The notes beneath the pieces were generated by a model. It was not told the DNA's origin, searched no databases, and worked only from the letters and a program-made list of their open reading frames with translations. The position numbers and the translations under genes were made by a program. From an uncultured Clostridia bacterium (GTDB taxonomy: Bacteria > Bacillota > Clostridia > Christensenellales > UBA1242): a stretch of DNA of 64,000 bases. The stretch is from contig CAJOLU010000001.1 in NCBI GenBank assembly GCA_905235475.1, positions 38,917 to 102,916 on the forward strand. The letters run 5' to 3'. Each line of letters starts with the position of its first letter. The first letter of the stretch is position 1. This document shows, piece after piece, positions 1-64,000 of this stretch.

Positions 1-405
1 AAGATTTTCTTCACCTTTTTTCTTTAAATAAACTTCAGATTTTTGTTTTTCGCTATTCCAAACAATTTTAATTGTGTCGCCAGCGGTGGCAATAACTCGT
101 TTAATTATTAATTCATCTTTGTTGTATTCTGAAAAATCAATAATGGCAATATCTTGTCTGCTTATTTTGTGTGTTTTGTTTATGATAACAATATCAAATT
201 TGTTTTCATATTCAGAATAAGTTGCATTTATGGTTGGCTGCATTGATTCTCCAGACACAACTTTTGCTTCGTGATAAAAACACCAAATCATCATTGTGAT
301 TAGCATAAGCAAAAGTAGTGTTCCAGAAATAATGTTGAGATAAGTTGTTATTTTCACAGATTTTTTCTCTATGAGCCTTGCACTTTCTTCATAATCAATT
401 TTCAT
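1..405 (-). CDS. lepB: Signal peptidase I (S26 family), N-terminal part; C-terminus lies beyond the window edge
   Basis: My own reverse-complement translation from the ATG at 405-403: MKIDYEESARLIEKKSVKITTYLNIISGTLLLLMLITMMIWCFYHEAKVVSGESMQPTINATY...LIIKRVIATAGDTIKIVW. It shows a TM anchor plus the catalytic SGESMQPT and KRVIA..GD boxes. Absent from the ORF track because it is open at the window edge. Confidence 0.8.
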   Translation of the reverse strand, partial: MKIDYEESARLIEKKSVKITTYLNIISGTLLLLMLITMMIWCFYHEAKVVSGESMQPTINATYSEYENKFDIVIINKTHKISRQDIAIIDFSEYNKDELIIKRVIATAGDTIKIVWNSEKQKSEVYLKKKGEENL

Positions 406-451
406 TCTATTTCCCTTTATATTAATATATATTAACACAACAAAAGAAAAA

Positions 452-487
452 AAACAAACAAAAAAGGAGTGTTTTGCTCCTTTATTT
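452..487 (-). terminator. Rho-independent terminator downstream of ppa
   Basis: On the - strand: AAGGAG-caaaaca-CTCCTT hairpin followed by a T-run. Confidence 0.5.
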
Positions 488-515
488 GTTATTATTTGTG
501 TTATAAGTTGTTATT

Positions 516-1046
516 TTATGCATCATATTCTGCTTTATAACTATTGATGCTTTGCTCAATAATCTTTTTAGCACTTTCAATGCCTTCAACACCCTTGATT
601 TCTGTTACTTTGTTTTGAAGTTCTTTATATCTCTTGAAGAAGTGGCTCATTTCGTCATAAGTGTGTTGTGGAAGGTCATCCATTGTTTTAACATTCTTGT
701 AGAATGGGTCATCTTTTGCAACGGCAATAATCTTTTCATCCATTTCTCCATCATCAACCATAACAATCATTCCAATAGGCTTACAATCCACCAAAATTCC
801 TGGAATAAAAGCTTCTGATGATAGAACCAAAACATCAAGTGGGTCGCCATCTCCACCAAGAGTTCTTGGAATAAATCCATAGTTTGCAGGGTAAACCATA
901 CTTGTTGATAATAGTCTATCAAACTTGATTAAACCTGTTTCTTTGTCTAGTTCATATTTATTTTTGTCGCCTTTTCCAATTTCAATAAAGGCTGTGAATT
1001 CATCAACTCCAACTCTTTGTGGGTCGATATCATGCCAAATGTTCAT
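516..1046 (-). CDS. ppa: Inorganic pyrophosphatase (family I)
   Basis: 176 aa with typical family I PPase sequence (YPANYGFIP, DGDPLDVLV, KIIAV..DDP). Confidence 0.9.
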   Translation of the reverse strand: MNIWHDIDPQRVGVDEFTAFIEIGKGDKNKYELDKETGLIKFDRLLSTSMVYPANYGFIPRTLGGDGDPLDVLVLSSEAFIPGILVDCKPIGMIVMVDDGEMDEKIIAVAKDDPFYKNVKTMDDLPQHTYDEMSHFFKRYKELQNKVTEIKGVEGIESAKKIIEQSINSYKAEYDA

Positions 1047-1125
1047 AATTTTAACCTCTCTTATTGTTTATGTTTTAGATTATAACACAAATTTTGAGAG
1101 TTTGGCAATCAAAATTGGAAAATAT

Positions 1126-1154
1126 TTGACTTTTTTGTAAAAATGTGGTAAAAT
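1126..1154 (+). promoter_or_regulatory. Sigma-A type promoter for the 1182 gene
   Basis: TTGACT, 17-nt spacer, TGgTAAAAT (extended -10). Confidence 0.5.
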
Positions 1155-1181
1155 TAAAACATAAGATAAGGGGGTTTTGTT

Positions 1182-2912
1182 ATGATATTTCCGTTGTTAA
1201 CATTAGTTTATGTGAGTGCTGTTGCAACTGGTGGTGTTCTTAAAAAAACAGGTGAGAGTGTTACAAAAGCATACTACACCAAGCCAAAGACAATAGAGGG
1301 AAGTCCACAGAATTTTTCATATGTGCAAGACCTTGATGTTGGTGAGGCAACGGGGCAGTTCTTAAGGATTTATAAAAAACCATATTACAATAGATATATG
1401 GCAAGAATTAAAAAATCGGGAATGGCAATGGCGGCAATTACTGATAGGCCAGCAAAAAATGTTTTGGAAGATATGACCAAAAACTCAACATATAGTGATA
1501 GCAAAATAATAGTTACCAATGGTGGTGCGTGTGTTTATGAACTTGTTGACCCAACTCAAACAGACACTTCTGCAAGATATGCTATGACAAGGGATTTGAA
1601 AATCAGTGAGGCTTCTGTTGAACAATTAAAAAAGGTTTTGGATGATGTTGCCTCGGTTGGTGGAACAAAGAATATGCCACTTGGAGCGTTTGTTGTTAAC
1701 ACAACAAAATTTAGCAACATTTATGTTCCAGAGAAAACATCAACCTTTGCTAGAATGAGAATCAGTTATGGCTTGAAACGAAGAAATGTTGTTGGAAATA
1801 ATATTGAGAGCGATGTGATGGCAGATGCAAGGAACATAAGTTTTGAAATTTTTCCTAAATTTTCATCAAACGATTTTGTTTTGAAAAGAACTTCACTGGC
1901 AAGTGTTTTTGACAAAGCATTAGGTATTAAACCACCTAATAATCTTAATGACCCTAAAGATCCACCAAAAACATTTTTGGATAAGTGGCTTCAATCAAGA
2001 TTTATTCCATATATTGGAAGATATGATGCTTCTTATCAGCCTGTTAACAATGAGGGAACAACACCAAAATATAAAAACCCCCCAAAGCTTCGAAACCTTA
2101 TTTGGAGGCATAAAAACACATATGTTGACACATTAAATCAAATTGATGTTATTAGAGATTCACTAGAAAAACTTGTTGGCACTACATTTCTTGATAATAA
2201 CACACGTCAACAAATTGCGCCAGATTATTTGAACGATACTTGTGTTACTCTTTCAACAAAGGGCTTGGAGTTTGTGCCAAAAGGGGCAAGCAAGGCAAAT
2301 ATTTCAGAATTAATGAAGAATAAAAGAAGTGGAACGCAACCAAATCGTGCAGACTATAGTTCAACAGCAGAGTATAATGCTGCCATGGAAGTGTGGAATA
2401 AACAATGCTTCATTAATGGAGATAATTTTAGTGACTTTTTTGTGCCTGTTTTATTGAAGGATTTAAAGGATAAATATGATCAAGAAAAAGCTGCAGCAGC
2501 AAACTCAAACGATGTTGATATTTTAGATATTTTCTATAGGCTTTCACAACCAGCACAAGATTTGTCTTTTGAAGATGTGAATGAAATGGCAATTAGATAT
2601 AATGTGACGGGCAATTCATTGAGTTCTATTGCTATGGATATGAAGGGTGCGGAAGCACAACATATTACCAACGCGAACAACAAGGCTCAACAATTAATGT
2701 TGGAGGAAAGTAAACTAGATAACGATTTTGTTTTGGGTAGGATTAGCGGTTCAGACTACAATACCAAAAAAAGTGAGTTTGTTAAAAAGATTGACGAACT
2801 ACGAACCGAATTGGATAAGCCAATTTCAACAAAAGATTATAAAGAAGTTGGACATAACGCGAAGAATGGACACGAAGTTTTGGAAAGAATTGGTGAAAGA
2901 ACTGCTCCTTAA
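1182..2912 (+). CDS. Hypothetical protein, N-terminal hydrophobic signal/anchor, no recognisable domain
   Basis: 576-aa ORF with an AAGGGGG RBS 8 nt upstream and a terminator downstream. No motif I recognise. Confidence 0.5.
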   Translation: MIFPLLTLVYVSAVATGGVLKKTGESVTKAYYTKPKTIEGSPQNFSYVQDLDVGEATGQFLRIYKKPYYNRYMARIKKSGMAMAAITDRPAKNVLEDMTKNSTYSDSKIIVTNGGACVYELVDPTQTDTSARYAMTRDLKISEASVEQLKKVLDDVASVGGTKNMPLGAFVVNTTKFSNIYVPEKTSTFARMRISYGLKRRNVVGNNIESDVMADARNISFEIFPKFSSNDFVLKRTSLASVFDKALGIKPPNNLNDPKDPPKTFLDKWLQSRFIPYIGRYDASYQPVNNEGTTPKYKNPPKLRNLIWRHKNTYVDTLNQIDVIRDSLEKLVGTTFLDNNTRQQIAPDYLNDTCVTLSTKGLEFVPKGASKANISELMKNKRSGTQPNRADYSSTAEYNAAMEVWNKQCFINGDNFSDFFVPVLLKDLKDKYDQEKAAAANSNDVDILDIFYRLSQPAQDLSFEDVNEMAIRYNVTGNSLSSIAMDMKGAEAQHITNANNKAQQLMLEESKLDNDFVLGRISGSDYNTKKSEFVKKIDELRTELDKPISTKDYKEVGHNAKNGHEVLERIGERTAP

Positions 2913-2955
2913 AATGAGATGGAATAACTATTTAATAAACAAAATTTTAAAAATT

Positions 2956-2989
2956 AGGCAAAATTGGTTGATATTTTGCCTATTTTTTT
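2956..2989 (+). terminator. Rho-independent terminator
   Basis: AGGCAAAAT / ATTTTGCCT 9-bp stem followed by a T-run. Confidence 0.65.
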
Positions 2990-3025
2990 GTTAAAATATA
3001 GGTAGATAAAAAATAGGGGAACAAA

Positions 3026-4180
3026 ATGTCTACAAAAAGGTTGAATAGGTATGAACTTGGGCGATTAACGAGTGCCGATGTGTTAGAAGCTGAAAAAGCT
3101 GATGTTGATGAAGTTGAAATTGAACAAACAAAACCAGTAGAATTGGGCAGAACTGTTAACTATAAGAAACAACATCAAGACTTTTTGAAGAAAGCAAAGT
3201 TTAATGACGAAAACTTTGATATTAACGAAGTTAAAAAAGTTCAAATGCAAGTTTATGCCTCAAATTCAAGTGAAGCATACAATTTGGTATCAAAAAGTTC
3301 ACTTGCTCTAACAATTATGAGTATTGTTTTTGCAATACTTATGTTTGCTGTTGCACTTGTTGTTATTGTTTTTAACACTGTGAGTTATAGCCTTATTAAA
3401 TATGATAGAGGGGATATGACTGGTGTTGTTGAAAAAGGTGATGTGTTAGTGGTTTCACGAACCATTTATTCACTTGAAGTTGATGATATTGTTGTGTATA
3501 AGACAGAATCAAATCTTGAAGTTGTTAGAGTGGTTAAGGAAGTTGGTGACAACATTATTCTAGACACTCCTAATGGAGATGGCTATATAAAAGTTTCGCT
3601 TGCACAGTTTGATGATAAAATCACAGGTGTTGTTAACTCTAAAATGAATGGGTTTGGAGACTTTTTGATTTTCTTATTAAAATATTGGTATTATTTTGTT
3701 GGCGGGTTGTTTGTTTTGTTGATTGCATGTTTTATTGCAAAATTGTTGGTTGATAGGCACTATAATATGCTGCTTATCAAAAAACTTGAAATTGAAAGAG
3801 AAAATATGGAGAAACGCCGTAAATATTTGTCTGACTCAATTTCAAAACTTGAACGAAGCAAGGGAATGCCATATGATAATGTTGGTGCTTTTGGAGATAT
3901 GTTAAATGTTAACAAAACCCCAGACACAAAAAGAGAGAAGAAGATGCAAAAACTTCAAAATCAATTAAAAATGAGGCAACAGAGTCAAATTGAGAACATT
4001 AAGAATTCAAAAGATAAAAATGTGTTAGATGAGCAAAAAGAACAAGAAAAGCAAGTTGTTGAGTTCTTGCGTGAAGAAATTAACACAAATGAAAAGGCAA
4101 GTAAGGCAAAACTTAGCGAAGAAGAGATTGAACGCAGAAGAAAAATTGCGGAAGAAACAAACAAAAATATTGGGCACTAA
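3026..4180 (+). CDS. Membrane protein with a degenerate signal-peptidase-I-like (S26 fold) domain and a Lys/Glu-rich coiled-coil tail
   Basis: 384 aa. Two TM segments flank a region that aligns to the S26 boxes: RGDMTGVVEKGDVLVV vs SGESMQPT..GD, and EVVRVVKEVGDNIIL vs IIKRVIATAGDTIKI. The catalytic Ser and Lys positions are substituted. Confidence 0.5.
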   Translation: MSTKRLNRYELGRLTSADVLEAEKADVDEVEIEQTKPVELGRTVNYKKQHQDFLKKAKFNDENFDINEVKKVQMQVYASNSSEAYNLVSKSSLALTIMSIVFAILMFAVALVVIVFNTVSYSLIKYDRGDMTGVVEKGDVLVVSRTIYSLEVDDIVVYKTESNLEVVRVVKEVGDNIILDTPNGDGYIKVSLAQFDDKITGVVNSKMNGFGDFLIFLLKYWYYFVGGLFVLLIACFIAKLLVDRHYNMLLIKKLEIERENMEKRRKYLSDSISKLERSKGMPYDNVGAFGDMLNVNKTPDTKREKKMQKLQNQLKMRQQSQIENIKNSKDKNVLDEQKEQEKQVVEFLREEINTNEKASKAKLSEEEIERRRKIAEETNKNIGH

Positions 4181-4205
4181 TCAAAAAAAATGTGAGTTTA
4201 AGGAC

Positions 4206-4234
4206 TTGCATTTTTTTTTGTTGTGTGATATAAT
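4206..4234 (+). promoter_or_regulatory. Sigma-A type promoter of the rpsF-ssb-rpsR operon
   Basis: TTGCAT, 17 nt, TGaTATAAT, leaving a ~75-nt leader before rpsF. Confidence 0.5.
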
Positions 4235-4313
4235 GTCTTCCAAGAATTGCAATTTAATTGCCGTTCCTTGCATTATTTTAATAATGCCGTATAGTCCAAA
4301 AGGAGGTTAAACC

Positions 4314-4601
4314 ATGAACAAGTATGAACTTTTATACATCATTTCAAGCAATGCAGATGAAAAGAAAAGAGAAGAAATTATTCAAATGTTTGCTGATATG
4401 GTAACAAAGAGTGGTGGAACTGTTGATTCACTTGAAAAAATTGGAATGAAGAAGTATGCTTACAAGATTCAAGACAAAACAGAAGGATTTTATGTTTTGA
4501 TGAAGTTTACATCAGCTCCAACTCTTCCAAAAGAAATGGAAGCAAAAATGCGTATCACAGAACACTTCGTGCGCAATATGTTTATTCGTTTAGATAAGTA
4601 A
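4314..4601 (+). CDS. rpsF: 30S ribosomal protein S6
   Basis: 95 aa; MNKYELLYII... is a typical S6 N-terminus; classic rpsF-ssb-rpsR gene order. Confidence 0.9.
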   Translation: MNKYELLYIISSNADEKKREEIIQMFADMVTKSGGTVDSLEKIGMKKYAYKIQDKTEGFYVLMKFTSAPTLPKEMEAKMRITEHFVRNMFIRLDK

Positions 4602-4619
4602 TAAAAGAGAGAAAAGATT

Positions 4620-5030
4620 ATGAACAAAGTAGTTTTAATAGGAAATTTAACACACGACCCAGAAATGGTTGTGACAAATAGTGGTATTCCAGTTTGCCAC
4701 TTTTCACTAGCTATCACAAGAAGATACACAAATAGTGAGGGAGTTAGAGAAACTGATTTTATTCCAATTGTGGTTTGGAGAAATCAAGCAGAATCTTGCC
4801 ATAAATATTTGAGAAAAGGCAGCAAAGCTGCTGTTTATGGTAGCCTGCAAATAAGAAACTATGAAACTAAAACAGGAGAAAAAAGATTGGTTGCAGAAGT
4901 TGTTGCCGAAGAAGTTGAATTTGTTGGAAGTAAAATTAGCGGAGAAGATGACGCTGTTGAACTTAAACAAGATGTTGACGATAAAATTGTAACACTTGAA
5001 CCAGTTGATGATGGAGATTTACCATTCTAA
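4620..5030 (+). CDS. ssb: Single-stranded DNA-binding protein
   Basis: OB-fold SSB sequence with an acidic tail ending DDGDLPF. Confidence 0.9.
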   Translation: MNKVVLIGNLTHDPEMVVTNSGIPVCHFSLAITRRYTNSEGVRETDFIPIVVWRNQAESCHKYLRKGSKAAVYGSLQIRNYETKTGEKRLVAEVVAEEVEFVGSKISGEDDAVELKQDVDDKIVTLEPVDDGDLPF

Positions 5031-5051
5031 TATTATAAAAGGAGATAAAAA

Positions 5052-5402
5052 ATGGCTGCAGAAAAACAAGCAAAAGAAGTTAAAGAAAAAGCTGTTGAAC
5101 AACCTGTTGATGCTGAAAAGCCAGCAAAGAAAGTTGCTGAAAAGCCAGTTAAGGCTGCTGAAGGAACTGAAGTTAGAAAACCAAGAAGACCAGCACCAAG
5201 AAGAAAGGTTTGTCAATTTTGTGTTGATAAGGTTGAATATATCGACTACAAAGATGTTCCAAAAATTAGAAAGTATGTGACAGAAAACGGAAAGATTATT
5301 CCAAGCCGTCAAACAGGGACATGTGCAAAACACCAAAGAGATTTAACAACAGCAATTAAAAGAGCTAGATATATGGGATTGCTTCACTACAAAGGTGAAT
5401 AA
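5052..5402 (+). CDS. rpsR: 30S ribosomal protein S18 with a ~40-aa Lys/Ala/Glu-rich N-terminal extension
   Basis: The C-terminal ~75 aa are a typical S18 (CQFC..YIDYKD..LRKY..GKI.PSR.TG.CAKHQR). 116 aa in total. Confidence 0.85.
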
Positions 5403-5480
5403 TATATAAAGTAAGTTCTAAAAACTTGCTTTATTTTTTTTTTTATATTATAATCAAAGATAGAATGTTGGGTGGTGCAT

Positions 5481-6428
5481 ATGGAAACAGATTATGATGT
5501 TATAATAATTGGATGTGGTCCAGCTGGAATGACTGCTGCAATTTATGCCAAAAGAGCAGGAATGAAATGCTTAATATTAGAAAAAATGAATCCAGGTGGG
5601 CAAATGGCAATAACACCAATGGTGGAAAACTATACTGGAGTTGAAAAAATTGATGGCATTGGTTTGAGCCAAAAAATGTTTGAACAAGTTAAAAGTTTTG
5701 GTGTTGATGTGGAATTTTTGGAGGCTCACAGTGTTGAGGTTGATGGCAAAATAAAAAAAGTTCAAACAGCAACAAAAACTTTCACCGCCCCTGTGATTGT
5801 TCTTGCAATGGGGGCATCTTCTAGGGCTTTGGGGACACAAGAAGACAAACAGTTTGTTGGTCGTGGGTTAAGTTATTGCGCAGTTTGTGATGGTGCCTTT
5901 TTCAAGGATAAGAAAGTTGCAATTGTTGGGGGCGGAAACACAGCATTAGAAGATATAGAATATATATATAATATTGCAAAAGAGGTTGTGCACATCAACA
6001 GAAGAAGTGAGTTTAGGGCAGATGACACAAACATTCAAAACTATAAAAAGCTTGCGGAACAAGAAAATAGCAAAATTGTTAAGAAATATGGTTATGTGGT
6101 TGAAAAACTTTATGGAAACGCAAAACTGGAAAGTATTGATATAAGAAATCTTGAAACAAACAAGGTGGAGAATATCACGCTTGATGGATTGTTTGTTTCG
6201 ATTGGGAGAGTGCCGCAAACAGAAATATTAAACAAAGAACTCACTCTTGACGATAATGGATATATTGTTGTTAATGAAAATATGCAAACCAGCATAGAGG
6301 GTGTTTATGCGTGTGGCGATATAACACATAAAAGTTTGAGGCAAATTGCAACAGCTGTTGGCGATGGAGCAATTGCTGGAACATATGCAAGTGTTTATGC
6401 AAAAAAAATAAAGGCGGAAAATAGATAG
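5481..6428 (+). CDS. trxB: Thioredoxin-disulfide reductase
   Basis: GCGPAG FAD motif, CAVCDG redox centre, GGGNTA NADPH motif. Start moved to the ATG at 5481, behind a GGGTGG RBS. Confidence 0.9.
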   Translation: METDYDVIIIGCGPAGMTAAIYAKRAGMKCLILEKMNPGGQMAITPMVENYTGVEKIDGIGLSQKMFEQVKSFGVDVEFLEAHSVEVDGKIKKVQTATKTFTAPVIVLAMGASSRALGTQEDKQFVGRGLSYCAVCDGAFFKDKKVAIVGGGNTALEDIEYIYNIAKEVVHINRRSEFRADDTNIQNYKKLAEQENSKIVKKYGYVVEKLYGNAKLESIDIRNLETNKVENITLDGLFVSIGRVPQTEILNKELTLDDNGYIVVNENMQTSIEGVYACGDITHKSLRQIATAVGDGAIAGTYASVYAKKIKAENR

Positions 6429-6431
6429 GAA

Positions 6432-7754
6432 ATGGGTAAAATATTTGGAACTGATGGGGTTCGTGGAGTTGTTGGAGAAAAGATAACAGAAAAATTTGTT
6501 TACGACCTTGCTAAAAGCATTGGGGTTTATTTAAATAAGTATAACGAAAAAAGCAAAGTTTTCTTATGTCATGACACAAGAATTTCTGCTCCAATGATTG
6601 AAAAAACTGTTTGTAGGGGACTTAATGAATTTGGAATTGATGTTGTGTGTGGTGGAATTGTTCCAACACCAGCGGTTCACTATTTAACAAAACTTCACAA
6701 TTTTAGTATGGCAATAATGATAACAGCAAGCCATAACACTTATGAATTTAATGGGCTTAAATTAATCACAAAAGAAGGATATAAATTTAGTGCCGAACAA
6801 GAAGATGAAATAACTGAAATATATGATGAAATTTCAAAATATTATTATGGCGAAACTCTTGGAAAAACTATTTATGATGAAAGTTTAAAATATGATTGGG
6901 CAGATAGTTTAATAAAACTTGTTGATGATGATTTCACTGGAATGAAGGTTGCTTTAGATTGTGCTAATGGGGCAAATTTCTATTTGGCACCTTATGTGTT
7001 TAAAAAATTGGGTGCACAAGTTGTTGCAATTAACGACACAAGCAATGGAGAACTTATTAACCAAGATTGTGGTAGCACGCATTTAGAGCCAATTTCAAAA
7101 CTTACAAAAGAAAATAATTGTATTATGGGCTTTGCTTTTGATGGCGATGCTGACAGAATGAATGCTGTTTATGGTGATGGAAGGCAAATCAGTGGAGAAG
7201 AGTTATTGTTTTTGTGTGCAATGTATTTATATAAAAAACAAAAACTTACAAATAATAAAATAATCACACCATATGTAACAAACTGTGGAATTGATGAGAG
7301 TTTAAAAAAGTTTTCAATAGAAGTTGTTAGATGTGATGTTGGAGGGAAAAGTATACAAAGAAAGATGCTTGAACAAAACATTTCATTTGGCGCAGAAGAT
7401 AATGGGCATATTGTTTGGGGAGATTATAACAAATGCTCCGATGGGCTTTTAACGGCACTATTCTTAACAAAACTCTATAAAGAAGATAACTTTGAAAACT
7501 TGTTAAAGGATTTAAAGCTATTTGAACAACTTAAAATCACGGTTCCAATAACAGAAGAACAGAGAGGAAGATATGTTAATGGTGCCATTAATCAAAAACT
7601 TGAAGAACTGAAATCAACTTTAAAAGAAAATGAAAGAATTATAACAAGATTGAGTGGAACTGAGCCAATTGTTAGAATTGTGGTTGAAGGTGAAAATATT
7701 GAAGGCATTACTGAAACTGGTAAAAAAGTGGAAAGTTTAATAAAGAGTTTATAG
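6432..7754 (+). CDS. glmM: Phosphoglucosamine mutase
   Basis: GTDGVRG N-terminus, TASHN phosphoserine loop, FDGDADR metal loop. Confidence 0.85.
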   Translation: MGKIFGTDGVRGVVGEKITEKFVYDLAKSIGVYLNKYNEKSKVFLCHDTRISAPMIEKTVCRGLNEFGIDVVCGGIVPTPAVHYLTKLHNFSMAIMITASHNTYEFNGLKLITKEGYKFSAEQEDEITEIYDEISKYYYGETLGKTIYDESLKYDWADSLIKLVDDDFTGMKVALDCANGANFYLAPYVFKKLGAQVVAINDTSNGELINQDCGSTHLEPISKLTKENNCIMGFAFDGDADRMNAVYGDGRQISGEELLFLCAMYLYKKQKLTNNKIITPYVTNCGIDESLKKFSIEVVRCDVGGKSIQRKMLEQNISFGAEDNGHIVWGDYNKCSDGLLTALFLTKLYKEDNFENLLKDLKLFEQLKITVPITEEQRGRYVNGAINQKLEELKSTLKENERIITRLSGTEPIVRIVVEGENIEGITETGKKVESLIKSL

Positions 7755-7764
7755 CATATATGAA

Positions 7765-7794
7765 AAAATCAAGAAAAAAATCTTGGTTTTTTTG
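7765..7794 (+). terminator. Rho-independent terminator after glmM
   Basis: ATCAAGA / TCTTGGT stem followed by a T-run. It lies inside the track's 5' extension of the next ORF, which argues against the 7760 start. Confidence 0.55.
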
Positions 7795-7840
7795 TTTATA
7801 TTTATTTTTGTTTGGCAATATTACGAGAGGAGGAAGTAAT

Positions 7841-8110
7841 ATGAATAAGAATGAAATAATAAAAAAAGTATCAAAACAATCCAATTTAACACAAAAAGAA
7901 TGCCTTTTGTGTTTAACAGCACTAAAACAAGTGATGGTTAGTGCTTTTTCTCAAGGAGATGATATTTCTTTTTCAGGTTTTGGACGATTTTATGTGAAAC
8001 ACTACGATAAAAGGAATTCTTTTAACCCGCAAACAGGGCAAATAAACACTCTAAAAGCCCGAAAACTGCCTGTTTTTAAGGTGAGTTCTGTGTTAAAAGG
8101 CAAAATTTAG
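7841..8110 (+). CDS. HU/IHF-family DNA-binding protein, divergent paralog
   Basis: 90 aa from the ATG behind a GAGGAGGA RBS. Carries GFGRF and NPQTGQ arm motifs. Confidence 0.75.
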   Translation: MNKNEIIKKVSKQSNLTQKECLLCLTALKQVMVSAFSQGDDISFSGFGRFYVKHYDKRNSFNPQTGQINTLKARKLPVFKVSSVLKGKI

Positions 8111-8161
8111 GTCAAAAAGTTGAAAAATTTTCATTTTTTTTCTTAAAATGCTTGATTTTGT

Positions 8162-8190
8162 TTGTCAGTATGTGGATTTTGTGCTATAAT
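8162..8190 (+). promoter_or_regulatory. Sigma-A type promoter of hup
   Basis: TTGTCA, 17 nt, TGcTATAAT. Confidence 0.55.
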
Positions 8191-8222
8191 AGAGATAACT
8201 TTAAAAAAGGAGAAATAAAGTT

Positions 8223-8498
8223 ATGAACAAACAAGAGTTTATAGTAGCAGTTGCTGCTGAAGCTGGATTTACACAAGCTGATGTTGCTAAAGTTGTTAAC
8301 GCAGGTCTTGATGTAATCACAGAAGCATTAAAGAAAGGAGATGAAGTTGTTATTACAGGTTTTGGTAAATTTGAAGCTAGAACTCGTAAAGCAAGAAGTG
8401 GAATCAACCCAGCAACAAAGGCTCCAATCACAATTAAGGCTAGCAAAGTTCCTGCATTCAAAGCCGGCAAAGGTTTGAAAGACGCAGTTAATGCTTAA
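8223..8498 (+). CDS. hup: DNA-binding protein HU
   Basis: 91 aa; canonical HU sequence (GFGKFE.R.R.AR.G.NP.T...I.I.ASKVPAFKAGK.LKDAV). Confidence 0.9.
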   Translation: MNKQEFIVAVAAEAGFTQADVAKVVNAGLDVITEALKKGDEVVITGFGKFEARTRKARSGINPATKAPITIKASKVPAFKAGKGLKDAVNA

Positions 8499-8506
8499 TC
8501 ATGACT

Positions 8507-8540
8507 AAAAAGGCTAACATTTATTGTTGGCCTTTTTTAT
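8507..8540 (+). terminator. Rho-independent terminator after hup
   Basis: GGCTAACA / TGTTGGCC stem followed by TTTTTT. Confidence 0.6.
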
Positions 8541-8551
8541 TGGAAAAAATT

Positions 8552-9478
8552 ATGAAAATCAGAAATATTAAATTAAAATCACCTTATATTTTATCGCCAA
8601 TGGCTGGTTTTACCGATTGTGCTTTTCGTTCCCTTTGTTCTTCTTTTGATTGTGGACTAACAGTTACTGAAATGGTTAGTGCAAGAGGACTATTATATAA
8701 AGGAGAGGGCAGTAAAGCACTTTTGTATCACGAAGATAACGAAAGCCCAAAGTCTGTTCAACTGTTTTCAAATGAGCCAGAGGTTATTGCAGAGGTTGTT
8801 GCAAGTGGCGTTTTGGATGACTATGATATAATCGACATAAATATGGGGTGCCCAATGCCTAAAATAGTGAAAGAGGGCATGGGTTCAGCCTTATTGCTTA
8901 ATCCAAAATTAGCCAGTGAAGTAATAACTTCTTGTGTGGAAAACACCCAAAAGCCAGTAACAGTTAAGTTTAGAATTGGTTACGATAAAAACAATATAAT
9001 TGCCAAAGATTTTGCCAAAATGTGTGAAGACAGTGGGGCAAGTGCTATTTGTGTTCATGGGAGAACCAAAACTCAACTTTATTCTGGAAAAGCTGACTGG
9101 GATGTTATTGGAGATGTGGCAAACTCAGTTTCAATTCCTGTTATTGGGAATGGTGATATTGAAAGCCTTGAACAAGCTGATGAAATGATGAAAATATATG
9201 GCGTTTCTGGGGTTGCAATTGGAAGGGCGGCTTTGGGGAAACCTTGGATTTTTTCAACGGACAAGAATCTTTGTGTTGATATTCCAACAGTGATTAAAAC
9301 TCACTTTGAAATATTGCAAAAATACTACTCACAAAGGCTTGTTTTGTTGCATATGAGAAAACATCTTGCTTGCTATATAAAAGATGTGAAAAAGGCAAAA
9401 CAATATAGACACAAAATTGTAACTTCAGAAAATATGGAAGAAATATATAATCTTATTGATGAAGTTTTTTCTAAGTGA
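8552..9478 (+). CDS. dusB: tRNA-dihydrouridine synthase
   Basis: SPMAGFTD, NMGCP and VHGRT motifs. Start moved downstream of the hup terminator. Confidence 0.8.
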   Translation: MKIRNIKLKSPYILSPMAGFTDCAFRSLCSSFDCGLTVTEMVSARGLLYKGEGSKALLYHEDNESPKSVQLFSNEPEVIAEVVASGVLDDYDIIDINMGCPMPKIVKEGMGSALLLNPKLASEVITSCVENTQKPVTVKFRIGYDKNNIIAKDFAKMCEDSGASAICVHGRTKTQLYSGKADWDVIGDVANSVSIPVIGNGDIESLEQADEMMKIYGVSGVAIGRAALGKPWIFSTDKNLCVDIPTVIKTHFEILQKYYSQRLVLLHMRKHLACYIKDVKKAKQYRHKIVTSENMEEIYNLIDEVFSK

Positions 9479-9540
9479 GCAAAATTGCTTGCTTGTTTTC
9501 CTTTTATTTAGTATGATTATAATATAAAAATAGGTGCGAA

Positions 9541-11181
9541 ATGAATATTGAAATTTTATATCAAGTTATTTTGATGTTTGCTGGAATTGGTGCTATTATA
9601 TATGGTATAAAAGTAATGAATGGTGGAGTGGAGAGTATTCTTGGCTTCAAGTTCAAAAAAGTTCTAGCAAAACAAAGCAAAAAACATTTCCAAAATTATA
9701 TGATTGGTTCGGGAATGGGCTTTGTTGTTCAAACATCAACAGTTCCAAATATGATGGCAGTAGGGTTAGTTAATATTGGAACAATTAATTTAACACAAGC
9801 CATTGCAATATGTTTGGGTGCAGGTTTTGGAGGAGCACTCGCTCTTGTGCTTTTGATGTTTGAAAGCATTAGTGTGATTAAAATTTTGTGTTTATTTGTG
9901 TTTATTGGTGCTATAATGCTTGTTTTTACAAAATCAAATAAGGGCCAATTAATCAGCAAAATATTCTTAGGTTTTGGACTCTTGTGCTTTGGAATTACTG
10001 TGCTTAGTAATAGCGTTGACCAAATTGTTTCTGAAGTTAATTTAACAAACTTCTTTGCTTCAATCAAAAGCCCAATTTTGTTTTTGCTTATATGTTTTGC
10101 TTTAACAGTTTTGATGCAAAGTGGTTATCCAGTGTTCGTGATTTTAATATCTCTTGTATCTCTTGGCTTAATTGATTTTGAAACCGCTTGTTTTGGAATT
10201 TTGGGCGTCAATGTTGGGTCGGCTTGTGTTACATCACTCCTTTTGGCTGCACTTGATGAGGGAAACAACGGGAAAAGGTTAATTGTGTTTAACATACTTC
10301 AAAAACTTTTGTTTAGCATTATTGTTGGACTTTTGATGCTTATTCCAAATTGGGTTAATTATTTCCACAACACGATTTGTGGTGGAGAGGCAAGTGTATC
10401 TGTGGTTGCATTTAACATTTTGTTGTGTTTTATTCCAATTGTTTTGCTTCCATTCTGCTCACAACTATCAAATATGATGAAATATGTGATAAAAGATAAA
10501 ACAACAGTTAAACAAGGTGAATATTCATCTTTTGAATTAGATGAAAAAACAGCGAATAGTCCTGTTGTTGCCTATGAAAAAATTAAACAAAATATTGAAC
10601 GTATTTATGTGTTGATTTGGGATTTATCCAAAAATAGTCATGATTCATTATTTAATGAAGAAAAATATGTATCTCAAAAAAATAAAGTTAAATCAATTGA
10701 AAAAGCGATAAAATTAACAAATAATAGTTTAATTGCTTTGGCGGGGAAATTGAGTGGCAAAGAGTTAACAAAAATTAATATTTTAATTGATGTTGTTGCA
10801 AATTTGCAAAGATTGTTAAAAGAAAATGCTAATATAATTGAATTTTGTGAGAAAAAATCAACAATTCAAAAAGAAATTAATAAATCACAGTTGAAATATG
10901 TGTCAACATATTATGTTCAAGTTTTGGATTTTGGGGCGCATATTAAAACACTTTTTGATGAGAATTTGCCAGACAAACAAAGAAGTGAAGAATTTAAAAT
11001 AATATTTAAAACGAATGATATTATGATTTTGAATAGAAACAAAGCGAAGAAAAAAATTATTAAAAACGATAATTTTGCTGAGCAAGATAACACTTATTAT
11101 TTTGGACTTTTATATTCTCTTGAAAACATTCAACAAGATTATTTTGATATAACTATAAAACTTGCTTTATTGGAGGATTAA
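9541..11181 (+). CDS. Na+/phosphate cotransporter family protein with a PhoU-like C-terminal domain
   Basis: 546 aa; polytopic N-terminal half with a duplicated Na/Pi-type repeat, and a helical soluble C-terminal half. Confidence 0.6.
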   Translation: MNIEILYQVILMFAGIGAIIYGIKVMNGGVESILGFKFKKVLAKQSKKHFQNYMIGSGMGFVVQTSTVPNMMAVGLVNIGTINLTQAIAICLGAGFGGALALVLLMFESISVIKILCLFVFIGAIMLVFTKSNKGQLISKIFLGFGLLCFGITVLSNSVDQIVSEVNLTNFFASIKSPILFLLICFALTVLMQSGYPVFVILISLVSLGLIDFETACFGILGVNVGSACVTSLLLAALDEGNNGKRLIVFNILQKLLFSIIVGLLMLIPNWVNYFHNTICGGEASVSVVAFNILLCFIPIVLLPFCSQLSNMMKYVIKDKTTVKQGEYSSFELDEKTANSPVVAYEKIKQNIERIYVLIWDLSKNSHDSLFNEEKYVSQKNKVKSIEKAIKLTNNSLIALAGKLSGKELTKINILIDVVANLQRLLKENANIIEFCEKKSTIQKEINKSQLKYVSTYYVQVLDFGAHIKTLFDENLPDKQRSEEFKIIFKTNDIMILNRNKAKKKIIKNDNFAEQDNTYYFGLLYSLENIQQDYFDITIKLALLED

Positions 11182-11185
11182 GATT

Positions 11186-12385
11186 ATGTTTAATAAACAA
11201 ACAATAAAAGATTTAGATGTTAAGGGTAAGAGAGTTTTACTTCGTGTGGACTTTAATGTTCCACTTAATGAAAAAGGAAAAATCACAAGTGATAAAAGAA
11301 TTGTTGCAGAATTGCCAACAATCAAACTTTTAATGAAGAAAGGAGCAAAAATTATTATTTGTTCTCATCTTGGAAGACCGGAAGGGAAGGTGGATTCAAA
11401 GTTTTCACTAAAACCAGTTGCTGAAAAACTTTCAAAACTTCTCAAAAAATCTGTTTTATTTACTGGAAAACTGGTTGAGCCAGAAACTAAAAAAATCATC
11501 AAAGCAATGGAAGAGGGCGACATTTTTATGCTTGAGAATTTGCGTTTTGACCCAGGTGAAGAGGCCAATAGTCCAGCGTTTGCAAAGAAGCTTGCAAGTG
11601 TTGCAGATATTTATTGTGATGATGCTTTTGGAGTTATGCATAGAAGTCATGCAAGTGTTGTTGGTGTTCCAGCACTATTGCCTAGTTGTATTGGACTTTT
11701 GGTTGAAAAAGAAGTTGATAGTTTTAACAAATTAACAACAACACCTAAAAAACCAGTTTTAGCAATTTTGGGTGGGTCAAAAATTAAAGATAAAATTAAT
11801 ATGATTAACAATATTTTCAACTTTGCAGACAAGGTTATTATTGGTGGGGCAATGGCCTACACTTTTTTGGCAGCACAAGGATATGATGTTGGGAAATCTC
11901 GTGTTGAACAAGACAAGATTGCAATAGCAAAAATGCTATTGGATATTGCAGAAGAGAAAAATGTTAAAGTTCTTTTGCCAGTTGACCATGTTGTTGCACA
12001 AGAGTTTACTTTTTTGGCAGATAGCATCATTATTCAAACCAAAGGGTTCGCGTCAAGTGATATTGGAATGGATATTGGTCCTAGAACAATCAAACAATTC
12101 AAGACAGAAATTAATAAAGCAAGAACAATTTTTTGGAATGGACCTATGGGAGTTTTTGAATTTCAGAAGTTTTCAAATGGAACAAGAGCAGTGGCGGAAG
12201 CTGTTGCAAAATCTAAAGCCACAACAATTGTTGGTGGAGGAGATAGTGTTGCTGCAATATCTCAATTTGGGCTTGAATCACAAATTACTCATATTTCAAC
12301 AGGTGGTGGAGCGTCACTAAAATATTTGGAAGGGAATGGGCTAGTTGGATTGAATGTTATAACAGATAAAGTTGAGGTTGAATAA
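11186..12385 (+). CDS. pgk: Phosphoglycerate kinase
   Basis: RVDFNVP, SHLGRP and GGGDS motifs. ATG behind a GGAGGA RBS. Confidence 0.9.
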   Translation: MFNKQTIKDLDVKGKRVLLRVDFNVPLNEKGKITSDKRIVAELPTIKLLMKKGAKIIICSHLGRPEGKVDSKFSLKPVAEKLSKLLKKSVLFTGKLVEPETKKIIKAMEEGDIFMLENLRFDPGEEANSPAFAKKLASVADIYCDDAFGVMHRSHASVVGVPALLPSCIGLLVEKEVDSFNKLTTTPKKPVLAILGGSKIKDKINMINNIFNFADKVIIGGAMAYTFLAAQGYDVGKSRVEQDKIAIAKMLLDIAEEKNVKVLLPVDHVVAQEFTFLADSIIIQTKGFASSDIGMDIGPRTIKQFKTEINKARTIFWNGPMGVFEFQKFSNGTRAVAEAVAKSKATTIVGGGDSVAAISQFGLESQITHISTGGGASLKYLEGNGLVGLNVITDKVEVE

Positions 12386-13125
12386 TGAAATACATTTTTG
12401 GGAACTGGAAAGAAAATCACACAATGAATGATGTTCTTTCATATATTAAAGAATTTAAAAAGCAAAAATTGCCACTAGATGTTTGTTATGGCTTGGCTGT
12501 TCCATATTTATATTTGCAAAAAATGAACCAAAAATTATCAAAAAAATGTAAAATTGGTGTTCAAAATGTGAGTTTTTCTGAGAAAGGAGAGTTCACGGGA
12601 GAAATAAGTGCCAAAATGCTTACTGATTTTTCTTGCGATTTTTCTTTAGTTGGGCATAGTGAAAGAAGACAAAAATTTAAAGAAACAAATGAAGAAATAA
12701 ACAAAAAAATTGAAATGTGTTTCAATAATGGAATTATGCCAATTTTGTGCGTTGGAGAAACTAAAGAAGAAAAAGAAGAGGGCAAAACTAAAAAAGTTTT
12801 GAAAACTCAATTAACGAAATGTTTAAAAGATATTAATTTGTCTAAACAATTTATGGTTGCATATGAACCTGTTTGGGCAATTGGAACAGGGTTAACACCA
12901 ACACCAAAAGAAATTGAAGACAATATTGCTTACATCAAGAAAGTGTTGGAAGAAAATATTAAAAAAGTGGGAGTTTGTGTTTTGTATGGTGGAAGTGTGA
13001 ATCCACAAAATGCAAAAGAACTTTTAAATGGCAAGAGTGTGGACGGTGCTCTTGTTGGTGGCGCAAGTTTAAACGCTAAAAAATTTATTGACATCGGGAA
13101 AAATTTGGCAAATGTGAGGAGATAA
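12385..13125 (+). CDS. tpiA: Triose-phosphate isomerase
   Basis: GNWK, GHSERR, AYEPVWAIGTG and GGS motifs. Confidence 0.9.
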   Translation: MKYIFGNWKENHTMNDVLSYIKEFKKQKLPLDVCYGLAVPYLYLQKMNQKLSKKCKIGVQNVSFSEKGEFTGEISAKMLTDFSCDFSLVGHSERRQKFKETNEEINKKIEMCFNNGIMPILCVGETKEEKEEGKTKKVLKTQLTKCLKDINLSKQFMVAYEPVWAIGTGLTPTPKEIEDNIAYIKKVLEENIKKVGVCVLYGGSVNPQNAKELLNGKSVDGALVGGASLNAKKFIDIGKNLANVRR

Positions 13126-13127
13126 AA

Positions 13128-14642
13128 ATGAAATCAAACAAAAAAGTTGTGGCAATAGTTTTAGATGGATTTGGAATTAATGAAAGCAAAGAGGACAATC
13201 CGCTTTTTGTTGCAAAAATGCCATTTTATAAAAATCTGTTAAAAACATATCCACACACAGAGCTTAATGCAAGTGGAAGTTATGTTGGACTTCCAGACGG
13301 GCAAATGGGCGGCAGTGAAGTGGGGCACCTAAACTTGGGTGCTGGCACATGCGTTTTGCAATCTTATATGCTCATCAACAAAGCAATCAAAGATAAAACA
13401 TTTTTTGAAAATAAAGTTTTGGTTGATCAAATGAAAAGAGTCAACAAAAAAGGTTCAACATTGCATCTTGTTGGAATGGTTTCTGATGGTGGCATTCATA
13501 GTTCACTTTATCATCTTATTGCAACTTTGGAACTTGCAAAACAGCAAGGTGTTAAAAATGTTGTTGTTCACTGCATAACTGATGGAAGAGATACATCACC
13601 AGATTCAGGAAGAGAGTTTATTGAAAAACTTGAAGAAGAAATGAATAGAATTGGTGTTGGAAAAATTGTGACTTTGTGTGGAAGATTTTATGCAATGGAT
13701 AGGGAAAACAGGTGGAACAGAACACAAGAAGCATATAATTTATTTGCTTTTGGAAAAGGAACAAAAGTTGAAAGTTATGAAAACGCTTTCAATGAGGAAT
13801 ATGCAAAGAAAACAAGTGATGAGTTCATTCCACCATATGTTTTTGGGGATTATTCTGGAATGGCAAATAATGATGAAATATTCTTCTTCAATTTTAGACC
13901 AGACAGAATGAGACAAATAACAAAAGCATTTTCAGCCAAAAAATTTGATGAATTTGATAGAAAGTTTGGACCAGTTACTTGCACATCAATGTGTGTGTTT
14001 GATGCTCGATTTAAAAATGTTTTGCCAGCATTCCCACCTCTTGTTATGGATTTAACGTTGTCAAAATATTTAAGTAAACTTGGTTTAAAACAATTAAAGA
14101 TTTCAGAAACGACAAAGTATGCTCACGTTACTTATTATTTTAATGGCGGAATTGAAAAGGCACCTAAAGGCGAAGATAGAATATTGATTGAAAGTGAAAA
14201 TGTTGAAAACTTTGCAAATTTTCCACAAATGAAAGCTCCAGAAATTGCAAGTGCAGCAGAAAAAGCTATTGTTAGTGAAAAATATAACTTCATATTAATT
14301 AACCTTTCAAATGCTGATATGGTTGGGCATACTGGAAACTTTAATGCGGCTGTTAAGGCTTTGGAATATATTGATAAAGCGTTGGAAAAGATTATCACTG
14401 CGGGTCTTGATATGGGATACACTTGTGTGCTTACTGCCGACCACGGGAATGTGGAAGATATGAGAGAAAAGGCAGGAGTTGCAACAACTCACACCAAAAA
14501 TCCAGTTCCATTTTTGGTTACAGACAAAGGTGTGAAACTTAAAAAAGGTCAGTTTGGACTTTCGTCTTTTGCTCCAACAATTTGCGAGATTATGAATATC
14601 AAAACACCAGAAGAAATGGACTCGCCATCACTTATTAAATAG
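13128..14642 (+). CDS. gpmI: 2,3-bisphosphoglycerate-independent phosphoglycerate mutase
   Basis: 504 aa; LDGFG, SDGGIHS, ADMVGHTG and ADHGN motifs. Confidence 0.9.
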   Translation: MKSNKKVVAIVLDGFGINESKEDNPLFVAKMPFYKNLLKTYPHTELNASGSYVGLPDGQMGGSEVGHLNLGAGTCVLQSYMLINKAIKDKTFFENKVLVDQMKRVNKKGSTLHLVGMVSDGGIHSSLYHLIATLELAKQQGVKNVVVHCITDGRDTSPDSGREFIEKLEEEMNRIGVGKIVTLCGRFYAMDRENRWNRTQEAYNLFAFGKGTKVESYENAFNEEYAKKTSDEFIPPYVFGDYSGMANNDEIFFFNFRPDRMRQITKAFSAKKFDEFDRKFGPVTCTSMCVFDARFKNVLPAFPPLVMDLTLSKYLSKLGLKQLKISETTKYAHVTYYFNGGIEKAPKGEDRILIESENVENFANFPQMKAPEIASAAEKAIVSEKYNFILINLSNADMVGHTGNFNAAVKALEYIDKALEKIITAGLDMGYTCVLTADHGNVEDMREKAGVATTHTKNPVPFLVTDKGVKLKKGQFGLSSFAPTICEIMNIKTPEEMDSPSLIK

Positions 14643-14657
14643 AAGGAATGATTTGTT

Positions 14658-14897
14658 ATGTTAAATGTTATGTTATTAGATTTTTTCAATGATATGGTTA
14701 ACACACTTTTTAGGAATATTTCTCCAGCACTTCGTTTTTGTTTGATTTTGGGATTTTTGGCTATTGGAACTTTGTTTTTGGCAAAATCGCTAAACAAGAA
14801 AAAAGATGCAGCAGATAAAGAGCCAATAAAATATGGAAAACTTGTTTTGGCTATTATATGCTATATTTTTGCTGTGTTATATGCAACTATTATATAA
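14658..14897 (+). CDS. Small hypothetical membrane protein (2 TM)
   Basis: 79-aa ORF with two hydrophobic segments. No homology recognised. Confidence 0.35.
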   Translation: MLNVMLLDFFNDMVNTLFRNISPALRFCLILGFLAIGTLFLAKSLNKKKDAADKEPIKYGKLVLAIICYIFAVLYATII

Positions 14898-14986
14898 CAC
14901 CTTGATATAATTTGAAGATTTTGCTTGAAATTGTTTAAATATTGTGTTATAATTCACATTATAAAACATTTGTTGATGGAGGAATT

Positions 14987-15301
14987 ATGATTAATTCACT
15001 AAATTTAATGCTAGGAGCAGACCCAACTCTATATCACACACTTGCAGTTATTAAGCTTGTTATAGTTGCTCTTATGGGAGTTTGTGCTCTTGCTATTATT
15101 GTTTTGGTTTTGTGCCAAAAAGGAAATAGTGGTGGTGGCTCAAATGCTATAACTGGAATGCAAGAAACTTACTATTCTCAAAACAAAGGCAAAACTGTGG
15201 AAGGAAGGCTTAAAGCTTGGACCGCAGGAATTGCTATTGCAATGGCTGTTATGACAATTGTTTACTTCATTTTAGCATCAATTGTTTCAGGTAATGTGTA
15301 A
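14987..15301 (+). CDS. secG: Preprotein translocase subunit SecG
   Basis: Two TM segments around a GGGS loop, conserved secG-rnr-smpB-ssrA context, and an ATG behind a GGAGGA RBS. Confidence 0.6.
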   Translation: MINSLNLMLGADPTLYHTLAVIKLVIVALMGVCALAIIVLVLCQKGNSGGGSNAITGMQETYYSQNKGKTVEGRLKAWTAGIAIAMAVMTIVYFILASIVSGNV

Positions 15302-15368
15302 TAAAAGCAAGGGGACAAAATTGTCCTCTTTTGCGTTTTAAATAAAGAGAAGCTGTTTAGGAGAAAAA

Positions 15369-17474
15369 ATGAACGAAATTTTAGATTACATCAAGAATAA
15401 CAACTTGGATTATATGGTTCAAGGTGAACTATCAAAAGCTGTTAGTGAAGGTTTGGGAATAGATAATGCTCAGGCTTTTTCTGCAATCACACAACTCTTA
15501 AAAGATGGAGACCTTGTTTTGTCGGGCGGGCAAAAAATTGTTAGCATAGATAAACTCAACTTGCATAAAGGTAAACTTACTGGTCATGCAAGAGGTTTTG
15601 CGTTTTGTAAGATACTTGATGAAGAAATTGATGATGTTTTCATTCCACACACAAAACTTAAAAATGCATTAAACAAAGACGTTGTGCTAGTTAAAATAAA
15701 TGCTTTGCCAGATGGAAGATCGGAAGGCGAAGTTTTTAAAGTTGTTAAAAGAAATGATGAAAACATTGTTGGAACACTTCTTATAAACAATAAAAACAAC
15801 AAGTTTGCTTTTGTTAGACCAGATGATAGCAAAAACTTTTCAGATATTTTTGTGAAACTAGACAAAAATATTAAAGCAAAACACTTGGATAAAGTTGTTG
15901 TTAGAATCACAAACTCTGAAGGCGGTGGCAAAAGTCCTGAAGGTAAAATTATGGAAGTTTTGGGAGATGCCAACCAAAAGGGTGTTGACATTTTGTCTAT
16001 TATTCGTGAATATAACCTCTATGAAGAATTTGGCTATGATGTGATGGAAGAAGCAAGAAGCATATCTCAGGAAGTTAGTGAAAAAGACAAACAAGGAAGA
16101 GTTGATTTCACAAATGAGCAAATTGTTACCATTGATGGTGTGGATTCAAAAGATTTTGATGACGCTATTGGAATTGAGAAAACAAAAGATGGATATAGGC
16201 TTGGTGTTCACATTGCTGATGTGAGTTATTATGTTAAACCAAACTCCGCTTTGGATAGGGAGGCCTACAGAAGAGCAACAAGTGTTTATTTTGTTGACAG
16301 AGTGTTGCCAATGATTCCAAAAGAGCTTTCAAACGGAATATGTTCACTAAACCCAGGTGTTGAAAGGCTTACAATGTCTGTTATAGTGGACCTTGATGAC
16401 CACGCCAACATAAAATCTTATAAAATTTGTGAAGGTGTGATAAAATCTTCTGCCAGAATGACTTATGACGATGTTTATGCTATTTTGTGTGGAGATAGTG
16501 AGGTTAGTGCTAGATATGAGTCTTTGGTTCCAAAGTTTAAATTAATGGAAGAACTTCATGCACTTTTAATGAAGAAAAGAGAGAGAAGAGGTGCGTTAGA
16601 ACTTGATGTTCCAGAGGCTAAAATTATCTTAAACGAAGCAGGGGCTGTTGTGGACATTCAAAAATATGAGAGAAACACTGCTCATATGTTAATTGAGAGT
16701 TTTATGCTTTTAGCAAACGAAATCGTTGCAAAAGAAACAGTTGCAAAACATGTTCCATCAATGTATCGTGTTCACGAACAACCAGATGGACTTAAAATGA
16801 GTGCATTTTTTAAGTTTTGTTCTGGTTTGGGACTTCACATCAACGGGCAGCCAGAAACAGTCACTCCAAAAGATTTGCAAAAACTTTTGTATGAAATTAA
16901 AGATAGGCCATATGAAGAAGTTGTTAATAAAGTTATGCTTCGTTCACTTCAAAAAGCAAGATATTCTAGTAAAAACTTAGGGCACTTTGGGCTTGCGGCG
17001 GAATTTTATTGTCACTTCACTTCACCTATTAGGCGTTACCCAGATTTGGTTGTGCACAGAGTTTTGAAGGAACTTGTTTTGAAGAAACCAGACGAAAACA
17101 CTTTGGAGAAGTTTAGCGACTTTATTGGTGATGCCGCTCTTATTTCTAGTGAAAGAGAAAAACTTGCTGAAAATGCAGAAAGGGCGGTTGATGACCTTAA
17201 GAAAGCGGAATATATGCAAGACAAAATTGGGCAACAATTTGATGCTATTGTTAGTGGTGTTAACACTTTTGGAGTATTTGTGGAACTAGACAACACAGTT
17301 GAGGGCTTGTGCGGTGAAGAAGATTTGCCAAGAGATACATATGCTTATATTGAAGACCAATATCTTCTAAAAGGGCATGATAACAGTTTTCAGTTGGGAC
17401 AAAAAGTTCGTGTTGAGTGCACTGCAACAAACTTGCAAAAAAGGCAAGTTAGCTTTAAAATTGTAAAAAAATAA
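15369..17474 (+). CDS. rnr: Ribonuclease R
   Basis: 701 aa; RNB catalytic region (DGVDSKDFDDAIG), PIRRYPDL, and a C-terminal S1 domain (GVFVELD). Confidence 0.9.
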   Translation: MNEILDYIKNNNLDYMVQGELSKAVSEGLGIDNAQAFSAITQLLKDGDLVLSGGQKIVSIDKLNLHKGKLTGHARGFAFCKILDEEIDDVFIPHTKLKNALNKDVVLVKINALPDGRSEGEVFKVVKRNDENIVGTLLINNKNNKFAFVRPDDSKNFSDIFVKLDKNIKAKHLDKVVVRITNSEGGGKSPEGKIMEVLGDANQKGVDILSIIREYNLYEEFGYDVMEEARSISQEVSEKDKQGRVDFTNEQIVTIDGVDSKDFDDAIGIEKTKDGYRLGVHIADVSYYVKPNSALDREAYRRATSVYFVDRVLPMIPKELSNGICSLNPGVERLTMSVIVDLDDHANIKSYKICEGVIKSSARMTYDDVYAILCGDSEVSARYESLVPKFKLMEELHALLMKKRERRGALELDVPEAKIILNEAGAVVDIQKYERNTAHMLIESFMLLANEIVAKETVAKHVPSMYRVHEQPDGLKMSAFFKFCSGLGLHINGQPETVTPKDLQKLLYEIKDRPYEEVVNKVMLRSLQKARYSSKNLGHFGLAAEFYCHFTSPIRRYPDLVVHRVLKELVLKKPDENTLEKFSDFIGDAALISSEREKLAENAERAVDDLKKAEYMQDKIGQQFDAIVSGVNTFGVFVELDNTVEGLCGEEDLPRDTYAYIEDQYLLKGHDNSFQLGQKVRVECTATNLQKRQVSFKIVKK

Positions 17475-17577
17475 CACAAAAAAACAAAAATAAAGTTAAA
17501 AAAGTGTTAAAATATAACTTTTTTGATAAAAGGTATTGAAAAATTATTAAATAAGTGATATAATAAGAGAGGTAGAA

Positions 17578-18024
17578 ATGGAGAGCATAGCTACTAATAA
17601 AAAGGCTTACTATAATTACTTTATTTTGAAGAAATATAGTGCTGGAATTTGCTTGATTGGGAGTGAAGTTAAATCAGTTCGAGCAAAAAATGTAAGTATT
17701 AACGAAAGTTTTGTAACATTTCGTGATGGTGAGGCGTTTTTGCATAATATGTTCATAAAAACATATGACAAAAGCAAACATTTCACTTTGGATGAAAGAA
17801 GAACAAGAAAACTTCTTCTTCACAAAAAAGAAATAAACGAATTATCACAAAAAGTTGCAGAAAAAGGGCTTACAGTTATTCCACTTGCTGTATTTTTTGA
17901 AAATAATTATGCAAAGCTAGAGATTGCGCTTGCAAAAGGAAAACTTTTGCATGATAAAAGAGACACAATAAAAAAACGAGATGTGCAAAAAAGTGTTATG
18001 CGTGAGCTAAAGAATAGCAAATAA
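17578..18024 (+). CDS. smpB: SsrA-binding protein
   Basis: 148 aa; typical SmpB sequence (NKKAYYNY, GSEVKS.R, RTRKLLLHK.EI). Confidence 0.9.
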   Translation: MESIATNKKAYYNYFILKKYSAGICLIGSEVKSVRAKNVSINESFVTFRDGEAFLHNMFIKTYDKSKHFTLDERRTRKLLLHKKEINELSQKVAEKGLTVIPLAVFFENNYAKLEIALAKGKLLHDKRDTIKKRDVQKSVMRELKNSK

Positions 18025-18032
18025 ACCAGCGC

Positions 18033-18432
18033 GGGGGCGTGTTGGTTTCGACAGGTGATGGACTTTACATTATGCATGTCGCAGGCTCGTCTGCGTTGTT
18101 AACGGAAAAATAAAATAAATGCAGAAAATAATGCAAACTCTTACAATTATGCAAATAGCACAAGTGCTTGTGTTGCATATGCGTAATCAATCTTGGTTAG
18201 ATTTAAAATAAACTGGTTTAAACAATGTGTGATTGGTTGCAAGTGTTTAGGCCTCAAAAAAATCAATCTGCCACATAGTAGTGCCCAATGCTGTGTGTAA
18301 GAACCCTTGGGCTGGTTTCAAAAAGTTTGTTATTTTAGATTTTTGCAAATAACTATTGAAAAATAACTAAACATGTAGTATAATGTAGATGAAGTCGTTT
18401 GGACATGGGTTCAAATCCCATCGCTTCCACCA
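18033..18432 (+). ncRNA. ssrA: tmRNA (SsrA)
   Basis: 5' GGGGGCGTGTTGGTTTCGACAGG and 3' GGACATGGGTTCAAATCCCATCGCTTCCACCA form a tRNA-like acceptor and T arm. Tag ORF from the GCA at 18121 to the TAA at 18184-18186. Sits directly after smpB. Confidence 0.9.
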
Positions 18433-18459
18433 CGAAAAATAATTTAAGGAGTATATAAA

Positions 18460-19656
18460 ATGGTTTGGGAAATTTTATTAAACATTTTGGCAATTATTGG
18501 AATTATTGCAGTTAGTGTTGTTTTAATTTTCTTGATTGCAAAACTTGTGATTGTTAGCACAGATAAAAACAAAACTAGAGTTGAATTTTCAGAAAAAGAT
18601 GACAATGGTGTTACAAATTTTGAAGATGAAAATAGGGTTGAAGAAAGAGAACCAGAAAGAAATTTTGAAGAAGTTAAATCTTGGGATGAGGCTCAAGCAG
18701 AAATGGAAAGAACATCTTTATCTCAAAACGATGCCAGCAACAATCTAATTTTTGAAGAAGATCAAAACATTTCAAGAATGGAAAAAGAATTTAATGATAT
18801 GGATGAGGCATTTGATGATGAGGAAGTTGACTATGAAGTTTCAGATGAAGAAATTGAGAGATTAATTAACAAGATTAATGATGAAAGTTTGGCTGAATAT
18901 AACGCAAGTCTAAAAGAAAAAGCTTATGCTGAAGAAATGGCTGAAGCAAAAATTGAAGAAGAAACAGTTGTTGAAGTTGAGGAAGACGAAGAAGAGGAAG
19001 ACGCAGCAGACGAAGAAGGAGAAGAAGATTACTCAATTGAAAAGGCAAATTTAGAGAAAGAAAGAAAAGAACTTGAAAGAGCACAAGCACAAATTGAAGA
19101 AGAAAGAGCAAACCTTGCTGAACAAAAGAAACAACTTGAAGAAGACCTAAAGAGATTGGAAGAACTTAAAAACGAACAAGCAAACGCAGTTATCGTTAGT
19201 GATGTTACATCTCTATATTCAGGCGAAACTTTGGAACAACTTGAAGCAAGACTTGAAGTTTTGAATGAAAGACTTAAAGAAAACAAGAAAGATTTGCGTG
19301 ACAACAAGAAAGAATATAACCCACTTGCAAAAGTTAAGAAAACTCTTGAAAAAGATAAAGCTAAATTAACAAGAAAAGAAGCAATTGTTGCAAGACAAAA
19401 AGTTATTTTATATGGTGTTAACAACTATGTTGACATTGATGAAGAAAAAGCTAAAAAGTTAAATGAAGAATTAGACCTATTAGACGGATTAAGACTATCT
19501 GTTCAACACTGTGAAGATGTTATGAACGCTAACAAAGATAGATTCCCAATCTTAGAGAAAACAAACAAAATTTTAAAGAAAGTTAATGCAGAAATTTTGG
19601 CTGACATTGCTGAAGTTGAAAAAGCTATTGAAGAAAAGAAAAATCAAATTGCTTAA
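18460..19656 (+). CDS. Membrane-anchored, highly acidic coiled-coil protein (hypothetical)
   Basis: 398 aa with an N-terminal TM helix followed by a long Glu/Lys-rich heptad-like sequence. AAGGAG RBS. Starts 27 nt after the tmRNA CCA. Confidence 0.5.
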   Translation: MVWEILLNILAIIGIIAVSVVLIFLIAKLVIVSTDKNKTRVEFSEKDDNGVTNFEDENRVEEREPERNFEEVKSWDEAQAEMERTSLSQNDASNNLIFEEDQNISRMEKEFNDMDEAFDDEEVDYEVSDEEIERLINKINDESLAEYNASLKEKAYAEEMAEAKIEEETVVEVEEDEEEEDAADEEGEEDYSIEKANLEKERKELERAQAQIEEERANLAEQKKQLEEDLKRLEELKNEQANAVIVSDVTSLYSGETLEQLEARLEVLNERLKENKKDLRDNKKEYNPLAKVKKTLEKDKAKLTRKEAIVARQKVILYGVNNYVDIDEEKAKKLNEELDLLDGLRLSVQHCEDVMNANKDRFPILEKTNKILKKVNAEILADIAEVEKAIEEKKNQIA

Positions 19657-19695
19657 CTTATGAAAAAGAAACAAGAAATTGTTTCTTTTTTTATT

Positions 19696-19723
19696 TTGAT
19701 TTTTGAGTATTTTGTGATATTAT
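19696..19723 (+). promoter_or_regulatory. Promoter placed for a leaderless transcript of the patatin gene
   Basis: TTGATT, 16 nt, TGaTATTAT. The -10 ends 6 nt before the ATG at 19730, and there is no SD. Confidence 0.45.
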
Positions 19724-19729
19724 TTATTT

Positions 19730-20713
19730 ATGGGTATAAAGAATTTTTTTAGTAAATTATTTAAAAAGAACCAAAAAGAACCAAAATCCCAATTAAAAAC
19801 TGGAATTGTTTTTAGTGGCGGCGGAGTTAGAGGCCTTGCTTATATTGGAGTTATGAAAGCTTTAAAAGAAGCGGGAATAGAGTTTGATATGGCGGCTGGG
19901 ACATCGATTGGTTCTTTTATTGCTGCAATGTATGCGGCAGATATTCCAATTGAAGAAATGGAACAAAAAGCGCTTACAATCAGGCAAAAAGATTTTCATA
20001 ATTCAAAGTTTTTTATTCTTCCAAGCAAAACCGATGCTTTTGAGCGTATTATTGCAGATACGCTAAAAGGTTATAATTTTGAAAACCTAAAAAAGCCATT
20101 ATGTGTTGTTGCTGTTGATGTGAAAACTGGTAAGGAAGAACACATTAGAGAAGGTGATTTGGTTAAGGCAATAGCGGGTTCTTGTGCTGTTCCTGGATAT
20201 TTTGACCCAGTGGATTTTGGAGAAAAACGTTTGGTTGATGGAGGACTTGTAAACAACATTCCTGCTGATGCATTGAGAGAAATGGGGGCAGATATTGTTG
20301 TTTCTCTAGACATAAATCCAAATAGAGGTTTTGGAACAGATAGCACCAGAATAACCGATCTTTTAAAGGCATCTCTTAGAATTATGATGACATCAAATGC
20401 TGTTAATGGTTATATTCATTCGGACTATATCATAAAAATAGACTTAGATGAATTTAGTCAACTTAAAATAACAAACACACAAGAGTTAATAAATAGAGGT
20501 TATGAAGCAACAAAAAAAGTGTTGCCAAATATCTTTGAGGTTTTAAACAAAGAAGAAGCAGACAGAAACATAAAAAGGGCAAGCAAAAAGTTGGCTGCAA
20601 TAAAAAAACAAAGTGACAAGTTAGACAAAATGACAAAAAGTTTGTCAAGAAAAGAAAAATGGGAGTACGCTCAAATTGGGGAAAAAACAAGAAAAGAAAA
20701 AGAAGATAATTAA
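19730..20713 (+). CDS. Patatin-like phospholipase
   Basis: GGGVRG oxyanion motif, GTSIGS nucleophile elbow, DGG catalytic Asp motif, and a Lys-rich C-terminal tail. Confidence 0.8.
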   Translation: MGIKNFFSKLFKKNQKEPKSQLKTGIVFSGGGVRGLAYIGVMKALKEAGIEFDMAAGTSIGSFIAAMYAADIPIEEMEQKALTIRQKDFHNSKFFILPSKTDAFERIIADTLKGYNFENLKKPLCVVAVDVKTGKEEHIREGDLVKAIAGSCAVPGYFDPVDFGEKRLVDGGLVNNIPADALREMGADIVVSLDINPNRGFGTDSTRITDLLKASLRIMMTSNAVNGYIHSDYIIKIDLDEFSQLKITNTQELINRGYEATKKVLPNIFEVLNKEEADRNIKRASKKLAAIKKQSDKLDKMTKSLSRKEKWEYAQIGEKTRKEKEDN

Positions 20714-21890
20714 ATATAAAGTAATAATATTTTTTATTATTTGCATTGCTGTGTTGGCAACTCTTCCTTTTAGTGCTTTGATTGAAAGCAAAATAAATGC
20801 CAAGCAAACACAAAACATAGGCGACTTTGCAACGCTCATTGAAAAAGATTGCGTTGTTCATGTTATTGATGTTGGGTGTGCTGATTGCATAGCATTAGAA
20901 TTGCCAGATGGCAAAAAGGGACTTGTTGACTTTGGAACCGACACAAACTCAAAGGTCACAAAAAGTTATAGGGAAAATGCGGTAAACTATATTAAGGAAT
21001 ATGTGTTTGATGGTGCAACAACTGGAACTTTGGATTTTGTTGTTATGACCCACCCAGATGCAGACCATTATAACAACTATGAATTAATTTTTGATACTTT
21101 TCAAATAAACAAAGTGTATAGACCACCAGTTTTTTATAGTAAAGATAATGACACTCAAACCCAAAATGAAATTAATAGGGCAAAAGAATTGGGCGTTTTA
21201 GATAGCGACAAAACTTCATTCAATTCAAACGAGTTCTACACAATTAGCACAAACTTATATTCAAAGTGTTTAGACAAAATTTATGCTGAACCAGATTGTG
21301 AGGTTGTTTTAACAATGGGGGCTGCTGATATTGTTTCTTCAGATTCAACAAAACCATACACAATAAGTTTTTATGGACCACGATACACTCGTTATGCATC
21401 GAACAATAACAATAACTCTTTTTCTGCTGTGATGAGCCTTGAATATAAAGGGCATTCCATAATGCTCACGGGAGATGCAACAAAAGAAGAGGAAAAAGAT
21501 TTGTTAGATAATTGCACGCTGCCCGAAGTTGATGTGTTAAAGGTTGCACATCATGGAAGTAACACAAGTTCTTCAGTCAATTTTTTGAATCAAATTAAAC
21601 CAAAATATGCATTAATTAGCACAAGAACAGATACAAATAACTATGGTTTGCCAAAGGATGAAATTTTGCAAAGATTGGTGTCTTGTGGTATTAGTGAAGA
21701 CAAGATTCTACAAACGCAAAAAAGTGGTAATTTGGTTTTTGCTATTGATAGTGAAAATATGTATATTGGTGCAACAACAGAGGTTGTGATTGCCAAAATT
21801 AAATGGTGGTATGTGTGTGCTGGAATTATTGTTTTGAGTGGTTCTATTATATTTGGTATTAATGTAAATTCAAATAAACGCAAAAAATAA
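20676..21890 (+). CDS. ComEC/Rec2-related metallo-beta-lactamase-fold protein, membrane anchored
   Basis: HPDADH and KVAHHGS motifs with N- and C-terminal TM segments. Putative TTG start overlaps the previous gene by 38 nt, so the start is uncertain. Confidence 0.65.
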   Translation: MGKKQEKKKKIIKYKVIIFFIICIAVLATLPFSALIESKINAKQTQNIGDFATLIEKDCVVHVIDVGCADCIALELPDGKKGLVDFGTDTNSKVTKSYRENAVNYIKEYVFDGATTGTLDFVVMTHPDADHYNNYELIFDTFQINKVYRPPVFYSKDNDTQTQNEINRAKELGVLDSDKTSFNSNEFYTISTNLYSKCLDKIYAEPDCEVVLTMGAADIVSSDSTKPYTISFYGPRYTRYASNNNNNSFSAVMSLEYKGHSIMLTGDATKEEEKDLLDNCTLPEVDVLKVAHHGSNTSSSVNFLNQIKPKYALISTRTDTNNYGLPKDEILQRLVSCGISEDKILQTQKSGNLVFAIDSENMYIGATTEVVIAKIKWWYVCAGIIVLSGSIIFGINVNSNKRKK

Positions 21891-21959
21891 TCAAATTAAA
21901 TTAATTTTATTGAAAAAAAATAAAAGAAGTGATATTATTATACTGTAGGTGAGGTGAAA

Positions 21960-22490
21960 ATGAAAACAAACATAACATTTTATTGTTTGCTTGAGGGGTT
22001 TAGCAAGGACATTGGAAAAATGCTTTGCGACAAACTTGATATGTTTTTTGTTGATGTTGAAGATATGATTGACTTTGAGCTTGGCGACACTAATCACATC
22101 TTGAAAGTTCTTGGCGACAAGGAAGGCAAAAAATATATGAAAGAAACAGAAGCCAAGGTTGTGAAAAGAGTTGCAAGTTTTGAAAACACACTGGTTTGCG
22201 TTAAGCCAACCACTCTTTTTAGTAATCGAAATTATGATAGATTAAAGAAAACAAGTTATTTAGTTTATCTCCAAATTTCACCAAAATATTTGTCTAAAAT
22301 TGCAGAGGAATCAAAAGATATTGTAGATGAAAAAATGCTCACTATTGCATTTACAGAAAAAGACAAAATGTATGTTGACAGTGCTGATATGGTTGTTAAT
22401 TGCAGTGCACTAAAAGAAAAGAGAGCGGTTAAAAAAGTTATGTCCACAATAAACAAATTTTTTAAGAAAAGCAAAAAAGAAGAGAAATAA
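21960..22490 (+). CDS. Shikimate-kinase-like protein with a degenerate P-loop
   Basis: Aligns by eye to AroK (NIFLVGPMGAGKSTIGR.LA..L...F.D.D..IE). The Walker A site reads CLLEGFSKD and the GGG lid motif reads KPT. Confidence 0.45.
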   Translation: MKTNITFYCLLEGFSKDIGKMLCDKLDMFFVDVEDMIDFELGDTNHILKVLGDKEGKKYMKETEAKVVKRVASFENTLVCVKPTTLFSNRNYDRLKKTSYLVYLQISPKYLSKIAEESKDIVDEKMLTIAFTEKDKMYVDSADMVVNCSALKEKRAVKKVMSTINKFFKKSKKEEK

Positions 22491-22551
22491 TCTTCTTTTT
22501 TATTTTTATTTTTATTTATTATTTGTTATAATACTTTAAAAGAGGTGGAAA

Positions 22552-24504
22552 ATGATTGAAGAAAAAGTTGTTAACACAATAAGGAAACTTGCTCTTGATG
22601 AAATTGCAGAAGCAAATTCTGGGCATCCAGGAATAGCCTTGGGGATTGCTCCAATGCTTTTTGCAACATATAAGAATGCAAAAATCAATCCAAAGGATTC
22701 TAATTGGTTTAATAGAGATAGAATTGTTATGTCTTGTGGGCACGGAAGCAGTGTTTTATATTCCACACTTTTTGCTTTTGGTTATAAAATTGAATTAGAA
22801 GATTTGAAAAGTTTTAGAAAACTTGGGTCTTTAACTCCAGGGCACCCCGAACATGATGTGACCGATGGTGTTGATGCGTCAACTGGAGCGTTGGGTCAAG
22901 GTTTTGCAACAGCGGTTGGAATGGCTTTGGCAGAAAGTCACATTTCAGCGAAGTTTAATAAAGATGGTTTGCCACTTTGTGATCACTTTACTTTTGTTTT
23001 GTGTGGTGACGGCGATTTAATGGAGGGCATAAGTTATGAGGCGATGAATATTGCTGGAAAGTTTAAACTTAACAAACTTATTGCACTTTATGATAATAAT
23101 GGCATAACTATGACAGATGAAATGAATTTGATTTCTTGTGAAGACACGGCAAAAAGGTTTGAAAGTGCTGGTTGGAATGTTCTAAAAGTTTTGGATGGAG
23201 AAAATTATTTAGAAATAGAAAAAGCAATCAAAGAAGCAAAGAAAAGCAAAACGAAACCAACAATAATTATTTGTAACACCATAATTGGTTACAAAAGCAA
23301 ATTAGCAGGTTTGTCAAAATGCCACGGCAAACCATTCACAAAAGAGGAAACAGCAGAAATATGTCAAAACTTGGGCGTTAGCACCATTCCTTTTGAAATA
23401 GAAGGCGATGTGAAAAAATATATGGAAAAATTGCCAAAAATGAATGAAAAAGCATATTCAAAATGGCAAGAAATTGAAAAGGAATATAAACAAAAGTATA
23501 AAAAAGAATATAAAACCCTTTTTAACTCTTGGCAAGAAAAAATTAATATTGTTGATAAATTAAAATTTAAAAATGATGTGTCAACAAGAGAGGCAAGTGG
23601 AATTATTCTAAACAAACTTGCAGAGAAGGAAAACAACTTGTTTGGAGGTGGGGCAGATGTTGCACAGTCCACAATGGCATATATTAATGCTGGAAATAAC
23701 TTCTCTGCAAACAATAGAGCAGCACAAAACATTCCATATGGAATAAGAGAGCACGCAATGTCTGCTATTGTCAATGGAATTGCTCTTCACACTGGTCTTC
23801 AAACATTTGCATCAACATTTTTAATTTTTTCAGATTATATGAAATATGGCATAAGGCAAAGTGCTTTAATGAACTTGCCCGTTTGGTATATATTGTCACA
23901 CGATAGTATATATATTGGTGAAGATGGTCCAAGCCATCAGCCAATTGAACAAACAGCTGGTTTAAGGCTTGTTCCAAACCTTAATGTAATAAGACCAGCT
24001 GACGCAAATGAAACAAAACAAGCCTACATTATGGCAATAAAGTCATCAAAGCCAACAGCATTTATTTTAAGTAGGCAAAAACTTCCACTAATTAATGCTG
24101 AAAATATTGAAGATGCGCAAAAAGGTGGATATATTGTTTCCAAAGAAAGCAAAAAACTTGATGCAATTTTAATTGCTTCTGGAAGTGAAGTTAGCCTTTG
24201 CTTGGAAGCAAAAGAAAAATTAAAGGCATCTGGTGTTGATGTTAGAGTTGTTAGTATGCCTTGCATAGAAGAGTTTTTAAGGCAAGACAAAGCATATCAA
24301 AACAAAGTTCTTCCAAAAAGTTGCAATAAAAGAGTTTGTGTTGATGTTGGTGTTTGCGAACCTTGGTTTAAGTTTGTTCAACATGGTGGAAACGTTATGG
24401 GAATTAACTTTTTTGGAGAAAGTGGCAACGGGAATGAAGTGGCATCACTTTTTGGAATCACTTGTGATATGATTGTTAAAAATGTTAAAAAATTAATAAA
24501 ATAA
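22552..24504 (+). CDS. tkt: Transketolase
   Basis: 650 aa; SGHPG, GDGDLMEG and GEDGPSHQP motifs. Confidence 0.9.
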   Translation: MIEEKVVNTIRKLALDEIAEANSGHPGIALGIAPMLFATYKNAKINPKDSNWFNRDRIVMSCGHGSSVLYSTLFAFGYKIELEDLKSFRKLGSLTPGHPEHDVTDGVDASTGALGQGFATAVGMALAESHISAKFNKDGLPLCDHFTFVLCGDGDLMEGISYEAMNIAGKFKLNKLIALYDNNGITMTDEMNLISCEDTAKRFESAGWNVLKVLDGENYLEIEKAIKEAKKSKTKPTIIICNTIIGYKSKLAGLSKCHGKPFTKEETAEICQNLGVSTIPFEIEGDVKKYMEKLPKMNEKAYSKWQEIEKEYKQKYKKEYKTLFNSWQEKINIVDKLKFKNDVSTREASGIILNKLAEKENNLFGGGADVAQSTMAYINAGNNFSANNRAAQNIPYGIREHAMSAIVNGIALHTGLQTFASTFLIFSDYMKYGIRQSALMNLPVWYILSHDSIYIGEDGPSHQPIEQTAGLRLVPNLNVIRPADANETKQAYIMAIKSSKPTAFILSRQKLPLINAENIEDAQKGGYIVSKESKKLDAILIASGSEVSLCLEAKEKLKASGVDVRVVSMPCIEEFLRQDKAYQNKVLPKSCNKRVCVDVGVCEPWFKFVQHGGNVMGINFFGESGNGNEVASLFGITCDMIVKNVKKLIK

Positions 24505-24520
24505 GTTATATTTTTTTGTA

Positions 24521-24552
24521 AAAAAGCACTAAAAATAAATAGTGCTTTTTTT
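24521..24552 (+). terminator. Rho-independent terminator after tkt
   Basis: AAAAAGCACT / AGTGCTTTTT stem followed by a T-run. Confidence 0.65.
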
Positions 24553-24601
24553 GTTTAAAAAAAATATAAAAGTTAATAATTTAATAAATGTGAGGTGAAA
24601 A

Positions 24602-24844
24602 ATGAAAGAACCACAGACAAGCCTTGAAGATGTTAAAAGCCAAATTTTAATGCTAAAAGGCAAAGGGGTTGAAATGCAAATCAATCACGGCAGAAAGAAA
24701 ATAAGAAAGTATAGCGGGGTTATTGAAGATGTTTATCACTCCGTTTTTGTAGTTAAACTTGACAACGCACTTGCAAATGAAAAAGTGTCTTATTCATATA
24801 GTGATATTTTGTGCGGAGATGTAAAAATCGCGGCTAAACATTAA
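24602..24844 (+). CDS. veg: Veg family protein
   Basis: 80 aa; the pattern G.R....G.I...Y.S.F.V is typical of Veg. Confidence 0.75.
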   Translation: MKEPQTSLEDVKSQILMLKGKGVEMQINHGRKKIRKYSGVIEDVYHSVFVVKLDNALANEKVSYSYSDILCGDVKIAAKH

Positions 24845-24918
24845 AATTTTTGCATTATAGTTATATTTTTTTTGCACCTTTAATATAAATAATGTAGTTT
24901 ATTTTTGGAGGGAGCAAA

Positions 24919-26451
24919 ATGGCGTTAGAACCACAAATTAAAGAAATTGAGATAAAAACAAACAAAAAACTAGAAAGTGTGAAAACAACAGTTCAAGTGC
25001 AATTAAACACAAATGGAGAAAAAATAGATAAAGTTTTGTTTGCAAAAAGTTTGGCAAATATTGAAAAAGTGGTGGTTAGCCACAACAACATTCAAATTGA
25101 TGGAATTGTTAATTCTTATTCTTTGGTAAGAGTTGATGGAGGAGAAATTGTTGAACTTAGAAAACAAACAAATTTTTCTTGTAATCAAGTTTGCGCAAAT
25201 GTTGAAGATGGTGCAAAGGTTTTAGTTATTCCAAATGTGTTGGGTGCAGAAAACTTAAATGCACAGGAAATAACACTTTCTTTTTCACAAGAAATTTGTT
25301 TAGCTATTTTTGTTTGTGAAAAACAAAAAATTCAATATGTTGAAGAAATCAACCATGCCAATCAAAAAATTGGAACAATTAAATATCAAAACATAAATGG
25401 ATTTTCAACGGAGAATTTTGAAATAACCACTGAAATTGATTTACCATCTTCAATTTCAAAAATTCTCACTTGTGAATGTGAAACAAACATAAAAGATTCT
25501 GTTTGCTCAAAAGATATTTTAACAGTTAACGGAGATGTTCAAACAAACTTAATTTATCTAACAAATGATGATGTGCCAAAAGTAAAAAATCAAACTTATT
25601 CTTCTGAATTTCATCAAGAGATTCTTTTGAATGGAGTTGATGAGCAAGATGTGGCAACTGTTATGTTAAACACAGCAGAAAGCAATTATGATGTTGATGG
25701 CGAAATGAGTGGCAAAGGCGTTTTGGAAATAAAAAACAAAATCAATGCTTGTGTTGTGACAAGAAGGCCTTATGAGATTAAGTGTATGTTTGATGCTTTT
25801 TGTCCACGAAAAGAATTAAATATGGAATATTCAAGTTTTCAAACTGAAAATGTTGTTTTAAACAAAAATTTTAATGATAAAGTTGATGGAAATTTTGTGC
25901 TTGATGGAGATAATCAAATTGATAGAATTATTTTTTGCACAAAAGGAGAAGCCAAAGTGTTGGGCGTTCAAAAATCTCAAGATGACATTGTTGTTAAAGG
26001 GGAGGTTGGAGTTTTTGTTGTTTATGCTTTAGACGATGAACAAAACACTTTGCAATCTGTGAATATTATGGTTCCGTTTGAATGTAAGTGTGGGTGTGAT
26101 GTTGATGTTTGTGCAGACAAAATTTTTGCAAGCGTTAAAATAAAAGACATTGATGCCAGAAACAAAAGGGCAAAAGAGATTGATGTGTTAACAGAACTTA
26201 ATATCTGCGTTATTGCACTAAATAAATGTGATGAGGTTGTTGTTTGTGGCATTAGTGTTGGGGAAGATAGGAAACAAGACTTATGTTCTATGGGAATTTA
26301 TGTTATAGACAAAGCCACAGATTGTTGGGAGGTTGCAAAGAAACTTTTGGTAAATCCAGATGTTTTAATGAGCCAAAACAAAGATTTAACTTTTCCAATT
26401 GAAAAGCCAACTCAAATAATTGTCTATAGACAAAGAGTTATAAATAATTGA
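24919..26451 (+). CDS. SipL/SpoVID-like spore morphogenetic protein candidate (DUF3794-type repeats plus a degenerate C-terminal LysM-like segment)
   Basis: 510 aa with repeated beta-rich modules. The C-terminal YVIDKATDCWEVAKKLLVNPDVLMSQNKDL resembles LysM. Sits in a veg-adjacent, spoIIR-adjacent context. Confidence 0.45.
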   Translation: MALEPQIKEIEIKTNKKLESVKTTVQVQLNTNGEKIDKVLFAKSLANIEKVVVSHNNIQIDGIVNSYSLVRVDGGEIVELRKQTNFSCNQVCANVEDGAKVLVIPNVLGAENLNAQEITLSFSQEICLAIFVCEKQKIQYVEEINHANQKIGTIKYQNINGFSTENFEITTEIDLPSSISKILTCECETNIKDSVCSKDILTVNGDVQTNLIYLTNDDVPKVKNQTYSSEFHQEILLNGVDEQDVATVMLNTAESNYDVDGEMSGKGVLEIKNKINACVVTRRPYEIKCMFDAFCPRKELNMEYSSFQTENVVLNKNFNDKVDGNFVLDGDNQIDRIIFCTKGEAKVLGVQKSQDDIVVKGEVGVFVVYALDDEQNTLQSVNIMVPFECKCGCDVDVCADKIFASVKIKDIDARNKRAKEIDVLTELNICVIALNKCDEVVVCGISVGEDRKQDLCSMGIYVIDKATDCWEVAKKLLVNPDVLMSQNKDLTFPIEKPTQIIVYRQRVINN

Positions 26452-26569
26452 TTTTGCAAAAAATTCATATTAAAAAACACTAAAAAGTTTAATTTTTTGG
26501 TGTTTTTTTATTTATTTTATGTTTAGATGCTGTGTTTTTTGCCAATTATTTGAGTGTTGGAGAAGAAAT

Positions 26570-27112
26570 ATGAAGGTAAAAAATTTTTTTATTATTTGTG
26601 CAATGTGTTTTGTTTTTGTTTCAATGTTTGCATTTTTGCCACAAAAAAGTGGCGAAGCACTTTCAAGTGATTATTTAAGAATACATATAAGAGCAAACAG
26701 CAACACACAAATAGACCAAGAGGTTAAATATAAAGTTAAAGATGAAATTGTTAAAGTGTTAACACCACTTTTATGTTCTGTTGGCTCAAAAGAAGAGGCT
26801 ATAAAAGTTGTTGATGAAAACATAGACCTAATCACAAGAACGGCAGATTGTGTTTTGGAAGAAAACAATTTTTCTTATAAATCAAAAGCGGGAATTAGAA
26901 GTGAGTTTTTTCCAACTAGAAGTTATGGCGAACTAACACTAAACAGTGATGTTTATGATGCACTTATTATAGAACTTGGAAATGGAACGGGAGATAACTG
27001 GTGGTGCGTGGTGTATCCGCCAATGTGTTTTGTTCCAAGCGAAGGAGATGGGGAAGAGGTTATTTATAAATCAAAAATTTTGGAAGTGATTAAAAACTTT
27101 TTCAATAAATAG
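26570..27112 (+). CDS. spoIIR: Stage II sporulation protein R
   Basis: LRIHIRANSN and GDNWWCVVYPP motifs with a signal anchor. Start moved to the internal ATG, downstream of a terminator. Confidence 0.85.
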   Translation: MKVKNFFIICAMCFVFVSMFAFLPQKSGEALSSDYLRIHIRANSNTQIDQEVKYKVKDEIVKVLTPLLCSVGSKEEAIKVVDENIDLITRTADCVLEENNFSYKSKAGIRSEFFPTRSYGELTLNSDVYDALIIELGNGTGDNWWCVVYPPMCFVPSEGDGEEVIYKSKILEVIKNFFNK

Positions 27113-27167
27113 TAAATATTATTTTGCGTTTTGAACAAAATAAACAAAAATCAAAAAGGAGTTCAAG

Positions 27168-27872
27168 ATGGCAAAAAACAAGTTATTAAAAAGTTTTAAT
27201 ATTTTGCTCGCGTTTTTTTGTTTGACACTTGTTGTTGGATTTTGTTTTGTTGGAATAAATGAAAATTATTCTATGGAAACAAATATATCTGTTGAAGCAG
27301 CATTAACAAACCAACAAGTTAAAACGGTTCAAACAAAACTAAAAAATTGGGGATATTACACAGGCGCTGTTGATGGGATTTATGGTCCAAAAACAAAAAC
27401 AGCAGTGAAAAATTTTCAAAAGAAAAATGGTTTAACAGTTGATGGAATTGTTGGTCCAAAAACTGCTGCTGCTTTGGGTATGAGTTTAGGTTCAACCACA
27501 AAAAGCACCAGTAGTTCTAATAATAATGATGTATATCTTTTGGCGAAGTGCATTTATGCAGAGGCTAGAGGAGAGCCATATGCTGGTCAGGTGGCAATTG
27601 GGGCTGTTGTGTTAAATAGGGTGGCAAGTTCAAAATTCCCAAACACAATTTCAGGGGTGATTTATCAACCATATGCTTTCACGGCGGTTAGCGATGGTCA
27701 AATTAACTTGGAGCCAAACCAGTCTGCCTATAATGCTGCACGAGATGCTTTAAATGGTTGGGACCCAACATATGGGGCACTTTATTATTATAATCCAAAA
27801 ACAGCCACAAGTTCTTGGATATGGTCTAGAACAGTTTTGGTAACAATTGGAAACCACAAATTTGCAATCTAA
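27168..27872 (+). CDS. sleB: Spore cortex-lytic enzyme, SleB-like (PG-binding domain plus Hydrolase_2 domain)
   Basis: GYYTG.VDGIYG..T..AV..FQ PG_binding_1 repeat, then AEARGEPY.GQVAIGAVVLNR. Confidence 0.8.
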   Translation: MAKNKLLKSFNILLAFFCLTLVVGFCFVGINENYSMETNISVEAALTNQQVKTVQTKLKNWGYYTGAVDGIYGPKTKTAVKNFQKKNGLTVDGIVGPKTAAALGMSLGSTTKSTSSSNNNDVYLLAKCIYAEARGEPYAGQVAIGAVVLNRVASSKFPNTISGVIYQPYAFTAVSDGQINLEPNQSAYNAARDALNGWDPTYGALYYYNPKTATSSWIWSRTVLVTIGNHKFAI

Positions 27873-27889
27873 AAGGGGGGTAATAGAAA

Positions 27890-29218
27890 ATGACACGAAC
27901 TGGCAAAATTACAACCATTTTTTTGGCAATAACAATTGCTTTGTTGGTTGCGTTGATGGCAACTTATATTGCAATCACAAACAACAAAATTGATAATTAT
28001 AAAGAGCAACTTAATAACACATATCAAAGTAATGTTTATAGCCTTGGTGATGAGATGGACAATATTGAAGTAACACTTTCAAAAATAAATGTGTCTAACT
28101 CAAAAACGGAGCAAGAAAAATATTTAACTGAATTAGTTTCTCTTTGCAAAATGGCACAAAATAGTTTATCTTCACTGCCAATTGAGCATAACTTAATCAC
28201 AAACACATATAAATTTGTAAATCAACTTAGTGGATATGCTTATGCTCTTAACGAGAATATGAGCAAAGGGGGAAGTCTTTCCACTCAAGATAAACAACAA
28301 CTACAAGATTTACACGCAAGTTCACAAGAAATAAAAAATGAAATTAATAATTTGATTGTGGAAATGAGTTTAGACTATTCCATTGTGGATAACATTTCTC
28401 CAAACGCACAAGCAAATGGATTTAGTCAAAACTTTTCTGGCATTTTTGATGAAACAATAAAGTATCCATCACTTATTTATGATGGACCATTTAGCGATGC
28501 CATACAAAACAAAGAAGTGAAAGGTCTTATGCCAAAAGTATTCACACAAACAGAGGCAGAAGACAAGGTTAAAAAGTTGTTTGGTGAGTTTGAAGTGACT
28601 TTTGATGATGAAACCAACTCAAAAGATTTTGAAACATATAACTTTTCTCTAAAAAAAGATAGCGTTAGTGGATATGTTCAAATAACTAAAAAAGGTGGTT
28701 TTGTTTTAAGTTACAACATAGAAAATAATGGCACAAAGGTTACAAAAAGCATTATTGAGTGCGAATTTATTGCACAAGAGTTTGCTAAAAAAATGGGTAT
28801 TGAAAACGCAGAAATTGTTTGGAGCCAAGATGCCAATAGTTGTGTTTATTGCAACATCTGTTATGTTCAACAAGGAATTATCATTTATCCAGATATGGTT
28901 AAAGTGAAAGTTTGCAGACAAACTGGAGATGTTATTGGCTTTGAGGCACAATCTTGGGCATATAACCACACAGAACGTAAGATAGAAAGCCCACAACTAT
29001 CACAAGAACAAGCGAGAGCAAAACTTAACGCAAATATGGAAGAAATTAGTGCAAGATTGTGCGTTATTCCAACTGAATACAGCGGAGAAAAACTTGCTTG
29101 GGAGTTTAAGTGCTATTGTGATGGCGCTATATATTATGTTTATATTAATGCAAACACGGGCGAAGAACTTGATGTGCAAAAAGTTATTCACACGGAGAAT
29201 GGAAATCTTTTAATGTGA
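27890..29218 (+). CDS. ypeB: Germination protein YpeB
   Basis: 442 aa with an N-terminal TM and C-terminal PepSY-like repeats, immediately downstream of sleB as in the canonical sleB-ypeB operon. Confidence 0.75.
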   Translation: MTRTGKITTIFLAITIALLVALMATYIAITNNKIDNYKEQLNNTYQSNVYSLGDEMDNIEVTLSKINVSNSKTEQEKYLTELVSLCKMAQNSLSSLPIEHNLITNTYKFVNQLSGYAYALNENMSKGGSLSTQDKQQLQDLHASSQEIKNEINNLIVEMSLDYSIVDNISPNAQANGFSQNFSGIFDETIKYPSLIYDGPFSDAIQNKEVKGLMPKVFTQTEAEDKVKKLFGEFEVTFDDETNSKDFETYNFSLKKDSVSGYVQITKKGGFVLSYNIENNGTKVTKSIIECEFIAQEFAKKMGIENAEIVWSQDANSCVYCNICYVQQGIIIYPDMVKVKVCRQTGDVIGFEAQSWAYNHTERKIESPQLSQEQARAKLNANMEEISARLCVIPTEYSGEKLAWEFKCYCDGAIYYVYINANTGEELDVQKVIHTENGNLLM

Positions 29219-29282
29219 TAAAAACGCAATAAAGCAAAGTAAAATTCAATATTTCTTTGCTTTGTGTTTTTGTTATAAAGAG

Positions 29283-29311
29283 TTTACAAAAACAAATTTT
29301 TATGTTAAAAT
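29283..29311 (+). promoter_or_regulatory. Sigma-A type promoter of the Rho-like gene
   Basis: TTTACA, 17 nt, TGtTAAAAT. Confidence 0.45.
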
Positions 29312-29329
29312 AATTCTATGAGGTTATTG

Positions 29330-30622
29330 ATGGACGATAAAAAATTTACAAAAGATACTTTGAATGTTCTTGGCATTTTTCAACTTCGTGATTTGGCTAG
29401 AAGTGTTGGAGTTCATTTGCCAACAACATACAAGAAAGATGATTTAATTGAAAAAATATTGCAAGTGGCAAACGGGGAAACAATGCCGTTTGTTCCTAAA
29501 AACAAAAAAGGGAGGCCACCAAAAAATTTGGTGGATGTGAATAGGGATTTTTCACAATTTGCACAACAAAGTCAAAATAAGACCGCAAAGTTTTCGTGGC
29601 TTTTAGGAGAACTCGTTCCCGTTGCAAATGGGCTTAATTTTGTTGATGAATTAAAAGTTTGTATGCCTGATGCTGTGTTTTATTACAAAGAAGAAAACAA
29701 ACCAAAAGAGGAAATTGGAATTGTGTTTGTTGAGCCTAGTGGGGCAGGGGCGTTTCATATTGGTGGACTGAACAAACTATCTTTAAATGATATTGCATAT
29801 ATTGCATGTGATGTTATTCGCGCCTACAACATTAAAACTGGCGATGAACTTAAATGCAATGTTTATGTTAATTTGGAAAACGAAAAAGTTGTTAATGAAA
29901 TTTTTGAAATTAATGGCAAAAAGTTAAATGAGTTTAAAAGATCTTATGATGCAGAAAGCTCCTTTGATTCAATTAATCCAGTAGAACAAATAATTTTTGA
30001 TGATGCTTCGCTTGATTTTCTAAATAAAGCAGCACCAATAGGAAAAGGTCAAAGAGTTTGTGTGCGTGCTGAAAAAATGCAAATATGTTCACAGTTTTTG
30101 AGCAAGGTGGCAAGTAATGCATGCAAAAAAAATATAAAAACTATTGTTATTGCAATTGATAAAAGACCAGAAGAAAAATCTCTTTATAGTGGAGATGGCA
30201 TTGAATATTTGTTCTGTAACTTTGATGTTATGCCGTTTAGACAAATGTATATGGTTAATCTTGGAATTGAAAGAGCAAAAAGGCTTTGTGAAATGGGTTT
30301 TGATGTTGTGCTTTGTGTTGATAATATGTTGTCTGCTCTTCGTGCATATGATTGTTTTTATGAAAAGAGTGATAACAGTGGTTATAGCATGGAAGCACAA
30401 ATTGCTGTGAAGAAGATTTTTGCAACTGGCGGGAATGTGTTGAATGCTGGAACAATCACATTATTTGCTGGAGTTTGTGAGGGTGATATGGATGCTAACA
30501 AGTTTTTTGATAGTGTTGAAATTTTCTGTAATAGTCACATATATTTATCAAAAGATGAAAATAATGATTTCTCTATCTTGCAAAAAAGTTACACTGAAAA
30601 TGACAAAAAATTGTTAAAATAA
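29330..30622 (+). CDS. Rho-like protein (Rho_N, OB RNA-binding domain, RecA-like domain) with degenerate ATPase motifs
   Basis: Collinear with E. coli Rho: LRDLAR..G.....YKKDDLIEKIL (Rho_N); GIVFVEPSGAGAFHI...DIAYIA...IRAYNIKTGDEL (OB); PIGKGQR, IDKRPEE, RAKRL and VDNMLSALRAYD (RecA-like). Walker A PPKAGKT reads AEKMQIC, and Walker B LLIDE reads IAIDK. The ATG at 29330 follows a GAGG RBS. Confidence 0.7.
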   Translation: MDDKKFTKDTLNVLGIFQLRDLARSVGVHLPTTYKKDDLIEKILQVANGETMPFVPKNKKGRPPKNLVDVNRDFSQFAQQSQNKTAKFSWLLGELVPVANGLNFVDELKVCMPDAVFYYKEENKPKEEIGIVFVEPSGAGAFHIGGLNKLSLNDIAYIACDVIRAYNIKTGDELKCNVYVNLENEKVVNEIFEINGKKLNEFKRSYDAESSFDSINPVEQIIFDDASLDFLNKAAPIGKGQRVCVRAEKMQICSQFLSKVASNACKKNIKTIVIAIDKRPEEKSLYSGDGIEYLFCNFDVMPFRQMYMVNLGIERAKRLCEMGFDVVLCVDNMLSALRAYDCFYEKSDNSGYSMEAQIAVKKIFATGGNVLNAGTITLFAGVCEGDMDANKFFDSVEIFCNSHIYLSKDENNDFSILQKSYTENDKKLLK

Positions 30623-30635
30623 CATTAAAAAATAT

Positions 30636-30666
30636 AAAAACACTTAAATATTTAAGTGTTTTTTTT
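30636..30666. terminator. Bidirectional terminator between the convergent Rho-like gene and the ger operon
   Basis: AAAAACACTTAAA / TTTAAGTGTTTTT palindrome flanked by A- and T-runs. Confidence 0.6.
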
Positions 30667-31903
30667 AATATTTGCTTGTCATTTTAACATCAATTGTGAT
30701 TAACAGATTTTGCATATAATCATCAGGATTTTCCAAAGACATAAGATAATTTTTCCAGCTTTTGTTTAGTTTGTTATTGAATATATTAAACACTCCAATA
30801 ATATCAAAATTATTTTCTTTTGAAATGGTTAAGGCTTGTTGTATTTCATCATAAATTTTTTCTTGAACTTTTTGTTTGAAATCGTCTGTTAACATATTAT
30901 TATGAATTGACCGTATGTTATCATTTTCATTTATGATGTTGTCCACAAAACACTCAAAACTAATTGATGTTTTTAAAACTAAACTATTATTAATAATGCT
31001 CGCATCGAATGTGGATTTTTCATTTTTTAATTTTAGTGTTATGTTTGCGTTTTGTAAATTTTGGTTGGAATAGTTTTCAATACTTAAGTAACCACTTTGT
31101 GATTTTGTGTCTAGCCAAGCAAAATATCCAATTTCTTCATTGGTAAGCTTTGCAATTTTTCTCCCGTTTTTAAGAATGATGGCATCGCCTTTGTTGGAAA
31201 GTGTTTTTTTGCTTTGTGAATTATCTTGTTTATTTTGTGAGGAGCCACTTTCACTAGGCGATGAGGTGTTATTTCCCTCATTTTGAGAACTGTTTTGAGA
31301 ATTGCTAATTTCTTCTAAACTTATGCTTCCCATAACAGAACAATGTGTTTCGCTTAAATAATCATTAAATAATCCAATTAAAGTTGTGTTGGAAGAGTTG
31401 TAATGCTCTTGATTGAATTTTGCAATATTTTGCAAATTGTTTATGTTATTCTCGCTTAATGAAGAATTGACTTCCAATATTTCTTTTGCCTTTTTATCTG
31501 TGTGCAAAATTGCAGAGTTGTTGCCCATAATGTTAGAACGCATTAAGTAATCTAAGTCTTTTGTCACATCTGTTTGCGTGAATTCATCACCTAAAATGAT
31601 AATATAACAATGTGCAAGCCCTAACTCTTGCCCAATCTTTATTTCAATTGCATTAATGGCTTTTGCTATGTTTTCGCCTTTGGCTGAACTTATTGTTTGC
31701 TTTGGGGCATAACTTGAACTTGGTTCTGGAACCAAAACAGAAACAGAAACTTCAAGTTGTTCACCAACTTTATCTATTCCAATTCCCGACACAATGGCAA
31801 TTTGTTGTATTTGACTTTGTTTATATATTCCTTGCGGAAGTAAAAAAGCCAAGAATAGAGCAACAAGCCATGCCACAATTTTATATTTTAATGCTTTGTT
31901 CAT
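30665..31903 (-). CDS. Spore germination protein, Ger(x)C family
   Basis: 412 aa, third gene of a gerA-type A-B-C operon. Contains an internal Ser/Asn/Gln-rich insert. Confidence 0.7.
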   Translation of the reverse strand: MNKALKYKIVAWLVALFLAFLLPQGIYKQSQIQQIAIVSGIGIDKVGEQLEVSVSVLVPEPSSSYAPKQTISSAKGENIAKAINAIEIKIGQELGLAHCYIIILGDEFTQTDVTKDLDYLMRSNIMGNNSAILHTDKKAKEILEVNSSLSENNINNLQNIAKFNQEHYNSSNTTLIGLFNDYLSETHCSVMGSISLEEISNSQNSSQNEGNNTSSPSESGSSQNKQDNSQSKKTLSNKGDAIILKNGRKIAKLTNEEIGYFAWLDTKSQSGYLSIENYSNQNLQNANITLKLKNEKSTFDASIINNSLVLKTSISFECFVDNIINENDNIRSIHNNMLTDDFKQKVQEKIYDEIQQALTISKENNFDIIGVFNIFNNKLNKSWKNYLMSLENPDDYMQNLLITIDVKMTSKY

Positions 31904-32972
31904 TTTTTCTCCTAATAATTATTAATAGAATGGTGAGAAACAAAAATAATGCCATAAGTGAGCCAATTAAATATGACCAAGTGTTAGTAATTTGTTGTTC
32001 CATAACAATTATACTGAACTCATTAATTCCCGCAATGGCAACAATTAATGCAATGGATATGCTTGTTGAAACAAGTGAGCGTTTGAATCCAAAGATCCAA
32101 CGAAGGCACAAACTTAAAGCATACAATAAAACGCTTGTTGTTAAAATTAAGGCAATAACGCAAACAACAACAGCAAGCCAGTTTAGTCTACCCAAATCGG
32201 AAACAAAGGGGTTATATTGTGGTAAATCGGCAAGAGCAAACTCAACATAAATTGTGCTTGGTCCATACACAAGATAGAAAATGAATGTTATACTTAAAAG
32301 AAGTAGTGATGCAAATAGTGTTGCAGATGTAAATTTTAGGACAAAGTGATTTGAAAATTTTATTTTGCCCATAAAGAGTAACAAAATTAATCCGTTACCT
32401 CTATAAAAGAGTTGTGCCCAAAGCCCATCAAGTGTTTGTGAAAATCCATTTTCAAAAATTGGCAAGATGTTGTTGAAGTCCACTCCATCAATAGAAGTTA
32501 GTGCACATATAAAAATTCCAAGTAAAACAAAAATGTAAAATATCTCAATAGTTCTTGAAATGGTTGTTATTCCTTTCACTGAAAAGTAGCCGCAAACAAA
32601 TGCTATTGGAATGATATAAATCCAAACATTAAGTTCATCATACAAAAATTTAACAAAGAAAGTGAAAGTTTCTTCAGCAAGATAAACAACTTTAAAAAGA
32701 ATAAACACAAACATAAGGCTTAAAAGAAGTTTTGACACAAATTTTCCAAAAGTTTTGTTTAGTAATTCAAAAAATGTGATATCCTGGTGTTTTTTGAGCA
32801 GTATAATAACTAAAAATAGGATTATAAAGTCAAAAATTGCACCAAATAATATGCTCCAAAAAGCATCTTTTTTTGCAAATTCATAAACAATTGGTGGAAA
32901 AGTTAAAATTTTTGTGCTTAAAAGCAGAAATATTGATATAAGAATGAACTGATGTGAAGATATTTCTTTCAT
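31881..32972 (-). CDS. Spore germination protein, GerAB-type permease
   Basis: 363 aa, about 10 TM segments, middle gene of the operon. Confidence 0.75.
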   Translation of the reverse strand: MKEISSHQFILISIFLLLSTKILTFPPIVYEFAKKDAFWSILFGAIFDFIILFLVIILLKKHQDITFFELLNKTFGKFVSKLLLSLMFVFILFKVVYLAEETFTFFVKFLYDELNVWIYIIPIAFVCGYFSVKGITTISRTIEIFYIFVLLGIFICALTSIDGVDFNNILPIFENGFSQTLDGLWAQLFYRGNGLILLLFMGKIKFSNHFVLKFTSATLFASLLLLSITFIFYLVYGPSTIYVEFALADLPQYNPFVSDLGRLNWLAVVVCVIALILTTSVLLYALSLCLRWIFGFKRSLVSTSISIALIVAIAGINEFSIIVMEQQITNTWSYLIGSLMALFLFLTILLIIIRRKNEQSIKI

Positions 32973-34414
32973 TTTTTCAACCTCTTCTTATTTGTGTTTG
33001 GAAAGCTGTTGGGCCTATAAACAAAGTCGGTTACCGGTTTTTTAAACAAAGCGTCTTTTTGGTCACTTTTAACATATGGTCCAAATGGGGCAAGGTATGG
33101 GGCAGAATAATTTTCCATTCCGCACAAATATCCAACCAAAAACAGTGAGCCCAAAATAATTCCATAAAACCCTAGAACACCACCCAGCACTGTGAAAATA
33201 ATTCGAAGTATTGAAATTTGCACATTTTGGTTTGGAACGGTGTAACTCATAACGCCAGTGAGTGCAACAATCAAGACAGCAGGTGGACTAATAAGTCCCG
33301 CCTTCACCGCTGTGTCTCCCAAAATGAGTGCACCAACAACAGATAGTGCAAGTCCTAAATATCGTGGCATTCTAAGGCTCGCTTCATACAATATTTCAAA
33401 CAAAAAAATGATAAACAAAACTTCCAAAAATGGAGAAAGCGGGATTCCCTCAATGCTGTTTGCAATGCTTATTAAAAGTTTTAGTGGAATGAGTTTATAG
33501 TGATATAGCATCATAGAAACATAAAGCCCAGGTAAAATTATGGCAAGCATTGCTCCAAAAACTCTTAACCACCTAAGAAATGTTGCTGATGTTGAAGTGG
33601 AGTAATAGTCATTTGAGTTTTGAAAGTCTTCCAACAAAATGTATGGAAGAGTTAGCACAATTGGGGAACCATCACAAATTATTGCAACTCTTCCCTCCAA
33701 AAGTTTTGCGGCGATTATATCAGGCTTTTCAGCATTTCCAATTTGCCTAAAAACGGAGTGGCGTCGGTCTTCTAGAAAAGCGGTTAAATAACTTGAATCA
33801 ATAATGCCATCAATCTCAATTTTGTTCAGTTTATCTCTAATTTTCTTCACAATTTGTTCATCGGCAATGCTAGAAATATAACATAGCCTTATTTGTGTTT
33901 TTGTGTATTTGCCAATTTCAAGTTTTTCAAACAAAACATCTGGGTTTTTTAGCCTTTTTCGAATGAGTGACACGTTTGTTGTGATGTCTTCCACAAATCC
34001 CTCTCGTGGGCCGTGTATCACAGCACTTGTTGGGGGTTCGGAAACGGCCCTAATTGGCCATTTTGTGCTCCCAACGCAAGTTGCTTCTTTGGCTCCATTA
34101 AATAAAATGATGCAAAATCCGTTGTTTATGTTTGTTATGATTGTTTCGAGTTCGCTTTCTATGGAAACTTGTGCAAAAGAAACAATTTTGTCCATAGCCA
34201 CTTTTGCAACTTTATCGTTCTTTTTTAGTTTTGTTTCTTGCAAAGGCTTCAAAACTCCAGAGATTAAGAATTGTTTGTCAACACTTCCATCTAAAAAAAC
34301 AAGTGCAGATTGTGTGTTTTGAAAAGATAAAAATTCACGCACAATAAGGTCTTGTGAGTTGTGGAATTTTTTTTGAATTGTTTGGATATTCTTTTGAAGA
34401 GAAGAACTTAGCAT
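32969..34414 (-). CDS. Spore germination protein, GerAA type
   Basis: 481 aa; soluble N-terminal half plus a C-terminal TM bundle. The segment EPPTSAVIHGPREGFVE is typical of GerAA. Confidence 0.8.
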   Translation of the reverse strand: MLSSSLQKNIQTIQKKFHNSQDLIVREFLSFQNTQSALVFLDGSVDKQFLISGVLKPLQETKLKKNDKVAKVAMDKIVSFAQVSIESELETIITNINNGFCIILFNGAKEATCVGSTKWPIRAVSEPPTSAVIHGPREGFVEDITTNVSLIRKRLKNPDVLFEKLEIGKYTKTQIRLCYISSIADEQIVKKIRDKLNKIEIDGIIDSSYLTAFLEDRRHSVFRQIGNAEKPDIIAAKLLEGRVAIICDGSPIVLTLPYILLEDFQNSNDYYSTSTSATFLRWLRVFGAMLAIILPGLYVSMMLYHYKLIPLKLLISIANSIEGIPLSPFLEVLFIIFLFEILYEASLRMPRYLGLALSVVGALILGDTAVKAGLISPPAVLIVALTGVMSYTVPNQNVQISILRIIFTVLGGVLGFYGIILGSLFLVGYLCGMENYSAPYLAPFGPYVKSDQKDALFKKPVTDFVYRPNSFPNTNKKRLKK

Positions 34415-34488
34415 AAAAACCCCTCAAACAAATTATTGAACACAAGAAAAGTTTTTATACTAAAAAAGTGATATTTTAAACCAATAAC

Positions 34489-34517
34489 TTGACATATTAA
34501 GTTTTTTGCAATAAAAT
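34489..34517 (+). promoter_or_regulatory. Sigma-A type promoter of glnS-alaS
   Basis: TTGACA, 17 nt, TAAAAT. Confidence 0.5.
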
Positions 34518-34548
34518 TATTAGATAGAAAAGCTTAAAGGGAAGGAAT

Positions 34549-36246
34549 ATGAAAAAACTTTTAAAAACAGATATTGAAAACATTGAAACTGAAAATTTTA
34601 TTGAAGCTGAAGTTAAAAAAGATTTGTTAAATGGCACATATGACCATGTTTTAACTCGTTGTCCACCAGAACCAAGTGGTTATTGGCACATAGGGCACTG
34701 CAAGGCGTGGTTTATAGACTTTGAAACTGCCAAAAAGTTTGGGGGAAAAACAAATCTTAGAATGGATGACACAAATCCAACAAAAGAAGACGGAGATTTT
34801 GCTTCGAACTATGTTGATGAACTTAAGTGGCTTGGATATGTTCCAGAAAAAGTTATTTATTCAAGTGAAGCATATTTTGATATTATGTATGACTTGGCAA
34901 AAAAACTTATTGAAAAAGGGAAGGCTTATGTTTGTCAACTTTCAGCGGAAGAAATGAAAACAATGCGTGGTGACCTTAAAAATGCTGGTAAGGAAAGTCC
35001 ATATAGAAACAGACCAATAGAGGAAAGTTTAAAACTTTTTGAAGATATGAAAAATGGTAGGGTTAAAGATGGAGAAATGACTCTCAGGGCAAAAATTGAT
35101 ATGGCACACCCAAACATGAATATGCGTGACCCAGTTATATATCGTGTTATGCACGAAAATCACTATAAAACAGGGGATAAGTGGTGTATTTATCCAATGT
35201 ATGACTTTGCTCACCCAATTGAAGATGTTTTAGAAGGGGTGACTCATAGCCTTTGCACAATTGAATTTGAAGACCACAGACCACTATATAATTGGTTTGT
35301 TGATAATTGTTTTGAAAACCTTCCATACAAGCCAAGACAAATTGAGTTTGCTGCCCTTAAGTTTGAAAATGTTTTGATTGGAAAGCGTTATATGAAAAAG
35401 CTTGTAAATAGCAAGAAAGTTATGGGGTGGGACGACCCAAGGTTTTACACTATTGCGGGAATGAGAAAAAGAGGCATAACAGCACAAGCAATAAAAAACT
35501 TTATTAACTCAGCAGGAGTTACAAAAGCGGAATCAATCATTCCAATTTCTGCGCTAGATTATTACATTCGCGATGACTTAAACAAAATAGCAACAAGAGT
35601 TATGGCAGTTTTCAATCCTTTAAAAGTTGTTATAACCAACTATGAAGGCTCTGGCGAAGATATTGAAGTTGAAAATAATCCAAACGAAGAAATAAAAACA
35701 TTCCATAAATCAAGATTTGGAAAAGAAATATTTATTGAACAAGAAGATTTTAGTTTAACTCCACCGCCTAAATATAATAGATTAACCCTTGGTGGATATG
35801 TTAGACTTAAAAATGCTTACATAATTAAGTGTAATAATGTTATTTATGATGAAAATGGAAACATTGATCATCTTGAATGCGAATATTTTAAGGATAGCAA
35901 AAGTGGTCAAGACACAAGTGGCATAAAGGTTAAGGGAACCATTCAATTTGTTGAAAATAATAATTTTGTGGAAACCACTGTAAGGCAATTTAAAAACCTT
36001 ACAAAAATGGACATATTAGAGCCAAGTAAAGCACTTGAAAATGGGGCGGAACTTGATGATATAATAGAACCAAATTCAATGACAGAAACAAAAGTTCTGG
36101 TTGAGAAATATGTTTTGTCTTGTGAGGAAGAAACAAGTTTTCAGTTTATTAGAAAAGGTTATTATTATCTTGTGAAGAAAGATGACAAAAATCTAATTTT
36201 TAATGAAACGGTTGGTTTAAAAGATAATTTTAAAGTAGGTAAATAA
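34549..36246 (+). CDS. glnS: Glutaminyl-tRNA synthetase
   Basis: 565 aa, collinear with E. coli GlnRS: PPEPSGYWHIGH, LRMDDTNP, CIYPMYDF.H and GWDDPR. Confidence 0.85.
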   Translation: MKKLLKTDIENIETENFIEAEVKKDLLNGTYDHVLTRCPPEPSGYWHIGHCKAWFIDFETAKKFGGKTNLRMDDTNPTKEDGDFASNYVDELKWLGYVPEKVIYSSEAYFDIMYDLAKKLIEKGKAYVCQLSAEEMKTMRGDLKNAGKESPYRNRPIEESLKLFEDMKNGRVKDGEMTLRAKIDMAHPNMNMRDPVIYRVMHENHYKTGDKWCIYPMYDFAHPIEDVLEGVTHSLCTIEFEDHRPLYNWFVDNCFENLPYKPRQIEFAALKFENVLIGKRYMKKLVNSKKVMGWDDPRFYTIAGMRKRGITAQAIKNFINSAGVTKAESIIPISALDYYIRDDLNKIATRVMAVFNPLKVVITNYEGSGEDIEVENNPNEEIKTFHKSRFGKEIFIEQEDFSLTPPPKYNRLTLGGYVRLKNAYIIKCNNVIYDENGNIDHLECEYFKDSKSGQDTSGIKVKGTIQFVENNNFVETTVRQFKNLTKMDILEPSKALENGAELDDIIEPNSMTETKVLVEKYVLSCEEETSFQFIRKGYYYLVKKDDKNLIFNETVGLKDNFKVGK

Positions 36247-36248
36247 TA

Positions 36249-38057
36249 ATGGAAAAATTAACAAGTAAGAAACTTATGAATATGTGGGCAGAATATTGGA
36301 CGCAAAATGGCCACCAAAAAATTGATGGGGCATCTTTGATTCCAAACGATAACTCTGTTTTATTCACAACTGCAGGAATGCAACCATTAATTCCGTATTT
36401 AATGGGAGAGCCTCATCCAAAAGGGAAGAGAGTTTTTTCAATTCAACCTTGCCTTAGGACCAACGACATTGAAGATGTGGGAGATAATCGTCATCACACA
36501 ATGTTCTTTATGCTCGGAAACTGGAGTATTGGAGATTACTTTAAAGATGATGCAATTAAGTGGAGTTACAACTTTTTAACAAACGAAAAGTGGCTTGCAA
36601 TTCCAAAAGAAAAATTGGCTGTAACGGTTTTTGAGGGCGATGAGCGGGTTCCAAGAGATGAAAAAAGTGCTAATCTATGGAAAGAATGCGGAATTCCTGA
36701 AAATAGAATTTTTTATTTCCCTAAAAAAGACAATTGGTGGGAAATTGGGGGCGGAGTTGGACCTTGTGGCCCAGACACTGAAATCTTTTATGACACAGGC
36801 AAACCAGCGTGTGGCCCAAATTGTGATCCATCTTGTGATTGTGGAAAATGGGTTGAAATTTGGAACAATGTGTTTATGGAATTTGTTGTTGAAAAGGCGG
36901 GAGACCCACTTAAAAAACTTCCACAACAAAATGTGGACACTGGAATGGGAATGGAAAGAGTTGTTTCTGTTTTGAATGGCTTTAAATCAACATATCAAAA
37001 TGATTGTTTTGAAGATGCAATTTCTGTTTTGGAAGAACTTTCTGGCAAAAAATTTGACTTTGAACAACAAGATGGCAAGCCTTTTGCTGTTATTTGTGAC
37101 CACATTAGGGCTTCTGTGTTCCTTTTGGGCGACCAAAAACCAACTGTTCCATCAAATGTTGGGCAAGGCTATATTTTAAGAAGACTGATTCGCCGTGCTG
37201 TTAACTGCACAAGAAGACTTGGAATTAATGCGCAAGACCTTACAAAAGTTGCAGAATGTTTCATTGAGTTCTATAAAGACGAGTTTCCAAACTTTGTTAC
37301 GAAGCGTGATTTTATTTTGAGTGAACTAGAAAAAGAAATTGAAAAGTTTAACAAAGCATTAGATGGTGGGCTTAAAGAGTTTTCTCACATTACAAAAGAT
37401 ATGAAAGAGGGAGACACTATTGATGGTAAAACAGCATTTAGGCTTTTTGACACATTTGGTTTTCCAAAAGAACTCACTGTGGAACTTGCTGGCGAAAAGG
37501 GATTAAAGGTTGATATTTGTGGTTTTGATGCTGCATTTAAGGAACATCAACAGAAATCTAGAGATAACAGTGGAGCAATGTTTAAGGGGGGAGTTGGGCA
37601 AACAAATAGCGAAGAAGAGCAAATTTTGGTTGCAAGACTTCACAGTGCCACACACCTTTTGCACGCGGCTCTTCGCAAAGTTATTGGGCCAACAGCAGAA
37701 CAAAGAGGAAGTAACATCACACCAGAGCGTTTGAGATTCGATTTTGTTTGTGACCACAAAATGACTGATGAAGAAATTAAAAAAGTTGAAGAGATTGTTA
37801 ACGACTCCATCAAGGCAAATGTTCCAATCACTTGTGAAGAAATGAGTGTGGAAGAGGCTAAAAATAGTGGTGCTATTGGAATATTTGAGTCTAAATATGG
37901 CGATAAAGTAAAAGTTTACACAATGGGGCAGTTTAGTAAAGAAATTTGTGGAGGACCTCACGCAAACAGCACCGGGGAGTTGGGAACTTTTAAAATAACA
38001 AAAGAAGAAAGTAGTTCATCTGGAATTAGAAGAATTAAAGCAATTTTGGTTAAATAA
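36249..38057 (+). CDS. alaS: Alanyl-tRNA synthetase, short form (catalytic and tRNA-recognition domains plus an HxxxH/CxxxH editing core; no C-Ala domain)
   Basis: 602 aa; FTTAGMQP, GNWS.GDYFK and VDTGMGMER motifs; HSATHLLH and CGGPH zinc motifs near the C-terminus. Confidence 0.8.
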   Translation: MEKLTSKKLMNMWAEYWTQNGHQKIDGASLIPNDNSVLFTTAGMQPLIPYLMGEPHPKGKRVFSIQPCLRTNDIEDVGDNRHHTMFFMLGNWSIGDYFKDDAIKWSYNFLTNEKWLAIPKEKLAVTVFEGDERVPRDEKSANLWKECGIPENRIFYFPKKDNWWEIGGGVGPCGPDTEIFYDTGKPACGPNCDPSCDCGKWVEIWNNVFMEFVVEKAGDPLKKLPQQNVDTGMGMERVVSVLNGFKSTYQNDCFEDAISVLEELSGKKFDFEQQDGKPFAVICDHIRASVFLLGDQKPTVPSNVGQGYILRRLIRRAVNCTRRLGINAQDLTKVAECFIEFYKDEFPNFVTKRDFILSELEKEIEKFNKALDGGLKEFSHITKDMKEGDTIDGKTAFRLFDTFGFPKELTVELAGEKGLKVDICGFDAAFKEHQQKSRDNSGAMFKGGVGQTNSEEEQILVARLHSATHLLHAALRKVIGPTAEQRGSNITPERLRFDFVCDHKMTDEEIKKVEEIVNDSIKANVPITCEEMSVEEAKNSGAIGIFESKYGDKVKVYTMGQFSKEICGGPHANSTGELGTFKITKEESSSSGIRRIKAILVK

Positions 38058-38130
38058 TAAATTAACAAGTTGGCAATTTTTTGTTGACTTGTTTTTGTTT
38101 TAATTATATACTTATTCTAAGAGGTGAAAA

Positions 38131-39771
38131 ATGGGAGTTTTTGGTCATATAATGAAATTTATTATGATAACCTTGGTTGTTGTTTTGGTTATTTTTATTG
38201 TGGCTTTTGCAGCAATGTTCTTTTTCCCTAGCTTCAAACTTTTTGGTTATCATTACATTGATTCTGGTGACAATGGCGGAATATATGAATATTTGAGGGG
38301 AGATGAAGCAAAGGCTCAAGAAGAGTGGGATAAAGCAGACATCATAAGAATTGAAACTGCTGGATATGATCTTGATTTTGAATATGCAAATAGCAAGATG
38401 TTGATGAACAGTGGTGATATTCGAGTTGAAATTTATGGGATATATCGAGGTTTTGTGAAGGGCAGTGTGGAGAAACCAACATACACAAGTTCCAACTCAA
38501 CTTATGATGTTACAAGTGAGAATAAAGATAATTCATTCTATATTGACGAAACAAGACCAGATAAAAAGATTTATTTCATTAGGATGCAAGAACCTGAAAA
38601 AGGATTCTTAATGCATTCTAGAAATGAAATCCATTTTATAATCACACAAGATGCTTTCAAAGACAAAGATGTTGAAATTTTTACGCAAGGTGGAAATATA
38701 AGTTTTGGTGCTGACAAAATGATGAGCGTAAATAATCTTAAAATTGTTAGTGACAGTGGTTCTGTGTATTTAAATAATATGAAAATTAACACATATATTG
38801 AAGATGGTGTTGAAAAAGTTGGCAATTTGGAAATCATAAAAAGCCAAAAAGGTGCTGTTAAAGTAGACACAAACCTTAAAGCAAATGTTGCTATCACGGT
38901 TAATGGTGGAACAGATGCCATTCAACTGAAAAATATTGAAAGCACAGAAGGAGATGTTAGCAAACTAACAATCAATAGTTATAAGGGTGCTGTTTATATT
39001 GGTGATGTTGATGGAGACTTTTCTTGTAATTGTGGTGGGGCAAAACTTGAGGCAGGAAACATAACAGGTGCCGCCAAAGTGACAGTTAAGGAAACAAGTT
39101 GCCACTTTAAAACAATTGGGCAAACACCAAATGTTGACACTTTGGAACTTGAAGTAACTGGAAAAACAAACCTAGATTTTGAAAAGGTTATGAGCAATAT
39201 TGATGTTAAAGCAAATGTGAACTCTACTATAAATGTTTGGGAATCTTTTGGTGATGTTGTGTATAGACAAGAAAAAGGAAATGGAACATTTAACCTTAAA
39301 AATGCACATGCATCAAACATAAACATTGTTCAAGCAACAGGAAGGGTTAATCTTGACTGCAACAAAGATGAAATTGTGAACATCACATCAACAGCAACAA
39401 GTGGAACCATTGCATTTTCTGGAGTGGAACAAGGGCGTGTTGAAATAAATACAGCAAATGAACAAAGCGGTTGCAGCATAATTGGTGTCTTTGAAGTTAT
39501 TAATGATAAACACACAATCAAAACAACCAGTGGAACAATTAATATAACAGCACCCCAAAATGATTCATATTCAATTTTTTGGTTGGCAAAAAGTGCTTCC
39601 ATAGATATCTTTGGAAATCTTAAAACAAACGCATTTTCTAGCGAAGAATATTGTAAACAAAATGATAGTTCTTATCGCCACACCACAGCATATGGAGAGC
39701 CTTGTGCGGAAAAGTTGAATGGATTGGATTTGTATGCAAGTGCGGGAAAAGTTGTTATTTCAAAAATATAA
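38131..39771 (+). CDS. Membrane-anchored protein with a repetitive beta-strand region (DUF4097-like putative adhesin fold)
   Basis: 546 aa; N-terminal TM followed by many short G.V.V/N.K-type strand repeats. Confidence 0.45.
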   Translation: MGVFGHIMKFIMITLVVVLVIFIVAFAAMFFFPSFKLFGYHYIDSGDNGGIYEYLRGDEAKAQEEWDKADIIRIETAGYDLDFEYANSKMLMNSGDIRVEIYGIYRGFVKGSVEKPTYTSSNSTYDVTSENKDNSFYIDETRPDKKIYFIRMQEPEKGFLMHSRNEIHFIITQDAFKDKDVEIFTQGGNISFGADKMMSVNNLKIVSDSGSVYLNNMKINTYIEDGVEKVGNLEIIKSQKGAVKVDTNLKANVAITVNGGTDAIQLKNIESTEGDVSKLTINSYKGAVYIGDVDGDFSCNCGGAKLEAGNITGAAKVTVKETSCHFKTIGQTPNVDTLELEVTGKTNLDFEKVMSNIDVKANVNSTINVWESFGDVVYRQEKGNGTFNLKNAHASNINIVQATGRVNLDCNKDEIVNITSTATSGTIAFSGVEQGRVEINTANEQSGCSIIGVFEVINDKHTIKTTSGTINITAPQNDSYSIFWLAKSASIDIFGNLKTNAFSSEEYCKQNDSSYRHTTAYGEPCAEKLNGLDLYASAGKVVISKI

Positions 39772-39777
39772 AAATAA

Positions 39778-39812
39778 AAAATAGTTTATGTTTGTTCATA
39801 AACTATTTTTTG
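39778..39812 (+). terminator. Rho-independent terminator
   Basis: ATAGTTTATG / CATAAACTAT 10-bp stem followed by a T-run. Confidence 0.65.
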
Positions 39813-39864
39813 TGTTAGTGGCAGTTTTTGTTATTAAAAAGAAAACAAAAGCATATATTTTACT

Positions 39865-40563
39865 ATGTTTTTAGTTATTAACAAGAAGTTTTTGAGATAT
39901 ATATTTTTGTTTTGTGCCATCGTTTTAAGTTCTGTGATGATTTATTCTGTTTCCACCATTGTGTCGGCCGTTCCATCAAGCCTATATACTGTTGTTTTAG
40001 ATGCTGGTCACGGCGGAATTGACGGCGGAAGTATGGGCAAAAGTGGAGTTTATGAGAGAGATATCAACCTATCTGTCACAAAAAAGATAAAAACACTTCT
40101 AAACACCTTAAATATCGCCGTTGTGGAAACAAGAACAACGGAGGAGGGGCTTTATGGTGTGTTTGCAAGTGGCTTTAAACAAAAAGATATGAAAGAACGA
40201 CAAAAAATTATTAAAAATTCTGGTGCTGATTTGGTGGTGAGTGTGCATATGAACTATTTTTCAGATCCTTCTGCCAAAGGGGCTCAAGTGTTCTATAAAC
40301 CAAACAGTGCTATAAGTCAAACTCTTGCAAAAAAGATGCAAACCTTGTTCCAAAAGAATTTGTTTTATGCTCGCAAAGAGCCTGCAAAAGGGGATTTTTA
40401 TATTCTCACATGTTCTGATAAACCGGGAGTTTTGGTGGAATGTGGCTATTTATCTAACCCACAAGAAGAAGCTCTTTTGATAACAGAGGAATATCAAAAC
40501 AAGGTGGCTTATCAAATTTTTTGTGGCATTGTTTCATTTTTTGATCTAAAAATAACTGACTAG
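39865..40563 (+). CDS. cwlD: Germination-specific N-acetylmuramoyl-L-alanine amidase, CwlD-like (Amidase_3)
   Basis: 232 aa; signal anchor plus LDAGHGG.DGG and VSVHMN motifs. Confidence 0.75.
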   Translation: MFLVINKKFLRYIFLFCAIVLSSVMIYSVSTIVSAVPSSLYTVVLDAGHGGIDGGSMGKSGVYERDINLSVTKKIKTLLNTLNIAVVETRTTEEGLYGVFASGFKQKDMKERQKIIKNSGADLVVSVHMNYFSDPSAKGAQVFYKPNSAISQTLAKKMQTLFQKNLFYARKEPAKGDFYILTCSDKPGVLVECGYLSNPQEEALLITEEYQNKVAYQIFCGIVSFFDLKITD

Positions 40564-40580
40564 CAATTAAAACTTTCTAG

Positions 40581-40609
40581 TTGTTTTTATTTTTTTGTTG
40601 TGATATAAT
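40581..40609 (+). promoter_or_regulatory. Promoter placed for a leaderless or very short-leader mrnC transcript
   Basis: TTGTTT, 17 nt, TGaTATAAT. The -10 ends 6 nt before the ATG at 40616. Confidence 0.4.
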
Positions 40610-40615
40610 GGCTAT

Positions 40616-41023
40616 ATGAAATTTGATTTTGAAGAGTTTGATTATGATGAAGAAGATGTTTTTTTAATGCCATCAACAAGCCTTGCGTTTGTTGGAGATG
40701 CCTTGTTTTCTTTGTTTGCAAGAGTGAAGGTTATGAACACGCAAGCAAAGTCTGGCAAATTTCACGCCTTAGCAACCAAAATGGTTAAAGCAAGTGCTCA
40801 AGCAAAGATTTTGGATAGCCTTTTGCCAACCCTAACGGAAAGAGAAGAAAATGTTGTTCGCAGAGCAAAAAATGCTCACACAACCAGCAAAAGCAAAAAC
40901 GCTGGGCTTGCAGACTATAAAAAAGCAACAGCATTTGAGGCACTTTTGGGTTATTTGTATTTAACAAAAAACACAAAAAGATTAAATGAGGTGTTAACAG
41001 CATCACTTGAGGTGGAATTATGA
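40616..41023 (+). CDS. mrnC: Mini-ribonuclease III
   Basis: LAFVGDA RNase III signature, ~135 aa, conserved mrnC-rlmB-sigH context. Confidence 0.8.
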   Translation: MKFDFEEFDYDEEDVFLMPSTSLAFVGDALFSLFARVKVMNTQAKSGKFHALATKMVKASAQAKILDSLLPTLTEREENVVRRAKNAHTTSKSKNAGLADYKKATAFEALLGYLYLTKNTKRLNEVLTASLEVEL

Positions 41024-41745
41024 TTGTTTGTGGAAAGAATGGGGTTATGGAAGCCCTTAGGTCTAATGAAAAAATCTATAACATTTGGGTAAACAAATCT
41101 TTTGCTGGCGATTTGGATAAAGAAATTGTGTCACTAGCAAAAAAGAAAAATGTTAGGATTGAATTTGTTGACAAAATGTTTTTAGATAAAAAAACAAATG
41201 GGGAACATCATCAAGGTTACGCCCTAAATGTGGAAGATTATAAATATTGTGAAGTTGAAGATATTTTGGCATATGCAGACCAAAAAGGTGAACAACCTTT
41301 TGTTGTGATACTCGACAAAGTGGAAGACCCACACAACCTTGGAAGTGTTGTTCGTGTTTGTGAGTGCGCTGGTGTTCATGGAATAATCATTCCAAAACAT
41401 AATGCTTGTGAAGTTAACCAAACTGTTTCTAAAACAAGTGCTGGCGCGATTAGTTATATGAAGATTGCAAAAGTTAGCAACTTAAATAATGCAATCGAAA
41501 AACTAAAAAAACAAGGATTGTGGGTTTATGGAGTTGAACTTGGGGGAGATGATTTCTATAAGGAAGACTTGCGTGGACCTATTGCCCTTGTTATTGGAAG
41601 TGAGGGCTATGGAACATCTAGCCTTGTGAAGAAAAATTGTGACAAAATTCTAACTCTTCCAATGTTTGGAAAAGTTAATTCCTTAAATGCGAGTGTTGCT
41701 TGTGGCGTGGCTGTTTTTGAGGCTTTAAGACAAAGGAGAAAGTAA
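41020..41745 (+). CDS. rlmB: 23S rRNA (guanosine-2'-O)-methyltransferase, RlmB/TrmH family
   Basis: SpoU-type motifs (DPHNLGS..R, LVIGSEG.G, SLNASVA). Confidence 0.8.
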   Translation: MIVCGKNGVMEALRSNEKIYNIWVNKSFAGDLDKEIVSLAKKKNVRIEFVDKMFLDKKTNGEHHQGYALNVEDYKYCEVEDILAYADQKGEQPFVVILDKVEDPHNLGSVVRVCECAGVHGIIIPKHNACEVNQTVSKTSAGAISYMKIAKVSNLNNAIEKLKKQGLWVYGVELGGDDFYKEDLRGPIALVIGSEGYGTSSLVKKNCDKILTLPMFGKVNSLNASVACGVAVFEALRQRRK

Positions 41746-41749
41746 ACTT

Positions 41750-42373
41750 ATGTTAAATCAAACAGAAATTATTTGTTTGCTTCAAAAAGCAAAAAATGGT
41801 GATGACAAAAGTTTGGAAATTTTGCTTGATAACTTTAAACCAATGGTTTCTAGCATTGTTCGTGGATATTTTTTGGTTGGTGGAGACGAAGAAGACTTAA
41901 TGCAAGAGGGAATGATTGGGCTATATAAAGCAATTGAGGGATATAACGAAAATTGTAAAACAACTTTTTCAACTTTTGCCTATCTTTGCATAAAAAGGCA
42001 AGTTCAAAACACAATAAGGGCAAGCCTTAGAAAAGAAAGAGGAAAACTGAACAACTATTTGCCCATCACAAATCAAGGAATGATTGCTGTTGGGGACGAA
42101 AATATTGGAATCTTTCTGCTCAGTGATGAATTAAATCCAGAAGAAAGTTACATTGAGCAAGAAGAAAAGAAAGAACTTAGTGATGTTATTAAAAAAGAGT
42201 TAAGTGAATTTGAATTTAATGTGTTGTTTCTATATTTAAAGGGATTTAATCACACAGACATATCAAACAAACTTTCAAAAGATGTGAAAAGCATTTCAAA
42301 TGCAATAGCAAGAATTAAACAAAAACTACAAAATGTTTTAGGGGGAGAAAATGTATCTAGCACTGTATCGTAA
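41750..42373 (+). CDS. sigH: RNA polymerase sigma factor, SigH-like
   Basis: Sigma-70 regions 2 and 4 (DLMQEGMIGLYKAI, F.T.A...I.R), downstream of rlmB as in Bacillus. Confidence 0.7.
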   Translation: MLNQTEIICLLQKAKNGDDKSLEILLDNFKPMVSSIVRGYFLVGGDEEDLMQEGMIGLYKAIEGYNENCKTTFSTFAYLCIKRQVQNTIRASLRKERGKLNNYLPITNQGMIAVGDENIGIFLLSDELNPEESYIEQEEKKELSDVIKKELSEFEFNVLFLYLKGFNHTDISNKLSKDVKSISNAIARIKQKLQNVLGGENVSSTVS

Positions 42374-43760
42374 GTTTAGACCAAACACTTTTGATGAAGT
42401 TGTTGGGCAGGAACACATCATACGCACACTTAAAAATCAAATTGAGATGGGGCAAATTGGGCACGCCTATTTGTTTTGTGGAAGCCGTGGAACAGGAAAA
42501 ACTAGTGTGGCAAAAATCTTTGCAAAAGCGGTTAACTGCCAAAATCCACAAAATGGTTCTCCTTGCAACAATTGTGAAGTGTGCAGAAATCTTAATAACT
42601 CAAACAACATAGATATCATTGAAATTGATGCGGCCAGCAACAACCGTGTTGATGAAATTAGAGATATTCGTGACAAAGTGAAATATCCACCAATCTATGG
42701 GAAATATAAAGTTTACATAATTGATGAAGTGCATATGCTCACAGATAGTGCATTTAATGCCCTTCTAAAAACTCTTGAAGAGCCACCAGCACATATTATA
42801 TTCATTTTGGCAACAACAGAACCACAAAAACTTCCAGCAACAATTTTGTCTAGGGTGTTAAGGTTTGACTTTAAGTTAATTGGACAAAAAACTTTGGAAG
42901 AACATATTAAAAATGTGTTCACAAAAGCTGGGGTTGGTTATGAAGATGACGCCATTTCAGCAATCGCAAAAGCAGGAAATGGAAGTGTTAGAGATGCTTT
43001 GTCTATTGCGGATATGTGTTCAAGTTTTTCTCGTGGCAACATAAAATATATTGATGTTATAAACGTTTTGGGAACAAGCACACAAGAAAAAATATTGTCT
43101 ATTAATGAAGCGTTATTGAGTAGTGATGTGTTAAAGTTTATGCAAGAGTTTTCAGAAGAAGTTAATTCTGGCAAAAATGCAATAACACTGTTCCAAGACC
43201 TAACTCGTGGACTTAGAAATATGCTTGTTTTGAAAACGGCAGGAGTGAACAAAGAACTTGTGGACCTTCCACAAAATGAACAACAAAAACTTTATGAAGT
43301 TGCCAACAAGTTTAGTGTTCAAAGAATAAACAAATGTTTTGTGGAGTTTAGCCAAACTTTGGGAGAACTTAAATATGCCATAGACCCACAACTATTAATT
43401 GAAACAGCGTGCCTAAAACTAGCAGAAAAGATTGAAGAAAAAAAAGAAGAACCACTAACAGAACATAAAATTTGGGGGCAAGTGTTAATTGAATTATCAA
43501 AAAGTAACATTATTGTTCATTCAGCACTTGTTAATATAACAAACATCAAAATGGAAGACCAAAACTTTGTGATTAACATAGACAACTCAAGTGTTTGTGA
43601 AATGGTGAAAAAACCAGAAAACTACAACGATTTGGTTGCTTGTTTTAGAAAAGTTGGTTATAATTATAATGTTTTAATCATAAACAATCAAGAAGACGAA
43701 GAAGATAAAGCAAAGTTAATTAGCAAAAAACTTGGTCTTGATGTTAACATAACAAATTAA
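42351..43760 (+). CDS. dnaX: DNA polymerase III subunit gamma/tau (short, 469 aa)
   Basis: LYRKFRP..F.EVVGQ, GSRGTGKTS Walker A, a CxxC..C zinc module, IIDEVHML and SVRDALS. Confidence 0.9.
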   Translation: MYLALYRKFRPNTFDEVVGQEHIIRTLKNQIEMGQIGHAYLFCGSRGTGKTSVAKIFAKAVNCQNPQNGSPCNNCEVCRNLNNSNNIDIIEIDAASNNRVDEIRDIRDKVKYPPIYGKYKVYIIDEVHMLTDSAFNALLKTLEEPPAHIIFILATTEPQKLPATILSRVLRFDFKLIGQKTLEEHIKNVFTKAGVGYEDDAISAIAKAGNGSVRDALSIADMCSSFSRGNIKYIDVINVLGTSTQEKILSINEALLSSDVLKFMQEFSEEVNSGKNAITLFQDLTRGLRNMLVLKTAGVNKELVDLPQNEQQKLYEVANKFSVQRINKCFVEFSQTLGELKYAIDPQLLIETACLKLAEKIEEKKEEPLTEHKIWGQVLIELSKSNIIVHSALVNITNIKMEDQNFVINIDNSSVCEMVKKPENYNDLVACFRKVGYNYNVLIINNQEDEEDKAKLISKKLGLDVNITN

Positions 43761-43773
43761 GGAGAATAAGATT

Positions 43774-44097
43774 ATGGCAGGATTTAATGGATTTAACGGC
43801 GGAATGCAAATGCAACAACTAATGAAACAAGCGCAAGCAATGCAAGAAAAAATGCAAAAGCAAAAAGAAGAATTGGAGGCAAGCGTTTTTGATGCTTCTA
43901 GTGGCGGTGGAATGGTTGAACTTAAAATGAATGGAAAACGCGAAGTTGTGGCTTTAAAGATTAAGCCAGAAGTTGTGGACCCAGATGATATTGAAATGCT
44001 TGAAGACTTAATTAAAGCAGCAGTGAATGACGCAAACTCACAAGTTGATGCAAAAATGCAAGAAATGATGCCAGGTGTTCCAGGGGGATTCTTTTAA
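43774..44097 (+). CDS. ybaB: Nucleoid-associated protein YbaB/EbfC
   Basis: 107 aa, typical YbaB sequence, in a dnaX-ybaB-recR context. Confidence 0.85.
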   Translation: MAGFNGFNGGMQMQQLMKQAQAMQEKMQKQKEELEASVFDASSGGGMVELKMNGKREVVALKIKPEVVDPDDIEMLEDLIKAAVNDANSQVDAKMQEMMPGVPGGFF

Positions 44098-44691
44098 TTG
44101 AAAAATTATATAGAGCCAATTGAAAAACTTGTTGATGAGTTTTCTTGTCTGCCAGGGGTTGGGAAGAAAACAGCAATGCGTTATGCCTACAAAATTATTA
44201 ATATGAGTGAAGAAAGTGTTGCAGAGTTTGCAAATGCAATGCTTCAAGCAAAACAAAAAGTGAGGTTTTGCGAAATATGTGGGAACTGGACAGACACAAA
44301 AGTTTGTTCAGTGTGTTCTCATGGAAATCAACAAATTGTTTGTGTTGTTGCAGAGCCAAAAGACATCTTATCGCTAGAAAAAGTTAAAGACTTTGATGGA
44401 ACATATCATGTTTTGCATGGGCTTTTGGACCCTCTTAATGGTAAAGGTCCAGATGATATTAACATCAAAGGGCTTTTGAAAAGAATTAATGACTATAAGG
44501 TGCAAGAAGTTATTATGGCAACAAGCCCAACAGTGGAGGGAGAGGCAACAGCCATGTATATTGCAAGTCTTCTAAAACCACTTAATGTGAAAGTGACAAG
44601 AATTGCACAAGGGGTGTCACTTGGAACTGATCTTGAGTATGTTGATGAAGTCACACTTTCACGAGCAATGGAAGATAGAAAAGAATTATAA
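44098..44691 (+). CDS. recR: Recombination protein RecR
   Basis: LPGVG.K.A.R helix-hairpin-helix, a C4 zinc finger (C.IC....C.VC), and a Toprim domain. TTG start. Confidence 0.9.
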   Translation: MKNYIEPIEKLVDEFSCLPGVGKKTAMRYAYKIINMSEESVAEFANAMLQAKQKVRFCEICGNWTDTKVCSVCSHGNQQIVCVVAEPKDILSLEKVKDFDGTYHVLHGLLDPLNGKGPDDINIKGLLKRINDYKVQEVIMATSPTVEGEATAMYIASLLKPLNVKVTRIAQGVSLGTDLEYVDEVTLSRAMEDRKEL

Positions 44692-44814
44692 AACAAAAAT
44701 CAGTAATTTATGTTTGCTGATTTTTTTATTTTAAAACTTTCAATTTTTTTGATTTTTGATATATTTTTTACTCTTTTTCACAATTTTTATTAAAAAAACA
44801 TATAAAAATAAAAA

Positions 44815-45315
44815 TTGGGGGTAAAAAATTTGAACTTTGATGATGAACAAATTGCGGATGAAAAAAGCATCGCAAATATGAAAGCATCTTATGCAGATGC
44901 TAACAAAATGTTGAAGGTTAGAACGCTTGCAGATGAGAAGGTTGAAAACAAAAATGTTCTATCTCTTGGAAGAATCATCAAAAAGGCGGACAAGTTTTTT
45001 TCTTATCTAAAAGAAATGGTAAGTGATGGTCTAAAAGATTTTGTTGAAGAGATGCGTGGCGTTAATTTTTTTGAACTAGAAAAACTTAAAAAAGAATATA
45101 AAGAACTTGAAAAATTGGAAGGGGAGAATCCTGAACTTGTGGAAAGACCTAGTTCAATGATGGAATTAAACAAGGTGATGGCAGAAACGGAAATTGATGC
45201 ACTAAAGAAAATGCTTTTGCTTTATCAAAATGAAAAACAAGAAAAATTGAAAGAGATGTTGTTTGAAATGATGGAAAGGCGACTTGATGCATTTGAAAAA
45301 ATCTTTTTATACTAA
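44815..45315 (+). CDS. Hypothetical coiled-coil protein (start uncertain: TTG 44815, TTG 44830 or ATG 44878)
   Basis: 166-aa ORF, helical and charged. No family recognised. Confidence 0.4.
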   Translation: MGVKNLNFDDEQIADEKSIANMKASYADANKMLKVRTLADEKVENKNVLSLGRIIKKADKFFSYLKEMVSDGLKDFVEEMRGVNFFELEKLKKEYKELEKLEGENPELVERPSSMMELNKVMAETEIDALKKMLLLYQNEKQEKLKEMLFEMMERRLDAFEKIFLY

Positions 45316-45366
45316 AAAATCTATTTAAAAATATTGTTTAAAAACAATACTTTTTTTATTTTTATA

Positions 45367-45375
45367 TGCTATAAT
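45367..45375 (+). promoter_or_regulatory. Extended -10 element placed for a leaderless cca transcript
   Basis: TGcTATAAT ends 6 nt before the ATG at 45382, with no SD. It lies downstream of a terminator hairpin (TATTGTT/AACAATA followed by a T-run). Confidence 0.4.
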
Positions 45376-45381
45376 GGTTGT

Positions 45382-46680
45382 ATGAAAAAAATAGAAATAC
45401 CAAATTCACTTAAAGAGTTAAGTGACATATTTAAACAAAATGGAAAAAAACTTTATATTGTTGGGGGATACATTCGCAATGCTCTTTTAGGATTTTGCGA
45501 AACAGACATTGATATTTGTGGCGAAGCACGTTATGAAGAAATTAAGAAGTTCTTAAAGAACTCTATTTTCACTGTTAAACTCATAAATGAAAAACTAAAC
45601 ACCATTCACATAAAAAGCAAAGTGAGTGAAGAAGAGTTTGAATATAGCACATTTAGAGAAGAGATTTATGATGAGGGTGGAACACACACGCCAACAAAAA
45701 TCAATTTTATTGATGATATTAAAAAGGATTCCATTAGACGAGATTTCACTTGTAACAGCATATATTATGATTTGCAAGAAGACAAAATTTTGGATTTTTA
45801 TGATGGAGTTCGTGATGTTTTGGAACACAGAATAAAAACTGTTGATGTGCCACAAAACACTTTTGATAATGATGGATTGAGAATCCTTAGAATGGTTAGA
45901 TTTGCTTGCGAACTTGATTTTGATATTGATGAAAACACTTTTATGGTTGCAAAGGAAAAGATTTCATATCTAAAAGATATTTCTCAAGAAAGGTTTAACA
46001 AAGAAATTATTGCAATCTTGTTTTCAGACTTCAAATACGACAGTATAAAGAACCCAAACAGTCCACGCGAAGGGCTAAACCTTTTGTGTGAGTTGGGTGC
46101 GTTTGGTTATATTTTCCGTGAACTTAGTTATAACCTTGGCGTTGAAGAAGTGAATAATCGCCTAAAAGAGCCTTGGGCGATTGTGTTTAAATCATCTCCA
46201 AGTAGCCATAGGCTTTCTGTTTTTGTGTATGAAATTTTGAAAGGGTTGGGGCTTGAAATAAACAAACAAAACATTGAGTTAATCTTGGGAAAAAATGGGC
46301 TTATGGTTGGCAAACAAGAGATTGAACTTCAAACAAACCTTTTGGTTGCATTAGAAAAAAGTTTTTGTCTTCAAAACCAAGACATTCCACCTTTTCTTCA
46401 AAAATATGGCGACAATATTTCTAGGATTTTGGATTTAATGCGTGTTTTTAATGTTGGAGATAACATTAGAGCAGTTTACAAGATTATGAAAGAAGATAAT
46501 GTTCCAATAAGTGTTAAGGATTTGGCGATTGATGGCTTTGACATCATGAGGAACTTTCCTGTGATTGAAAGAAAGGAATATGCAAAAATACTAAACGATT
46601 TATTAAAAGAATGTTGCTATATTCCAGAAATGAACACAAAAGAGAATTTGCTAAAAATGATAAGGAGTAAGTATATATGA
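45382..46680 (+). CDS. cca: tRNA nucleotidyltransferase (CCA-adding)/poly(A) polymerase family protein
   Basis: GG.IRNALLG....D.D class II NTase head, plus RD.T.N. Confidence 0.75.
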   Translation: MKKIEIPNSLKELSDIFKQNGKKLYIVGGYIRNALLGFCETDIDICGEARYEEIKKFLKNSIFTVKLINEKLNTIHIKSKVSEEEFEYSTFREEIYDEGGTHTPTKINFIDDIKKDSIRRDFTCNSIYYDLQEDKILDFYDGVRDVLEHRIKTVDVPQNTFDNDGLRILRMVRFACELDFDIDENTFMVAKEKISYLKDISQERFNKEIIAILFSDFKYDSIKNPNSPREGLNLLCELGAFGYIFRELSYNLGVEEVNNRLKEPWAIVFKSSPSSHRLSVFVYEILKGLGLEINKQNIELILGKNGLMVGKQEIELQTNLLVALEKSFCLQNQDIPPFLQKYGDNISRILDLMRVFNVGDNIRAVYKIMKEDNVPISVKDLAIDGFDIMRNFPVIERKEYAKILNDLLKECCYIPEMNTKENLLKMIRSKYI

Positions 46681-47981
46681 TAGAGGTTATTTTAGGGGCT
46701 GTTTGTGCGGTTTTGCTGGTTGTTGTTATCTCTCTTTTGGTTGTTTTGATAAAAAGAAAAAATGACAACAAAGAGATTGATGCGGTTGGACTATTAAATG
46801 CTGTTAAACAAGATAATGAAAAAACTGTTATGCAAGTTAAACTTGATAACGAAAGCGTGATTAAACTATTAAGTGAGAGCAATTCAAGTTTTCAAAAATA
46901 TATAAAAGACTATAATGAAGCAATCACAAAAGGGCTTGCAGAAACATACAATATGCAACGCTCACTATTAAAAGATGTTGAACAAAGAATTAATGATGTG
47001 CTAAGAAATAATGACACGCATCAAGAAAAACTGCAAAAAAGTTTGCAAGAGAGCATTGAAAAACTTCAAAACAGCAACGAGAAGAAGTTGGAAGAAATGA
47101 GAACAACTGTTGATGAAAAGCTTCAAAGCACGCTAGAAAAACGACTTAACACAAGTTTTACGCAAGTTAGTGAAAGGCTTGAACAAGTTTATAAAGGTCT
47201 TGGAGAAATGAAGACTTTGGCTGGCGATGTTGGAGACCTTAAAAAAGTTTTGAGCAATGTGAAAACAAGAGGAACTTGGGGCGAAGTGCAACTTGGAAAT
47301 CTGTTGGAACAAATGCTTTCTCCAGAACAATTTGCTGCCCAAGTTATGCTGGATAAAAACAGCACAGAAAGGGTGGATTTTGTTATTGTTATGCCAGGAA
47401 AAGATGACAAAACTGTTTTGCTTCCAATAGACTCAAAATATCCAATCGAAAGTTATCAAAGAATTGTTGAGAGCAGTGAAAACAACAATACTGTTGCATT
47501 GGAGGCAAACTTAAAAGAACTAGAAAAAACAGTGAAAGCCTATGCAAAAGATATAAGCCAAAAATATATCAAAGTTCCAACAACAACAGATTTTGCAATT
47601 ATGTATCTTCCCATAGAAGGGCTTTATGCTGAAGTGATTAAAAACACAAATTTGGTTCAAACTCTTCAACGAGATTACCGCATTATGGTTTGTGGACCAA
47701 CAACTTTGGCAGCTCTTTTAAACAGCCTTCAAATGGGATTTAGAACACTTGCCATTGAAAAGCGTTCAAGTGAAGTTTGGGCTCTTTTATCGCTGTTTAA
47801 AACTGAGTTTGCAAAGTTCTCTGAACTTTTGTTAAAAACTCAAAAGAAATTGGTTGAGGCAAGCAACACAATTGATGACGCAACCAAGAAAACTAGAACT
47901 ATTGAAAGAAAGTTAAAATCAATAGACTCGATAGAGCCAGCAGGGCAAGTGGACAGCATCGATTTTGATGTTGATGATTAA
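46677..47981 (+). CDS. rmuC: DNA recombination protein RmuC
   Basis: N-terminal TM, coiled coil, and a C-terminal RmuC nuclease-like domain (DFVI.MPG......IDSK.P, MYLP.E, GPTTL.ALL). Confidence 0.8.
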   Translation: MIEVILGAVCAVLLVVVISLLVVLIKRKNDNKEIDAVGLLNAVKQDNEKTVMQVKLDNESVIKLLSESNSSFQKYIKDYNEAITKGLAETYNMQRSLLKDVEQRINDVLRNNDTHQEKLQKSLQESIEKLQNSNEKKLEEMRTTVDEKLQSTLEKRLNTSFTQVSERLEQVYKGLGEMKTLAGDVGDLKKVLSNVKTRGTWGEVQLGNLLEQMLSPEQFAAQVMLDKNSTERVDFVIVMPGKDDKTVLLPIDSKYPIESYQRIVESSENNNTVALEANLKELEKTVKAYAKDISQKYIKVPTTTDFAIMYLPIEGLYAEVIKNTNLVQTLQRDYRIMVCGPTTLAALLNSLQMGFRTLAIEKRSSEVWALLSLFKTEFAKFSELLLKTQKKLVEASNTIDDATKKTRTIERKLKSIDSIEPAGQVDSIDFDVDD

Positions 47982-48127
47982 TAATAACTGGGACGATTGT
48001 GCTCGCACCTAATGTCCAAACAGCACTTATATTCATATTTTTTGCAAGGGCATTGATTCACTGGTGTTTGCCCTCCGCATTGTTGATAATAGTTGTTATT
48101 ATACATGTTGTTACATAAATTACACAT
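47978..48127 (-). CDS. Unannotated 49-aa cysteine-rich small protein (8 Cys)
   Basis: My own translation: MCNLCNNMYNNNYYQQCGGQTPVNQCPCKKYEYKCCLDIRCEHNRPSYY. AAGGAG sits 8 nt upstream of the ATG. A TTGGCA-18-TATAAT promoter lies on the - strand (48249..48220). Below the 60-aa track cutoff. Confidence 0.5.
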   Translation of the reverse strand: MCNLCNNMYNNNYYQQCGGQTPVNQCPCKKYEYKCCLDIRCEHNRPSYY

Positions 48128-48135
48128 AATATTCT

Positions 48136-48169
48136 CCTTTACATAACCAAAAAAACTGGTTATGTAAGG
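48136..48169 (-). promoter_or_regulatory. 5'-UTR hairpin overlapping the Shine-Dalgarno of the Cys-rich ORF
   Basis: 12-bp stem (CCTTACATAACC / GGTTATGTAAAGG, one bulge, 9-nt loop). The 3' arm contains the AAGG of the AAGGAG SD. No T-run on either strand, so it is not a terminator. Confidence 0.45.
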
Positions 48170-48291
48170 AAGTGCTTCATGGATAGTTTACGCAAGTTTG
48201 CAAAAAAATGTTAAACAAAATTATAAAAAAGTGTTATTTTGTTTGCCAAAAATGAACAAAACATATATAATAAATATTGATAGGAGTTTTT

Positions 48292-48741
48292 ATGGGGTAT
48301 TTCGACAATATTGACAACACGATGGAAAAGATCCAAGAATCTGGCGATATTGAACGCTATGCTGGGAATGCTTTTTGGTTCAGTATTGGCTCTTTGGGTG
48401 TTTTTGTTCACGCTTTGATTTTTTCGCTTGTTTTTTGGACTCAGTTTGGCTCTTTGAGTGAATTGATGTCGGGCGGTTCGTCAAGTGCAACAAATTTAAG
48501 TGGTTCTCTTGGACTTGCACTTGTTGTGATTATTTGTTTTGTTTTTGCTTTTAGTGTGTTTTTGAGTGTTGTGGGGCTTGTTTTTAATATGAAATCACAC
48601 CAAGCAGCAGCAGTTATTCGTGAGAAGAATGAACTAAATGCTATGTCAACCTCATTCAATTTCTTGTGGATTCTTTTGGATATTATTTGTGTTACAATGA
48701 ACATTATTTTCTTGTCATTGTTTATTGCACCAAACTTATAG
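48292..48741 (+). CDS. Hypothetical membrane protein (3 TM)
   Basis: 149 aa from the ATG behind an AGGAG RBS, with a TTGCCA-17-TATAAT promoter at 48243..48271. Confidence 0.5.
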   Translation: MGYFDNIDNTMEKIQESGDIERYAGNAFWFSIGSLGVFVHALIFSLVFWTQFGSLSELMSGGSSSATNLSGSLGLALVVIICFVFAFSVFLSVVGLVFNMKSHQAAAVIREKNELNAMSTSFNFLWILLDIICVTMNIIFLSLFIAPNL

Positions 48742-48752
48742 GAGGATTTGTT

Positions 48753-49055
48753 ATGGAACAATTTGTTTTCCCCGCAGTTTTATATAAGGATGCTGAAAAT
48801 AGGGGCTATACAATTATTTTAAACGATGTGAATATTTGCACGGAAGGAGTTAGCGTGGAGGATGCTTTCTTGCGTGCCAAGGAATTTTTGGAAGTGTATG
48901 TTCGTTGTGCTATGGAATATAATGGTGAAATTGAGCCCGCAACAAAATATGAAGAAGTTGATGCTGGGAAAAATAATATTGTTTTGCTTATTGATGCTTT
49001 GTATGATGGCGACGAATCAGTGGCAGAGCCAAGATTTTCAATCGACTTAAATTAA
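48753..49055 (+). CDS. HicB-like (UPF0150/HicB N-terminal fold) protein without a DNA-binding domain
   Basis: 100 aa; FPAVLYKDAENRGYTIILNDVNICTEGVSVEDAFLRAKEFLEVYV matches the HicB pattern (YPA.....E.GGY.V.FPDLPGC.T.G.T.EEA...A.EAL). GGAGGA RBS. Confidence 0.55.
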   Translation: MEQFVFPAVLYKDAENRGYTIILNDVNICTEGVSVEDAFLRAKEFLEVYVRCAMEYNGEIEPATKYEEVDAGKNNIVLLIDALYDGDESVAEPRFSIDLN

Positions 49056-49068
49056 TAGAGGTGTTTTT

Positions 49069-49692
49069 ATGATATCAAAAACATTTACAAATGAGCAGGC
49101 AAACGATCACCTTGCATATGCGCTCACTTGTGGATATGCTTTTGAAAAGTTTATATATGGAAAAGGTGTTTATGGGAACCGAGTTTCATTAATGAGAGAC
49201 AAAAGAGCGGCATATTTGTTTGGGGGAGAGAATGCGTTTAAATTTAGTTCTTTTCATATAATTGAAGGAATTAAGGCTTTGGAAATTCCACAAACAATTT
49301 TGATGACAAGGCAAAAGCTTGAAGAATTTTATACTAAAAAAGAAGATATGTTAGACTTTTTAGAGAACTACAAGTCGGAATTTATTTCCGTTGAAGATAT
49401 GGAAAAAGTTGTGGATAATTGGTATGAAAATGTGAGCAAAAAACTTTTGGTTAGCAAAGTGACAGACTTTGCAAGGCTTAACAATTTCTTAATTTCAAGT
49501 ATTATTTTATATCTTCCAATTAGTGCACAAATTGATATTGCCGAATTTAGGAAAAAACAAATATTAATTTTGTTAACGCAATCAATAATAACGGAAGATT
49601 TTGCAAGAAAACAAATTGAACTTATGCCAACATCACAAGACAAACTAATTTTGTTAAAACAAAAAATATTAATGCAAAAAAATAGCAAATAA
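49069..49692 (+). CDS. Hypothetical helical protein
   Basis: 207 aa, RBS AGAGGTG, 13 nt after the HicB-like gene, terminator at ~49694..49720. No family recognised. Confidence 0.45.
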   Translation: MISKTFTNEQANDHLAYALTCGYAFEKFIYGKGVYGNRVSLMRDKRAAYLFGGENAFKFSSFHIIEGIKALEIPQTILMTRQKLEEFYTKKEDMLDFLENYKSEFISVEDMEKVVDNWYENVSKKLLVSKVTDFARLNNFLISSIILYLPISAQIDIAEFRKKQILILLTQSIITEDFARKQIELMPTSQDKLILLKQKILMQKNSK

Positions 49693-49755
49693 AAAATCCA
49701 GTTTAACTGGGTTTTTTTATCGTATAATTGAAGCAAAAACGCAAAAACTAACATA

Positions 49756-51045
49756 ATGGAAAAGTTTTTTAATGTGAAAAAGTTGTTTTTGATTTTTGAA
49801 TTATTTTTGTGCTTTGGATTTGTTATAATATTTTCTGGAAGTTTTCAAAAAGAAAGCGTAGAAATTGTTATTCACTGCAATAATGAAGTGGTTTGTTGGA
49901 GTGAAACAAAGTGTTTGGAAACAGAAGCTATTGATGATTTGTTCAAAATGCAAAAAAGGGGTTTTGGAACAACACATAATGAGAGAAAAGATTTGGTGGA
50001 AACAATTATTTCAATGGGATTTTCAACCGAAGATGCATTAAACTATGTGTTTCCAGGATTAAAACAGCAAATTAATGATCTGGCGAAAAGAATTTATGTG
50101 TCTCCAGTTGATGCAAAAGCAAAGTTCGCGCCAAACAATAACCAAAAATTTTCCTACACAAATGAGAGGAATGGAGCCTTTATTGATAAAGATGAATTAT
50201 ATAACGGTATTTTAATTAATTTAGAAAAAACCAATAAAATCGAACTTAATATATCACCAAAAACAATTTTGCCAAAAACAACCAAAAAAGAGTTAAAAGA
50301 ACAAACCAAACTTGTGTCATTTTTTGAAACAGATTATAGCCATAGTTCAGCAAGCAGAAAGAATAACATTCATCTTGCTCTAAACGCAATTAATGGACTA
50401 AAATTGGAACCCAACAAAGAATATTCATTCAATGAAATAACGGGCAGAAGGACAAAAGAAAAAGGGTATAAGGAGGCAAACATAATTGTTAACAATGAAT
50501 ATGTTGAGGGCTTTGGGGGCGGAGTGTGCCAAGTTAGCACAACACTATATAATGCTTTGCTGTTAGCAGATGTTTGCGTGCTGGAGAGTCACCCACACAG
50601 TTTGGAAAGCAGTTATGTTATGGCGGGATTTGATGCAATGGTTAACTATGGTTCCAGTGATTTAAGATTTGTGAACAAAAAACCATATCCACAATATGTG
50701 AGAGCATATCACACAAATAATAAAATTGGTGTTGAAATTTATTCATCGCCACTTCCATACAAAATTACAAGAAAGCAAATAATTTTAAGTGAAAGGTCCT
50801 TACCAGATGTTGTGGTGGAAGATAAAACCCTTTTGGTAGGGGAAAGAAGATACACAACTATTCCAAAGGTTGGAAGAAAGATAAAGAGTTGTTTGGAGTA
50901 TTCACAAAATGGCAAAGTGATTTTCACAAAAACGCTTCGCACTCAAACCTACAAGCCAGTTCAAGGCATTTTGATTGTTGGAACAAAACAAACTGGTGAA
51001 GATGTGAATAACAACACTTTTTCTTCTTTTATAAATGGGGATTGA
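49756..51045 (+). CDS. VanW family protein
   Basis: N-terminal TM plus the VanW core (GGGVCQVSTTLYNA). Confidence 0.75.
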   Translation: MEKFFNVKKLFLIFELFLCFGFVIIFSGSFQKESVEIVIHCNNEVVCWSETKCLETEAIDDLFKMQKRGFGTTHNERKDLVETIISMGFSTEDALNYVFPGLKQQINDLAKRIYVSPVDAKAKFAPNNNQKFSYTNERNGAFIDKDELYNGILINLEKTNKIELNISPKTILPKTTKKELKEQTKLVSFFETDYSHSSASRKNNIHLALNAINGLKLEPNKEYSFNEITGRRTKEKGYKEANIIVNNEYVEGFGGGVCQVSTTLYNALLLADVCVLESHPHSLESSYVMAGFDAMVNYGSSDLRFVNKKPYPQYVRAYHTNNKIGVEIYSSPLPYKITRKQIILSERSLPDVVVEDKTLLVGERRYTTIPKVGRKIKSCLEYSQNGKVIFTKTLRTQTYKPVQGILIVGTKQTGEDVNNNTFSSFINGD

Positions 51046-51155
51046 TTATGTAAGAAATATTTTGAATTTTTTAGAAAAATCTGCTAAAAAATAGGACAAA
51101 ATCCAAACAAATATGATATACTAAAGAATATTATATAAAGAAAGGGAGGAGGTTT

Positions 51156-52091
51156 TTGATGATTTTAAATGAGCACTACACCGAAGTTGATGGCGCTTTG
51201 ATGCCGCAAGAGTTCTATCAAACATTGAAGAAATTTCCAAAGACTGCTGTAACTTTCTTTTCAAAAAAACTTCTAAAAATTTTTGTAAAAAAATATGAAT
51301 GTGAAAAAATTGCAGAGCTTGAAAATGAAACCATGGCTTTCCCAATTTACAAAACAAAAGTGAAAAACTGCAATCTTATTGTTTATCAATCTCCTGTTGG
51401 TGCTCCCGCTGCTGCAAGTTTGATGGAAGATGTGATAGCGCTTGGGGCAAGGCATATTTTGGCTGTTGGTTGTTGTGGTTGTTTGGATGAAAACATTGAT
51501 GCAACCGACCTCATTGTTCCAAATGTGGCAATTCGCGATGAGGGGCTTTCATATCACTATTTAAAAACTCAAGACGAAATTGTTTTAAATAAAAAAATGG
51601 TTGACCTTGTGGTGGAATCGTTGAAAAAACAAAAACAACACTATGTTGTTGGAAAAACTTGGACAAATGATGGACTATATCGTGAAACACAAGAGAAGAT
51701 TGCCAAGAGGAAAAAACAGGGAGCAATTGTTGTTGAAATGGAAACTTCGGCTTTAGCATCTGTTGCTGAATTTAGGAAGGTTCATTTTGCTCAAATCTTG
51801 TATGGAGCAGACAGCCTTGCAAATGGTGGCTATGACAAAAGAACTTTTAGGGGAGAAAAAGTTCCAAAACGTGTTGAGGGAATTGTTGATGTGGCTCTTG
51901 TGTGTGGTGCGCATATTGATAGGTGCATGAGCAAGCAAGAAGATAATCAAGATGATGACCCTAAGCCTCCAAAGTTTTTTAAACTTTTGTGGATTCTTAA
52001 CAAAGAAATAAAAAGAGAGCTAAATGCAAGCAGAGAAAGGCGAGAGAGGCGAAAACAAAAAAGGCTTGCTCAAAAACAAAAGGAAAAATAA
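51156..52091 (+). CDS. Nucleoside phosphorylase (PNP_UDP_1 family) with an Arg/Lys-rich C-terminal tail
   Basis: GVGAP-type loop (SPVGAPAAA), VVEMETSAL motif, and a ~60-aa charged tail. Confidence 0.6.
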   Translation: MMILNEHYTEVDGALMPQEFYQTLKKFPKTAVTFFSKKLLKIFVKKYECEKIAELENETMAFPIYKTKVKNCNLIVYQSPVGAPAAASLMEDVIALGARHILAVGCCGCLDENIDATDLIVPNVAIRDEGLSYHYLKTQDEIVLNKKMVDLVVESLKKQKQHYVVGKTWTNDGLYRETQEKIAKRKKQGAIVVEMETSALASVAEFRKVHFAQILYGADSLANGGYDKRTFRGEKVPKRVEGIVDVALVCGAHIDRCMSKQEDNQDDDPKPPKFFKLLWILNKEIKRELNASRERRERRKQKRLAQKQKEK

Positions 52092-52114
52092 GAGTTAGAA
52101 AGTTGTTTTGAACG

Positions 52115-52321
52115 ATGGAGAAATTGATTGGACGATGTGAATACTGTATTTTTATAAAACAAATTTGTCTATCTCTAATTGTTTTGGTGTTTGATGTATT
52201 TAATCTAAAATGGGTTGTTGGTGGAATTAATATTCATATTTTAACATTTATTTGTATTATTTTTTATGTGGCTGTTGTTATGCTTTCCAGAAAGAAAGAC
52301 GACAAAAAGAAGAAATTATAA
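52115..52321 (+). CDS. Small hypothetical membrane protein
   Basis: 68-aa ORF with two hydrophobic segments and a KKDDKKKKL tail. No clear RBS. Confidence 0.3.
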   Translation: MEKLIGRCEYCIFIKQICLSLIVLVFDVFNLKWVVGGINIHILTFICIIFYVAVVMLSRKKDDKKKKL

Positions 52322-52425
52322 GTTCACAAATAGGTCTTGGCCATACATTGTTTTTGGGTGGTGTTATTTCAGCTAGTTATTTTGTGTGCATGTTTTTGTT
52401 CTAAAAATGTTGAAAAAATGAAAAT

Positions 52426-52586
52426 TTTGCCACATAGCCTGTGGATAACTTGATAAAAATGTGGATAAGTCCCACATTTTTTGTTTATTTATTCTCGTTT
52501 TTGCATAAATATAACATAATTTTATAAAAATTCTACAAAATTTATAAATATTCAATGTGGATAAGTTGATGGAAAATTGTGGAAAA
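52426..52586 (+). promoter_or_regulatory. DnaA-box cluster flanking an AT-rich spacer
   Basis: Perfect TGTGGATAA (reverse complement of TTATCCACA) at 52440-52448, 52460-52468 and 52556-52564; TGTGGAAAA at 52578-52586; a weaker opposite-orientation TTTGCCACA at 52426-52434. Confidence 0.7.
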
Positions 52587-52682
52587 GTGCGATTTTTCGG
52601 GTGTGCTGTTTGTATGTTCTAAATGTATATTGCATAATTATAAATGAATAAAAAAATATATGAAAAACCACACAATTTTTGT

Positions 52683-52711
52683 TTGACTTTTTTGAAATTT
52701 CATATTATAAT
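52683..52711 (+). promoter_or_regulatory. Consensus-like sigma-A promoter (distal, upstream of the str operon)
   Basis: TTGACT, 17 nt, TATAAT. Confidence 0.5.
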
Positions 52712-52903
52712 TTTTGCCCAATTTATTGTGGCTTCGTTTTGATGAAAGTGTGGTTGAAATGAAAACCCCATTTTATTAAAAACCTAAATTAAGAATTTCA
52801 AGGTTGAATTGAATTTTAACATTTTTTAAGACACTGGGGATTAGTTAATATTATAAATATTATAAAAACTCTAATAAAAATAAACTTTTTTGCAATAAAA
52901 TTG

Positions 52904-52932
52904 TTGACAATAGCCGTTTTTTTTGATACAAT
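52904..52932 (+). promoter_or_regulatory. Sigma-A promoter of the str operon (proximal)
   Basis: TTGACA, 17 nt, TACAAT, leaving a ~200-nt leader before rpsL. Confidence 0.55.
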
Positions 52933-53133
52933 CTCCTTACTACAATTTGAATTTGTAGCCATTTTATTTTAAATCGACGATTTAGAATAAGCCCATTTTG
53001 GTTTGCTTTAAAGTGTGTGTAACAAACCAAAGTGGAAGGCTAAATATAAAAACTAGTTTTGTTAAATATTTGGCAAGTGGAATTTTTATAGGGTTGAACA
53101 AAAATTCCAATCAAATTTGTATAGGAGGATAAA

Positions 53134-53511
53134 ATGCCAACAATCAATCAATTGATAAAACATGGTCGTAAGGACAAAGTGAAGAAAACAAAGTCACCAC
53201 TCCTTAATGGTTGTCCACAAAAACGTGGAGTTTGTTTTGTTGTAACAACAACCACACCTAAAAAGCCTAACTCAGCTTTGCGTAAGATTGCCAAAGTTAG
53301 ACTATCAAATGGACAAGAAAGCACTATGTATATCCCTGGAATTGGTCACAACCTTCAAGAACACTCTGTTGTTTTGGTTCGTGGTGGTCGTGTTCCTGAC
53401 CTAATCGGTGTGCGTTATCATGTTGTCCGTGGTGTGCTCGACACAGCCGGAGTTGCAAAACGTAATCAGGGTAGAAGTAAATACGGCGCTAAGAAAGAAA
53501 AGAAAGCGTAA
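53134..53511 (+). CDS. rpsL: 30S ribosomal protein S12
   Basis: [10 protein letters not shown]; the [10 protein letters not shown] motif. Confidence 0.95.
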
Positions 53512-53580
53512 TATTTATATAATGAATAATCATTTGGTTTGGAATCAAACCCTAAATCTATAAGGAGGAAAAATTACACT

Positions 53581-54051
53581 ATGTCAAGAAGAAATGCTGC
53601 ACCAGTTCGTAAGATACTTGCTGACCCAAAGTATAATTCATTAGTTGTTGCAAAACTTATCAATCAAGTTATGCTTGATGGAAAGAAAGGAATTGCGCAA
53701 AGAATTGTTTATGACGCTTTGGATATTTTGGCTGAAAAGACTGGAGTTGGTGCAATGGAAGCGCTTGAAAAAGCTATGGAAAATGTTATGCCACTTGTTG
53801 AAACAAAACCTAGAAAAGTTGGTGGTGCAAGCTATCAAGTTCCTGTTGAAGTTAGACCAGCTAGAAGACAAACACTTGCAATTCGTTGGATTGTTTTGTT
53901 TGCTAAAAAGCGTGGTGAAAGAGGAATGGAACAAAGACTTGCTGGCGAACTATTTGATGCCTTCAACTCAACGGGCGGAGCATTCAAGAGAAAAGAAGAA
54001 GTTCACCGTCAAGCAGAAGCAAATAAAGCATTTGCACACTTTAAATATTAA
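53581..54051 (+). CDS. rpsG: 30S ribosomal protein S7
   Basis: MSRRNAAPVR..L.DPKY. Start at the ATG behind a AGGAGGA RBS rather than the track's upstream start. Confidence 0.95.
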   Translation: MSRRNAAPVRKILADPKYNSLVVAKLINQVMLDGKKGIAQRIVYDALDILAEKTGVGAMEALEKAMENVMPLVETKPRKVGGASYQVPVEVRPARRQTLAIRWIVLFAKKRGERGMEQRLAGELFDAFNSTGGAFKRKEEVHRQAEANKAFAHFKY

Positions 54052-54072
54052 TAAAAAACAAGGAGAAATAAT

Positions 54073-56148
54073 ATGGCAAGAGAATATTCTCTAGATAAGA
54101 TAAGAAACATCGGAATTATGGCGCACATTGATGCTGGAAAAACAACAACAACCGAGCGTATTCTTTATTATACTGGAAAAACTCACAAAATTGGTGAAGT
54201 GCACGAGGGTGCTGCCACAATGGACTGGATGGTTCAAGAACAAGAAAGAGGAATCACCATCACATCAGCTGCAACCACAACAAAATGGAGAGATTGTCAG
54301 ATTAACATTATCGACACCCCAGGACACGTTGACTTCACAATCGAAGTTGAAAGAAGTTTAAAAGTTTTGGATGGTGCTGTTGCTGTTTTCTGTGCTAGAG
54401 GTGGAGTTCAACCTCAAAGTGAAACAGTTTGGCGTCAGGCAAACAAATATGGTGTTCCAAGAATTGCCTATGTTAACAAAATGGACAGAGATGGAGCCGA
54501 CTTCTTTAGAGTTGTTCAAATGATGAAAGATCGTTTGCACGCAAACGCTGTTCCAATTCAAATTCCAATCGGAGCGGCAAACACTTTTGAGGGTATTGTG
54601 GACTTAATTGAAATGAAAGCAATTATCTACAAAGATGACCTTGGAAAGGAAATGGAAGTAATAGAAATTCCAGCAAATCTAAAGGCAGATGCAGAAAAAT
54701 GGCGTGCAGCCATGATTGAAGCTGTTGCTGAAACTGATGATGCACTTTTGGAAAAATATTTTGCTGGTGAGGAATTCACTGAGGAAGAAATCAAACGCGG
54801 ACTTAGAAAAGGAACAATTGAACTTAAACTTAACCCAGTTGTTTGTGGTTCAAGTTACAAAAACAAGGGTGTTCAAAAACTTTTGGATGCAATTGTTGAC
54901 TATATGCCAAGTCCAATTGATATTCCTGCAATTAAAGGAGAACTTCCAAACGGACAAGAAGCAGAAAGAAAGGCAAGTGATGACGAACCATTCTCAGCTC
55001 TTGCATTTAAGGTTGTAACAGACCCATATGGAAAATTAACATATTTCCGTGTTTATAGTGGACACCTAGAAAGTGGAAGCTATGTTTACAACTCAACAAA
55101 GGGTAAGAAAGAAAGAATTGCGAGATTAATAAGGATGCACAGTAATGAGCGTCAAGAAATAAATGAAGTTAGAACAGGTGATATCGCCGCTATTGTTGGA
55201 CTTAAAGACACAACAACTGGTGACACACTTTGTGATGAAAAAGCTCCAATTGTTTTGGAAAGCATCAATTTCCCTGACCCTGTTATTAAAATTGCTATAG
55301 AGCCTAAGAACAAGCAGGCTCAAGAAAAGATGGTTGCTGCCCTCATCAGATTCGTTGAGGAAGATCCATCATTTAAAACCTACACTGACCAAGAAACTGG
55401 TCAGACTATCATTGCCGGTATGGGTGAACTTCACCTTGATATATATCGTGACCGCCTTGTGCGTGAATTTGGAGTGGATGTTAATGTGGGCAAGCCACAG
55501 GTTGCTTACAAAGAAACAATTCGCTCAAAAACACGCCAAGAAGGCAAGTACATCAAACAATCTGGTGGAAAAGGTCAATACGGACACTGTATTATTGAGA
55601 TGGAGCCACTTGAGCCGGGTAAAGGATACGAGTTTGTTGACAAAATCGTTGGTGGAGCAATTCCTAAAGAATATATAGCTCCTATTAATGATGGAATTAA
55701 CGAAGCTCGACAGAACGGAGTTGTTGCCGGATATGAAATGGTGGACTTCAGAGTAACTTTGGTCGATGGTTCATACCATGAAGTGGACTCTAGTGAAATG
55801 GCATTTAAAATCGCAGGAAGTATGGCTTTCAAGGAAGCCGCAAAAAATGCGAACCCAGTTTTACTAGAACCAATGATGAAAGTTCAAGTTGAAGTTCCTG
55901 AAGAGTATCTTGGAGATGTTATGGGTGACATAAACCGTCGCCGTGGACAACTTCGTGATATGGAGCTTAAAAACGGTCAACAGACAATTAATGCCGTTGT
56001 ACCTCTTGCCGAGATGTTTGGTTACGCAACAGACTTGCGTAGCTTAACACAAGGTCGAGGCATCTTCATTATGGAGCTTTCGCACTATGATGAAGTTCCA
56101 AAATTTATTGCTGACAAAATTGTTGGGCAACGCACTAAGGCCGAGTAA
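54073..56148 (+). CDS. fusA: Elongation factor G
   Basis: [17 protein letters not shown] and NKMD GTPase motifs; 691 aa. Confidence 0.95.
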
Positions 56149-56185
56149 TTGGCAAAAAAATTAAAATAAGGAGATTAGAAGAATT

Positions 56186-57397
56186 ATGGCAAAAGCTAAA
56201 TTCGAAAGAACTAAACCACATTTTAACCTTGGTACAATCGGACACGTTGACCACGGTAAAACAACATTGACAGCTGCTATTACCTCAACACTAGCTGTGA
56301 AAGGTTTAGCTGAAGCAAGAGACTATGCTTCAATTGACAACACAAAAGAGGAAAGAGAAAGAGGAATTACAATCAACACAAGTCACGTTGAGTATGAAAC
56401 TGCAAAGCGTCACTACGCACACGTTGACTGTCCAGGACACGCAGACTACGTAAAGAACATGATTACTGGTGCTGCTCAAATGGACGGAGCAATCTTGGTT
56501 GTTGCTGCAACCGATGGTGTTATGCCACAAACCCGTGAGCACATTTTGCTTGCTCGTCAAGTTGGTGTTCCATCAATCGTTGTATTCGTAAACAAGGTTG
56601 ACCAACTTCCACCTGCTGACAAAGATGAACTTCTTGAGTTAGTAGAAATGGAACTTCGTGACCTTCTTTCAGAATATGGATTCGATGGAGATAACACTCC
56701 AATCATCTTTGGTTCAGCTGTTAAAGCATTAGAAGCTGCAACAAAAGGTGATGTTGATGGGGAAGACAGTAAGTGCATCTTTGAACTTATGGATGCTATT
56801 GACAACTACTTCAAAGACCCTATTCGTGCAACAGATAAACCATTCTTGATGCCTGTTGAAGACGTTTTCACAATCACTGGTCGTGGAACAGTTGCAACTG
56901 GTAGAGTAGAACGTGGTGTTGTTAAGAATGGAGACACAGTTGAAATCGTTGGAATGGGTCCAACAAAGACCACAGTTATCACTGGAGTTGAAATGTTTAG
57001 AAAACTTCTAGACAAAGCAGAAGCTGGAGATAACATTGGTGTTCTTCTTCGTGGAATTGAAAGAAAGGACATTCAAAGAGGACAAGTTATTTGTGCTCCT
57101 AAATCAATCACACCTCACACCCAATTCACTGCAAGCGTATATGTATTGAAGAAGGAAGAAGGTGGAAGATCAACTCCTTTCGTTTCAGGATACCGTCCAC
57201 AATTCTACTTTAGAACAACAGATGTTACAGGAACAATTTCACTCCCTGCAGGTGTTGAAATCGTTATGCCTGGTGACAACGTTGAAATGAATGTAGAACT
57301 TATCACACCAATCGCTATTGAAGAAGGACTTCGTTTTGCCATCCGTGAAGGTGGAAGAACAGTTGGTTCTGGTGTTGTTTCAAAAATTGTTAAATAA
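56186..57397 (+). CDS. tuf: Elongation factor Tu
   Basis: [17 protein letters not shown] and NKVD motifs; 403 aa. Confidence 0.95.
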
Positions 57398-57423
57398 TTT
57401 AGAAACATGGTTTTTGAGTAAAA

Positions 57424-57450
57424 ATCTCACAATTTTTGTGGGGTTTTTAT
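57424..57450 (+). terminator. Rho-independent terminator after tuf
   Basis: CTCACAA / TTGTGGG stem followed by a T-run. Confidence 0.55.
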
Positions 57451-57496
57451 TTTTTGAAAAATATTGCTTATTTTATTTTTTAATTTTCAAAATTTA

Positions 57497-57505
57497 TGTT
57501 ATACT
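57497..57505 (+). promoter_or_regulatory. Extended -10 element placed for a leaderless transcript of the lipoprotein gene
   Basis: TGtTATACT ends 6 nt before the ATG at 57512, with no SD. Confidence 0.4.
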
Positions 57506-57511
57506 AAAAAT

Positions 57512-59986
57512 ATGGAAAAAAGTGTATTTAAGAAAAGCCTATTAAATATTTTAGGTCTATGTGCGGTGGCACTATGTTCAATGTTGTTATTTTCAGCGTG
57601 TATTTTCACGCTAGACACCCCAAAAGTAACACTTAAAGGGGGAGTGTTGAGTTGGGAAGAAGTTGCTTCGGCAAGTGGTTATAATTTGTCTATTGAAAAG
57701 GAAGGCGAAGAGGCAAGGATTATTCCAATAAAAGGGACTTCCGTCAATATTTCAGGTTATATTGATGTTGGAAAATATAAAATTAAGGTTCAAGCCACAA
57801 CAAACTCAATTATTAGAAACAATTCTGAATATTCAACAGCAAAAACAATTGTGTCTGATGGAAATATTGGGGCGCCAGATAACTTTAAATTAAACATAAA
57901 ATCTAATCAAGTTGTTGTTAGTTTCCAAAACACTTTGTTTGCAGATAGTTACACAATAAAAATTGTGGACCCAGGAGATGTTGAATTAGACCCAGTTATT
58001 GTTGCAAGTGATGCTTTGGTGGAAACCTATAATATAGACATAACAAAATATTTAAATGATGCTGGAGATTATAAGATTTCTGTTAGAGCAAATAAAGTAA
58101 ATGATGACGAAAGCATTTCAAGTTCAGCATACACAGATGAAAAGACATACACAAAAACAATAGCTCTTTTTGCTCCAAGTGTTGAAAGAGAAATTGATGG
58201 AGATGGGGTCTATGCAGAAACAATAGAAAGTGAAACAATCAGGTATAATGATAATATTCACTATGTTGGCGACAATTTAGTTATAACTCTTAGTGAAGTT
58301 GGAAATGCAAGCAAGTATATTGTTAGTTTGTATGGTTCAGACCAAGTTTTTGAAAGTAACAGCAATGTTGTAACTATTCCTAAATCTAGTTTGCCAAAAA
58401 TCACAACAGGTGAAACTGATAAAACTGCAATACAAATTATTCACGCACAAGTTAAATCAAATAGTTTATATTATAATTCATCTGAATATTCTGACGGATA
58501 CATTTTCTTTGGCGTTGATGTTAACAAAGAGAATTTGGGAGAACTAAAAATTAGTAACCCATATTCAAATTTTGTTGGAGATGAAGAGTTTGACTTTTGT
58601 GTGGATAGCCAAAGCGAACTAAACACATTGGCTTATTTCACAATCGCAAACAGAATTTCAAAAGTGCAATTTTATCAATCTTATTACACTCAAGGAGATT
58701 GGGAGCATCCAACAACTTTGTTTATGTATCAAGACTATATGTCTATTGCCACAGAATCATATTATGAAACTAAAAATGTAAGTTCTTCAACATCAGAAGA
58801 TTCAACTGGAAGGCTTGTGTTATATGTTGACAACAGAGTAACAGGTGCTCCAACAGAAACTGCAACAGTTGGCAAAAATGGTTATAACTTAAACAAAACT
58901 CAAATTGAATTTAATGAAATGTTAAATTATTCTAATTTGCCAGCAGATGACGCAAACCGTTACACAACTAATGAAGATGAAATAACAAACGAAACAAAAC
59001 TTCCGTTGCCAATCTTAAAGCAATTAGATGATAACAAAACAGTCAATGTTTACACAAGTGACCAATTATATTTGGCAGTTCAAGCAGGGTATTACCCAAT
59101 ATTTGTGGGAGAAAGCCAAGCAAAGGAAATTTGGAATAAAGCCATTGATGTTTTGGTTGGAACAGAAAGCACTTTGGGTATTATTGATGGAACAATGACT
59201 GATGTTCAAAAAGCACTAGCAATTTTTGATTGGGTGTGCTATAACAACAACTATGACTATAATTTATCATCTCGTTCTAATGAGGATTTGGTTCAAAGAT
59301 TTAGGGGCTTCTATCTTGAAGGAATCTTCCTAGATGATGGTCAGGCTGTTTGTGATGGAATTGCAAAAGCATACACACTTCTTTGCAATATGGCGGGAGT
59401 TAATTGCTATAAAGTCAGTGGTGAAGGCATAACAGGCAGTGGAACAGAAGGGCATGCTTGGAACAAGGTTGGAATATATAATGAAGAAACAGAACAATAC
59501 AACTATTATATGGTTGATTGCACTTGGAATGATATTTCACTAACACTTCAAGATAACACAGAATTAGGCTACTTCTTAACACATAAAAACTTTTTAACAA
59601 AAGATGATGGCAGACACATAGAGAAAAATCCAACAAAACTAAACTCACAAAGGGTTTTGAATGATGCTTCATATGATTATTTTGCAAATAAAACAATCAC
59701 ACTTAACGACACAACATATAGTATGTTAATTAAAAATAACACATTCACCGGTGATGCTGGAACATATATGGCCAAACTAAAAACAGATCTTAATGCAGAA
59801 TATGCAAAAAATGGTGGAACAGGTCTAAATTATTTGGAAATAAAAATATTAAATGAATTTTCTGGGAACTTTGAATCTGCTCTTGGTGGTGATTGGTATA
59901 TATTTAGTGCTCCAGTTAGTCAAGAAAACAAAAAAACAAATTATGTTACAACAGGCTACACAACATATTTAGTTTTGCATAAATAA
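57512..59986 (+). CDS. Large lipoprotein with Ig/Fn3-like repeats and a C-terminal transglutaminase-like cysteine protease core
   Basis: Signal peptide with a lipobox (MLLFSAC). Transglutaminase-like triad context: QAVCDGIAKAY ... GHAWNKV ... VDCTWND. Confidence 0.65.
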   Translation: MEKSVFKKSLLNILGLCAVALCSMLLFSACIFTLDTPKVTLKGGVLSWEEVASASGYNLSIEKEGEEARIIPIKGTSVNISGYIDVGKYKIKVQATTNSIIRNNSEYSTAKTIVSDGNIGAPDNFKLNIKSNQVVVSFQNTLFADSYTIKIVDPGDVELDPVIVASDALVETYNIDITKYLNDAGDYKISVRANKVNDDESISSSAYTDEKTYTKTIALFAPSVEREIDGDGVYAETIESETIRYNDNIHYVGDNLVITLSEVGNASKYIVSLYGSDQVFESNSNVVTIPKSSLPKITTGETDKTAIQIIHAQVKSNSLYYNSSEYSDGYIFFGVDVNKENLGELKISNPYSNFVGDEEFDFCVDSQSELNTLAYFTIANRISKVQFYQSYYTQGDWEHPTTLFMYQDYMSIATESYYETKNVSSSTSEDSTGRLVLYVDNRVTGAPTETATVGKNGYNLNKTQIEFNEMLNYSNLPADDANRYTTNEDEITNETKLPLPILKQLDDNKTVNVYTSDQLYLAVQAGYYPIFVGESQAKEIWNKAIDVLVGTESTLGIIDGTMTDVQKALAIFDWVCYNNNYDYNLSSRSNEDLVQRFRGFYLEGIFLDDGQAVCDGIAKAYTLLCNMAGVNCYKVSGEGITGSGTEGHAWNKVGIYNEETEQYNYYMVDCTWNDISLTLQDNTELGYFLTHKNFLTKDDGRHIEKNPTKLNSQRVLNDASYDYFANKTITLNDTTYSMLIKNNTFTGDAGTYMAKLKTDLNAEYAKNGGTGLNYLEIKILNEFSGNFESALGGDWYIFSAPVSQENKKTNYVTTGYTTYLVLHK

Positions 59987-59988
59987 TA

Positions 59989-60018
59989 AAAAAGATAGCA
60001 AAGGGCTATCTTTTTTTA
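59989..60018 (+). terminator. Rho-independent terminator
   Basis: AGATAGC / GCTATCT stem followed by a T7 run. Confidence 0.65.
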
Positions 60019-60207
60019 TTTGACATTATAAAAAATGAGCAAAAATTTGTGTTTGGAAAACTTAATTTTCTATTATATATATAATAAAGAATATAAAAAA
60101 GGGTAAAAAATACCTCAAAAAAGTGTGACACACACGGCAGAGTGTCGTAAAATAGGGCTTTTTTGGGTATTTTTTGTTAAATTTTTTAAATTTTTTTTAA
60201 AAACTTG

Positions 60208-60236
60208 TTGACTTGATATATATATTTCTGTATAAT
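60208..60236 (+). promoter_or_regulatory. rRNA promoter with an upstream A/T-rich UP-like element
   Basis: TTGACT, 17 nt, TATAAT, preceded by ~35 nt of A/T tracts (60170-60207). About 285 nt upstream of the 23S 5' end. Confidence 0.65.
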
Positions 60237-60519
60237 GACACTGTATCCTCTAGTTATGGGATACCACAACCGTTGGTTGTGAGTAGAACATTGACAACTG
60301 CATAGTATATTAAGAAACTGATGAAATCTTATATACAAATATTCTATAATAAATGATAGTGTAATATGCAATTTCACAAAGATTACAATTTATGCTAAGT
60401 TTTATTAACAATAAACTTTTAAATTTAACATGCTAATTAATTCAATCAAATTTATTTGAGTGAATTATTCAGTAAGCAAAAATATATGTAAACATACATA
60501 TAGCCAAATCGACGTATAC

Positions 60520-63435
<2,916 letters not shown>

Positions 63436-63571
63436 AAATAGAGCATAAACAAGTTTATAGGCTCTAGCGTCAAGTTAATGTAATAAAAGTTTAAAAAAGT
63501 ATTGACAGATTTCATTTTGTTTGATATATTTACTATGCAGTTGTGAGTGTGTTTACGCGCACTGTACCATT

Positions 63572-63687
63572 TCTGGTGATTATAGCGAAGAGGTCCACCT
63601 GTTCTCATTCCGAACACAGAAGTTAAGCTCTTCAGCGCCGAAGATACTTGCGGGGCAGCCCGCTGGGAGAATAGGTCGTTGCCAGAT
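63572..63687 (+). rRNA. rrf: 5S ribosomal RNA
   Basis: TCTGGTGATTATAGCGAAGAGGTCCACCTGTTCTCATTCCGAACACAGAAGTTAAGC...GGGAGAATAGGTCGTTGCCAGA. Confidence 0.9.
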
Positions 63688-63695
63688 TCCATTGA

Positions 63696-63726
63696 AAAAG
63701 CCCAACTCTTACGAGGGGCTTTTTCT
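63696..63726 (+). terminator. Rho-independent terminator after the 5S rRNA
   Basis: AAAAAGCCC...GAGGGGCTTTTT hairpin followed by a T-run. Confidence 0.55.
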
Positions 63727-63845
63727 TCATTTATACCATAAATTATATATATTATGTGCCACTAATTTAGCACTATGTGCCAAATTATGAGATATTGACA
63801 TTTCCTGTTTTGTGTGTTATAATGCAAAATAAAAGGAGAAAATGC

Positions 63846-64000
63846 ATGATCAATAAACAAAGAGTATTATCAAATGATTTTCATGTTTTGGTATATATCT
63901 ACGAGCAAACTGAGATATATAAAAACAATGTTTACTTTAAAAAAATTATTGAAGAAACAGGAATGGAGCAAAATGTTGTTAGCAAATCAATAGATAGGCT
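63846..64000 (+). CDS. Hypothetical protein, 5' part only (possibly a winged-helix regulator)
   Basis: AAGGAGAA RBS; my translation reads MINKQRVLSNDFHVLVYIYEQTEIYKNNVYFKKIIEETGMEQNVVSKSIDR..., running open to the window end. Confidence 0.35.
   Translation, partial: MINKQRVLSNDFHVLVYIYEQTEIYKNNVYFKKIIEETGMEQNVVSKSIDR

What the first reader, a model, noticed from the sequence alone, without database searches (positions are those of the whole stretch)
29330..30622. Catalytically dead Rho paralog embedded in the germination gene block
The 430-aa product is collinear with transcription terminator Rho. It has a Rho_N-like helix pair (LRDLARSVG....YKKDDLIEKIL). It has an OB/cold-shock-like RNA-binding segment (GIVFVEPSGAGAFHI ... 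DIAYIA..VIRAYNIKTGDEL). It has a RecA-like domain with PIGKGQR, IDKRPEE, ERAKRL and VDNMLSALRAYD. The ATPase residues are gone: Walker A PPKAGKT reads AEKMQIC (no GK[TS]), the Walker B/catalytic LLIDE reads IAIDK, and the C-terminal SGTRKEELL region reads SYTENDKKLL. An extra ~70-aa insert separates Rho_N from the OB domain. The gene sits between sleB-ypeB and a gerA-type operon and has its own promoter. This suggests an RNA-binding pseudo-helicase recruited to a sporulation or germination role, not a housekeeping terminator. I know of no characterised protein of this type.
Basis: partly seen in the sequence, partly recalled or inferred. Interest (0 to 1): 0.62.

Follow-up and report, generated by a model that had tools for sequence, protein, structure and literature searches.

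The report
Enzymatically dead Rho-factor relative
This gene encodes a well-conserved, full-length copy of the bacterial transcription terminator Rho that has lost every residue needed to burn ATP or thread RNA, so it probably works as a passive nucleic-acid-binding protein, not a motor, and no protein of this type has been characterised.

Summary
The ORF at 29330-30622 (430 aa) is a full-length Rho homolog: Rho equivalog HMM E=2.6e-28, and all 50 top PDB fold hits are Rho. It has no GK[ST] anywhere. The catalytic Glu is Lys, the Arg finger is Glu, and the Q-loop and R-loop are gone.

What is new:
- It belongs to a family found only in Christensenellales-type Clostridia MAGs. The family is under purifying selection (dN/dS 0.086).
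- The whole family lacks the catalytic Glu and Arg finger. Basal members keep a P-loop, which was lost about three times.
- Conservation is inverted relative to real Rho. The N-terminal Rho_N + KKGRPPK module is the most conserved part.
- The gene is an insulated unit with terminators on both sides. Its sigma-A-type promoter is conserved in all 11 loci examined. No sporulation-sigma promoter is present.
- It always follows veg-sipL-spoIIR-sleB-ypeB. In related lineages it also abuts a type IV secretion locus with a giant anchored protein. The window lacks that locus.

The sporulation or germination role therefore rests on position only. RNA binding is not supported by conservation of Rho's primary-site residues. 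Whether a canonical rho exists in the same genome could not be tested. Verdict: a real, uncharacterised pseudo-Rho family.

The parts
29222..29272 (+). Intrinsic terminator closing the sleB-ypeB unit (hairpin AAAGCAAAG...CTTTGCTTT followed by GTGTTTTTG)
   Evidence: RNA fold dG -12.3 kcal/mol, z -4.4, 0 of 200 shuffles as good. Coordinates. An equivalent hairpin plus T-run precedes the promoter in most related loci.
29283..29311 (+). Conserved sigma-A-type promoter: -35 TTTACA (29283-29288), 17-nt spacer containing the TRTG -16 element (TATG, 29301-29304), -10 TAAAAT (29306-29311)
   Evidence: Consensus scan gives 10/12 matches plus TG. The same GTTTAC[AT]-N14-T[AG]TG[TG]TAnnAT is present in all 11 loci: the window and L002-L011. 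The sigma assignment is inferred from the consensus and was not tested.
29320..29323 (+). Shine-Dalgarno GAGG, 6 nt before the ATG at 29330
   Evidence: The alternative ATG at 29318 overlaps the SD, and database protein P0001 starts at 29330.
29330..30622 (+). CDS of the Rho-like pseudo-ATPase (430 aa plus stop)
   Evidence: dN/dS of the family is 0.086 in the L005/L006 pair. AF2 model pLDDT 81.5. Top 50 PDB fold hits are all Rho.
29369..29467 (+). Rho_N-like helix bundle (aa 14-46, LGIFQLRDLARSVGVHLPTTYKKDDLIEKILQV). Part of the most conserved module of the family.
   Evidence: Pfam PF07498, E=1.8e-5, 25.0 bits against GA 24.9. Many invariant columns in A2. The N-terminal module is 63% identical within the family, against 46% for the RecA domain.
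29504..29524 (+). Invariant basic AT-hook-like motif KKGRPPK (aa 59-65)
   Evidence: K59 K60 G61 R62 P63 K65 are invariant in 26 sequences. [KR]GRP is also present after Rho_N in the nearest canonical Clostridial Rho. The AT-hook resemblance comes from the sequence only and was not tested by profile.
29477..29704 (+). ~75-aa insertion between Rho_N and the OB domain (aa 50-125), mostly disordered in the model. It contains the invariant S89-W90...G93 motif.
   Evidence: pLDDT is below 50 for residues 61-84 and 101-113. Invariant columns.
29705..29929 (+). OB-fold domain homologous to the Rho RNA-binding domain (aa ~126-200), with altered primary-site residues (GFGFLR -> GAGAFH; Y110 -> E)
   Evidence: Pfam PF07497, E=1e-3, 19.3 bits, below GA 27. 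Beta-strands with pLDDT ~90. Residue mapping.
30023..30619 (+). RecA-like (Rho/F1-type) domain without catalytic residues (aa ~232-430)
   Evidence: Pfam PF00006, E=6e-7. Alignments to Rho structures. pLDDT above 90.
30062..30097 (+). Degenerate Walker A position (VRAEKMQICSQF in place of VAPPKAGKTMLL)
   Evidence: No GK[ST] anywhere in the protein. 17 of 32 family members still have G[EP][KR]GSGK[ST] here.
30152..30175 (+). AIDKRPEE: catalytic Glu E211 replaced by Lys (K278). The Arg valve R212 is kept (R279).
   Evidence: K278, R279, P280 and E281 are invariant in the family. All 32 core members have E211K.
30308..30325 (+). VLCVDN: the Walker B aspartate (E. coli D265) is retained (D331)
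30584..30619 (+). KSYTENDKKLLK: the Arg finger R366 is replaced by Glu (E423). The protein ends here, so Rho's last ~50 residues are missing.
   Evidence: Position 366 is D or E in all 32 core members.
30636..30663 (.). Perfect palindrome AAAAACACTTAAATATTTAAGTGTTTTT between the convergent stop codons of the Rho-like gene (30622) and gerAC (30665). Likely a bidirectional intrinsic terminator.
   Evidence: RNA folds: dG -20.6, z -4.6 on the + strand; dG -23.2, z -6.0 on the - strand. Coordinates.

Best explanation
The gene encodes a 'pseudo-Rho': a vertically inherited, selectively maintained descendant of the Clostridial Rho factor. It keeps the whole Rho fold (N-terminal helix bundle, basic insertion, OB domain, RecA-like ring domain) but cannot bind or hydrolyse ATP and cannot thread RNA through a central channel.

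Shown here:
- The Rho fold.
- Loss of the P-loop, catalytic Glu, Arg finger, Q-loop and R-loop.
- Purifying selection.
- Expression as an insulated monocistronic unit from a conserved sigma-A-type promoter.
- A shift of the strongest conservation from the motor domain to the N-terminal Rho_N + KKGRPPK module.

Inferred mechanism: the RecA-like domain now serves only as an oligomerisation scaffold. The family-wide pair E211->K and R366->D/E, with R212 and D265 retained, could replace the nucleotide by salt bridges at the subunit interface. The conserved N-terminal HeH/AT-hook-like module, shared with the canonical Rho of related Clostridia, binds nucleic acid or the same partner that Rho's N-terminus contacts. 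The protein would then act passively, as a decoy, competitor or insulator that modulates Rho-dependent termination or nucleic-acid handling, and not as a terminator.

Any link to spore germination or to the type IV secretion locus found next to it in related lineages is positional and unproven.
For: Identity and fold:
- Rho HMM E=2.6e-28, but only 99 bits against a cutoff of 315.
- PDB sequence hits are all Rho.
- AF2 model pLDDT 81.5, and the top 50 Foldseek hits are all Rho.

Dead motor:
- No GK[ST] anywhere.
- In all 32 core family members E211 is K and R366 is D or E. The Q and R loops are replaced.
- Walker A is intact in the basal branches and was lost about three times. Nucleotide binding is therefore dispensable for the family's function.

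A functional gene:
- dN/dS 0.086, against 0.04-0.11 for the neighbours.
- 26+ cluster representatives without frameshifts.
- 55 invariant columns.

Shift of constraint:
- N-terminal module: 63% identity within the core family, 48-52% to other degenerate families, 40% to nearby canonical Rho.
- RecA domain: 46% within the family and 26-28% to the others.
- Canonical Rho shows the reverse: RecA 68%, N-terminus 30%.

Own transcription unit:
- Terminators on both sides.
- Promoter conserved in all 11 loci.

Not mobile and not defence-related:
- No viral contigs carry it.
- No PADLOC hit.
- Divergence is concordant with the neighbouring genes.
Against: - No biochemical property was or could be tested: ATP binding, oligomeric state, RNA or DNA binding.
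- The residues that make Rho's primary RNA site are not conserved (F64->A/T, R66->H, Y110 variable). Nucleic-acid binding by the OB domain is therefore uncertain and would have to use a different surface.
- The salt-bridge idea comes from residue identities plus prior knowledge of the Rho active site, not from a modelled oligomer.
- The decoy or antagonist role presupposes a canonical Rho in the same cell, which I could not demonstrate.
- The conserved neighbourhood points to other possible partners (spore cortex-lysis genes, a T4SS).
Confidence: 0.5

Rival explanations
1. Sporulation or germination factor. The pseudo-Rho has been recruited to a spore-specific task, for example handling RNA in the developing or germinating spore, or tuning Rho activity during sporulation. 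It works together with the SleB-YpeB and GerA germination machinery next to it.
For: - The gene directly follows veg-sipL-spoIIR-sleB-ypeB in every core-family locus examined: the window, L002-L011 and L028.
- It does the same in the very divergent P0121-type lineage, in L029-L032 and L051. There RhoL is ~30% and ypeB ~30% identical to the core family, and the outer flanks differ (spo0A instead of tkt).
- Most of the related loci examined (18 of 21) carry spore genes next to the Rho-like gene; the three sister-family loci (L026, L027, L055) show none.
- In B. subtilis, Rho levels control entry into sporulation and affect spore properties, germination and outgrowth (PMC11599450). A Rho-derived modulator would therefore have a plausible target.
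Against: - The gene is insulated from sleB-ypeB and gerA by terminators.
- All 11 loci have a sigma-A-type promoter with a TRTG extended -10. No sigma-F/G/E/K-like motif is conserved.
- The block also contains the housekeeping sigma-A gene veg.
- The sister family (P0118, P0395) is not next to any spore gene.
- The whole region is syntenic by descent, so adjacency is weak evidence.
Confidence: 0.25
2. Accessory of a chromosomal type IV secretion system. The ancestral partner of the pseudo-Rho is the convergent gene pair giant anchored protein + VirD4/TraG coupling protein, with a VirB2-like pilin and VirB4 beyond. The protein either helps to express the 7-9 kb giant gene by protecting it from premature Rho termination, or handles the nucleic-acid substrate of the coupling protein. 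The window copy is a lineage in which that locus was lost or moved.
For: - The layout Rho-like -> <- giant (2268-2908 aa) <- T4CP is found in the sister family (L026, L027; in L055 the giant ORF and a partial sister-type Rho-like gene lie on the same strand), in core clade A (L008, L009) and in the P0121 type (L029-L032, L051).
- Stop-to-stop gaps are only 28-93 nt.
- The giant ORFs are full-length homologs.
- The T4CP scores 183 bits to T4SS-DNA_transf. Pilin and VirB4 are identified.
- Identities of RhoL, giant and T4CP scale with the host genes, which indicates long vertical co-inheritance.
- Long horizontally acquired operons, including conjugation genes, are classical Rho targets that need anti-termination by RfaH in enterobacteria (PMC5449661, PMC12360218).
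Against: - The window and most core-family loci have gerA or other genes in that position, and there is no T4CP, giant or VirB4 gene in 64 kb. Yet the gene there is under strong purifying selection.
- Three giant + T4CP loci have no Rho-like gene after the giant ORF: L035, L046 and L049.
- The genes are convergent and not co-transcribed.
Confidence: 0.15
3. Sole, degenerate Rho. The organism has no canonical rho, and this protein is what is left of it. It either terminates transcription by an ATP-independent mechanism or has no role in termination.
For: - No canonical rho lies in the 64-kb window.
- Same-genome presence of canonical rho could not be shown. Five NCBI look-ups gave other assemblies.
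- About 30% of Bacillota lack a functional Rho (PMC11347177).
Against: - Canonical Rho with intact GKT, DERPEE and SGTRR is common in Christensenellales and Clostridia MAGs.
- It sits at a different, conserved locus: prs - metallo-beta-lactamase - rho - fba.
- It occurs on contigs whose tetranucleotide signature correlates at 0.93-0.94 with the window.
- The nearest canonical Rho shares the N-terminal motif, as expected for a duplication within the clade.
- The pseudo-Rho family forms a long-branched monophyletic group nested among those canonical sequences.
Confidence: 0.1
4. Decaying pseudogene or annotation artefact with no function.
For: All catalytic motifs are lost, and the C-terminus is shorter than in relatives.
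Against: - dN/dS is 0.086.
- The reading frame is intact in all family members, which span 31-66% identity.
- There are 55 invariant columns.
- The promoter, SD and terminators are conserved.
- The fold is predicted with confidence.
Confidence: 0.01

Closest known systems
Transcription termination factor Rho (TIGR00767 / NF006886; e.g. E. coli Rho, Thermotoga Rho 3l0o)
   Same: - Same domain order and fold: Rho_N helix bundle, OB domain, RecA-like domain.
- The PIGxGQR, Arg valve (R212), Walker B Asp (D265), FD, ERAKRL and RAY motifs are kept.
- It has an insertion between Rho_N and the OB domain, like the 'type 2' Rho of related Clostridia.
   Different: - It scores 99 bits against a family cutoff of 315.
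- It has no P-loop, catalytic Glu, Arg finger, Q-loop or R-loop.
- The primary-site residues are altered.
- It lacks the C-terminal ~50 residues.
- The conservation gradient is inverted.
- It sits at a different genomic locus from canonical rho in the clade.
Second Rho copies described in surveys ('Group B' / type 4 Rho; NCBIfam NF041509 'Rho, short form')
   Same: They are additional Rho-family genes that arose by ancient duplication. Hetero-hexamers have been suggested for them (PMC11347177).
   Different: - Those copies lack the N-terminal domain but keep the catalytic residues and the bicyclomycin pocket. [quoted passage not shown]
- This protein is the opposite: the N-terminal domain is hyper-conserved and the catalytic residues are lost.
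- Its NF041509 score is 60 bits against a cutoff of 628.
Non-catalytic alpha subunit of F1-ATPase / B subunit of V-ATPase (from established knowledge)
   Same: It is a homologous RecA-like ring subunit that has lost the catalytic carboxylate. Ancestral members of this family still keep a Walker A, so nucleotide binding without hydrolysis is possible for them. PF00006 is the Pfam domain that matches.
   Different: - The alpha and B subunits supply an Arg finger to the neighbouring catalytic subunit and alternate with it in an obligate hetero-hexamer.
- Here the Arg finger is also lost.
- No catalytic partner is encoded nearby.
Protein inhibitors of Rho: Psu, Rof/YaeO, Hfq (PMC11718236; PDB 8w8d, 8pex seen)
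   Same: The role I propose for it is the same: reducing Rho-dependent termination without enzymatic activity.
   Different: Those inhibitors are unrelated folds that bind Rho from outside. This protein is itself a Rho homolog, and its effect on Rho is only hypothesised.
Rho_N-only 'Rho-like' proteins (plant RHON1; cyanobacterial DUF4912 proteins; PMC13613805)
   Same: The Rho N-terminal domain is retained as the functionally important module in a protein that is not a Rho motor.
   Different: Those proteins lack the OB and ATPase domains altogether. This one keeps both folds.

Membership tests
Transcription termination factor Rho (equivalog) | Whole-protein score at or above the curated cutoff of the Rho equivalog models | tested here: not met
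   NF006886: 99 bits against a cutoff of 315. TIGR00767: 87.8 bits against 509.
Transcription termination factor Rho (equivalog) | Overall three-domain Rho fold | tested here: met
   AF2 model pLDDT 81.5. The top 50 Foldseek PDB hits are all Rho, best E=3.5e-22, TM ~0.64.
Transcription termination factor Rho (equivalog) | Walker A P-loop GxxxxGK[ST] (E. coli K181/K184/T185) | tested here: not met
   The site reads RAEKMQICS, and there is no GK[ST] anywhere in the protein.
Transcription termination factor Rho (equivalog) | Catalytic Glu E211 | tested here: not met
   It is Lys (K278), invariant in the family.
Transcription termination factor Rho (equivalog) | Arg finger R366 | tested here: not met
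   It is Glu (E423), and D or E in all 32 core members.
Transcription termination factor Rho (equivalog) | Arg valve R212 and Walker B Asp D265 | tested here: met
   R279 is invariant and D331 is nearly invariant.
Transcription termination factor Rho (equivalog) | Secondary RNA-binding site (Q-loop and R-loop, K326) | tested here: not met
   The Q-loop PASGKVLTGG is replaced by FYEKSDNS-GY. The R-loop TGSKMD/EEFKGTGNME is replaced by EGDMD/..FCNSHI.
Transcription termination factor Rho (equivalog) | Primary RNA-binding site residues in the OB domain (F62/F64/R66, Y80, Y110) | tested here: not met
   GFGFLR reads GAGAFH (F64->A, R66->H). Y80 is kept in the window but variable in the family. Y110 is E. 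Pfam Rho_RNA_bind scores 19.3 bits, below GA 27.
Transcription termination factor Rho (equivalog) | Rho_N N-terminal helix bundle | tested here: met
   PF07498 scores 25.0 bits against GA 24.9, which is borderline. Helices 16-26 and 36-47 appear in the model.
Transcription termination factor Rho (equivalog) | Homo-hexameric ring; ATP-dependent 5'->3' RNA translocation | not testable with these tools
   This needs purified protein or a multimer model with coordinates.
Rho paralog, short form (NF041509) | Score at or above cutoff; no N-terminal domain; catalytic residues intact | tested here: not met
   It scores 59.8 bits against a cutoff of 628. The N-terminal domain is present and the catalytic residues are absent.
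Pseudoenzyme (catalytically dead homolog kept by selection) | Loss of catalytic residues together with evidence of purifying selection | tested here: met
   Motif losses are shown. dN/dS is 0.086 in a P-loop-less lineage.
Paralog of Rho (co-resident with a canonical rho) | A canonical rho in the same genome | tested here: inconclusive
   None lies in the window. Canonical Rho is present in related MAGs at another locus with matching composition. No assembly was shown to hold both.
Sporulation-sigma-controlled gene | Conserved sigma-F/G/E/K-type promoter | tested here: not met
   All 11 loci share a sigma-A-type TTTACA-17-TRTGnTAnnAT promoter instead. This is a consensus-based inference, not an expression test.
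Anti-phage defence or mobile element cargo | Match to known defence families, or presence on viral or mobile contigs | tested here: not met
   PADLOC gave 0 hits. No viral contig encodes a relative. Divergence is concordant with the host genes.

The most novel reading that the evidence does not exclude
A vertically inherited family of motor-less Rho rings acts as a natural, genetically encoded antagonist or decoy of the canonical Rho factor. It uses the shared N-terminal module to occupy Rho's loading sites or partners, and so relieves termination at specific targets: spore-development genes and/or a giant type IV secretion gene. This would be the first anti-termination factor derived from the terminator itself. 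It would be one example of a much wider, unrecognised radiation of catalytically compromised Rho relatives in Clostridia.
Probability: 0.15. Interest if true: 0.85.

Novelty: new variant of a known kind. Interest (0 to 1): 0.62.

Why it matters
Rho is one of the best-studied ring motors and a global regulator. The published surveys I could read describe extra Rho copies only with intact catalytic residues.

A conserved, selected, full-length Rho that has given up ATP hydrolysis and RNA threading shows that the Rho scaffold has a second, non-motor use. The conservation pattern places that use in the N-terminal domain.

If it modulates the resident Rho, it would be a new class of termination regulator in spore-forming gut and rumen Clostridia. 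In B. subtilis, Rho levels are already known to gate sporulation and germination.

The exhaustive search also suggests that dozens of other degenerate Rho-like lineages exist. Current annotation would file these as 'Rho' or 'hypothetical', and they would mislead genome-based inference of Rho-dependent termination.

Tried and rejected
1. A shifted but intact P-loop or catalytic Glu. Rejected: there is no GK[ST] or GxxxxGK anywhere, and the alignment to E. coli and Thermotoga Rho is unambiguous around PIGKGQR and DKRPEE.

2. Pseudogene. Rejected by dN/dS and family conservation.

3. Defence-system or phage protein. Rejected: PADLOC gave no hits and no viral contig carries it.

4. Sporulation-sigma promoter. 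I searched the upstream regions of 11 loci for sigma-F/G/E/K-like -10 motifs. None is conserved, and a sigma-A-type promoter is.

5. Proving a canonical rho in the same genome. I looked up seven canonical Rho proteins from related MAGs and metagenomes. All lie at the locus Lactamase_B_3 - rho, preceded by prs in most loci and followed by fba in some. None of the five NCBI assemblies matched the ten assemblies carrying the Rho-like gene. Tetranucleotide similarity shows only that canonical-Rho organisms are compositionally very close.

6. A mobile conjugative element that targets the 3' side of the gene. Not supported: the giant/T4CP identities track the host genes, and one locus lies beside a ribosomal-protein operon. 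It is not fully excluded.

7. AlphaFold database search for named relatives. The library was unavailable.

8. A tandem-fusion model to test the K278...E423 interface idea. Not attempted, because the tool returns no coordinates or contacts, so the result could not be read.

9. My first Walker A regex mislabelled canonical 'SPPKAGKT' as degenerate. This was corrected.

10. The tip labels in the tree are wrong, because sequences were overwritten. The topology was combined with the states.
Full report
**1. The observation**

A GAGG Shine-Dalgarno lies 6 nt upstream. The identical database protein P0001 is 430 aa.

Profile searches show a significant but distant relationship to Rho:
- NCBIfam Rho equivalog PRK09376: E=2.6e-28, but only 99 bits against a curated cutoff of 315.
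- TIGR00767: 88 bits against 509.
- The 'short-form Rho paralog' model: 60 bits against 628.
- Pfam: Rho_N (25.0 bits, GA 24.9), Rho_RNA_bind (19.3 bits, below GA) and ATP-synt_ab.

All PDB sequence matches are Rho, with Thermotoga 3l0o best at E=4.9e-21. An AlphaFold2 model built on 26 family sequences has mean pLDDT 81.5 and pTM 0.74. The OB and RecA-like regions are around 90. Its 50 best Foldseek matches in the PDB are all Rho chains (E down to 3.5e-22, TM ~0.64).

**2. The catalytic residues**

I aligned the protein with E. coli Rho and mapped the functional residues. The residue roles come from established knowledge of the Rho structure.

| Feature (E. coli Rho) | State in the window protein |
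|---|---|
| Walker A APPKAGKT | RAEKMQIC; no GK[ST] or GxxxxGK anywhere |
| Catalytic Glu E211 | Lys (K278, in AIDKRPEE) |
| Arg finger R366 | Glu (E423, in SYTEND) |
| Q-loop and R-loop (secondary RNA site) | replaced by unrelated sequence |
| OB domain GFGFLR | GAGAFH (F64->A, R66->H) |
| Y110 | Glu |
| C-terminal ~50 residues | absent |
| Arg valve R212 | retained |
| Walker B Asp D265 | retained |
| PIGxGQR and most core structural motifs | retained |

**3. It is a family, and the family tells the story**

The 5.8-billion-protein search found 26 cluster representatives of 425-474 aa at 31-100% identity. All come from Clostridia MAGs or metagenomes and are named 'hypothetical' or 'Rho_N domain-containing'. 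A sharp drop to canonical Rho follows.

In species-representative genomes the family occurs in just ten assemblies, labelled 'Clostridia bacterium' or 'Christensenella sp.', from rumen and gut.

Every one of 32 core members has E211->K and R366->D/E, with R212 and D265 kept. However, 17 of them still have a perfect Walker A, G[EP][KR]GSGK[ST]. On a neighbour-joining tree rooted with canonical Rho, the basal branches and one whole clade are Walker-A-positive. The losses fall in three separate places: the window's clade, P0013, and P0014/15 (with states). The tree has no support values. The family therefore lost hydrolysis first, and has since been shedding nucleotide binding repeatedly. ATP binding is not what selection is maintaining.

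Selection is nevertheless strong. In the closest DNA pair (L005/L006, a lineage without a P-loop), dN/dS is 0.086. This is within the range of tkt, sipL, sleB, ypeB and gerAC in the same pair (0.04-0.11).

**4. What is being conserved**

Per-domain identities are inverted relative to real Rho.

| Comparison | N-terminal module | RecA-like domain |
|---|---|---|
| Within the core family | 63% | 46% |
| Core vs other degenerate Rho-like families | 48-52% | 26-28% |
| Core vs nearest canonical Clostridial Rho | 40% | 28% |
| Canonical Rho, near vs far | 30% | 68% |

The conserved module is GIFQLRxxARxVGVHLPTTYKKxxLIEKILQVxxGxxxPFVPKNKKGRPPK. It consists of the Rho_N helix pair followed by an invariant basic GRP motif that resembles an AT-hook. 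The AT-hook resemblance comes from the sequence only.

The same [KR]GRP element follows Rho_N in the nearest canonical Rho proteins (P0027, P0028, P0133, P0134 and P0139). The module is therefore inherited from the parental Clostridial Rho.

I infer that the function now resides in this N-terminal nucleic-acid- or partner-binding module, and that the RecA-like domain is retained as a scaffold.

One testable idea concerns the active-site pocket. In Rho, E211 of one subunit and R366 of the next subunit both face the ATP gamma-phosphate. The family-wide change to Lys and Asp/Glu, with R212 and D265 retained, could replace the nucleotide by salt bridges and fix the interface. This is inference only.

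**5. Transcription unit**

- Upstream, a hairpin plus T-run closes the sleB-ypeB unit (29222-29272; dG -12.3 kcal/mol, z -4.4).
- Then comes TTTACA (29283-29288), 17 nt containing TATG (29301-29304), and TAAAAT (29306-29311).
- The same GTTTAC[AT]-N14-T[AG]TG[TG]TAnnAT is present upstream of the gene in all 11 loci, although the intergenic length varies from 108 to 490 nt.
- This matches the Gram-positive sigma-A consensus with the TRTG -16 element. No sigma-F/G/E/K-type -10 is conserved.
- Downstream, a perfect 28-nt palindrome flanked by A and T runs (30636-30663) lies between the convergent stops of this gene and gerAC. It folds strongly on both strands (z -4.6 and -6.0).

The gene is therefore an insulated monocistronic unit with a housekeeping-type promoter. 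The sigma assignment is by consensus, not by experiment.

**6. Genomic context**

In all ten related genomic loci the order tkt-veg-sipL-spoIIR-sleB-ypeB-RhoL is kept. The downstream side varies: gerA, two inserted genes and then gerA, or a giant ORF. A basal core member (L028) also follows ypeB.

Looking further out changed the picture.
- A sister family (P0117, P0118, P0392-P0402) has a near-identical N-terminus, a 'DEQPE' core, no P-loop, and D265->E.
- It is not beside any spore gene. It lies convergent with a ~2,800-aa ORF followed by a VirD4/TraG-type coupling protein.
- This is the same layout as downstream of the core-family gene in L008 and L009.
- The giant ORFs are full-length homologs (27-50% identity). 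They have an N-terminal signal/TM segment and a C-terminal TM anchor, and no Pfam match.
- A still more distant degenerate relative (P0121) keeps E211 and R366 but has lost Walker A and Walker B. Its locus has both neighbours at once: spo0A...veg-sipL-spoIIR-sleB-ypeB-RhoL -> <- giant <- T4CP.

A metagenome scan centred on the T4CP gave 80 loci.
- The closest T4CPs sit in a compact module: VirB4-like ATPase, a ~780-aa membrane protein, a VirB2-like pilin, then divergently the T4CP and the giant protein.
- Where the contig continues beyond the giant ORF, the next genes are a reversed RhoL and ypeB in L030, L031, L032 and L051. L030 is on a 737-kb contig.
- L055 has a partial sister-type RhoL after the giant ORF on the same strand, and its contig ends before any ypeB could be seen.
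- L035, L046 and L049 have other genes in that position.

Identities of sleB, ypeB, RhoL, giant and T4CP scale together across locus pairs, which argues for long vertical co-inheritance, not a roaming element.

The window has no T4CP, giant or VirB4 gene. A canonical-Rho query hits only the Rho-like gene.

The likely ancestral layout is ...sleB-ypeB-RhoL -> <- giant <- T4CP. The window's lineage has gerA in place of the secretion genes.

**7. Paralog or sole copy?**

Canonical Rho (GKT, DERPEE, SGTR[KR]) is abundant in Clostridia and Christensenellales MAGs. It occupies a different conserved locus, Lactamase_B_3 - rho, preceded by prs in most loci and followed by fba in some. Contigs carrying it can have tetranucleotide signatures that correlate at 0.93-0.94 with the window, as high as among RhoL loci.

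Co-residence is likely (I estimate ~75%) but not shown.

**8. Comparison with what is known**

The 2024 survey of 2,730 genomes found second rho genes in 116 genomes, mainly Actinomycetota and the PVC group. Those copies typically lack the N-terminal domain but keep the catalytic residues (PMC11347177). That is the opposite of the present case.

A 2025 review of Rho regulation lists no Rho-derived inhibitor (PMC12360218). The 'Rho-like' proteins in the literature I could search (RHON1, DUF4912) have only the Rho_N domain (PMC13613805). No Pfam, NCBIfam or PADLOC family covers this protein.

In B. subtilis, Rho must decline for sporulation to start, and it influences spore properties, germination and outgrowth (PMC11599450). 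A Rho-derived modulator next to germination genes is therefore conceptually attractive. The present data give only positional support.

**9. A wider phenomenon**

The exhaustive profile search returned 5,077 hits. I aligned 186 sequences: the best 150 hits plus those already in hand. Of these, 68 are canonical Rho, 32 are core family, and 86 are other Rho-like proteins that lack at least one of GK[ST], E211 or R366. They include recurrent types such as 'PKAGKT + DQSPE' (~500 aa) and 'GPHGSGKT + DARPEE'. The profile is biased towards such sequences and the alignment was automatic, so the counts are rough. Even so, catalytically compromised Rho relatives are clearly numerous and unannotated.

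**10. Verdict**

It extends to a whole family, with a clear order of events: hydrolysis lost first, then the P-loop repeatedly.
- 'RNA-binding', 'paralog' and 'sporulation/germination role' remain hypotheses. The last is weakened by the sigma-A-type promoter, the insulating terminators and the sister family's different context. It is partly strengthened by deep conservation of the position after ypeB.
- I rate this a new variant of a known kind, with interest 0.62.

Noticed in passing
L008 11357-19753(-), L009 11403-19994(-), L026 10211-18712(-), L027 4347-12728(-), L029 11451-18725(-), L030 12131-19447(+): A family of giant proteins (2,268-2,908 aa) with an N-terminal signal/TM segment, a C-terminal TM anchor plus basic tail, and no Pfam match at all. 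It is always encoded directly after a VirD4/TraG-type coupling protein and is often convergent with the Rho-like gene (stop-to-stop gaps 28-93 nt).
   Followed up: partly
L030 310-11890; L035 6666-11869; L046 6598-11869: A compact chromosomal type IV secretion module: VirB4-like ATPase (888 aa), ~750-816-aa proteins with no Pfam match, a VirB2-like pilin (114-122 aa, PF18895), and the T4CP transcribed divergently. No relaxase or integrase was seen within reach. In L035 it lies beside the S10 ribosomal-protein operon. Its divergence tracks the host genes, so it looks vertically inherited and not like a recent ICE.
   Followed up: partly
Proteins P0117-P0259 (classified): A large unannotated radiation of Rho-like proteins with broken catalytic sets. 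86 of 186 aligned sequences lack at least one of GK[ST], E211 or R366. Recurrent types include 'PKAGKT + DQSPE[TA]' (~500 aa, more than 20 representatives) and 'GPHGSGKT + DARPEE'. Lys at the catalytic-Glu position recurs in several unrelated-looking lineages.
   Followed up: partly
L026 8760-10175, L027 2941-4305 (proteins P0395, P0118): A sister family of the window protein has an almost identical N-terminal module but a different pattern of decay: DEQPE (Glu kept, Arg valve -> Gln), no P-loop, and Walker B Asp -> Glu. It is not adjacent to spore genes. The P0121 type shows yet another mosaic: E211 and R366 kept, Walker A and B lost.
   Followed up: partly
window 60520-63687: A 23S rRNA (60520-63437) and a 5S rRNA (63572-63687) have no 16S gene upstream. 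An 840-aa ORF ends at 59986. The rRNA genes therefore appear unlinked, at least at this copy.
   Followed up: no
window 34549-38057: GlnRS (565 aa) is immediately followed, with a 2-nt gap, by a 602-aa AlaRS-like protein. This protein has the catalytic and second-additional (SAD) domains but is much shorter than a standard ~870-aa AlaRS. The pair is conserved in most related loci (80% identity for the AlaRS-like gene in L004).
   Followed up: no
window 17578-18432: smpB (17578-18024) is directly followed by the tmRNA gene (18033-18432), whose tag peptide is AENNANSYNYANSTSACVAYA.
   Followed up: no
L005 8824-10487; L006 11470-13133: In two related genomes, two extra genes (160 aa and 394 aa) are inserted between the Rho-like gene and the gerA operon. 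The 394-aa protein is weakly similar to window ORF 20676-21890. This shows that the downstream junction is a site of rearrangement while the upstream ypeB junction is fixed.
   Followed up: no
window 24919-26451: A 510-aa protein with a SipL/SPOCS domain (PF12673, 54 bits) sits between veg and spoIIR. The block veg-sipL-spoIIR-sleB-ypeB is conserved even in the most divergent lineage examined (L029), where spo0A lies just upstream.
   Followed up: partly

Follow-up and report, generated by a model that had tools for sequence, protein, structure and literature searches.

A conserved, helically phased cluster of predicted DnaA boxes upstream of the str operon in uncultured gut Clostridia

Results

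Gene context of the box cluster

The stretch of DNA analysed here (64 kb, referred to below as the window) comes from a low-GC (~33%), spore-forming Firmicute, and nearly all of its genes are on the + strand. Reading rightward, dnaX-ybaB-recR, cca, rmuC, three small genes, a VanW-domain gene and a nucleoside-phosphorylase-like gene (PNP_UDP_1; hereafter PNP-like) precede an intergenic gap of 1042 bp (52092-53133), downstream of which lie rpsL-rpsG-fusA-tuf, a gene for a transglutaminase-like protein and a 23S-5S rRNA pair. The first gene of this str operon, rpsL, occupies 53134-53511 on the + strand (TIGR00981, 210 bits). The original prediction put the gap at ~810 bp, a length that is obtained only if an uncalled 68-aa ORF at 52115-52321 is counted as a gene; 1042 bp is the distance between called genes. 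The DnaA-box cluster described here is located in this gap. On its upstream side, dnaX-ybaB-recR are 8-10 kb away, and the str operon and the rRNA genes follow downstream; genes of these kinds, for replication, ribosomal proteins and rRNA, are generally origin-proximal in B. subtilis and in Firmicutes.

The 23S (60520-63437) and 5S (63572-63687) rRNA genes are not preceded by a 16S gene. The transglutaminase-like protein (57464-59986) is 840 aa long and is encoded after tuf and before the 23S rRNA gene, and relatives keep a counterpart of 744-844 aa.

DnaA boxes in the intergenic gap

The sequence TGTGGATAA, which is the reverse complement of TTATCCACA, occurs in the gap as three perfect DnaA boxes on the - strand: box 1 at 52440-52448, box 2 at 52460-52468, 20 bp from box 1, and box 3 at 52556-52564, the last continued by GTTGA at 52565-52569. 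Box 4 (52578-52586) reads TGTGGAAAA, or TTTTCCACA on the - strand, and has one mismatch. All four boxes share one orientation, and their start-to-start spacings are 20, 96 and 22 bp; the positions and strand of the boxes, as well as their grouping in pairs 20 and 22 bp apart, were thus recovered as originally predicted. Three perfect boxes and one one-mismatch box within 147 bp of an intergenic gap are what is expected of a DnaA-box cluster outside oriC, and we refer to this arrangement as the module.

The prediction that chance is an unlikely source of the boxes held as well, since ~2e-6 triplets of perfect boxes within 150 bp are expected by a Poisson estimate and none of 400 first-order Markov simulations of the window placed even two perfect boxes within 150 bp. 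The same simulations gave 0.90 ± 1.0 perfect boxes per 64 kb, as against the five that are present. Boxes with at most one mismatch number 34 in the whole window, as against an expected 24.4 ± 5.0. The enrichment of boxes is local only. One other perfect box, at 28384, had been reported as the sole one elsewhere in the window, and a second had been overlooked; it lies on the - strand at 49410-49418, inside an ORF (49069-49692). This stray box is not conserved, as any perfect boxes of two relatives (L011 and L013) all lie within the module.

Two further details of the predicted layout had to be revised. The 87-bp spacer between boxes 2 and 3 (52469-52555), described as almost pure A/T, is 83% A+T compared with 74% for the whole intergenic gap. 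In addition, a weaker inverted box, TTTGCCACA (52426-52434), is not conserved in relatives; its CCACA part varies, and only the overlapping motif AAATTTTGC (52421-52429, + strand) is kept. This motif is 10 bp left of box 1 and forms the left edge of the conserved module in the alignments.

Conservation of the module among relatives

Relatives were ordered by using EF-G homologues, around which synteny is kept, as a divergence ladder, and a module-specific pattern scan of metagenomes was added. One contig (L001) was identical to the window and hence uninformative. Eight further instances of the module were found, in relatives with an EF-G identity to the window of 97% (L150 and L011), 92% (L013), 91% (L015), 90% (L144) and 86% (L018), in L147, whose rpsL identity is 91.5%, and in L148; wherever EF-G identity was measured, it was at least 86%.

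In a nine-way alignment of the module, the columns of boxes 1, 2 and 3 have mean identities of 0.99, 1.00 and 0.93, those of the adjoining GTTGA 1.00 and those of box 4 0.69, as against 0.61 for all non-box columns. Box 2 is perfect in all nine instances and box 1 in eight, the exception being L011 with CGTGGATAA. In most relatives, box 3 and GTTGA together read TGTGGATAAGTTGATAA, which amounts to box 3 plus an overlapping box with two mismatches. Box 4 is the weakest and most variable of the four, and it nevertheless has no more than two mismatches in any of the nine instances and is always 19-22 bp from box 3. Conservation of the boxes in related genomes is therefore far above that of the surrounding intergenic DNA, and their helical phasing is kept. 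The module is real and, as this pattern of conservation indicates, under selection, which on the boxes is purifying.

Relatives whose EF-G identity is 82-83% have no module upstream of rpsL, and neither does a rearranged strain (L017); the module is therefore dispensable at that evolutionary distance. A contig scan for relatives by way of the upstream PNP-like gene gave no result. Close homologues of this gene (81%, 65% and 60% identity) sit in other contexts, which makes the gene variable cargo. Its product (51156-52091) has a Lys/Glu-rich C-terminal tail of ~50 residues.

Both flanks of the module differ among the instances. To its left is a PNP-like gene with a small ORF, a Na/Ca exchanger gene, or nothing; to its right is nothing, ~180 bp of unrelated DNA, in L018 a gene for a 286-aa membrane protein, or in L144 one for a GNAT acetyltransferase. 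The module thus sits in a small region of gene turnover, and its persistence while both flanks change points to the module itself, and not to any single neighbour, as the target of selection. The variable slots are at 51156-52404 in the window, 3519-4520 in L011, 3580-4581 in L013, 3859-4719 in L018 and 4236-4766 in L144.

Spacing and helical phase of the boxes

The spacer between boxes 2 and 3 falls into discrete length classes. It is exactly 87 bp in five of the nine instances (the window, L011, L150, L015 and L147), which have their boxes at offsets of 0, 20, 116 and 137-138 bp, and exactly 66 bp in three (L013, L144 and L148; offsets 0, 20, 95 and 114 bp). The remaining instance, L018, has a spacer of 84 bp and offsets of 0, 21, 114 and 135 bp, the spacing between its boxes 1 and 2 being 21 bp. 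Spacer sequence is only partly kept, and spacer length is exact within each class despite this divergence. The step from 87 to 66 bp is 21 bp, or 2.0 helical turns. Expressed in turns, the boxes are at 0, 1.9, 11.05 (9.05 in the 66-bp class) and 13.1, and the fixed spacer length therefore puts all four on about one face of the helix. We infer that such quantised phasing is the signature of a protein complex that would bridge the two box pairs.

Two features of the 66-bp spacers (4628-4693 in L013, with equivalents in L144 and L148) are not shared by the 87-bp class: the 10-bp sequence TTTTCGAAAA, which is a perfect palindrome, and the direct repeat GTTTT(A)GAACAAA. A half-site of the palindrome is one mismatch from the Spo0A-box consensus, TGTCGAA.

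Promoters, leader and hairpin

The original prediction placed two strong promoters downstream of the boxes. Both sites exist on the + strand, each with 11 of 12 matches: a promoter-like site, P1 (TTGACT-17-TATAAT; 52683-52711), and the str-operon promoter, P2 (TTGACA-17-TACAAT with an upstream TG; 52904-52932). Only P2 is conserved. It is present in all relatives as TTGACA-17-TGnTAnAAT, together with a 5' leader hairpin of the str transcript (CTACAA...TTGTAG; 52940-52958, + strand) that is conserved in the alignment, and both are kept even in relatives that have no boxes (L017, L019 and L021). P1 is not positionally conserved and does not align between relatives, and no conserved small gene or RNA was found between P1 and P2, a region that aligns poorly among relatives. 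The str leader is ~190 nt long, with the hairpin at its start; it has no match to an Rfam family, and rpoB and rpoC are not upstream. A search of 52000-53250 against Rfam at an E-value of at most 1 gave only two chance matches.

The boxes do not have a fixed position relative to P2. The distance from box 4 to P2 is ~110 bp in L013, ~320 bp in the window and more than 1 kb at the upper end, and whole genes intervene in L018 and L144. Some strong sigma-A-type rightward promoter is found in eight of the nine instances with its -35 element 97-185 bp downstream of box 3. A search for a sigma-A promoter inside the module gave no positionally conserved candidate. To the right of box 4 is a further conserved block, CTGTTTGTATGTTCTAAATGTATATTGCATAATTATAAA (52606-52644, + strand), in which the invariant TATGTTCTAA is followed by a -10-like TATAAT (TATATT as a variant) and ATGAAT, and which has no good -35 element. 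This block is confined to the instances with 87- and 84-bp spacers and is absent in L013, L144 and L148.

Box 2 also forms the 5' arm of a terminator-like hairpin, AAAAATGTGG-ATAAGTC-CCACATTTTT, which is followed by a T run (52455-52481, + strand). The hairpin is specific to a sub-clade. Of the eight instances folded, three (the window, L011 and L150) have a good hairpin, with energies of -9.9 to -14.4 kcal/mol, and the other five (L015, L147, L018, L013 and L144) a weak one or none. In the sub-clade of the window, the hairpin may also terminate transcription of the upstream gene.

Features expected of a replication origin

Between 44 and 60 kb, all 1-kb bins have a positive GC skew (+0.08 to +0.28), and across the window the skew is positive in all 2-kb bins but one, which is near 0 at 32-34 kb over the minus-strand gerA operon. 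The genes flanking the module are all on the + strand. Neither dnaA nor dnaN was found within the 64-kb window; for DnaA, the search comprised Pfam on the large ORFs and a six-frame signature search. A plasmid origin was considered as well and was rejected, as blastn against a plasmid collection gave no match.

DnaA-trios were scanned for on both sides of every box. In the E. coli R1-DUE, the arrangement of the boxes relative to the unwinding element indicates which side of a box should carry trios, and the expected side was deduced from it. Runs of 2-6 trio units occur beside the boxes. CTA (3'-GAT-5') units are missing from the expected side, the runs show no positional conservation, and in AT-rich background three or more units are present in 55% of 60-mers. 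The published search for basal unwinding systems asked for three or more DnaA-trios (3'-NAN-5', with 3'-GAT-5' preferred) no farther than 16 bp from a box and allowed no more than 3 bp between tandem boxes (PMC8287927); the boxes within each pair of the module are 11-13 bp apart.

A generic tandem-box pattern scan of contigs gave at least 120 loci across Bacteria, the matches listed being from outside the window's own genus. One of them (L081) is a true origin region in which the boxes abut the dnaA gene. Another (L132, 1152-1290 of contig CAMUJQ010000003.1, from another uncultured Clostridia MAG) is a similar non-origin cluster. It has the same box design, with offsets of 0, 21 and 117 bp and overlapping weaker boxes, and is located upstream of a VanW-like gene. 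No DnaA signature was found in its 8-kb block.

Discussion

A question raised by these observations is what the module does. We consider it very likely that DnaA binds the module, for which purifying selection on the boxes provides indirect support, and we lean, if only modestly, towards the view that it is a conserved high-affinity DnaA-binding cluster outside oriC with a sink or regulatory role, like the clusters of B. subtilis. The original prediction favoured either a secondary DnaA-binding cluster or control of promoters by DnaA, and the conservation of the boxes and the failure of the origin reading support it in this without distinguishing the two.

The anatomy of the module suggests how a sink or regulatory cluster might work. 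Two head-to-tail box pairs (boxes 1 and 2 separated by 20 bp, boxes 3 and 4 by 19-22 bp) surround an AT-rich spacer of fixed length. Domain IV of DnaA would fill the three perfect boxes, and box 4 and the two-mismatch site that overlaps box 3 in most relatives may be filled cooperatively. The two sub-complexes could then touch across the easily bent spacer, and the locus would hold a small DnaA oligomer. Like the B. subtilis clusters or E. coli datA, it would serve as a sink or regulatory site and leave less DnaA for oriC, possibly with a side effect on the next downstream promoter. DnaA binding, bridging by an oligomer and an effect on initiation are the steps that we infer here.

Several observations sit less comfortably with a sink or regulatory cluster. 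The module has just four or five boxes, and Smith and Grossman noted that the major DnaA-binding regions of B. subtilis have more boxes than the weaker ones. The module is missing at 82-83% EF-G identity and in L017, and the strong promoter at a limited distance from box 3 in most instances fits a transcriptional role too.

The closest known systems are the six DnaA-box clusters outside oriC in B. subtilis, the joint deletion of which leads to early initiation (Okumura et al. 2012, PMC3245932). As in those clusters, the module consists of intergenic consensus boxes at a distance from dnaA and oriC, the host is a spore-forming Firmicute, and in both cases the cluster is beside different genes in different species. 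The B. subtilis clusters stably bind DnaA, sometimes regulate the adjacent gene and jointly restrain initiation, whereas the likeness of the module is at the level of sequence features. Five of the six are proximal to oriC, and the str-operon locus is not among the six sites; nor has the strict phase-locked layout of two pairs, with four to five boxes in 147 bp, been described for them. Okumura et al. could not identify structural features that discriminate active from inactive clusters (PMC3245932). We found no report in the literature of a DnaA-box cluster at the str operon.

An alternative is that the module is a DnaA-dependent transcriptional control element, with DnaA activating or repressing the next rightward promoter, which is mostly that of the str operon; expression of the translation machinery would then be coupled to replication status. 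The boxes are indeed upstream of co-oriented genes and DnaA acts as a transcription factor at the B. subtilis sda, ywlC, yydA and dnaA clusters (PMC3245932). The -35 element found 97-185 bp downstream of box 3 in eight of nine instances would be in keeping with such control, and the -10-like TATAAT that lies ~38 bp downstream of box 4 in the 87/84-bp class, with no good -35, would suit an activator-dependent promoter. However, the upstream region of any co-oriented gene needs a promoter, and a promoter nearby is accordingly weak evidence; promoters of the P1 type cannot be aligned among relatives, conservation is poor between P1 and P2, and instances with a 66-bp spacer lack the block to the right of box 4. 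The str promoter in particular looks less likely to be under direct control, given the retention of P2 and its leader in relatives without boxes and a distance from the boxes that ranges from 110 bp to more than 1 kb, with genes in between in L018 and L144. We regard transcriptional control as the main rival reading, but as rather unlikely to be the main role of the module. A more ambitious proposal has two forms: the module could be a Firmicute counterpart of datA or DARS that alters the nucleotide or oligomeric state of DnaA by means of a bent spacer, or else the complex would gate rightward str transcription and so link the output of the translation machinery to replication status. We consider this decidedly unlikely. 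In the narrower form of a datA-like or DARS-like element, the phased loop would promote ATP hydrolysis or ADP release by DnaA, changing its nucleotide state, and so would do more than titrate it. The layout has some appeal in this respect. Two box groups surround a bendable AT-rich spacer of fixed helical phase, and all boxes point in the same direction, as head-to-tail AAA+ contacts need; in datA, essential boxes likewise flank a site bent by IHF, and the bent segment joins bound DnaA and negatively regulates initiation. On the other side, no bending-protein site was identified in the module, and Firmicutes are not known to have an IHF homologue. Nor does the module resemble datA or DARS in sequence, although such a resemblance would not be expected. 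According to a 2017 review, none of the DnaA-box clusters identified in B. subtilis contributes significantly to the control of initiation, and the regulators of this species act on DnaA oligomerisation and not on its nucleotide state; the review identifies no element of the datA/DARS type for Firmicutes (PMC5295017). A change of nucleotide state is, in our estimation, quite improbable. With its five high-affinity DnaA boxes, datA titrates DnaA (PMC3245932), and it resembles the module as a non-origin cluster of high-affinity boxes, which are predicted in our case; it differs in the number and arrangement of its boxes and in its IHF site, no counterpart of which was identified here. We would rank datA as a looser functional analogue than the B. 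subtilis clusters.

The sequence of box pair, AT-rich region and box pair also invites the idea of a displaced, auxiliary or vestigial origin element, in which the spacer (83% A+T) would be the unwinding region. The layout recalls B. subtilis incC, where distal and proximal box subregions cooperate through a phase-dependent DNA loop (Richardson et al. 2019, PMC6669920). The module shares with incC and the basal unwinding system (PMC6669920; Pelliciari et al. 2021, PMC8287927) two subregions of consensus boxes in one orientation and, by our reading of the phasing, a phase-dependent cooperation between them. It differs in having no DnaA-trios, no skew or strand switch and no nearby dnaA or dnaN, and its paired boxes are 11-13 bp apart and not adjacent, beyond the 3 bp allowed in the published search (PMC8287927). 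The trio runs do not rise above the AT-rich background, the skew is positive on both sides without a change of sign, the flanking genes are all on one strand, and the spacer is conserved in length rather than in sequence. The original prediction had noted the co-oriented genes and the missing dnaA, both of which hold across the window, and had rated a displaced origin unlikely; the skew, the gene orientation and the trio search all bear this out. The origin reading is largely refuted, and an origin element of any of these kinds is very improbable; the resemblance to incC would lie in the assembly of a DnaA complex and not in origin function. The probability that the module is a chance or structural feature, namely an intrinsic terminator of the upstream gene with incidental box-like sequence, is close to negligible. 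The hairpin whose 5' arm is box 2 does have a T run behind it, and good folding energies in the window, L011 and L150, but box 2 is perfect in all nine instances, five of which have a weak hairpin or none. A terminator also leaves boxes 1, 3 and 4 and the quantised spacing unexplained, and the expectation of ~2e-6 speaks against coincidence. The conservation pattern thus rules out an intrinsic terminator as the sole explanation, and it can account for box 2 at most.

To our knowledge, only a handful of model bacteria have had their secondary DnaA-binding clusters characterised. The lineage studied here belongs to the uncultured gut Clostridia, and the module leaves the current picture of replication control unchanged. 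The class of cluster is already known, and the module is of note mainly for its clean, phase-quantised architecture: it is compact and has an unusually clean pattern of conservation, with three invariant boxes and one tolerant box. The near-quantised spacer, which changes by two whole turns, provides a simple design rule, open to test, for how DnaA might assemble cooperatively outside the origin.

In one of the relatives that have no boxes, L021 (82% EF-G identity), a reverse transcriptase gene and then a bAvd gene are found just downstream of tuf, at 9865-11589, a pair that looks like a diversity-generating retroelement.
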